Shown here: positions 1-64,000 of the stretch, piece by piece | Numbering within the stretch: position 1 is the stretch's first letter | Layout: each line of letters begins with the position of its first letter | Assembly (NCBI RefSeq): GCF_009914755.1 | Contig: NC_060945.1 | Source of the DNA: the human T2T-CHM13v2.0 reference genome, Homo sapiens | Strand: one strand, 5' to 3' | Length of the DNA: 64,000 bases | Translations under genes and position numbers: made by a program | The notes under the pieces: model-generated | The model's input: the letters and a program-made list of their open reading frames with translations, nothing else | What the model was told of the DNA's origin: nothing | Databases searched by the model: none

Positions 1-282
1 TATGTAAATTCAAACCTTCTTAAGTTGTAAATTAAGGACTAAGAATTTCCTCTCTAAAATCAGTATTCTTTTCTAAAATAGAAACATTTGAAAAGTTATT
101 TATTAGTGGTTTTAGAATAGTATTGGGGGAAAATGTTATCTCTTTAGGGTATGTAAATTCAAACTTTCTTAAGTTATAAGGACTAAGAATTTCCTCTCTA
201 AAATCAGTATCCTTTTCTAAAACAGAAACATTTAAAAAGTTATTTTAGTGGTTTCAGAATAGTATTGGGGGAAAATATTATT
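1..282. repeat. Tandem duplication, ~149-nt unit, in SON intron 2
   Basis: tatgtaaattcaaac...tattgggggaaaat occurs at 1-~139 and again at 150-~282 with a few substitutions and indels. Confidence 0.9.
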
Positions 283-921
283 TTTATTAGAATGTAACGT
301 AGGCATGATAAGGTAAAATTTGAGTTCTCTATGAATATTTTATATTTGTTATTCAGATATTTTTATACTCTGTAGAAGCAATCACTAACCTTTGTTGAAA
401 GCTTATTCTGTGCCAGGCATTATTTGATGTACTTTGCATGTTTTAACTCACTTTATCCTCTAACTCTAGAAGACACAAGTGTGTCAGTAATTTGGCCAAG
501 ACCATTAACCTAGTAAGTGATGAACTGATTGAGGATTCAAAAGTGGCAGTCTGTTCCAGAGCCAGTGCCATGTTGCTTCCTGTATAAACAAGGGTTAATA
601 ATCGCAAAAATTATATTATGTGGGTATTTTTAATAGAAACTGTAGCAACTAATAACATGAAATATATTCAGTGACAAAAGTAGTTTAAAAGTAATTTTGC
701 TATGATTTGAGAGCTGGAGGGAATAATTATTTTAATAGAATTTAGTGAAACATGTCTTAATGTAATTCAAAGTAAGTTTTGGTGTTTAATAATTTATTTT
801 TAACCCAGGCATTAGTTGTGGAAAGAATTATCAGAAAAGTAGTAGTCTCCAGGTTAACTGTTTTATGAAAAATAGTTTATTTGGTAACTTTTAATTTAAC
901 GTGAGGTGTTATACTGTGGGG

Positions 922-1213
922 TTTTTTTTTTTTTTTGAGACAGAGTCTTGCTCTGTTGCCTAGGCTGGAGTACAGTGGTGCAATTTCAGCTCACTGAAAC
1001 CTCGACCTACTGGGTTCAAGTGATCCGCCTCAGCCTCCCAAATAGCTGGGACTACAGGTGCGCGTCACCATGCCTGGCTAATTTTTGTATTTTTAGTAGA
1101 GATGGGGTTTCACCATGCTGGCCAGGCTGGTTTTGAACTCCTGACCTCATGATCCACCTGCCTTGGCCTCTCAGAGTGCTAAGATTACAGGCGTGAGCCA
1201 CTGTACTTGGCCT
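922..1213 (-). mobile_element. Alu, antisense, ~100 nt upstream of the SON exon 3 acceptor
   Basis: poly-T followed by gagacagagtcttgctctgttgcc...gattacaggcgtgagccactg. Confidence 0.95.
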
Positions 1214-1315
1214 GTACTAAGGTGTTTTAACATGGAATGTAAATATGGGTTTATATGATTTAATCTAACTCTACTTTGGGGAATGTCTGACAAAATTAAT
1301 TTCTATTACTTTTAG

Positions 1316-4300
1316 ACTTGAAAGAGGGCTCCAGAAAAAGTAGATGCGTATCTGTACAAACAGATCCTACTGATGAAATTCCCACTAAAAAGTCAAAGAA
1401 GCATAAAAAGCACAAAAACAAAAAGAAGAAAAAGAAGAAAGAAAAGGAAAAAAAATATAAAAGACAGCCAGAAGAATCTGAGTCAAAGACGAAATCTCAT
1501 GATGATGGGAACATAGATTTAGAATCTGATTCCTTTTTAAAGTTTGATTCTGAACCTTCAGCTGTGGCGCTGGAGCTTCCTACAAGAGCATTTGGCCCAT
1601 CTGAGACCAATGAATCCCCTGCAGTTGTGCTAGAACCTCCTGTAGTATCAATGGAGGTATCAGAGCCACACATCTTAGAAACTCTGAAGCCAGCTACAAA
1701 AACTGCAGAACTGTCAGTTGTATCTACATCAGTAATCTCAGAGCAGTCAGAGCAGTCTGTGGCAGTAATGCCAGAACCATCCATGACAAAGATTCTGGAT
1801 TCCTTTGCAGCAGCACCAGTGCCTACTACAACACTGGTGTTGAAGTCATCTGAGCCAGTTGTAACAATGTCAGTGGAGTATCAGATGAAGTCTGTGCTGA
1901 AATCTGTGGAGAGCACATCTCCAGAGCCATCAAAGATCATGTTGGTAGAGCCCCCAGTAGCAAAAGTGTTAGAGCCTTCAGAAACCCTTGTGGTATCATC
2001 AGAGACACCTACTGAGGTGTACCCTGAGCCAAGCACATCAACAACAATGGATTTTCCAGAGTCATCTGCAATTGAAGCGCTAAGATTGCCAGAGCAGCCT
2101 GTAGACGTACCATCGGAGATTGCAGATTCATCCATGACAAGACCGCAGGAGTTGCCGGAGCTGCCTAAGACCACAGCGTTGGAGCTGCAGGAGTCGTCGG
2201 TGGCCTCAGCGATGGAGTTGCCGGGGCCACCTGCGACCTCCATGCCGGAGTTGCAGGGGCCCCCTGTGACTCCAGTGCTGGAGTTACCTGGGCCCTCTGC
2301 TACCCCGGTGCCAGAGTTGCCAGGGCCCCTTTCTACCCCAGTGCCTGAGTTGCCAGGGCCCCCTGCGACAGCAGTGCCTGAGTTGCCAGGGCCCTCTGTG
2401 ACACCAGTGCCACAGTTGTCGCAGGAATTGCCAGGGCTTCCAGCACCATCCATGGGGTTGGAGCCACCACAGGAGGTACCAGAGCCACCTGTGATGGCAC
2501 AGGAGTTGCCAGGGCTGCCTTTGGTGACAGCAGCAGTAGAGTTGCCAGAGCAGCCTGCGGTAACAGTAGCAATGGAGTTGACCGAACAACCTGTGACGAC
2601 GACAGAGTTGGAGCAGCCTGTGGGGATGACAACGGTGGAACATCCTGGGCATCCTGAGGTGACAACGGCAACAGGGTTGCTGGGGCAGCCTGAGGCAACG
2701 ATGGTGCTGGAGTTGCCAGGACAGCCAGTGGCAACGACAGCGCTGGAGTTGCCGGGGCAGCCTTCGGTGACTGGGGTGCCAGAGTTGCCAGGGCTGCCTT
2801 CGGCAACTAGGGCACTGGAGTTGTCGGGGCAGCCTGTGGCAACTGGGGCACTAGAGTTGCCTGGGCCGCTCATGGCAGCTGGGGCACTGGAGTTCTCGGG
2901 GCAGTCTGGGGCAGCTGGAGCACTGGAGCTTTTGGGGCAGCCTCTGGCAACAGGGGTGCTGGAGTTGCCAGGGCAGCCTGGGGCGCCAGAGTTGCCTGGG
3001 CAGCCTGTGGCAACTGTGGCGCTGGAGATCTCTGTTCAGTCTGTGGTGACAACATCGGAGCTGTCAACGATGACCGTGTCGCAGTCCCTGGAGGTGCCCT
3101 CGACGACAGCGCTGGAATCCTATAATACGGTAGCACAGGAGCTGCCTACTACATTAGTGGGGGAGACTTCTGTAACAGTAGGAGTGGATCCCTTGATGGC
3201 CCCAGAATCCCATATATTAGCTTCTAACACCATGGAGACCCATATATTAGCATCCAACACCATGGACTCCCAAATGCTAGCGTCCAACACCATGGACTCC
3301 CAGATGCTAGCATCCAACACCATGGACTCCCAGATGTTAGCGTCTAGCACCATGGACTCCCAGATGTTAGCAACTAGCTCCATGGACTCCCAGATGTTAG
3401 CAACTAGCTCCATGGACTCCCAGATGTTAGCAACTAGCACTATGGACTCCCAGATGTTAGCAACCAGTTCCATGGACTCCCAGATGTTAGCAACCAGCTC
3501 CATGGACTCCCAGATGTTAGCAACCAGCTCCATGGACTCCCAGATGTTAGCAACCAGCTCCATGGACTCCCAGATGTTAGCAACCAGCACCATGGATTCT
3601 CAGATGTTAGCAACCAGCACCATGGACTCCCAGATGTTAGCAACTAGCTCAATGGATTCCCAGATGTTAGCATCTGGCACTATGGACTCTCAAATGTTAG
3701 CTTCTGGCACCATGGATGCTCAGATGTTAGCGTCTGGTACCATGGATGCCCAGATGTTAGCGTCTAGTACCCAAGATTCTGCTATGTTGGGTTCAAAATC
3801 TCCTGATCCCTATAGGTTAGCTCAGGATCCTTACAGGTTAGCTCAGGATCCCTATAGGTTGGGCCATGACCCCTATAGATTAGGTCATGATGCTTACAGG
3901 TTAGGACAAGACCCTTATAGATTAGGCCATGATCCCTACAGACTAACTCCTGATCCCTATAGGATGTCACCTAGACCCTACAGGATAGCACCCAGGTCCT
4001 ATAGAATAGCACCCAGGCCATATAGGTTAGCACCTAGACCCCTGATGTTAGCATCTAGACGTTCTATGATGATGTCCTATGCTGCAGAACGTTCCATGAT
4101 GTCATCTTACGAACGCTCTATGATGTCTTATGAGCGGTCTATGATGTCCCCTATGGCTGAACGCTCTATGATGTCAGCCTACGAGCGCTCTATGATGTCA
4201 GCCTACGAGCGCTCTATGATGTCCCCTATGGCTGAGCGCTCTATGATGTCAGCTTATGAACGCTCCATGATGTCAGCTTATGAACGCTCCATGATGTCCC

Positions 4301-7231
4301 CAATGGCTGATCGATCTATGATGTCCATGGGTGCTGACCGGTCTATGATGTCGTCATACTCTGCTGCTGACCGGTCTATGATGTCATCGTACTCTGCAGC
4401 TGACCGATCTATGATGTCATCTTATACTGCTGATCGTTCAATGATGTCTATGGCTGCTGATTCTTACACCGATTCTTACACTGACACATATACAGAGGCA
4501 TATATGGTGCCACCTTTGCCTCCTGAAGAGCCCCCAACAATGCCACCGTTGCCACCTGAGGAGCCACCAATGACACCACCATTGCCTCCTGAGGAACCAC
4601 CAGAGGGTCCAGCATTGCCCACTGAGCAGTCAGCATTAACAGCTGAAAATACTTGGCCTACAGAGGTGCCATCATTACCATCTGAAGAGTCTGTATCGCA
4701 GCCTGAGCCTCCTGTGAGTCAAAGTGAGATTTCGGAGCCTTCAGCAGTGCCTACTGATTATTCAGTGTCAGCATCAGATCCCTCAGTTTTAGTATCAGAG
4801 GCTGCTGTGACTGTTCCAGAACCACCACCAGAGCCAGAATCTTCAATTACGTTAACACCTGTAGAGTCTGCAGTAGTAGCAGAAGAACATGAAGTTGTTC
4901 CAGAGAGACCAGTGACTTGTATGGTATCTGAAACTCCCGCCATGTCAGCTGAACCAACTGTGTTAGCATCAGAGCCTCCTGTTATGTCAGAGACAGCAGA
5001 AACATTTGATTCCATGAGAGCCTCAGGACATGTTGCCTCAGAAGTATCTACATCCTTGTTGGTTCCAGCAGTAACTACTCCAGTGCTGGCAGAGAGCATT
5101 CTGGAGCCGCCAGCCATGGCTGCCCCAGAGTCTTCAGCTATGGCTGTCCTGGAGTCTTCGGCTGTGACCGTCCTGGAGTCTTCGACTGTGACTGTCCTGG
5201 AGTCTTCGACTGTAACTGTCCTGGAGCCTTCGGTTGTGACTGTCCCGGAGCCTCCTGTTGTGGCTGAGCCAGACTATGTTACCATTCCTGTGCCAGTTGT
5301 TTCTGCGCTGGAGCCTTCTGTGCCTGTTCTGGAACCAGCGGTGTCAGTCCTTCAACCTTCTATGATTGTTTCAGAACCATCTGTTTCTGTCCAGGAATCG
5401 ACTGTGACAGTTTCAGAGCCTGCTGTCACAGTCTCAGAGCAGACTCAAGTAATACCAACTGAGGTGGCTATAGAGTCCACACCAATGATACTGGAATCTA
5501 GTATCATGTCATCACATGTTATGAAAGGAATTAATCTATCCTCTGGTGATCAAAATCTTGCTCCAGAGATTGGCATGCAGGAGATTGCATTGCATTCAGG
5601 TGAAGAACCACATGCTGAGGAACACCTGAAAGGTGACTTTTACGAAAGTGAACATGGTATAAATATAGACCTTAATATAAATAATCATTTAATTGCTAAA
5701 GAGATGGAACATAATACAGTGTGTGCTGCTGGTACTAGTCCTGTTGGGGAAATTGGTGAAGAGAAAATTTTGCCCACCAGTGAGACTAAACAGCGCACAG
5801 TATTGGATACCTACCCTGGTGTTAGTGAAGCTGATGCAGGAGAAACTCTATCTTCTACTGGTCCTTTTGCTCTGGAACCTGATGCAACAGGAACTAGTAA
5901 GGGTATTGAATTTACCACAGCATCTACTCTCAGTTTAGTTAATAAATATGATGTTGATTTATCTTTAACTACTCAAGATACTGAACATGACATGGTAATT
6001 TCCACCAGTCCTAGTGGTGGTAGTGAAGCTGACATTGAAGGGCCTTTGCCTGCTAAAGATATTCATCTTGATTTACCATCTAATAATAACCTTGTTAGTA
6101 AGGATACAGAAGAACCATTACCTGTAAAAGAGAGTGACCAGACATTAGCAGCTCTGCTCAGCCCTAAAGAAAGTAGTGGAGGAGAAAAAGAAGTACCTCC
6201 CCCTCCTAAAGAGACACTGCCTGATTCAGGATTTTCTGCCAATATTGAGGATATTAATGAAGCAGATTTAGTGAGACCGTTACTTCCTAAGGACATGGAA
6301 CGTCTTACAAGCCTTAGAGCTGGCATTGAAGGACCTTTACTTGCAAGTGATGTTGGACGTGACAGATCTGCTGCCAGCCCGGTTGTAAGTAGTATGCCAG
6401 AAAGAGCTTCAGAGTCTTCTTCAGAGGAAAAAGATGATTATGAAATTTTTGTAAAAGTTAAGGACACTCACGAAAAAAGCAAGAAAAATAAGAACCGTGA
6501 TAAGGGGGAGAAAGAGAAGAAAAGAGACTCTTCATTAAGATCTCGAAGTAAGCGTTCCAAATCTTCTGAACACAAATCACGCAAGCGTACCAGTGAATCT
6601 CGTTCTAGGGCAAGAAAGAGATCATCTAAGTCCAAGTCTCATCGCTCTCAGACACGTTCACGGTCACGTTCAAGACGCAGGAGGAGAAGCAGCAGATCAA
6701 GATCAAAGTCTAGAGGAAGAAGATCTGTATCAAAAGAGAAGCGCAAAAGATCTCCAAAGCACAGATCCAAGTCTAGGGAAAGAAAAAGAAAAAGATCAAG
6801 CTCCAGGGATAACCGAAAGACAGTTAGAGCTCGAAGTCGAACCCCAAGTCGTCGGAGTCGGAGTCATACTCCAAGTCGTCGACGAAGGTCTAGATCTGTG
6901 GGTAGAAGAAGGAGCTTTAGCATTTCCCCAAGCCGCCGCAGCCGCACCCCCAGCCGCCGCAGCCGCACCCCCAGCCGCCGCAGCCGCACCCCCAGCCGCC
7001 GCAGCCGCACCCCCAGCCGCCGGAGCCGCACCCCTAGCCGTCGGAGCCGCACCCCAAGCCGCCGGAGAAGATCAAGGTCTGTGGTAAGAAGACGAAGCTT
7101 CAGTATCTCACCAGTCAGATTAAGGCGATCAAGAACACCCTTAAGAAGAAGGTTTAGCAGATCTCCCATCCGTCGTAAAAGATCCAGGTCTTCTGAACGA
7201 GGCAGATCACCCAAACGTCTGACAGATTTGG
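1316..7231 (+). CDS. SON: SON exon 3 (5916 nt, phase 1/1): Lys-rich N-terminal part, internal repeats, RS domain
   Basis: tttag|ACTTG acceptor, TTGG|gtgagt donor; 1972-codon open frame with the MDSQMLA, DPYRL, ERSMMS, PPLPPEEPP and PSRRSRT repeats characteristic of SON. Confidence 0.98.
2502..2568 (+). ncRNA. MIR6501: Exonic miRNA hairpin, probably MIR6501
   Basis: agttgccagggctgcctttggt (2504-2525) and ccagagcagcctgcggtaacagt (2545-2567) match my recollection of miR-6501-5p/3p, and the arms are partly complementary; recall only. Confidence 0.6.
3202..3775 (+). repeat. SON: Coding tandem repeat, 30-nt unit (MDSQMLA[S/T]xx)
   Basis: catggactcccagatgttagcaac.. recurs every 30 nt. Confidence 0.95.
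3805..4460 (+). repeat. SON: Coding repeats DPYRL(A/G)x, PRPYRxA and ERSMMS/DRSMMS
   Basis: 21-33 nt periodic repeats visible in both DNA and translation. Confidence 0.9.
6928..7066 (+). repeat. SON: Coding 21-nt tandem repeat (PSRRSRT) in the RS domain
   Basis: cccagccgccgcagccgcacc in near-identical consecutive copies. Confidence 0.95.
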
Positions 7232-8254
7232 GTGAGTCATTTTAAAGTTTAATGGGATGGTAGTAGAAAATGTTTTAAACCTTAATTTTTTTCTGACCTT
7301 GAGTCAAGTGAAATACTTAGTTACTGGTTTAGGATAAATGTTTCTGTCTTTAAGTTTTTATTATTACATGGTACTGTATTTAGGAACTACTGGGATCAGT
7401 GTATTATAATTAGAGTTAAAAAGTCCTGTTTCAGAGTATAATAGAACCAAGGTGTTTCCATATTTGAATGTTTTATTTTGTTTTAGTTATCTTGCCATAG
7501 CTAAAAATTGAAAGCAGAAACAGATGTAGAACTCTAGCTAAATTAAAAACAAGCTAAGTATATGCTCAGATTGTTATTGTATGTGTTCTAACATACATCC
7601 TTGCAACTAAGCCTAAAATTACAATGTTCCTTTTTAAATAAGTTAACATATCTTAAAATGGCATTATAGGACTGTTAAATGAAGGTAATTCTGATTGGTA
7701 TAGTTGGTAATGGAAGTGAGTGGGGAATTTTGCGTGTGGGGGTTATTTAATTGGGTAGGTGATACTAGCTAAATAAAGTTAAATATTTTAGATCAGTGTG
7801 ATTTTTAATAACCTGTTCTGCTTTACTTTAAAGATAACTGTTCTAATTTCCCCTGATTTTTAGTGTGCAGAGGTGATTAAAACTTGATCGATATGAATGA
7901 TTACCTATAATAAATATGGATAATTTATCCTTATCCCAGTATACTGGACATTTCTAGGCCAGGATTGTCTAAAGAAGAAGAGGTTAAGAGTAAAAAGGGA
8001 GAATCTGCATTCAGTTCAACAGAAGTTTTCTGAGTTCTTTTTTATTCACAGCAGAGGAACAGTATGTAATTCCTCAAGTGATTGCAAGTGGTGGAGGAGA
8101 CATGGGTAAAATGCATATATGTCTCTCTTATAGTAACACTGTCTAAAAAGGACAGAATGTGATTACTATAATACTGATAGAGGTGAGGTACTTTAGGAAC
8201 ACAATGGGAAAAGGGGAAAAGGAATGTTAATTCTGACTTAATGACAGCTTGTTA

Positions 8255-8568
<314 letters not shown>

Positions 8569-8995
8569 GAGGTGGCACTTGAACTGGGGCTCAAAGAGTG
8601 ATTTAAGGTGTCAGAAGGAGAGTAAGGTCATGATAATTTTGTGAAATGAAATAGGCTTTGGCAGGTTTATATCTTAGAGTGTGTGTAGTAGGGTGATCAT
8701 TATAGTTGTGTAGTAACCTATTGTAATATTCTAATGGGAAGCTCAATATGTGGACTTAATTCCCTGAATGAGGCCACTGCTGAAAAACTTTGAGCCAGTG
8801 GTTTGATCATAGCTGTAACTTAGAGCAGAATATTGATGCCTATAGTTTTTTCCTTTTTTTTTTTCTTTTTTGTTAGATACCCAAGTTCTTCGATGGATCT
8901 AGGATGCCTTTAGTTTTGTTAGTATGTTAGACTTTTGGTAATACAAAATGTACAGTCTTTTAGGAAAACTGCAGCTTGTATTTTTCTTCTTACAG

Positions 8996-9156
8996 ATAAG
9001 GCTCAATTACTTGAAATAGCCAAAGCTAATGCAGCTGCCATGTGTGCTAAGGCTGGTGTCCCTTTACCACCAAACCTAAAGCCTGCACCTCCACCTACTA
9101 TAGAAGAGAAAGTTGCTAAAAAGTCAGGAGGAGCTACTATAGAAGAACTAACTGAG
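8996..9156 (+). CDS. SON: SON exon 4 (DKAQLLEIAK...IEELTE)
   Basis: tacag|ATAAG and GAG|gtaagc; in frame with exon 3. Confidence 0.96.
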
Positions 9157-9221
9157 GTAAGCTAGACAGAATTTGTTTTCATTCTTAAATGGATTATTCC
9201 AGTGATGTTGACTCTGGAGCG

Positions 9222-9714
9222 TGCCAAAACCCGAATTGTGGGCAGAACTGATAATGGCTGGCACCGAGTGGCCAAAACCCGAAATACAGATGTGGCAGCG
9301 GCAGAAGCTCTGTTTAGCAGGCCATTATCCGGGATGGCTAAGCTCCGCTAGCTAAAAGTTACTTCCCATTACTTTTGCTTTCCAGTTTTAGAAGCCAAAC
9401 TGACTGAGGAGTGGGACGGTTCGTTTGAATGGAGGAGGTGTTGAGTGAGCAACACGCAGAAGCTCGCCTACAGTTTCGTTTCCATTCACGACGCGTTCAC
9501 TGATCGCCACGAGTATACTGCATATACGCAAAGACACAGACAATCTTCAGAAATGATCTTTTGCCACCGGAGCTTGGAAATTAATAAGAATAGCTGGCCA
9601 TTGCCTGAAAGGAACTTCTTTCGCATCAACATTTCGGGTTTTGGCTGTTTGGTACCAGCCATTGGCGATAATGGCCGGCCATTATCAGTTCTTCCTGCGG
9701 TTCGGGTTTTGGCA
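9222..9714 (+). other. Long imperfect inverted repeat (arms 9222-9295 and 9621-9714), possibly from an ancient DNA transposon/MITE
   Basis: tgccaaaacccgaa..agaactgataatggc mirrors gccattatcagttct..ttcgggttttggca; gccaaaacccgaa occurs twice per arm; family not identified. Confidence 0.85.
9386..9391 (+). CDS. SON: SON alternative exon 5a, coding part (Phe-stop; SON E-type truncated isoform)
   Basis: ttttgctttccag|TTT TAG in phase 0 after exon 4; matches the recalled 2108-aa isoform E ending in F; 3' end of the exon not determined. Confidence 0.75.
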   Translation, partial: F

Positions 9715-10559
9715 GTAACATATATATTTTAAACACACTTATTTTTGTTTTTAAAAGTTTGATCTTTTCAATTGAGGCTTTTTTGGGGCTTTGTTTTATT
9801 ACTATTTTTTTGGTGTGGGTGGATGGGGGGAGATGCTAAAATATTGCTGCTAGGATCCAGAAATACCACACTGTTTCATATATTGGAACTTGTTATTGGC
9901 TAGCCTTATGCCAGCCTGCCACTGTCAATATATTCTGTTCCCCTTGGTTACAAGCTTAATATACTCTTGTGTTTTTGGCGAAATGAGCTTTTTATCCTAT
10001 TGTAATATTTTCAATTGATAATAGATGTCATTAAATCTACTGCTTGTATAGAGACAGGTGTACCCAAATTTACTCTTGACCTTTTTATAAAGCCAGGTAA
10101 TGGAGTCTGTTCCTTTGCATCTCAGGAAGGAATTGACTTTGCTTTATGTATCAGACCTCATCAATTGCACCCTCTCCATCATGCCTTATTTTCCTAAGTT
10201 CTCCTTAAAGAAACTCAACCCACAAAACATTTATGGAGAGACATGTTGCTATCTAATCCTGTTGCAAATATTTCAGATCTTTTGTTTTGCCATACATCTG
10301 GGAAAATGTAAAGCTTCTGAATCTGTTTCCTCACTTAGATTTATTACAATATGAATTACAACTTTTTTTAAAAAATTAAGGACCTTGTAAACGCTTCTAT
10401 TGCTTATTTACCTAATCCAAGCTCCTTATCCAAAATGCTAAGGACAGTTAGTATTTTGCTGTTTTCGGCCCCATCTTCAGCCTTCTTGTCCCAAGTTTCT
10501 TCTCACCTTTTTACCACCACCTGACTAGGATGACTTCTCCTTTCCCTACCAGTCTTTGT

Positions 10560-10900
10560 TCTTTACTATGAAAATCTGGCTTAGAACTCTTCAAGGAATA
10601 TTCCTTGATTCTCTAACTCTGCCTGACTATTCTCTCTTAAGCCTTTGTTCTTTTAGCACTTATGTACTCAGTTTGTATTATATCAGTTTGCACTTGTTAT
10701 TGTGTTGCTCTGTAAAAGTGTTCAATTATTTCATGTATATGTATTCCTTCTCTTGTACTAGATTGTAAGCTCCTTGAGAGCAGGGACCATGTCTTCTACT
10801 TTTTTTTTTTTTTTTTTTTTTTGTATTCCCCAGACAGTGCCCAGTACAGTGCTCTCTCTGCACATAGTAGGTGCTCAATAAATGTTGTTGACTGACTGAC
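10560..10900. mobile_element. L2-like remnant
   Basis: tgtaagctccttgagagcagggacc...cacatagtaggtgctcaataaatgttgttga resembles the L2 3' end. Confidence 0.6.
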
Positions 10901-11069
10901 CAGCCAGAGTGTGTTTAAATAGTAGTTAATATGCCAAGTTACGTATCTATAACCTATCATGAATCTTGTTTAACTTTGGAAAGTTGCTATTATGTGGTTT
11001 TGATTCTAAGAAATTACATGTTCTACATAAAGCGTAAGATTTATCTTTTGTTTGTTTTTACTTTTAAAG

Positions 11070-11216
11070 AAATGTAAACAGATCGCACAGAGTAAAGAAG
11101 ATGATGATGTAATAGTGAATAAACCTCATGTTTCGGATGAAGAGGAAGAAGAACCTCCTTTTTATCATCATCCCTTTAAACTCAGTGAACCCAAACCTAT
11201 TTTTTTCAATCTGAAT
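11070..11216 (+). CDS. SON: SON exon 5 (KCKQIAQ...IFFNLN)
   Basis: taaag|AAATGT and AAT|gtgagt; 147 nt. Confidence 0.95.
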
Positions 11217-11426
11217 GTGAGTATTAGTGCTTATGGATTGGTAAAACAGTGTAACTTGTGGAACTATTTAAATAAAACCCAAATCGAATTTAGTTTATTA
11301 ATTTTTGTTTTAAATACTGTGAGAAATAATGGATAATATCATTTCCTTCAGATTATGTAGAAAATCTCAAACCATTTAATGTAGATATCATATTGAGCTT
11401 TAATTAAGAAACACTTTATTTTTTAG

Positions 11427-11615
11427 ATTGCTGCAGCAAAACCAACTCCACCAAAAAGCCAGGTAACATTAACAAAAGAATTCCCTGTATCATCTGGATC
11501 TCAACATCGGAAAAAAGAAGCGGATAGTGTTTATGGAGAATGGGTTCCTGTGGAGAAAAATGGTGAAGAAAACAAAGATGATGATAATGTTTTCAGCAGC
11601 AATTTGCCCTCAGAG
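11427..11615 (+). CDS. SON: SON exon 6 (IAAAKPTPP...NLPSE)
   Basis: tttag|ATTGCT and GAG|gtaagt; 189 nt. Confidence 0.95.
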
Positions 11616-11716
11616 GTAAGTAGGAGGAATATTATGTATTTTTCCTTTTTTATACCTGAATCTGCCATTTCATTGTTATGTTATGTCTGATTTGGATTCT
11701 GTTTCACTCTTCTTAG

Positions 11717-11971
11717 GGCCGGGTTAAACGGCAGGGCCGGGTTAGACGACAGATGAAACAACCCGCAGCTTCTCATTTGACAGTAACTCGATGCAATTCA
11801 CTTTGTGGAACCAAGCCACAAAGTGAAAAGCATCGAATTGCAGAGAACAGTGTTATCACATCCCTACCCAACATTGGGCCCTCCCTGCACTTGTGGGAAG
11901 GTAGTCCAAGGTACAACTATTTAGCTTCCCGATTTGCTTCAAGGCTCTATAGCTCTAGATTTTGGTGGTAG
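11717..11971 (+). CDS. SON: SON alternative terminal exon 7a (SON B-type C-terminus GRVKRQ...SRFWW)
   Basis: tcttag|GGCCGG in phase 0, open to TAG at 11969-11971; AATAAA at 12484. Confidence 0.85.
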   Translation, partial: GRVKRQGRVRRQMKQPAASHLTVTRCNSLCGTKPQSEKHRIAENSVITSLPNIGPSLHLWEGSPRYNYLASRFASRLYSSRFWW

Positions 11972-12483
11972 CAAATTTATCGGGTGGAGGGATTGATCGG
12001 AGAGGGCAGATCCTCAGGTTCAACACAAGAACTGGATTGGAAAAGGTCATTGTAGGTTGATGTGAGCATCTTGGGTACATAGCCCATTGCCCTTAATGAT
12101 GGTTTCTTACTGTTTCTCTGGGTTGTTTGTCAGATAGCCTTTAATTTTAATTATTTTTCCTTCCCTTTGCTACCTTGGCCCTTTTAAATTCTTGTGTTTA
12201 ACCTAATGCTCAGCCTTGGTACTCCATTCCCTTCTCCTTCCCCTCTTTGCTACTATTAAAAGTCGGAGAAGTGGAATTCAAACGTTGAAATTTCCACGGG
12301 GCTATAGTTGTATCTTAATAATGCCAAGTGTCAAAACAACCCCATTAAAATGCCGCCTGATTAAATAATGTGCTGCTAAATATAGTGCACATGAAAACAG
12401 CAAGACTGTATATATATGTAAATATATATATATATCTGTATCTTTGTATGTATCTCTGTATCTGTACCTTTGCTGTATCTTTT

Positions 12484-12489
12484 AATAAA
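12484..12489 (+). terminator. Candidate poly(A) signal for the exon-7a isoform
   Basis: AATAAA preceded by several TGTA motifs and followed by a U/GU-rich tract. Confidence 0.65.
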
Positions 12490-15400
12490 CAGTTTACTTT
12501 TATTTAACTTGTTGTGCAAAATCACGCTTGGGGGATGTGGGAGGGTGGAGTCTTAATAGGGGGGTGGGAGTTTTAATTACTATAGATTAGTTGTCATCGC
12601 CTCTTGCCCTTGGTTTCCAAAGCCCAGACTTTTGCCAAGGACTGGACTAGGTATCTGATGCCCATCTGGACATTTTTCTTGCAGTTCTTGGATATGTAGA
12701 TCAGAGACACCTGTACTCTTCACTGTAGGTTCCCTTCCTTGGCTTGGCCATATCATCATCTTCCAGTAAACACCTCCAATTCTACAAATAAATCCTGTTT
12801 ATAAAATCAGAAAGTGAACAGAACCCAAATCAGAAACTTTTTGATAGCAGTACTTTTCTCCCCAAGCTATTCACAGCTGACATTTTCACTTTTTTTTTGT
12901 TTGTTTGACCTGCAGCATTTTGAGAGAACAAGTTCTGTACAATGAAGCTGGACATGATAACTAGCCAGTGCAACTTACAGTTACTGGTGATAATCTGTAT
13001 TCCCATGGGATTCAACAAGTGAAGCAAGTTATGCCATCACCAGTTAAGAGGGAGATAGTTGGTTTGGATAATATTTTAGTGAGACCATTTGAGTTGTTAA
13101 TCCCCCAATCAGGCTACCTGCATATCTCAAGAGAGAAAGGTTAACTGACATGTGCAGCTGACTTAATCTTCTTGTAGTAGCTGAATAGAAACCATGATAA
13201 GAGGGTTGAACAGGCTTACTTAGAAATCCTAATATGTATGCTTTTAGTAATTTCCTGCAGTTTAAGCATTTAAAAAAGAGTTGGAAAAAAAAATAGGTAG
13301 GGAGAGAGTCTGTATGACAAATATTTTCCACTGAAGACTTAACAAATATTGCAGAATTCCAAGGGATCTTCCTGAGAAGATAAGTGAGCATAACTGTTTT
13401 GAATTTCTTCGGTTCAATCATGGGGAAAGTGCTTAGTAACTCCTGATGCTTACACTTTTTTGAGAGAGAGAGAGTGTGTGTGTGCGTCTATTTATTTGAA
13501 ATTTAGTACTCAGCCATTTTCAATCTTAACACTGAGTGTGGTGCCTTAGCCTTGTTTGTCATCAAAAGTTGTCAGATTTTAATTAAAGGTTGAGGAGAAT
13601 TATTCTTAAATCTGGTGGGAAAAGTTGATAGAGAAAGGTACTCAAATAATGGTGACATTATTTTTTGTTAAAAAAATTTTTTTTCTTACCAAAGAAGAAT
13701 CCTAGAAGGTAAAATTATTTTACAATTCTTTTCAAAGGGCTAAATGAATAAAGCAGATGATGTCTCTTGTGGGACGATATATGTAACTATTTGATATAAA
13801 ACCTCTTTAAGCTGCTTAGAAGATTAGACTCAAAAGAACATACAGATTAATTCTAAAGAAGAGAATCCCAAAATACAAGGGCAAAGAGGCAGGATTGCCT
13901 TTTGCTTTCATATCTGCACTTTTACCTGGCAATAATGTTAAAATGTGTAGAGGAAATAGTCACAATTTAAAATGTTTAGTTCCAGTTATTTAGTGACCAT
14001 CTAAATATACTATATTGTATATATAGAAGGTAAAAGTAATGAATTTATTATTTATACAATTAGTGTTATATATACCAATGTTGTGAAATACTTTTGGTAA
14101 CACTTCGTGGGAGCATTAACCCTTTTGATTCCTTGTTAGAGTTTGAAATAAAGGCTTCTAGAGTAAAAGGAGATAGTTCTTTTAAATGGTCAACCTTTGA
14201 ACTGAATAGTAATTTTTATCTATGCCTTTTTCATTTTAATAAATATAAATGGAGTTTGTGGTTCTTTGTTGTTGAGCATAAAACATTTAGGCAAAGATCA
14301 CAGATTTTATCTCCATAAGAGGGCTGAATTAGCTTTGCTGTAATCCCTAATCCCACCAATTGTCTTGCATATGAATGCTCTTTGACATGAGTATGAATGG
14401 ATAGACATTGTGGATGAAGCAGCATAAATTCATTTCTTATGGAAAAACAACTCATCAGACTGTGTGCGGTACTGCCATAGCATCGTCTTCATACTCAGAA
14501 ACCAGCCAGCATCATCCTCAGTAAGGAGTGACTACAGAACTTTGACTGTATTTGTGTGAATTTGATTTATAAACAATGAAATAAAATGTTGGAAAACTAA
14601 TATTTTAAAAATAGTCCTCAGGGGCATTAATTCTTGGTAATAAAGTTAGTAGAGGTTTATTGAGTAGAAGATTAGGATGTAATCTTTGACATAAGTGGAG
14701 TAGTAACTACTCAACTATTAGTGTGGAGTTTTCATGGATTTAGTATCAATCAAATGTTTTAGGGGTCCAGAGGTAGTATTGTTAAGGTCTAGTGAATGCT
14801 TAGATGTTAAGATCATCTTTATGTTAAGCAGTTTACTGGTTTGTATTTATCAAATCATATTTCCACATCCCAATGGAATTACAATTTTTTTAAATTTATA
14901 AGCTCTAAATGTATAGGAAAACTTGGAGAAAAATGAAAATTTTAATTGGAAATTAAACACATAGGTCCCGGCACTGCTAGAATGTGTAATATACAGCCTT
15001 GTTATTCTTTCCTTCCTAGATTCTCTTATGTGGTTAACGCTGAATTTCTCTGAACCATTTAGTAGGTTATCTATTTGTTTTCCCGTTGTACTTCATTTAG
15101 TCTATTATACACTAGAGAATTTTGTATGATACAATAAAAAGATTCGTAATTCACTTTTTAAAGCCAACCAAACACATAACTGGGACATTCTGTGGCTTTT
15201 ATTTTTGTAGTTGTCATTTTGCTCTTGTATGCATTAACCTCTTTATATTTTAATATTTGCTAAATATTCTAAAATCATGTTTTATATACAGGCCAGATGC
15301 TTTTACCTTAGGTCTATTTTCTTATAATTAAAGTTTTCCTTTTATGCCTGCTTTTGAGATATCTGTGATTACCAATAATAGAAAATAATTTTCTGGTTAT

Positions 15401-16405
15401 AGGTATTTTCCTTATCTGACTCACCCCATCCTAACAATTATCTTTAGCTCTTTTATATCCTTTCACTGATATTCTAAGAAGTCTCTTAAAATATTGTTCT
15501 TTTTATGTCAACAGTTGTGTTAACAAAAGGAGTAAATGGATTTAGAAGAATTTCCTAAATGAGAAATAAAAATGTAAAAGGCTCACTTAAATGTATTAAT
15601 ATAGGTCATGAAATGCATGTTATATGGTGCCAGTTGCATTATGGTAATTTCATTATGCCTCAGACACCTTTGTAGGTTTTATAAGAAGTAGTTGTCTGCT
15701 TTCTTGCTGAGGGAGAGAGAGTGAAGAATTTGGGCAGTTTTTATTTACCTGAGATTTGTAATTCAGGACACTTTTTATGTAAATTTCACCTTTTAGAGCA
15801 AAGGTGAAAAGTCAGTAAACATTTCCCCCATTATCATACCTAGAATATTACTACAGAATTATTTTTATACACTAGGTAACATGCTAGTCTTATAGTGTAT
15901 TGGTAGAAACTAAGGCTTGTTGGTGACAGCTTGGTAATAGTATTCTACAGATTAAAGATTCTCTTTTTCCCAGTTTTTGGAGGGGCCTTTTACCATCATT
16001 TTGGTGCCTTTCTTATATTTCCAGTTTCTGAATATTAAACGACAGTTAAGATTCTAAAGCTCTATTGTCCAATACAGCAGTTACCAGCCCCTGAAAAATC
16101 AGGTTTTTAATCACACTAGTTACATTTCAAGTGCTCAGTAGTGATCACTGTAAGAAGTTGTACTGGGCAATGCTGCTCTAAAGGGTAGCTGTGGTATTAT
16201 GAGTGTTTCAATACTGATAAGTAACATCGGGTTTGACCCTTAAACATTGCTGCTTTGGGGATTGTATTGGCTTTTTATGCCTCATTGTATAACTTGAGTT
16301 ACCTTGAAAGGCTGGAAACAGGCTTTTTGATGTAAACTTTTGAGGATCTTTATGAGGTTAAGATAATCTTGATTCATTCTACTTTGAGTATATGTTTTCG
16401 CATTA

Positions 16406-16721
<316 letters not shown>

Positions 16722-18996
16722 TGAAACCAGTAGTCAAATTACTATTTGGTAATACATTTTTGACATGAACTTGCAGCTCCCTTGGTAAGTCTGTTGAAGA
16801 GTAAATGAAGTTTTACTACCTCAGGAAAAACATAGTTGTAATTTTATTTAAATATCAAGGTTGCTATAATAAAATTCCTTTCAGAATCATGAGTTTAATA
16901 TGAAACACTAAGATTTGAAGAGTTTCATTCTGGGGATAAATGGTGAGGCATTTAGGTTAAACGTTTAATAAAGGCTAAGAGAGAAGAACATTCGCAGGTG
17001 TAATAGTTTGCTTTCCACTTGGAAAGAATTAGTTTTATTCTAGAAGTTATATTTTAGAGCCATCTGAATAGATGAGTAGCTAATTTATAGTTGGAAATTA
17101 GGGATCAGGAGTTGGGATAGTGGGTAGACACATTTTCCCCAGTATCCTCAGATTTTAGCCTTGTTAGAATAAAAGCCTATTATTTATGCCTAAGCACCCT
17201 AACACTTAGATTTATAGAGACTGCTAGGAAAAGCAAAGTAAGTGTGAGAAGGTTAATGAGACAGTACTTGTCGCATCTTGTGTGCCTTCAAAAATTACCT
17301 TGATAATCCTACCTGACAAAACATCTTAAGGTAGGCCTAGGGGGACATGAATTTTCACCTGAAATATCTGCATTCTCATTAAAGTCCCAGGAATCAAACA
17401 GACTTAAGTGAAAGATGACATACTAAGTTTCTTAGTGTTTCAATCTCACTTTGCTTAGATTAATATTTCTAATAGGTCTTAGAATTGTTCTAATTTGTGT
17501 GATGATTTACTTAAATCAACTTAGCGAAATTACAGTTGAGAGATTCAATTTGAAAGATGCATTCTGCAGTTGATTAGACTGTTTATAGATCTCTAGAAAG
17601 ATTTATATATTAACATAAACAGTCTTAATTACAGAAAGGATTAATTTTGTTTTCATTTTAAGAAGGCATTGTATCAGAATCCATACTTAAAGAAAAACCT
17701 TGAGTTAGCTAAAGGAATATTAGTTTATTAGCAAGGTAACTAAGAATTATGGAGGATTAGGGGTTCTGAAGGTAAGAAAGATTTGTGAATCCTTATGCAT
17801 GAGTTATAATTATTCTCATAGTCATACAGCCTTCTCTACTAGACAGGTCTTATTCTTAAGAGAAGTCTTTTATACATGATACATAGTCTTAATTACAGCT
17901 AGCCTCTACTTGTAAAAAAGAAAATCCTTAGCCGTTAGCTATTTACTGACTTCCCCGTATTTGTTATGTTCATGCAGTGTCTACTTATTCTTTGTATATG
18001 AAAACAGCAAAATCTTCCATGTCAGATAAGCATTTTACAAAAATGAATTTTCTTGTGTGAGATAACTAGGAAATAATAATAATGTTAAAAGAAGGACAAA
18101 AACCAAGAAATGAGTTGATAAAAATCAACTCGAGCTTTTAATTTTAGAACAAAAAAAATAACAAATACTTATCTTGATGTGTTTTTCATTCTGTGGTTAA
18201 ACCTTCCACAAATCTGACAAATTAAGAATTGGCTCCAAAGATTACTTTGAAAAAAAAAGTTTCTTCCACTTGCCGTAAGGTTTTAAAAGGTAGAATATGA
18301 GCTTTGAAAAGAAACAAAAGTGTTTCAGTTGATGTTATGGACTTCCACAGAAATATTGTAATTATAAATAGTGTAATATACTTAATATAAGTAATAAGTG
18401 TGTATAAACTGAAAACATGGTTCATTTATTTATATCCTGAATATATTGTTTAAAGAAATTGGGTTCTTAAGACCAAAGTGTCCACAACTGGAAGATGTTA
18501 AAGATACGCTGATGAGTAAAGGAGTGATCATAGTGGTTTTCTGCTTGCTTGTTCAGTAATTTTGCTTACTGCTCTTGAAGGTTATGCTAATGAGTAAAAT
18601 GAAAACTGCTAAGGAATGTAATAACCTTACCACAGTTCAAAAAATTTGCAGTTTACTATAAATGGCTTTCAATCATGAAGAGTAGCGAGTTTTAAGTTCT
18701 TAATGGAACTTTCTATGATTATAGTTTGATATATATATATAATAGAAAATTGACTAAATTCAGTCAGATTTTGGGTTCAGTTCTGCGACCTGTGTGATAC
18801 TTTGTAATTTATCTTAATCCTCTTCTGTTTTCCAAGATTACTTTCTCTTTCTGAGTCTTCTCCCTGTTTTCCAAGATTATTAGTATTATAAGACTATTAT
18901 TTTGTTTTTGATATGTAGCAACTAAAGATATGAGTACTTTTCAGAATTTAGGGGACTATGGTAATTTGAGATAATTATCTCTGTTTTCTTTCTTAG

Positions 18997-19107
18997 CCTG
19001 TGGACATCTCTACAGCAATGAGTGAACGGGCACTTGCTCAGAAAAGACTCAGTGAGAATGCATTTGATCTTGAAGCCATGAGCATGTTAAATAGAGCTCA
19101 GGAAAGG
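18997..19107 (+). CDS. SON: SON exon 7 (PVDISTAM...RAQER)
   Basis: tcttag|CCTGTG and AGG|gtatgt; 111 nt. Confidence 0.95.
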
Positions 19108-19475
19108 GTATGTAGCAGTTTTTTAAAAAAAATTATTATTTACCATCAGCCAACTCACACCAATGTACCAGTTTTAATGTCTAAATAAGAATTTTGCTAA
19201 CTAGATGGTTGAGTTGTAACATCCTTTACCTTATTTTCAATGTCTTATTTTAAATGAAAGTGATTCGAGGCCTGATCATTTATTCAATAAATGTTTATTG
19301 TTTACTATGTGGCAGGAACTGTTTCTTGAGAGAACAAAATAGAAAAATTTCCCTGTCCTCACAGAGTTTACAATCTGGTGTATAAAAACAACTAAGTGCC
19401 TACAACCCTATGAAATGTGTAGGTATTAATAGTTGCCATATTTCAGCCGAGAAAACTGAAGTAAAGGGTGGTTAA

Positions 19476-19762
<287 letters not shown>

Positions 19763-20049
19763 GAGTGATTAAGTGATATCCATAGTCACACAACTAATTA
19801 GTGGGGGAACTGGGATTCAAACCCAAGCAATCTGAATCTGGAGTCTGTGCTTTTAACAATGGACAGCCTCTCCATTTCATTTCTACTGTTTTATGGTAAA
19901 TCAGTAAGTACATGTTCAGACAGGAAATACATTGCTGACAGTGCAAGGTGTTTAGTAAATCTAATTTGTGTGAATGACAGCTGATCTTTATCACAACAAA
20001 TGTTGGTGACTGAAAAAAAGTATACAAGCTTCTTTAAAAAGTTGTTTTA

Positions 20050-20360
<311 letters not shown>

Positions 20361-20810
20361 TCAAGTGGACAGTTTCCTACATTTAAACTCTTTAAACCTG
20401 TGTCATGAATTTAGTCTGTATAAATGTCTCAAAGGAAGTAATTAAGAATCCAGGCTGTCATGACATGTATTACAATACATTTGTATGAGATAGGAAGGGA
20501 GGGTGGGGACCCATTGTCATATGAGCTCTTTTTTGCATTTTTAGTGTATCTGTGTGATAGTTTGAAGAATATTAACAGCTGTATTTTTTAGTAGCTGTGC
20601 TTTTAGATACATTTCAAAATCTTATTAATGGGATTCACTAAATGTTGTCAAACTGCTTCTTTAGAAAGTTTAGGCAAACATTTAATGTTAAATATGTTTT
20701 AAAAGTTAAATATTTAAGTCTGCTTTTCAGCCATTTTTAGTGAATTATTACCAGTGATGTTTTAATCAGGTAATTTTACTTAGTTAACTGAGACTACTTC
20801 TTTTCTTCAG

Positions 20811-20927
20811 ATTGATGCCTGGGCTCAGCTGAACTCTATTCCTGGCCAGTTCACAGGAAGTACAGGAGTACAGGTTTTGACACAAGAACAGTTGGCCAAT
20901 ACTGGTGCCCAAGCCTGGATTAAAAAG
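20811..20927 (+). CDS. SON: SON exon 8 (IDAWAQLN...AWIKK)
   Basis: ttcag|ATTGAT and AAG|gtacac; 117 nt. Confidence 0.95.
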
Positions 20928-21273
20928 GTACACAGTATATGCACATATGAAAGTGTCGAACAAAAAGTTTAAATTTTTTGGAAACTGTTTATTAAAACTG
21001 CATGAAAAGACCAGTGACTCTAACCAAAGTTCCAAGTAAATTTGCTATGTGTATATGCTCCAGGGCGGACACTGAAGACGGACTGGATTCATGAGAAAAT
21101 GGCAAATGTATAAATGTGGCTCAAGAGCCACTAACTTATAAGGTTATTTTAAAAATTGTTACTGCTGCTTTTGAAGGGGTGATTTAACTTTATTTTGAAC
21201 GCTAATAGTGTATCAGGTGCTGTTCAGAATATTCCACAGTTCCTGCTGGACTACTAACCTAATCATTTCAAAG

Positions 21274-21700
21274 CAGTGGTTCTCAAATTTTTCTTCATCA
21301 TGGGATACTTTATTACAGGTTTATTTTTAGTGGATCACTGCCCCCAAGAGCCCTCTACCACCTTAATTTTCCATTCCTCTATTCCTTTGCCCTCGCACCC
21401 CACCCGCTTCATTAGTGCCTGTGCCTTCTTGTAAGATCTCTTGGCCCCCGTTCCTCACTCCTCTTGTGACCTGTAGCCCCAGGACCTTTTGGTTGTCAGC
21501 TGCTGGTTACAGCAAGTGGTTGGGAGGCCCTAGTATTAGCTCTGCATGTGGTGATCTTGCCATGGGACTGGAAGCCTGAGGGAGGATGGCTGGAGTGGGG
21601 TGGGCTGTGGTGAAGGGGATGGGATGGAGATTAATCTGTGGACCACCATTTAGGCCCTAGTGGCCTCTGGTGATCCACAGGCTCAATTTGAGAACCACTA
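21274..21700. mobile_element. hAT-Charlie-like non-autonomous DNA transposon
   Basis: terminal inverted repeats cagtggttctcaaa and tttgagaaccacta. Confidence 0.65.
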
Positions 21701-24388
21701 ATTTCATGACAAAACAGATATGTAAGACCTAAAATCAAGGGAGAGAATGGACGCCTCGTGCTACGAAGATGTAGGTGCATCTGGTTTCAGATTCTGCAGT
21801 GAGACCTGTGAACTCCACCTACGGCTGCCTCATCATTGGGGGAGTCTTAGGTGGCTAAGAAGGGCATTCTGAAGAAACGCGTTGTGGTGAAGGGACAAAG
21901 CTTGGTTGGATGGGTGATGGGAAATTTGTTACAGGAGTACTGGCAGCATAGCAGTGCTGAAACTGGGAGGCCGCGTGGTCTAATGGATTGGGAAGGTTTC
22001 TTTATCCTGTTGTACTCCTGACTCCTTGTGTAATCATGGGCAAGTAACTCTTTGGAATTTCAAAGTCTCTGAGGTGTCTAGTGGTAATCAGTAACGTGAT
22101 GGTTACCTATAGAGAGTTGCTATGAGTGCCAGTGAATGAGCTGAATTTCTGAAAAATGAGACATTGGTTGCTTTGTGTATTTTAATCTTGTAACATTTAT
22201 TTCAATTTTGATAGCTTTATCTTTGTTGATCTTACTAACAAATTAATATGAAACATCATGTATACTCATTATGCCTGCCTTTTTTTGGGAAGTAGTTGCA
22301 CTGATGTGTATAGTGAGTACACAGTTAGATTCATTAAGAAATTACAATTTCTGCAGTTTGCTGAGGGTTGGTGTTAGAATAAAGGGTGAAAATGTATATA
22401 GCAAAATATTTTAAAGATTGGATTAATCTTGGACTTCTATATTATAGTTACTATGAAAGTGATTTATATAATATTTGAAAAAATGTCTTTCATCTTTGGA
22501 AGAACTATAAATGTACATCTATTTCTTTAGTTTTAATTCTTTAATACTATTTAGTCTTGAAGCTAAGTACTCAGCCAGTATTTCAGGAAGTTAGAAATAA
22601 AGCTTATGGGTGTTAAAATAGGCACATAATACAGAGTCATGTACACTGCTAGGTAGAAACTTCTGAATGTGCTTCCATTACAAAATTTTGGTCTTTATCT
22701 AATGATGTGCTGATCCATAATGTTTGTATACTTATAAATGTGTTAATAACTTAAATAACTTTTAAAAAGTGAATCTTTTACTGACTCAATTGGTTTTCCC
22801 CTAAAATAATTTCTTCTGGTATTTGCAGTCTTGTAGGCAGTTAACAGACTTTAATAACTTTAAAATGTTTAGTAGCACCTTGAAAAAAGGCTTCAACTTT
22901 ATATTTTATGTAAGATATACTTTGGGAAGCAAATTATTTTGATAAATTATGAGATAAAGATATGTTCAGACCAAATTTTAAATTATAGATAAAAGTAGCA
23001 CTTAAAGGAAAAGATTCATTTGTATAGAATTACTGAAGAATATTTGATGCTAGTATCAACTAAAAAAGAAACTTTTGAAAATTAAAAATGGGCCACAACA
23101 TGTAGAAGTCATTAGGCAGCTGAAAATTTAGGATGTATGATCCATGTTAAATATCACAAATATTGTCTACTCATTAAATGTTTAGTTGTGTTTAGAAAAC
23201 CTGTCAAACGATCATTTTGGCTCTTCTTTAGTATAGTCCAGCATCTGCCTTATGTGTTAAAAAACACATGGAATACCAACATCCTCCGTGTTCTTTTTAG
23301 TTTGTTGCAGTGTATTTTTAGATTACAAAAAAAGCAAAGTTTTATCAGTAGTCTCATTAATCAGTAAAACATTTAAAGTAGTTCGTTTAAAAGAAATTTT
23401 ATTTCTAGAATGGAATGATTTGGATGTGACCTGATAAATACAGTTTGTTATTGTGGTCTCATTAAATTAATCAGCTTTTTCACACTGGGGTAAAGAAACA
23501 GATGATGATACTAGGGAATGGAAACAAAATTGGAAACCTGGGTTATTTGGGGATTTATATTGTACTCTGCACAGTTGCCCTTTTTTTTAGGCGTGTTCCC
23601 TGGAAAAGAGGGACGGATGAACCTGGAAGTAAGTAAAAGACATTCTAGGTGTGTAGCATCAAGGCAGTTAATATCCAAGCATCAGCTTTCTCTTTATACA
23701 TCTACACTGCATGGCCTGCACCAAATAAGGAACTGAACCAGGGGTATGTTTTTACCTCCACAGCTGCCTCCTTCCATCAGAGCACCTTGATGAACTTAAT
23801 GTCTAGTCACACGTCATTGGCATGTTTTCTCCCCAGCATTTAATTACAAAGCTGGGAAACAAAAGATGATAGATACAGTTTTACTACTGCATACAAACAT
23901 TTCTTTTTTACATTCAGTATTAACTTATCAATATAGGAGATGTGCATACTATTTCCTGAGCTACTGAAGTTTTTTTACTCTCTCTGTTGATAAGTTAATG
24001 ACTTTTGCTATATTATATATTTATATATATATATATATATATTTGGTAAGAGAACATAAAAACCTAAAATTTAGTAACAAGGGGAAAATAAAGCATGATT
24101 TGGAGATATGTTTCAAATTTTTAAAAAATGACCATAAAGATCAACAGTACAACTTAATACTGTTTGCTATATGTACATGGATGCCCTTTAATAAGAGGCA
24201 TTGAATATTTCTTAACCTGTAAAAATAACTGTTGACCATGCTAATGTATATATACTTGTGCATCTTAGGACATTAAGTGGTTTGCTGCTTTGATGGAAAT
24301 TATGGTTCAGTGGGTTGGATACAAGAGAGATGACTGTTCACAGAATAACCTGTGAACTTTCACCCCTCTGTATGGAAACTTGTTTCAG

Positions 24389-24468
24389 GGCCAAATCCTT
24401 GTAGCTGTCTTCTTGCCCCGGTCAGTGCCAGCCGTACTATTCACAACACTGCTGCTACCGAGGCCTAG
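24389..24468 (+). CDS. SON: SON 80-nt frameshifting cassette exon (GQILVAVFLPRSV...PRPR, then ISS-stop)
   Basis: tttcag|GGCCAA and TAG|gtatgt; inclusion gives TAA at 25156-25158; peptide matches a recalled SON isoform C tail. Confidence 0.7.
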
Positions 24469-25145
24469 GTATGTAAACATTTAAGGAGTTTTTTAAAAGT
24501 CTTTTAACATCAAGCTAGGTTTTAAAAGAATTCAAATTCATTTTGGCATACTTACAGGATATTTTATGTGATTGTTTTCTATTTGTTACTGTGTAAATTT
24601 CAAGAGTTTTTTTTTTTTTTTCTGCTTTAGGGATTTTCTAAGTAAAATATTTATACTTGCTTTATAGTAGAATGGGGAAGAAAACTTTGGATGACAACAG
24701 TATGCTTCTTCAGTGTCTAAACTATTTCTAAGTGATTTCTGGGCTTTATTCATAAACTAGGTACACCTGGGACAATTAATATCATTGATTGTTTTAACAT
24801 TGCCTTCTTTTTATTTTGCAAGCTAAGAAGAGATACCAGTGAACCTAAATAGTGGACGAAAACAGGAGTGTTCTAATTTTTTTTTTTTGAGGGGGGCACG
24901 AGGGCTACTGTTTCAAAACTGCCATTTACTTGTCTTATTTGACTTCCAAAATACTATTACGTTAATGTGCAAATAATCAGAACATACACACTACAGTATG
25001 TATAAAGTATAGAGGAATTTACATTTAATTGCTATAACAGATCTAGAAGTAAAGTAAGATTCCTCTTTTTAGAAAGTAAACAATGAATCTGTCACCAAGT
25101 TCTAACTGTAAAATGGGGACATTTTACCTTTCTTTCTTTGGATAG

Positions 25146-25293
25146 GATCAGTTCTTAAGAGCAGCCCCGGTAACTGGAGGAATGGGAGCCGTTTTGATGA
25201 GAAAAATGGGCTGGAGAGAAGGAGAAGGATTAGGAAAAAACAAAGAAGGCAACAAGGAACCCATCCTAGTTGATTTTAAGACAGACCGAAAAG
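25146..25293 (+). CDS. SON: SON exon 9, G-patch domain
   Basis: gatag|GATCAG and AAAG|gtaac; GAVLMRKMGWREGEGLGKNKEG G-patch motif. Confidence 0.96.
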
Positions 25294-26363
25294 GTAACAA
25301 GTTCTTTTTTGGAATGTTTATTAACGTCTCCTTTAACATTACCTTTAATATATCCTTTTGAACCCAGTGATACTGAACTGAAGGCACTTCTTGTATATAT
25401 ACAGGTATTTGTCAGAAAAAACATTAACCCCTTTTGGGGTTCACAGAGCAGCTTATTTTTATATAACTATGGATAGAGACACCAGTTTGAACTTTTAAAA
25501 GGCACCTTTTGTTATGCTAGTTGCTAAATATGGAAATGTGTATATATCTAATTTTATTATTACACCTCCAAATTCAACTGGATTTCATGTTTAGAAAACA
25601 GGATTTCCATTTTATTTTCTCTTGACAAGGAACCATCCTTTTTTCTAGAGTTTAGTTTATTTTTTGTTAGATATTTTAGCACATCTTCATTATTTCCTAT
25701 TACAATACTGTTTAGTCTAGATTTCATAAACCCTGTTTGCTTTTTTCTTCCAAGCTCAGTAGTTAAGTTGGGTTAGAGTATAGTAGACCAGCTGCTGACA
25801 ATAATGTTACTTCTTCCTGTTGCCTTGTGTTAAGGCATCTTGGAACTGTTAGCATTGACTGTATTTTCCTTTTACCTTCAGATACCTGGGCAGGGCAGCA
25901 CTGTGTCTTCTATGTAGCTTGTATGTAGTTGCTAAGTATTTAATCATTCCCACAGATGATAGCTAATTGGCGTCTTTTAAATAACTTCTTCCCTTGGAAT
26001 AATGTAAGTGGAATCATGAGAGGCTTGCCAGCTCAGTATGATTTTTGTATAGCTTGTTTAAACCTCATTTATAAAAGCTGACAAATGTAAAACTGGGATT
26101 TATTTTCATCTTTGTAATCAAACAGTAAGTTGAAGCTAACTTCAATAGTTAAACTGTCTTAATGAATTTGGAAATGAACTAGCTCTGCACCAAATACTTT
26201 GATGTTAAGTATTGTACAATTTCAGGAAGCATTGTCCTTGGAATTGTGGGACATGGCCTGACTGTAAGCTCTCAGAGAACCACAGATTTCCCAGGATAGG
26301 TTTAGAAAAGCTTATATTAGCATGGAATTATTTAGCAAAGGTTGAAAAATTTCCTGTAACATA

Positions 26364-26586
26364 CAGGATGAGCATCCCACATCTGGAAACCTGAAATGCT
26401 TTAAAACAGAAAACTTTTTGAATACTGATATGATGCTCAAAGGAAATACTCATTGGTGCATTTTGGATTTCAGCCTCTTCAGATTTGGGATGCTTGACCG
26501 CTAAATACAATGCAAATATTTGAAAACCTGGAATCAACCAACACACTTCTGGTCCCAAGCATTTTGGATAAGGAATACTCAACCTG
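26364..26586. mobile_element. Tigger4/MER46-like DNA transposon
   Basis: caggatgagcatcc...ggaatactcaacctg inverted termini flanked by TA. Confidence 0.7.
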
Positions 26587-26880
26587 TATATGAATTGGGA
26601 AAGCAGTGTTTGGGTTTAGCAATGTAGCTAATCCCCTTTGTAATAAGTCTATGGAGAGAGAGGTTATGTAGAAAGGTTATGTTCATATTTTGAGAACATC
26701 TCCCATTTGTTAGGAAGGGAGAGGAGAGTTTGCTAGGAAAAAAGGGACCTATTTTATTTGGAGACAACCGTTTTCACCTTTTTGGTGGCTTAAAATCCTA
26801 ACCTTTTTTGGAAGAGTCTTAACTGAAGCTTATTTTTTTAAGAGACAGTAAATCTGCAGAAATCACTTGGCAATAAGCTA

Positions 26881-27172
26881 TTTTTTTTCTTTTTTTGAGA
26901 TGGAGTTTTGCTCGTTGCCCAGGCTGTCAGTGGCACGATCTTTACTCACTGCAACCTTCGCTTCCAGGTTCAAGCGATTCTCCTGCCCCAGCCTCCCGAG
27001 TAGCTGGGATTACAGGCGCGCACCACCACGCCCGGCTAATTTTTGTTTCTTTAGTAGAGACGGGGTTTCACCATGTTGGCCAGGCTGGTCTCAGACTCTT
27101 GACCTCAGGAGATCCACCCGCCTCGGCCTCCCAAAGTGCTGGGATTACAGGCATGAGCCACTGTGCCTGGCC
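26881..27172 (-). mobile_element. AluS-type element, antisense
   Basis: Alu reverse complement. Confidence 0.95.
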
Positions 27173-27432
27173 ATACTTAACTTTTTGTTTTCTGTTTACA
27201 TTTGGTATTTATTACAATTTCTCATACCAAGATCTATGAATATTAAATATAAATTTATATGCTGAAAAACAGTAAAAGAGAAGAAAGAGAAGATTGATAG
27301 AGAAATCGAGTGTACTAGGAATCTGCTGATTTTATTTGAAGGCATACATTTTGAGGTTCAGACTCCTACAGAGGGATCTTTGTTTTAAAGTGGTGCTTTG
27401 AAATTTATTTAGTGAACAATTTTTTTTTAAAG

Positions 27433-27504
27433 GTCTTGTTGCAGTAGGAGAAAGAGCACAAAAGAGGTCTGGGAACTTCTCTGCTGCAATGAAAGATCTG
27501 TCAG
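27433..27504 (+). CDS. SON: SON exon 10
   Basis: taaag|GTCTT and TCAG|gtgaga; 72 nt. Confidence 0.93.
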
Positions 27505-27614
27505 GTGAGAGCACGTTTTTGAATTTCCTCTTACCCTAATCCCACCTTGAATTCATTATTTGTTGCAGAAGTTGGTGGAAATAATTTAAAACTGGGTATT
27601 TCTCCCCCCTGCAG

Positions 27615-27730
27615 GCAAACATCCTGTGTCTGCTTTGATGGAGATCTGTAATAAAAGAAGGTGGCAACCACCTGAATTTCTATTGGTCCATGATAGTGGC
27701 CCTGATCATCGCAAACATTTTCTCTTTAGG
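27615..27730 (+). CDS. SON: SON exon 11, first half of the dsRBD (GKHPVSALMEICNKRRW...)
   Basis: tgcag|GCAAAC and AGG|gtaaat; HPVSALxE is the dsRBD alpha1 motif. Confidence 0.95.
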
Positions 27731-28204
27731 GTAAATATGAATTTCTGCATTAATTATATATATTTATTAATGTGATGACTTAGAGGGTGAGGGGTAAACA
27801 TGATCACAGGATTAAGATTCTGTTCATGGGTGGGGGGTTTGTATTTGTAGTTAAGTGGTGGGGTTTTTAAACACTGAAGGGTGCTTTAATACGACTTGTC
27901 AATGTCCTATTTTTTAAAAAATTGGAAAAGGGTAAAATATAGTATACAATTGTTATTTTCTAGTTGAATGTGGGGAATTAATTTAATACTTTTGTCAGTC
28001 TTTTTCTCAATTTGGAGACCTGCTCTTAATTTGCAGTCCCTTTTCCCAAATGATTTGGTTCTTCTGGGTTGAGATTATAATTTGACTTACATAGTATGGG
28101 TTTTATATTTTTGTAAATTATTTTTCTAGCATTTAGTGAAAAAATACAAAGCTAATAGATATTAAAGTTTGATGCTGTTCTTATTGTATGTTTTTCTTGA
28201 ATAG

Positions 28205-28264
28205 GTATTGAGAAATGGAAGCCCTTACCAGCCCAATTGTATGTTTTTCTTGAATAGGTATTGA
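28205..28264 (+). CDS. SON: SON last exon via the proximal acceptor (VLRNGSPYQPNCMFFLNRY-stop)
   Basis: aatag|GTATTG; exon lengths add to the recalled 2426-aa reference, assuming 244 coding nt in exons 1-2 outside the window. Confidence 0.9.
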   Translation, partial: VLRNGSPYQPNCMFFLNRY

Positions 28265-28416
28265 TAAATGGAAGCGCTTACCAGCCCAGCTTTGCCAGCC
28301 CTAATAAGAAGCATGCTAAAGCCACAGCAGCTACTGTGGTTCTTCAAGCAATGGGCCTTGTACCAAAGGACCTCATGGCTAATGCCACTTGCTTCAGGAG
28401 TGCCTCACGTAGATAG
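28258..28416 (+). CDS. SON: SON last exon via the distal duplicated acceptor (VLINGSAYQPSFASPNKKHAKATAATVVLQAMG...SRR-stop)
   Basis: second identical aatag|GTATTG 53 nt downstream; 52 codons including a KKxAKxxAA dsRBD alpha2 helix. Confidence 0.8.
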   Translation, partial: VLINGSAYQPSFASPNKKHAKATAATVVLQAMGLVPKDLMANATCFRSASRR

Positions 28417-29316
28417 ATTGAGGTTTTATAATAATCATTTCAGAATTTTACTCTGCATCACAATGTATTTCCTCTTTAATGTTGTAAATATTTGGCAATT
28501 TAAGACATTGTGTAAAAAGCAATCTGTAAAAACATCTCCAGGCTTTGATTTTTGTACCATGGAAATTGTATTTAACCATACAGGGTTTTGGTATGTTTAT
28601 ATTGTTTACCTTAGTGATGTATTTGTTTAAGTGGCTAACATCCAAACGACTGTTTGAAGGCATCAGAGTAATCTTCAGTGTGGAATGTTAAATAACGCTT
28701 TTATACTGTATTTTGTACTATGATGTAACTCCCCTTCCTTATGGCTAGGCTACTGTAACACTTGCCTGTAATCAGTGAAGGGCTGTGCACCTTGTACTAT
28801 TTCACAATGGGTTCTGCTGGACAGATAATGGGCCAGTGTTATTGAGGTGATCAAGATCTGTTCCACAGGGCTAATGCCACCATCTCCCCTCAAAATTTTG
28901 TAGAGGTTCTAAAAAGAAAGTGGTATGTTGTGTGATGATCAGCACTAAGTCCTGCATTCCTGTTAAAGCCACTTGGGTCATAAGAAGGGAGTAAAAAATG
29001 AAGTCTGACTAGAATTCTATTGCAGAGGCCAAGTACATTTAGTATGGCATTGAGTTGTGATATAGTTTTACTTTGATGTGCATTTTGAATTTCAGCTACA
29101 CCTAGATAGACGTAAAATGATAATTAAAATGCTGTAACCAACTTATCTAATAAAATTGGCAACCAGCCACTATTTTGTTGACTATGAGAAAGTTAAAAGT
29201 TTATGTTAATTTTTAGGGTCTGATAGAATATTTCATGTGTATTACAGTGGTATTCATATGCTATGTCTCTAAACTTTATTTTCAAAAGCTTAAGGCCCAA
29301 ATACAAACTTCTCTGG

Positions 29317-29322
29317 AATAAA
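29317..29322 (+). terminator. SON distal poly(A) signal (another AATAAA at 29149)
   Basis: AATAAA followed by a GU/U-rich tract. Confidence 0.7.
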
Positions 29323-29444
29323 CGTGGTGTTTTATTTTCTGGGTTATAAAGTGAACAAATACTTAGATACTATTATTTCTTTACCCAATGCTTTTGATTT
29401 TTAAGCACTTTTATTTTAAAAATGTGAATTATACAGTCCCCCCC

Positions 29445-29445
<1 letters not shown>

Positions 29446-29494
<49 letters not shown>
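29446..29494. repeat. (CA)n microsatellite between the SON and DONSON 3' ends
   Basis: long ca dinucleotide run. Confidence 0.95.
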
Positions 29495-29497
<3 letters not shown>

Positions 29498-30099
29498 CTA
29501 TAAGCACATTAAATACTACTTTGCCGTGACAGCTCAGTGTACTTCACAATTCTTAACACTATTCTATGTGGAATACAAAATGCCTTTTTATCTGAATTAA
29601 CATGCATTTAAAAAGTTTTAGTATATGTGAAAATAAAGGAATTATAAATCAGTAGGAAAGATATTAAGGTAGAAGCATCACCAATCAACTAGCTCAGTAG
29701 ATGTTGTCTGTATTTATTTTCTACCTTTATGAAACAAGAACCTGCTAACAGGTAAATCGTAAAGTAACATATTTTTGCCCTGATGCCATTAGTCACAATG
29801 CCATGGGGTAACTGCTATGTGATTTCCCATTTGCAAGGAAGCATATTAATTCAGTTTCTGCTCAATATACAATTAGGTTGTAGGGATATAGATATCTCAT
29901 TTGAGTTATCTGAGTTTTTCATCTTTATATCTAAAAATCTAATCTGAAAATAGTAAAACACATTTAAAACCTTAGATGCTACTGTAGTAAAAGTTATGTT
30001 TATAAACATTTCAGTATATTCCTTCAACTTCAAGAATCTTGAATTTCCTTGCTAGAAGGCTTTTTTCCTCAAAGATTCCTTTTAGGCTTACTTTGGTGT

Positions 30100-30258
<159 letters not shown>

Positions 30259-30637
30259 TCAGTAAAAAGCACATTAGTCTTTAAACACAGAAGAGTTAAA
30301 TAATTACTATGGAGACTGACAAATAAATGGCTGATTAATGTGATTCATCCTATTAATAGAAGTTGATGCTAAGAATTTTTGTAGTGACAAAATCCCAAAA
30401 TATTAATGGTTATAAGTCTAGCCAACTGAGATGCATGAGACAATTTTAAAGGTCTTAATTCTAACTCTAAAAACCTTAAGTATGTTCAAAATTAAAGGCA
30501 AATATGGTTAAATACCCACAGTGAATTGTTTCCTTAAACTATAAAGGAATCAGGTACTATTGAGTTTTGGATGCAAGAGGAAATGAAAAAGCTGCCCCTT
30601 TTTGGAATGGGAAGTTCTTCAGTCACTGTTAAAACTA

Positions 30638-30942
<305 letters not shown>

Positions 30943-31126
30943 ATTGTACTTGGACTGAATTCATGAAAGCTACCTCACATAAACAACTTACAGACATTAT
31001 TCCTTCCTCTAGTAATTCATAATTAAGTAACAGTTTAATTACTTGAAACACAATAGTGACTCAGCATAAATGACTCAATTTCCCTCCAGCTAGTTTGAGG
31101 AAACTACAACTAAAACAGTCTGCTCA

Positions 31127-31423
<297 letters not shown>

Positions 31424-31682
31424 TCAATATATTTCCATTTGGGGTTTCCTCTCTTTTAACAATTATGGAATAAAACTATTTCCCAAGACATCTAAACAAT
31501 GTTATGTGAGTACAAATACTTAGTAAATTTTCAGCAACCTTTCCATATTAAGAGATTTTCAGGTGAAGTATATTCCAGAGAATACCATTTTTTCATATAG
31601 TATTTTATCTGATTTAGTAATACACTGTCAATGCAGACTATTGGAAAAACAAAAATTTAAAATCCATTCAATTTTATTGCTA

Positions 31683-32890
<1,208 letters not shown>

Positions 32891-33071
32891 GATTTCATAT
32901 AATTTATATATTTCCACATAATTTCTTTGATATAACTGTCTTATATAATTTTTGTTTCTTTTTTTAATGGGAGGAAAGCAAAATGAAAATATGTACCAAG
33001 TAAAAATGCTAGGAGGTTTTTTTTTAAATCAAGAATTTATCCTATCAAAGTAAAGTACTTCTTAAAAGCTA

Positions 33072-33857
<786 letters not shown>

Positions 33858-33903
33858 CTACAGTTAGAGTCCCTATTTCACAAGCTGTTCCTGTGCAAAT
33901 CTA

Positions 33904-34068
<165 letters not shown>

Positions 34069-34485
34069 TCATTTAAAGTATTTAACAGGCATGCTGTACT
34101 TTTAGAGTGTAAAAAATTTGAAATGTTAGTTTTTACAAATGATCTATTAAGGCAGTAGAGTTTTCAAGCTTTCTTCACAAACCTACAAACATGCATAAAA
34201 CGTATTCTCCTTGAAAGAGGTTCGGGAAACAACACATACATGTAACACTCTTTCATAAATCATATTGTATTCCAGTTCACTTTTTGAAAAAGTACTGATT
34301 GGGCCCATTAAGTAGATTTCATGATCCACTAATGGGTTTACTCAGTTTGAAAATTTTGTTATTAAAGGGGTAATTGGTACTATAGAAGAATTTCTAGAAG
34401 AGTATATTCAGATAGTGACTATCTGGCCCAATATGTGTTTTATTTTAGAGATCAGAGAACACTATGTGGAAGGAACAGTTTAAAT

Positions 34486-35112
<627 letters not shown>

Positions 35113-35258
35113 GATTAAATAATTGTGGGGGAGGGAAAAAAAGCCAGAAATAAAGAAATAATATATTTCTTAATGTTGCTAATCAACTGGTAAAAGGCAT
35201 TTTAAATTTAAATAGCTTTTAGGCCAAAATAGGTTTACTATATAGTATAGTATTCTCA

Positions 35259-35486
<228 letters not shown>

Positions 35487-35786
35487 TTATTAAACATTTA
35501 ATGCAATGTTTATAATTCTGAATAATTCAGTTTGATACCTGGTTTAAAACACAACACAAATATTTTAGATAATGGTTTTAATTTTTGTGGTTACGTATGA
35601 CTTAGCTTTAAAGGACTGAAATTGGTTATGAGGACTCGCTGATGACTTCTCAATACTTTAACAAATAGTGTATACCACTTAAACACTTATTTTTTCTTTA
35701 AACAAAACTTAATTGAGAATTGCCTGCTGACTTTCTCTGAGCTGCTGCTAAAAAAGGAAGCAGAGACTGACAAGAAGTAGCATTAA

Positions 35787-36134
<348 letters not shown>

Positions 36135-36377
36135 TGCCTGTCTGTATATATTTAACCAACACTTATATACATTCTACCACAATTGGGTAAAGAATGAGTA
36201 ACAGCTAAAAAAAAAAAAAGTAAACAGTTTATATGTTGGTTATTAATAGGTTCAGATAAAATTCACAAGGATCTAGATACCCTTCTGCCATTAACGTATC
36301 CAGTCACAAATATGATAGAGAATGCTGCTAAAATAAAATTCACTATTGAATTATACAAGTTTCTCTTACTAATCTTA

Positions 36378-36557
<180 letters not shown>

Positions 36558-37023
36558 CTAAAATCCAAAGGTGACAGTGGGCAGTTTTTGCCCATTGAGA
36601 AATAGAGAATTTTATTAAAGACAATCTTTACCAAACACTTAGGTCTAAGAATCTTTATTGCTTTCTATAGGAAAGCATTAATAATTGTTATAGGAACGAA
36701 AACATAGTTTATCCTTATTTGAGCCAGATGTAATGGTAAGCCGTAGTATCAGAACATTTAAACATAGATGGGAACATTTTCCTGTTTCTACCATCCTTAA
36801 GGACAATGACTACCTTTTTTATCATGAGGAATAGGGGTGGGCATGTGTGTGTAGGTAACACTACATCCAACCCTCTCTCCAAAAGGCTGTTTTAAAAGTA
36901 GCCAGTAAACACTGATACGGCAAATCACAAATCATCCTAATCTATTTATTGAAAAGATGTATAATATACCAAGACCTTTTTCAGGGTAATCCTTTTTAAC
37001 CTAGTTTGAGACTTTAAAAAAAT

Positions 37024-37301
37024 TTTTTTAAGATAGTCTCACTCTGTCACTGAGGCTAGAGTACAGTGGCACAATCAGAGCTCACTGCAGTCTTGACCTC
37101 CTGGGCTTAAACAATCCTCCTACCTGAGCCTCCCAAGTAGCTGGGACTACAGGCACCCACCACCATGCTCAGCTAATTTTTTTTTTTTTTTTTTTTTGTA
37201 GAGATGGGGTCTCACTACGTTACTCAGGCTGGTCTCAAGCAATCCCCCCACCTCAGCCCCCAAAATGCTGAGATTACAGGCATGGGCTATTGTGCCCAGC
37301 C
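37024..37301 (-). mobile_element. AluJ-type element
   Basis: diverged Alu reverse complement. Confidence 0.85.
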
Positions 37302-37754
37302 TCCTAGTTTTGAGTTGATGCTTTAAAATAATCAAAATGTATATCTCTAAAACCATTCTAGAACTCACAAACTCCACAAAATTCATAAAATTTTTCTTAT
37401 ACAGGTAAGAAAATCTGTAAATCCATCAGCCCTTGCAATCCCACCCAATTGCTTTTCACTTCTTTCTTTGTATTTTCTTTCTCAAAAAGCCTTAGAGAAA
37501 AATAATTTAACAATTCTTGCCTGCAACACTGATTAATTTGCAAGACAAGTCTCTAAATGTATGAGCAGTTACTCAATCTGACTTAAAAAAAAAAAAGGTA
37601 TGAAAGCACCATAAGCACCATCTGGGAAAGACAAAACTTCCTGTCTTTGTATCTTTAAATTTCCAAAGAAAAACTTAATGGAAGGCAGCATCTGCTATTT
37701 TGCAAAGGAGAGCATTTCACACTTAATTTGTTACTTTAACACATAACTATTTTA

Positions 37755-38006
<252 letters not shown>

Positions 38007-38423
38007 TCAAGAAAAAACCTTCAACCTAAAGATTTTATCAGCTAACATGATCACTGAAAAGTAAAAATCATATAAGCTGTATAATAAATAACATGAAAAA
38101 TACATTACACACTGTAAAAAAGTCTGAAAGGAGTCACACTAAACTTTTAACCATGGTTACCTATGGGAAGCGGGAATTTGTTGTTGGGGGTAGGGGTGGT
38201 GGAGGGGCAGATTTCACTTTTTAGTTTTTACAGTTCTTTATGGTAGTATAGATGTTTGTATTGAAGTAGAAATATTCCAAGTGTTAAAACATTTTGGATC
38301 TTTTAAGCTTCTGAAACTCTGCATCCAGGGCTAACAAAGCCCATATTTAAGAAACATTTCCTGACTTCAAATATTTCCCCTCAACCTGTCTGCTTCAGGT
38401 CGACGTTCTCCACAATACAAGAA

Positions 38424-38727
38424 TTTTTTTTTTTTTAAATTGAGACGGAGTCTCCCTCTGTCGCCTAGGCTGAGTGAAGTGGTGTGATCTCGGCTCAGTA
38501 CCAACCTCTGCCGCCTAGGATCAAGCGATTCTCGTGCCTCGTCCTCCCGAGTACCTGGGACTACAGGCGTGCCCCACCACGCCTGGCTAATTTTTTTGTA
38601 TTTTTAGTCGAGACGGGGGTTTCGTCATATTGGCCAGGCTGTTCGCGAACTCCTGACCTCAGGTGTGATCCGCCTGCTTCAGCCTCTCAAAGTGTTGGGA
38701 TTACAGACATGAGCCACTGTGCCCGGC
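38424..38727 (-). mobile_element. AluS-type element
   Basis: Alu reverse complement. Confidence 0.9.
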
Positions 38728-39289
38728 CAAGCATTCTTTTATATCACAATAAAATATCAGAGAAGGGGGAACTATCTTGGATAGACCATAAGAAGGTCAC
38801 TTATTTACAAGAGAAACTGGGTCTTGGAGAACTCTTCTAGCCTGTTCCCATTAGGACAAACCGCATTTATCAAACTACACAGCACAATGGTAGTAGTTGG
38901 GGAATGGAAACGTGTGTGTGTTAGGGGAGAGGAGCAACGAGGTTCAGTGCTATGCCACAACCTGTGGAGGTGGGCCAGGAGGGCTGGCTCTGAGTGATGA
39001 ACTGGAGAAGTCAACTGCCCAAAGAAGAGTGGTAAAAACTGTTAGAGAGTAAAAGAAAACCCCCACGTCTATCAGGCCTATTTTAGCGCTGGCTATCTTT
39101 ACAGTCATCATTACTGTATCAAACCAACTCCTTTACCTTGGCTGATGCGGTATTTTCATCCCTGGTTGAGATGATCAAGCCTCTCTGTAAAACTACTTTC
39201 CAAGCAAAATGCTTCTGAGAAGTATAAATGTATTTTTAAAAATAGGCTCAAATCCTATGAAAAAAAAGTTTATACAAATACACATTCTA

Positions 39290-39397
<108 letters not shown>

Positions 39398-39739
39398 TTA
39401 AATATATTCTCCTTTAAAATTTAAAGGATGCTGAAGTTTGCGTTAAATATGTACAGAGCCTCACCTGGCATACATGTTTCTCAATAAACGCAAGTACACC
39501 TAAATTCAGAGGCACCCCATCCAATCTATGAGTTTCAACACTTCAGTTTTGTGTCTGAACTTTAGTATCAAAATTGAGGGGAACAGGGACCGGCGTTTCA
39601 AACCGAAAGATCCAAAAGGCTTTGGGTAAGACAGATGCTAGTGAATTCTGACCCCACGAATCCTCGACATTCCCCCATCTCCAGAATAATTTGGAGTGCG
39701 TGAGAGAAGGGAGGCCCTAAATCACGGGGGAAGCAGGGC

Positions 39740-40860
<1,121 letters not shown>

Positions 40861-41496
40861 GCTGCTGCTTCCATAAACTTAAGAGAGGGCAGTGGCTACT
40901 GCTCTCAAGAGGCGAGGAGAGGGGACTAGGCCACCTTCCTCAACCCCCAGAGAACTCAGATAAGACGTCAGCACGCTTCCTATGCCAGCGCAGCCTACCG
41001 ACATCCCTCCCTTCCCCGTTCCCAGTGCCTGGTCATCTCAGACTTCCAGGCAGCTGCCACTGGCAAGTTAATGGGATCTTCTTTGATCCTGGGGAAAGCC
41101 GGAGTGAATGAATAGTTGAAAACACAAAATTTAAGTGCCTATGGGCTAAGTCTTTTAAGACTTCAAAATATACTCAAATGCTTAAATTATGACAGCAAAG
41201 ACTTAAGGAAGGTGTTGAGAACGGAGTTGATACAAAATTAATACGTTACTTTGATAGCTTAGCAAAGGCCTGCAACAGCTTTTATCAAGAGTAGTGTGAC
41301 TTTTGCTGAAAGCAGCAGTTTTCTTCATGGAAGGAATTTTATAGCAGGGGCAAAATATATAGAAACAATGAAAAGGTTTTTAGAAAAATTCCCTTAAGAT
41401 GTTAATTATAGAATTATCTTGATCATTTGCACAAGAATTTTTCAAACACTTTTCAAATGTGTCAACTGAGCATCTTGTCTTAGCAGAGAAACGTGC

Positions 41497-41610
41497 TTAA
41501 AAATGCAACTTGTTTTATCTTCCTTGGTTTTTCTCAACAATTTCCAAAGAAAATTCTGGCTTCAAATACTGGAATATGTTCATCCGACTGAGGTCTGAGA
41601 AAGAAGAAAA
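41497..41610 (-). pseudogene. Degenerate tandem copy of the CRYZL1 last exon, including its acceptor, in the 3'UTR
   Basis: ttctcag|acctcagtcggatgaacatattcc...aaccaaggaaga aligns to the true exon ttctcag|acctcagttggatgaacccattcc...aatcaaggaaga. Confidence 0.85.
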
Positions 41611-41745
<135 letters not shown>

Positions 41746-41818
41746 TTAAAGATAAGTAGAACAAACAGGGTGGTATATGACAAATGCTAGTGCTCAAATC
41801 TATTAGTGTATTAATTAA

Positions 41819-42541
<723 letters not shown>

Positions 42542-42750
42542 TAAACAAATATACCATGGTTTTCTCTCCTTCAAGCTATTGGTTACTTCAAGTTGCTTTG
42601 GGAGGGGTGATGAGGAAAAGCAAAGGGTGAGGTACACTACATAATGGAGTGAGGAAAACTCACAAGCCACTTCTATCTCTGCGAGTACCTACTGGTGTAC
42701 CACCAGATACACTTTGATAAATATTAAAGAGCAGCTATTTAAACGAAATA

Positions 42751-42830
42751 TAAGATCAGTGCAAAAGTAAATGCAGTTTTTGCCATTACTTTCAATGGCA
42801 AAAACCACAATTATGTTTGCACCAACCTAA
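42751..42830. mobile_element. MADE1 (mariner-derived palindromic MITE)
   Basis: 80-nt near-palindrome gtgcaaaagtaa..ttttgccatt / aatggcaaaaacc..ttgcaccaacctaa with TA flanks. Confidence 0.85.
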
Positions 42831-42950
42831 TAATAAAATATGGAGGCAACAGGTACATGGCGAGAGCTAAAACAAAAGTGGGACTGCCTGCCTTAGCTCC
42901 CTGAAAATAGAAAAACAAACAAGAACAATGATTTGGTTACTTTAGCGTAC

Positions 42951-42996
42951 CTGAAAACACCAGTTGATAACTTCTCCATCACATCCTTTAAGATAC
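42951..42996 (-). CDS. CRYZL1: CRYZL1 penultimate exon (CILKDVMEKLSTGVFR)
   Basis: AC acceptor, GT donor; 46 nt; keeps the frame. Confidence 0.9.
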
Positions 42997-43462
42997 GTAG
43001 CTGGAAGGATTGTTAAGGTGGCAATGTAAAGGAGAATTAAATAAAACCATTCAATAAGCAGAGGATGCCAGGCAGGCCACTTTCTCTTGTTTCAAGTTTT
43101 GCACTCTCAGAGACTCAACATGTTAAGTTAGAGAAATTCTGTAGGACGTCAAGTTTAGCTCTACAACAGGGAAATGATTTGAGAGTTGGTGGTGTAATAG
43201 AGCCTAAATTTCCAAGGACAAGTGACAAGAGCAGCAAGTCAAGCCTGGTGCTTATCCTAAGTGCTCACCACTATTATCTCAATGGATGCGAATGAAATAG
43301 TGTCTAGTTTTCATTTCTACACTACATATGGCATTTTTAGTTAAAAACAATTTTAGCACGTATATATCTTACTTTAGATGTACATTCGTTGACCAGGCTG
43401 GTTGGTTAATGGGCTCAAAATTTGTTTGCAGAAGCCAGTAAACTTTATGTGTGTATGATATA

Positions 43463-44292
43463 CAGTCATCCCTCACGCATCCATGAGGGATTGGTTCCAG
43501 GACCCCCATGAAGACCAAAATCTCCAGATACTCAAGTCCCTTATAGAAAATAGTGCAGCAGCTTGGGAAACAAGGCTCTCTACAAAAAAATTAAAAATTA
43601 GCCAGGCATGGTGGCATGTGCCTGTTGCCCCAGCTACTGGGGAGGCTGAGGCAGGAGGATCCCTTGAGCACATGGGTTTGAGGTTACAGTGAGCTGGAAT
43701 GAGCACTGCACTCCAGCCAGGGCAACAGAGCAATACCCTGTCTCAAAAGAAAAAAAAAAAGAAAGAAAAAAAAAATGGCCTAGTATTTGCATATAACCGA
43801 GGCACATCTCCATTATACATTAAGTCATCTCTATATTACTTATAATACCTAATGCAATGTAAATACTATGTAGATAGTGGTTATGCTATTTTTTTTGTTT
43901 TTTTTATTGTCGTATTATTACTTTTTCAGAGCTTTTTTTTTTTTTTTTTGAGACAGGGGCCCCCTCTGTGGCCCAGGCTAGAGTGCAGTGGCATGATCAT
44001 GGCTCACTGCAGCCTCAACCTCTCAGGCTCTAGTGATCCTCAGCCTCCCAAGTAGCTGGGACCACAGCAATTCACCGCCACACCAGGTTAATTTATTTTT
44101 ATTTTTGTATAGACAGGGTCTCCCTATGTTGCCCGGGCTGGTCTCAAACTCCTGAGATGAAGCCATCCTCCTGCCTCAGCCTCCCAAAGTGCTGGGATTA
44201 CAGGCATGAGCCACTGCCCCCAGCCTCCAAATATTTTTGATCCTTGATTGGTTGAATCCCTGGATGTGGAACCCTCAGATACAGGGGGCTGA
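43463..44292. mobile_element. MER2-like Tigger element interrupted by two oppositely oriented Alus (~43560-43775 plus, ~43934-44225 minus)
   Basis: cagtcatccctc..ggattggttccaggacccc start and gatacagggggctg end. Confidence 0.75.
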
Positions 44293-44557
44293 TCGTATGT
44301 CACTAAGAGAATCAGAAAATGATGTAAAAATCAAAGAAAAAATCTATCTTGCTAATTTAATTGAAATTATAATACTAAGATCAAGATTCTATGTAATTGC
44401 CCGTACTTCTGAATTATTTATGGCCCAGAATGACACAGTTGGAAGGAGATGTCTCTGTTAAATCACAAGCAGCAACTTAGCTTGTATGAACTGAATGAGG
44501 AGGGTTTGCACAAGTGAGGACTACTGTATGATTCAGGACTTTAGAAAATGCAAATTA

Positions 44558-45216
<659 letters not shown>

Positions 45217-45488
45217 CTAAAGAATATAAATTTACTAATTCACATCCCTGCAAGTTCCCTTCCTACTGCTGTTAATAAAATTCTTACCTGTGTGCAAAGC
45301 ATGTATTTCTGATTCTGGAAAATGTACAGTATTTCATATACACATGTCATGTTTCAACTTGGTCCAAGGATTTGTCAAATAGGTTAAAATTGCCTTCTCA
45401 TCGGGAGAGGTGGTTTGAGAGAATTAAGTTATATACTATAAGCAGAGCAGTCTAGTTTCCAACATGTAAGATTCAAAACTAATAGCTA

Positions 45489-46597
<1,109 letters not shown>

Positions 46598-47520
46598 TAC
46601 ATAACTACCTTAAAGCTCCGAATAAAGACTGTCATTGCTCCTGGAGGGAACTGGCCTTTATACATATCACACATATATGACTAGACACATTTAAGAAAAG
46701 TAACGTATGATATTCAGTAGAGAGAAGTGTAAGGCTATGTAAATCTTTCTTCAGACACACACATATGCTCTATCAAGTAATGATAACTTTTTTTTTATCC
46801 AATACATTAAAACTTTTACCAAGTGCTGCTGCCTCTAAGCCAGTCATTTTAGAAATAAAAGGAATTCTTAAGTTGACCCTACTCTAAAGAGGTTTGCACC
46901 TTTCTTTTTGAAATTGTTTGTATATTCCAAACTTTTTATTATTTTTACTCAACTGGAATGATTTGGCTTCAATCACACCAGACTTATCTCTGAATGACTT
47001 TTGTTTCAAAAAGTCAAACCTATCTTCATTTGATAAAGATTTCCTAGCATTGATATTTATAAAACACTCCACAAACTCTTTAATTTAGAAAAGTATTCTG
47101 AAATGTTTCTGTGCAATGGCACCATCATAGGAGTAAGTGTGCAACCTTTCAAGGTGATGTGTGCTTTCCTTAATGTGAGGTTAAAAACAAAATCTTCCAG
47201 GTATCTTAGGGCTCATCTCTGTTCAGAAAGGAGAGAGACTGCCTGAGTGTGATTCTTGCTCCGCCACTTGCTGCGTCCTTGAGTCTGTATCAACATCTCT
47301 GTGCTTCTGTTTCTTCACCTGTGAAATGGGGATGATAACAGTACTTACATCTCAAAAGGCTGTTTTAATGTTTAAATGAATACTTGCAAGGCACTTGGAA
47401 TACTGTTTGGAATACTTAAGGAAACTTAACTGCTATTATTATTTCCTATTATCGTAATGAAAGAACTTAGTACAGTACAAAGTTCAAGCCAGAAACTCAA
47501 TCAGTCGATAAAAAGGATAT

Positions 47521-47626
47521 AAAGATATTTTCCCTGTTGTACATTTGACAAATTCCAAACTTCATCATTCAGGAAAGCTAACGTTGCTCCCTTGAGGAAA
47601 AGGCAGTGGCTATCTGGAGGATCCAA
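47521..47626 (-). CDS. CRYZL1: CRYZL1 exon ([10 protein letters not shown]...QQGKYL)
   Basis: AG acceptor, AT (U12) donor; 106 nt. Confidence 0.93.
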
Positions 47627-48146
47627 CTTGGATAGAATGAAACAAAGACTAATCAATTATTGTGAGTTTAACAGCAGGATGACTGGTATCTCGAGTCAGA
47701 AAAACTTCTACACAAATTAAATGATGTCCAAATCACAAAAATATGCACATAAACTTTAATAACGTAAACGATAATATTTTCTATTTCATGGTCCAAAATG
47801 ATGAAACAGCGAGGTGATAAGTACATGGCAGATGCAAGGCCAATCTAGAATCCTGGTGGTGAAGTGGTAGGGGTGTGTGTGTGTCTTTTCTGGCCATCTT
47901 CATGAGGGTGTTGGAAAATCAGTGAAGATTGGTAGGTGAGAATTACGGTATTTGCATATCAGCCATCATGTAAATATGTAACTAGAATGCTGAAAAATAT
48001 AACCTTGAGAGATACATAAACATATATAGTAATTCCAATTTGAATAATTAGGAAATTGTGATAATTTTATATAGAAATATTTTGCTAAGTATATGTCAAC
48101 AATGTCACCGAGAAAAAATGCTATCTGAAATACTATTAAAAATTCA

Positions 48147-49703
<1,557 letters not shown>

Positions 49704-50501
49704 CTCCTTACTTTTTAATGTACAAATGAGGAAATATTTTTCTTAGAAAAAGCAACACACAATGTATTCTGATACCTTAAAATCTACTTTTTGCATTAAA
49801 CTGATCATAAAATTTATTCAACATTTAATTGTAATTTATTGTAAATCTACTTATTATAGAAATAAATAAAGATAAAAAGTCTATCTTCATTTGAAAACCA
49901 GGCAAAGTAATGTAACACATAACCAAATCTGACAATTAACACTGATAGCTTAATATAGTGAGATGAATTGATTCCCAATTAAAAAACTCATAGACTCAAG
50001 ATAGTCTTAACATAATTACTGAAATGTCCATGTGAAAAAATGATGCAATAAAGTATGTATTTACTTCCACTGACAGATTTTCCTGAGCTATTTTCAAATC
50101 TTAGAAAATACTGGTTTAAAAAACCACACTATAGTCATAACCATATTCATCCATGATTCTCACATTAGAAGATAAATCCTACCAAAGTATAAATAGAAGC
50201 ACTTTGCAGGCTCGTAAAGCCTATCCTTTAGAAGTCATGCTATTACTTAAGTGTGTTCAGAGTAAGTGTTAAATAAATACTGGTTAAACTAAAAACATTC
50301 AAGAAAAGTGAAACTGGAACAAATTTTGATATTTTCCAAATAGAGACTGCAGAAGTCAACTATCCAATCGAAGGCAGCCACACACAGCAGATGGGACTGA
50401 AAAGGCATGAGAATGATGCTGTGTTTTCTGGGAGCCACTGAGGAGGCCATGTTTCTAGATTTCTTGTAGCGATATGTCATTTGTTACTCTAATGTCTACA
50501 C

Positions 50502-50713
50502 CAAGCTTGTCCAACTCGCAGCCTGCCCAGGATGGCATTAAATGCTGCCCAACACAAATTCGTAACTTTCTTAAAACATTATAAGACATTTTTGAGTTTT
50601 TTTTTTTTTTTTTGGCTCATAAGATATCATTAGTGTTACTGTATTTTATGTGTGGCCTAAGACAATTCTTCTTCCAATGTGGCCAGGGAAGCCAAAAGAT
50701 TGGACACCCCTAG
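50502..50713. mobile_element. MER30-like hAT MITE
   Basis: caagcttgtccaa...aaagattggacacccct termini. Confidence 0.7.
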
Positions 50714-50939
50714 TCTACGCTGTAAAAGATAAGCATGTTCTCTCTTACATACAGCGCTTACAATGAGAATAAAGTGGAAGTTCCAATTTAAATTAAAAAG
50801 TCTTCAGTTAAAAACAAAACCTAAAACTGAACATCTGGTTTAATAAGTGCATTAATAATTATGCCCTGGTTAAATTTTTTTTCTTAAATTCATCAAACTA
50901 AAAAAACTACACAGGCTACTAATTTCATAAGGTACCTAC

Positions 50940-51038
50940 CTCCAGCATCTAGGACAATATCTACTCCCAGGCCACCTGTTTCTTCCAAACAGCTTTCAGC
51001 AACATGAACTTTCCCATTAGATACATCAATCACTCGGG
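50940..51038 (-). CDS. CRYZL1: CRYZL1 exon ([10 protein letters not shown]...VDIVLDAG)
   Basis: 99 nt; GVDIVLD motif of the MDR/quinone oxidoreductase family. Confidence 0.94.
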
Positions 51039-51396
51039 CTGTAAAGGACAGGAAATCAGGCAATTGTACTGTTCTCTATGTGATCAACACAAACAAATCA
51101 GGGAAAAAGAAAAAGAAAAGCAAATAAATATCTATTCTTGAAATGAGTTAAGCAATTCAAACAATTACTGAATTTAAAGGGAGAAAGTCAATTTAAATTA
51201 TACTTTTTCTCATCTAACCCAATATGGGATATAGCAGTCTAAATGAAGAGACTTGTATATTTAATAAAACTAAAATGTGAACATTTTGTGGAGAAGGTGA
51301 TCCAAGGCTGGTCTGTTGACACAGAGCACTATTCTCTACAGTTATAGGATATGTTGCCAGAATTAGGAATCTGAAAACACAGAGGTACATATATAA

Positions 51397-53932
<2,536 letters not shown>

Positions 53933-54026
53933 AGGGATTTTGTACTTGGTTTTACAAGTACATTTTTAAAGGTGATTTTCCTTCAAAATTTCCTGTTTTA
54001 AAGTCTGTGCTCATAATATTACCCAC

Positions 54027-54138
54027 CTATGGGAGGTCTGAATCTTTCAAGGCACTGCTTATCTTCAAGGCTGCATGCTGTTGAAATCACTTTGGCTCCT
54101 CTATGATGTGCTAACTGAATAGCTATTGTACCAAATGC
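54027..54138 (-). CDS. CRYZL1: CRYZL1 exon ([10 protein letters not shown]...RFRPPI)
   Basis: 112 nt; continuation of the Rossmann-fold region. Confidence 0.94.
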
Positions 54139-55154
54139 CTGTGTAGAAAAAAATATACAGTGGGTGTATGGTTATAGAACAGAGGCCATATCGAATTGAT
54201 TTCTTTATATTATTTAATAAAGTATAATTCTTTAGTGTTACTTTAGTATATTTTAAAATGTTATCTAATAGGAAAAGAGCAAAGTTATGGGCAAGTTTAA
54301 TAGGGGAAATATTTGATTGACTTTCTTCTTTACAAGGGGTGGTGGAAAAGCTGCATGTCACACGCTGTCACTCAGTCTGACCACAGCACATAATTTCAAG
54401 GATGGAGGGCCACATTCAGACACATGGCCTTGCAAAGAGAAAACTGGGCCTTGTCAATGCGATGGTCTAAGCTAATTATATACTATATATGGGAGTCCAG
54501 CTATCTCTCTTTGAAGATCAAAACACTTCAAAAGCTCCATCCTGTTCAGACCTATAGGGTAAGTTTGGGGAAACACTACTATCCTGATGTTGGATATCAG
54601 GCTGAAGCCAGTGCTGAAGACAGCTTTGCCTTTTCTTCAAAGAAAAGCAGGAAGAAAGCATTTCATCACAAGCCAGTTAGAAAATAAAACTATAAGTTAA
54701 TTTCAAGATTTTCTTAACATTTTTAGATGACAATATTTTATGTATTCTTTTAGTGTCTTGAACTATTTTTTGATATATGTAATATGTTTAAATTAGGACG
54801 TGTTGATCTTTTGTGTGATCCATCTATACATAAAATGCCAATACTTGATCAACGTAAGTGTGAGGGTGGGAAATAGGCTACAAAGCTATTAGGGAATTCT
54901 GGACTATGACTTCAAAGGCTCATGTGGCATCTTAGGCTTTGTCTAACAGGAATGAATAAAAATGGCTTGTCTTTTTAATGTACCAGCAGATTCAAAGTCA
55001 TAAACTAATCACACTAAATCTAACTTTGATCTTCTATTGATAAAAGCTGCTTATTATAACAAAATAGGACACTGGAAAAAAAGTCAATCAATAAGCTATT
55101 GGCAAAGAATTATATTAGCAAATGGATGGCTCATTGCTAAATTTCCTAAGTTTA

Positions 55155-55379
<225 letters not shown>

Positions 55380-55762
55380 CTACCTCCTGGATCTATTTCT
55401 CTCCATCTCTAGTACTACTATGGCCCTGGTCCAAGCCCCTACTCCCATTCTCTCTCACCTACAATACTTTCCATTATTTGCCCATGAATAATTCTCCATA
55501 TAGGAGTCAGTGTGTGTGTATTTTTAAAACTTTTTATATTGTGAAATAAAATGTGCAGAAAAAGTATGTAAAATATAAAATATAGCTGGATGAATAAATA
55601 TAAAGGAAATATGCAAAGTTAACGGTATACCATCCTGGTGGAGAGAGAGCACAACCATCACCCCAGCAGCCTCTTCTCTCCTCACCAAAGGTCACCACCA
55701 TTCTCATGCAATTTCTTATTTGTATCACTCATTAGTACGCATTCCTAAACAATACAATTTCC

Positions 55763-56366
<604 letters not shown>

Positions 56367-57297
56367 TTATCTGAATGGAATCATACCATATGCATTCTTT
56401 TCTACCTTGCTTTTTATGTTCCATATTATGTTTTTAAGGCATCCATTCTGTGGATGAGGCTGTTAGAGCACTTTCATTCTTGTTGTTTTATGGCATTCCA
56501 ATATATTAAAAACACCTTCATTTGCTTACCCATTGTTTAGCTGATGAACATTTGTGTTGTCTCCAATTTTTGTCAGTTACAAACAATGCTGCTAAGTGTG
56601 TTCGTATATGAAAAATATTGTTACACCGTGCATGGGTTTTCCTAGGATACTTAAATTGGAGTGGAAATCCTAGGTCCCAGGTATATTATCTGTTCCTTAA
56701 CTACACCTTTCCAAAGTAATTGCATCAATTTACTTTCCCACAGTAGTGTCCTGTTGCTGTGAATGTCCTTGTCAACTTGTGGAATGATCACATTTATATA
56801 TTTTTACCAATTATGTAGGTAGGTAATAGTTTCTTACTATGATTTTAATTTGCTTTCTCTGACTACTAAAAGAGGTTGAGCATCTTTCCATGTTCACTGG
56901 CCATCTGGAATTCCTTTTGTGAATTCCTTTTTCAAGTGTTAATCAATTTTTCTATTGTTTTGTCTTTTTCTTATTTAGAGCTTTACAGGAATTCTTTATA
57001 TATTCTAGAGAAGTCATTTGTTCATGTGCTGTAAATATTATTTTCAACTTTGTGCCTTCTGTTTTCAATCTCTTTAACAGTATCTTTAAAAAACAGAATC
57101 ATCAGAATGATATTTTAAAAAGATAACTGACATCCTAACAATTCCCTGCTTAAAATTTATCAATGGCTTTACACTGTACTTGGAACCAAATGCAACTCCT
57201 AATATAGTTTAAAAAGTTCCGCATGATCTGACCGTGAAACTATTCCTTAACATGTTTCACTATTTAATTTTTGTTTTGTATTTATGTTGTACACTGA

Positions 57298-62848
<5,551 letters not shown>

Positions 62849-64000
62849 ATTGTTGTTGTTTTTAATAATTTATCTTCTATAGCAATTTAGTTTTGGTTAC
62901 TTAATGAAAAGACTCCATATTCACAACGTACTCGAAAGAACAGGGCAATAAGGCCAACCATTCAAGGAAACTCTGGGGCCAAAAATAGGATAGTTTCCTG
63001 TAAAGGAGCCCGTGGCAGTCCTCAAATTTCAAACTGCACAATTTCAAGATAGCTCTGGATTAGAGACTCTCACTGCGTGGTATTTGAAAGAGGTCTTTAT
63101 CTTTCAAAGGAAGACACACACTTGGCTCCTCACTAGGCTTCATGTACGTTCCAATAAGTGCAGCCCTCAGATCTCTGAAAAAGTGTCTTTTGGAAATTAA
63201 TTTTTAATAAAATAATAAAGTATTATTGGAAATTTTAGATATAATGAATGACATTAATTTAAATAAAAATTACTTTAAATTTATAATTTTAGAAATGAAA
63301 TGCCAAAGATTTGGTAGCCTAGCTCAAGTTACTGTAAGGACTTAACTGAGTAAGATTACTATTTTTGGAAGACCCAAATCCAAATTAGCCTCTGTCCCCA
63401 AAAGGTCTGATTAGAGATCACATTATTTAAGAAAAGAACTTAGGAAAAGGTTTAATTCAATAGTTCAAGAACATAAGAGAAGGTATTTGCTACTATGGAT
63501 ATGGTATGAAGAACATAATGAATTCCAGCATAAGAAATATATGCTGGCTGTACCACTGGAGTCCTGGTGTATCCACTGACCACATCTTCCTCCCCTGCTC
63601 ACACAGGTAACTTCCACCCAACTTTCCATCCTCTACCTTTTCTCTATATCCTTAAATAACATATGCTTAATTTTGTACATTTTTGAACTGTATATAAATA
63701 AATGGCATGGGACTGTTTGTATTCTTCTGTAACTTGCTTTTTTCACTCAATGCTGTTTGTGAGAGTCATCCACTTTGATATGTTTAGCTCTTACTCATTT
63801 TCACTGCTCAATAGAAATTCATTCTATGAATATTTTCAATTATCTATTTGCTTGGTGATGGACATTTGGGCTGTTTCCAGTTTCTTTCACTATTACAAAT
63901 AAGCTGCTATCAACTCTTATGCAGTATGCCTCCTAGTGCACATCAAATTTCCATAGGCTACATGAGTGGAATTACTAGGTCTGGTATATATACATCATTA

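What the first reader, a model, noticed from the sequence alone, without database searches (positions are those of the whole stretch)
9222..9714. Long-range RNA helix with sense-strand G-U wobbles that loops out the SON exon 5a acceptor
Seen: 9222-9262 pairs with 9714-9674 over 41 positions (35 Watson-Crick, 5 G-U, 1 mismatch). The helix continues with 9263-9295 against 9653-9621, adding 6 more G-U pairs and one 3x3 internal loop. Most non-Watson-Crick positions are G-U on the SON sense RNA and would be A-C mismatches on the antisense strand; neutral decay of a DNA palindrome should give both kinds. The segment also keeps many CpGs in an otherwise CpG-poor intron. The helix starts about 65 nt after the exon 4 donor, and its loop contains the ccag|TTTTAG acceptor and stop of the truncating exon 5a. 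Inference: an exapted ancient palindromic element acting as an RNA-structure switch for SON truncation or NMD, possibly read by a dsRNA-binding protein. SON itself has a dsRBD, which would close an autoregulatory loop.
Basis: partly seen in the sequence, partly recalled or inferred. Interest (0 to 1): 0.85.

Follow-up and report, generated by a model that had tools for sequence, protein, structure and literature searches.

The report
Conserved SON intron–3'UTR RNA duplex
A roughly 74-base-pair RNA helix in the SON pre-mRNA encloses the splice acceptor of the truncating exon 5a; it is real and looks selected, but a 2025 preprint already described it and proposed the same self-regulation idea.

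Summary
9222-9262 pairs with 9714-9674 (35 WC, 5 G-U, 1 mismatch). 9263-9295 pairs with 9653-9621 (24 WC, 6 G-U, 3x3 loop). The fold is far beyond chance (z -9.3, 0 of 100 shuffles). The sense strand is about 16 kcal/mol more stable than the antisense.

The 493-nt element is a sharp CpG island: o/e 0.84 against 0.08-0.20 in the flanks. It is single-copy in the genome and not repeat-masked. It encloses the E5a branch region, acceptor and stop codon.

It is not new. [quoted passage not shown] It reports brain A-to-I editing, conservation in 176 vertebrates and one covarying pair, and it proposes autoregulation through SON's dsRBD.

There are no other copies and no target-site duplication, and E5a is a terminal exon with its own AATAAA. 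In my folding the helix does not change acceptor accessibility, so any effect would come from looping out, not masking. Function is untested.

The parts
8996..9156 (+). SON exon 4. Its donor (GAG|GTAAGC) lies 65 nt upstream of the helix.
   Evidence: RefSeq exons; sequence
9222..9262 (+). Left arm of outer helix 1 (intronic). It contains 13-mer copy 1 (9223-9235) and a GATAATGGCTGGC module (9250-9262).
   Evidence: 35 WC/5 GU/1 mismatch with 9674-9714; pair probability 0.93-0.99; motifs
9263..9295 (+). Left arm of helix 2 (intronic). It contains 13-mer copy 2 (9271-9283).
   Evidence: 24 WC/6 GU/3x3 loop with 9621-9653; pair probability 0.95 for 9263-9285 x 9631-9653
9339..9347 (+). Left strand of a 9-bp inner helix (TAAGCTCCG), immediately 5' of the candidate branch region.
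   Evidence: Pairs with 9568-9576, probability 0.94; part of inverted repeat I3
9348..9385 (+). Acceptor region of E5a: candidate branch region (GCTAAAAG, my reading of the sequence, not tested), polypyrimidine tract and the CAG acceptor.
   Evidence: Sequence; predicted local hairpins 9350-9359 x 9371-9379 and 9383-9388 x 9397-9402
9386..10906 (+). Alternative terminal exon E5a (SON E isoform, NM_001291411.2). The coding part is only 9386-9391 (Phe, stop). AATAAA lies at 10877.
   Evidence: RefSeq; poly(A) signals; the E5a / SON E naming is from PMC8455679 passages
9568..9576 (+). Right strand of the 9-bp inner helix (CGGAGCTTG), in the E5a 3'UTR.
9621..9653 (+). Right arm of helix 2 (E5a 3'UTR). 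It contains 13-mer copy 3 on the minus strand (9633-9645).
9654..9673 (+). 20-nt asymmetric bulge between the two helices, on the right arm only. It carries an extra GATAATGGCC module, which overlaps a perfect palindrome with 9674-9686.
   Evidence: Mean unpaired probability 0.51; motif copies at 9667-9679 (+) and 9674-9686 (-)
9674..9714 (+). Right arm of outer helix 1 (E5a 3'UTR). It contains 13-mer copy 4 on the minus strand (9701-9713).

Best explanation
This is a deeply conserved, sense-strand, long-range duplex of the SON pre-mRNA. Intron 4 (9222-9295) pairs with the start of the 3'UTR of the alternative terminal exon E5a (9621-9714). The result is two coaxial helices, 68 bp in the minimum-free-energy fold, plus a 9-bp inner helix (9339-9347 x 9568-9576).

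The duplex can exist only in unspliced RNA. It forms once the right arm has been transcribed, about 330 nt after the E5a acceptor. It encloses the E5a branch region, polypyrimidine tract, AG and stop codon in a 325-nt loop. It also brings the exon 4 donor to within about 65 nt of the sequence 3' of the right arm.

The most likely role is to set the ratio between two splicing outcomes. One is splicing to E5a, which gives truncated SON E without the G-patch and dsRBD. The other is splicing to exon 5, which gives full-length SON. I infer that the helix acts by looping the early, strong E5a acceptor out of play, and that dsRNA-binding or dsRNA-modifying proteins tune this. ADAR is the one with reported evidence.

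Shown here: the pairing, its stability, the strand bias, CpG retention, single-copy status and the geometry relative to the splice sites.
Taken from the preprint's main text: vertebrate conservation, one covarying pair, editing in brain, and TIA1/KHSRP eCLIP overlap.
Inferred only: the effect on E5a use, its direction, and any reading by SON's own dsRBD.
For: - Pair counts and independent detection of the arms.
- Fold z -9.32, with 0 of 100 shuffles as stable.
- Pair probabilities of 0.93-0.99 for the outer helices and 0.94 for the inner one.
- Blocking the left arm costs 70.6 kcal/mol (-228.6 to -158.0).
- Sense is more stable than antisense: -210.3 vs -194.3 for the whole element and -114.2 vs -98.7 for the arms alone.
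- 11 G-U against 2 A-C type positions.
- CpG o/e is 0.84 inside and 0.08-0.20 outside, with edges that coincide with the arms.
- The element is not a repeat.
- The acceptor and stop codon lie inside the loop; the G-patch and dsRBD exons lie downstream.
- It is the only intron-to-3'UTR inverted repeat of at least 24 nt near either short-isoform terminal exon.
- The preprint reports conservation (phastCons >= 0.9, 176 vertebrate species), covariation in 'helix three' and three edited adenosines in 'helix one'.
Against: - No experiment links the helix to E5a use.
- In the thermodynamic model the unpaired probabilities of the branch region, polypyrimidine tract and AG are 0.19/0.53/0.14 with the helix. 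With the left arm blocked they are 0.17/0.54/0.18. The helix therefore does not occlude the acceptor, and the looping-out effect is an assumption.
- CpG retention is as high in the loop as in the arms (o/e 0.97 for 9386-9620). The loop alone is not unusually structured: z -1.24 sense and -1.58 antisense. Much of the constraint therefore acts on sequence and is not explained by the helix.
- The G-U bias is only moderately significant (P 0.011-0.058).
- The preprint reports a single covarying pair.
- The preprint's '180 bp' does not match my count of 68 outer plus 9 inner pairs. Its coordinates are in supplements I could not open, so identity with this element is inferred.
- I could not check conservation myself, because no vertebrate genomes are available in these tools.
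Confidence: 0.6

Rival explanations
1. The main function lies in the mature SON E mRNA or in dsRNA biology, not in splice choice. On one version, the right arm and loop are a 3'UTR element of SON E bound by factors such as TIA1 or KHSRP. The intronic left arm would be a conserved partner that masks it, or that guides ADAR editing of it before splicing, as the intronic complementary sequences do for recoding sites. On another version, the duplex mainly serves nuclear retention or turnover of unspliced SON RNA.
For: - After E5a splicing only the right arm remains, and it is predicted to refold locally, for example 9593-9600 x 9672-9679 with probability 0.98.
- The loop, which is 3'UTR sequence, keeps CpGs as strongly as the arms.
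- The preprint reports editing in brain and TIA1/KHSRP eCLIP overlap.
- The helix does not change acceptor accessibility.
Against: - The geometry is what a splice-choice element would need: the left arm lies 65 nt from the donor and the acceptor is enclosed.
- I could not see which arm carries the edited sites, because the supplements are closed.
- No data show a function for the SON E 3'UTR.
Confidence: 0.2
2. It is a DNA-level conserved non-coding element, such as a germline-unmethylated cluster of palindromic binding sites for a dimeric DNA-binding protein. The RNA helix would then be a by-product of the palindromic site arrangement.
For: - There are four perfect copies of GCCAAAACCCGAA, two per arm in mirror orientation. 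With up to 2 mismatches allowed, 1.43 matches are expected in the window.
- There are five copies of a GATAATGGCCGGC-like module.
- CpG o/e is near 1 across the loop as well as the arms.
- Register-shifted RNA pairings of the repeats are 45-46 kcal/mol worse than the in-register fold. RNA alternative pairing therefore does not explain why all four copies are identical.
Against: - A DNA-level constraint is strand-blind, so it does not predict a sense-strand G-U excess (11 vs 2) or the 15.5-16 kcal/mol advantage of the sense strand.
- RefSeq lists no enhancer, silencer or other functional element between 7000 and 13000.
- A-to-I editing and a covarying pair, reported in the preprint, need the RNA duplex.
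Confidence: 0.1
3. It is a functionless relic of a palindromic or foldback DNA transposon, or of an inverted duplication, decaying neutrally in the intron. E5a would have arisen inside it by chance.
For: - It has a terminal inverted repeat-like architecture with subterminal direct repeats.
- Weak palindromy runs through nearly the whole element.
- Its compositional boundaries are sharp.
Against: - It is single-copy. BLAST of 531 nt finds only itself. The arm pattern gives 25 matches against 22 for the control, and only the two arms match at 2 mismatches or fewer.
- It is 0% masked, while the 14 larger inverted repeats I checked are 77-100% masked.
- The flanks show no target-site duplication.
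- Keeping 24 CpGs at o/e 0.84 in a gene body whose flanks are at 0.08-0.20 is incompatible with long neutral decay.
- The wobbles are strand-biased.
- The preprint reports conservation in 176 vertebrate species.
Confidence: 0.03
4. It is a precursor of small RNAs: a long hairpin processed by Drosha or Dicer.
For: It is a long, near-perfect duplex.
Against: - No Rfam family matches at E <= 1 in 8900-11000.
- The 325-nt loop and 74-bp interrupted stem are unlike pre-miRNAs.
- RefSeq annotates only MIR6501 in the window, elsewhere in exon 3.
Confidence: 0.02

Closest known systems
The 'conserved dsRNA in SON' of the dsRNAscan preprint (bioRxiv 10.1101/2025.01.24.634786, also PMC11838218). I read sections 12 and 24 and passages of the discussion.
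   Same: [quoted passage not shown] The preprint proposes that full-length SON or other RNA-binding proteins bind it and modulate splicing of the short isoform. By elimination it is this element.
   Different: - The main text gives no coordinates, and its '180 bp' does not match my 68 + 9 predicted pairs.
- The terms 'G-U' and 'transposable' each occur 0 times in the main text.
- I saw nothing there on the wobble strand bias, CpG retention, the four identical 13-mers or the unchanged acceptor accessibility.
Long-range pre-mRNA structures that loop out exons or splice sites, such as the catalogue of pairs of conserved complementary regions (PMC8052449; search listing and start of abstract only).
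   Same: Conserved complementary arms hundreds of nucleotides apart enclose a splice site in an alternatively processed region.
   Different: - This one encloses only the acceptor of a terminal exon, not a whole cassette exon.
- It is much longer and more stable than typical conserved pairs: the preprint gives -42 kcal/mol as the mean for conserved dsRNAs, against about -114 for these arms.
- The word SON occurs 0 times in that paper's main text.
Exon-intron duplexes that guide ADAR to conserved sites (GRIA2 Q/R type; mentioned).
   Same: It is a conserved duplex between exon and intron that exists only before splicing, and it is reported to be edited in brain.
   Different: No codon is recoded here, because the arms are intron and 3'UTR. 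The known conserved recoding sites of SON are in exon 3, a different place.
Ultraconserved alternative exons of splicing regulators that give unproductive or truncated isoforms (recalled from the 2007 literature on SR protein genes; not checked in any call).
   Same: It is a highly conserved alternative exon region inside a splicing-factor gene, and the alternative product lacks the functional C-terminal domains. Homeostatic feedback is a plausible logic.
   Different: E5a is a terminal exon with its own poly(A) signal, not an NMD-triggering cassette. Its product, SON E, is described as an expressed isoform.
MITE or foldback-type DNA transposons.
   Same: It has terminal inverted repeats with subterminal direct repeats and sharp edges.
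   Different: It is single-copy, unmasked and has no target-site duplication.

Membership tests
Conserved long-range pre-mRNA duplex regulating splice-site choice | Two complementary arms on the transcribed strand that are stable beyond chance | tested here: met
   59 WC + 11 G-U of 74 positions; z -9.32; pair probabilities 0.93-0.99
Conserved long-range pre-mRNA duplex regulating splice-site choice | The duplex encloses or abuts a regulated splice site | tested here: met
   The E5a acceptor at 9385|9386 lies inside the loop, and the exon 4 donor lies 65 nt 5' of the helix
Conserved long-range pre-mRNA duplex regulating splice-site choice | Arms conserved across species, with compensatory substitutions | not testable with these tools
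   No vertebrate genomes are available here. The preprint's main text reports 176 vertebrate species and one significant covarying pair in 'helix three'. CpG retention and the G-U bias are indirect support from the human sequence.
Conserved long-range pre-mRNA duplex regulating splice-site choice | Disrupting the pairing changes splicing and compensatory changes restore it | not tested
   This needs a bench experiment. None was found in print.
ADAR substrate dsRNA | A duplex long enough for ADAR binding | tested here: met
   Uninterrupted predicted runs of 21, 19 and 23 bp. That such lengths suffice is general knowledge of ADAR substrates, recalled and not from a call.
ADAR substrate dsRNA | A-to-I sites observed in the arms | not testable with these tools
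   The preprint cites three adenosines in the first helix, highly edited in brain, from REDIportal. The positions are in a closed supplement.
DNA transposon relic (MITE/foldback) | Terminal inverted repeats | tested here: met
   41-nt arms at 85% complementarity
DNA transposon relic (MITE/foldback) | Other copies of the family in the genome | tested here: not met
   BLAST of 531 nt against the whole T2T genome finds only itself. The arm pattern with up to 3 mismatches gives 25 hits against 22 for the control, and only the two arms match at 2 or fewer. The tool states that its counts are lower bounds.
DNA transposon relic (MITE/foldback) | Target-site duplication flanking the inverted repeats | tested here: not met
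   The flanks, read by eye, are ...CTGGAGCG before 9222 and GTAACATA... after 9714, with no shared short direct repeat
DNA transposon relic (MITE/foldback) | Recognised by repeat masking | tested here: not met
   0% of either arm is masked. The nearest masked stretch is 8266-8577. Only masked stretches of 100 nt or more are listed, without family names.
NMD-triggering poison exon | A stop codon more than about 50 nt upstream of a downstream exon junction | tested here: not met
   In NM_001291411.2, E5a is the last exon. The stop is at 9389-9391, the exon ends at 10906 and AATAAA is at 10877.
Autoregulatory target of SON's dsRBD | The regulated isoform lacks the domain that reads the element | tested here: met
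   The G-patch is in exon 25146-25293 (E 2.2e-16). The dsRBD N-terminal half is in exon 27615-27730: DND1_DSRM E 3.4e-9; dsrm 22.4 bits, just under the cut-off of 23. Both exons are downstream of E5a.
Autoregulatory target of SON's dsRBD | SON binds the duplex and changes E5a use | not tested
No data were found.

The most novel reading that the evidence does not exclude
The duplex would be more than a generic dsRNA. It would be a sequence-specific sensor that SON, or a partner, reads to hold its own full-length : truncated ratio constant.

Two observations fit this. All four copies of the 13-mer GCCAAAACCCGAA are identical, and the loop keeps its CpGs even though it is not unusually structured. 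Both suggest a reader that recognises bases as well as helix shape.

The second short-isoform terminal exon, E7a, also starts with a CpG-rich tandem repeat and a very stable hairpin. The two truncating exits of the gene might therefore be governed by a common RNA-structure logic.

An origin from a domesticated foldback element early in vertebrate history is not excluded, but nothing here supports it.
Probability: 0.12. Interest if true: 0.7.

Novelty: already known. Interest (0 to 1): 0.35.

Why it matters
SON is the core scaffold of nuclear speckles, and loss of one copy causes ZTTK syndrome. Its short isoforms SON E and SON B are reported as upregulated in leukaemia.

A conserved RNA helix that decides between full-length and truncated SON would be a dosage-control point for an essential splicing cofactor. 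It would also be an obvious antisense-oligonucleotide target.

The structure, its conservation, its editing and the autoregulation hypothesis are already in a 2025 preprint, so this scan adds only details:
- the sense-strand wobble bias;
- a CpG-retention boundary that coincides with the arms;
- single-copy status;
- the repeated 13-mer architecture;
- the finding that the helix does not alter predicted acceptor accessibility.

The functional question is still open and can be tested directly.

Tried and rejected
1. Transposon origin.
- BLAST of the element against the whole genome found only itself and its own inverted arms.
- A first arm pattern was mis-spaced: I used 15 N where the sequence has 14. 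It gave 97 matches against 206 for the control and missed the element itself, so it is not a valid test.
- The corrected pattern gave 25 matches against 22 for the control, and only the two arms matched at 2 mismatches or fewer.
- One 3-mismatch hit, at chr6:44363254, shares about 34 nt with the right arm. It is isolated and intergenic, has no inverted partner and shows no CpG retention. I treat it as chance.

2. Known RNA family. Rfam gave 0 matches at E <= 1 in 8900-11000.

3. Multi-state switch through register-shifted pairing of the repeated 13-mers. Forced shifted pairings are 45.5 and 46.5 kcal/mol less stable than the in-register fold. They could only be transient kinetic intermediates.

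4. Masking of the acceptor by the helix. Rejected, because unpaired probabilities do not change.

5. A structured loop domain. Rejected as unusual: z -1.24 sense and -1.58 antisense.

6. A shared motif between the E5a right arm and the start of E7a (CGGGTT..GGCAG). The spacing differs, and the pattern search found only the two E7a copies plus one unrelated hit. Not pursued.

7. Literature.
- Nothing on E5a regulation or on this helix was found beyond the preprint.
- The 2016 paper on SON isoforms (PMC4799497) is not held.
- The conserved SON editing sites are in exon 3, not here.

8. Cross-species alignment and covariation could not be done. The tools hold no vertebrate genome other than this one. 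I did not scan microbial or viral collections for the element, because any hit would be host contamination.
Full report
**The observation**

- 9222-9262 against 9714-9674 gives 35 Watson-Crick pairs, 5 G-U and 1 mismatch over 41 positions.
- 9263-9295 against 9653-9621 gives 24 Watson-Crick pairs, 6 G-U and a 3x3 internal loop over 33 positions.
- The repeat finder finds the same arms independently: I1 is 41 nt at 85% and I2 is 40 nt at 80%.
- Over all 74 positions there are 59 WC, 11 G-U, 2 A-C type and 2 transversion-type mismatches.

The helix starts 65 nt after the exon 4 donor. The loop contains CCAG|TTTTAG, which is the E5a acceptor followed by one Phe codon and the stop.

**Is it more than chance?**

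- RNAfold of 9205-9730 on the sense strand gives -210.3 kcal/mol. Dinucleotide shuffles give -153.2 +/- 6.1, so z is -9.32 and 0 of 100 shuffles fold as well.
- The left half aligned to the reverse complement of the right half scores 86. Two hundred shuffles give 20.4 +/- 3.2, with a maximum of 34. The alignment runs weakly through almost the whole element, so the element is an imperfect palindrome with much better preserved ends.
- In a fold of 9140-9800 the outer helices have mean pair probabilities of 0.99 (9222-9242 x 9694-9714), 0.93 (9244-9262 x 9674-9692) and 0.95 (9263-9285 x 9631-9653). A 9-bp inner helix, 9339-9347 x 9568-9576, has 0.94.
- Forbidding the left arm from pairing costs 70.6 kcal/mol.

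**RNA or DNA, and which strand?**

- The antisense strand folds 16 kcal/mol less well: -194.3, z -8.40. For the arms alone the figures are -114.2 sense and -98.7 antisense.
- Of the 13 transition-type non-Watson-Crick positions, 11 are G-U on the sense strand and 2 are A-C or C-A. Both of the latter lie in the 3x3 loop.
- The binomial tail is 0.011 at p = 0.5. It rises to 0.027 and 0.058 if a sense-strand mutation bias of 0.55 or 0.60 is allowed.

**Composition**

- The element has 24 CpGs, with o/e 0.84 and GC 48%.
- The rest of E5a has o/e 0.08, intron 3 has 0.20 and the next long intron has 0.19.
- The island's edges coincide with the ends of the arms.
- Retention is at least as strong in the loop as in the arms: o/e 0.97 for 9386-9620. 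Yet the loop alone is not unusually structured, with z -1.24 sense and -1.58 antisense.
- The constraint therefore covers more than the helix.

**Is it a repeat?**

- BLAST of 531 nt against the whole T2T genome returns only the locus itself and its own inverted arms.
- A pattern built from the arm (13-mer, 14 N, GATAATGG, up to 3 mismatches) gives 25 matches against 22 for the reversed control. Only the two arms match at 2 mismatches or fewer.
- An earlier pattern had the wrong spacing and is void.
- The element is 0% soft-masked. The 14 larger inverted repeats I checked, out of the 25 shown and 46 found within 1 kb in the window, are 77-100% masked.
- The flanks show no target-site duplication.
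- A 34-nt resemblance at chr6:44363254 is isolated and is probably chance.
- The 'exapted palindromic element' idea therefore has architectural resemblance only. That resemblance includes four perfect copies of GCCAAAACCCGAA, two per arm in mirror orientation, and five copies of a GATAATGGCCGGC-like module.

**Prior art**

A full-text search led to the dsRNAscan preprint (bioRxiv 10.1101/2025.01.24.634786, also PMC11838218). I read sections 12 and 24 and passages of the discussion. [quoted passage not shown] It describes:
- three adenosines in the first helix that are highly edited in brain (REDIportal);
- significant covariation in helix three;
- TIA1 and KHSRP eCLIP overlap.

Its discussion notes that the short isoform lacks the dsRBD. 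[quoted passage not shown]

Between 7200 and 19100, a span that covers both short-isoform terminal exons, the only intron-to-3'UTR inverted repeat of at least 24 nt is this one. I therefore infer that it is the same object. Its '180 bp' does not match my count of 68 outer plus 9 inner predicted pairs, and I cannot resolve that discrepancy.

The terms 'G-U' and 'transposable' each occur 0 times in the preprint's main text. No other paper on this helix or on E5a regulation turned up.

**Gene context**

- E5a (9386-10906) is the last exon of NM_001291411.2, with AATAAA at 10877.
- A glioblastoma paper names the alternative exons E5a and E7a and the short isoforms SON E and SON B (passages).
- The stop codon sits in a terminal exon, so the classical NMD rule does not apply. 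The outcome is truncation.
- The G-patch is in exon 25146-25293 (E 2.2e-16). The N-terminal half of the dsRBD is in exon 27615-27730 (DND1_DSRM, E 3.4e-9). Both exons are downstream of E5a, so SON E lacks both domains.

**Mechanism**

- The E5a acceptor has a long polypyrimidine tract and is transcribed about 1.7 kb before the exon 5 acceptor. Something must hold it back for full-length SON to be made.
- The helix forms once the right arm, about 330 nt past the acceptor, has been transcribed. It puts the acceptor into a closed 325-nt loop.
- My folding shows that the helix does not mask the acceptor. Unpaired probabilities for the branch region, polypyrimidine tract and AG are 0.19/0.53/0.14 with the helix and 0.17/0.54/0.18 without it. 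Any effect must therefore be topological (looping out, or bringing the exon 4 donor toward downstream sequence) or go through proteins bound to the duplex.
- Register-shifted pairings of the repeated 13-mers are 45-46 kcal/mol worse. An equilibrium switch between registers is therefore unlikely.
- I rate the reality of the duplex as high, a role in the choice between E5a and exon 5 at about even odds, and reading by SON's own dsRBD as a minority possibility.

**Verdict**

The finding is biologically interesting but already described in print, along with the same hypothesis.
- the strand-bias statistics;
- the CpG boundary;
- single-copy status;
- the repeated-motif architecture;
- the correction that E5a is a terminal exon and not an NMD exon;
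- the result that the helix does not change predicted acceptor accessibility.

Conservation, covariation and editing rest on the preprint's main text alone. I could not verify them here.

Noticed in passing
window 11783-11841 (+), inside the coding part of terminal exon E7a (SON B isoform): A very stable local hairpin of 4 + 7 + 12 bp with a 7-nt loop. It folds at -32.3 kcal/mol, against -11.3 +/- 2.8 for shuffles (z -7.44, 0 of 200 as good). Rfam has no match over it at E <= 1. Both truncating terminal exons of SON therefore carry strong RNA structure near their starts.
   Followed up: partly
window 11715-11750 (+), across the E7a acceptor (exon starts at 11717): An 18-nt tandem direct repeat, AGGGCCGGGTTAAACGGC / AGGGCCGGGTTAGACGAC, at 89% identity. 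The area is CpG-rich: o/e 0.59-0.70 in the 200-nt windows starting at 11600 and 11700, against about 0.2 in the introns. It may be another constrained element.
   Followed up: no
window exon 3 (1316-7231): The literature lists conserved A-to-I sites in SON coding sequence: hg19 chr21:34922801 T422A and chr21:34923319 (synonymous) in one paper, and an R571G site conserved in pig and bowhead whale in another (passages). These lie in exon 3 and are separate from the intron 4 / E5a duplex. I did not look for their pairing partners.
   Followed up: no
G000 chr6:44363254-44363288 (locus L016, about 754-786): An isolated stretch of about 34 nt resembles the right arm (CCATTATCAGTTC..CCTGC..TTCGGGTTTT). 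It is intergenic, between two lncRNA genes, with no inverted partner within 1.5 kb and no CpG retention. It is probably chance.
   Followed up: yes
window 12205-12330 (+), E7a 3'UTR: A sub-threshold Rfam match to SMAD5-AS1_2 (RF02174): 25.3 bits against a gathering score of 50, E 0.0022, over the full model length. It is most likely a chance or low-complexity match.
   Followed up: no
window 34800-36000, 43600-46600, 48150-48950, 52600-53900 and 57400-58700 (DONSON and CRYZL1 introns): Many inverted repeat pairs of 60-180 nt lie within 1 kb of each other. All 14 that I checked fall in masked repeats. They are the usual repeat-derived dsRNA sources, in contrast to the unmasked SON element.
   Followed up: partly
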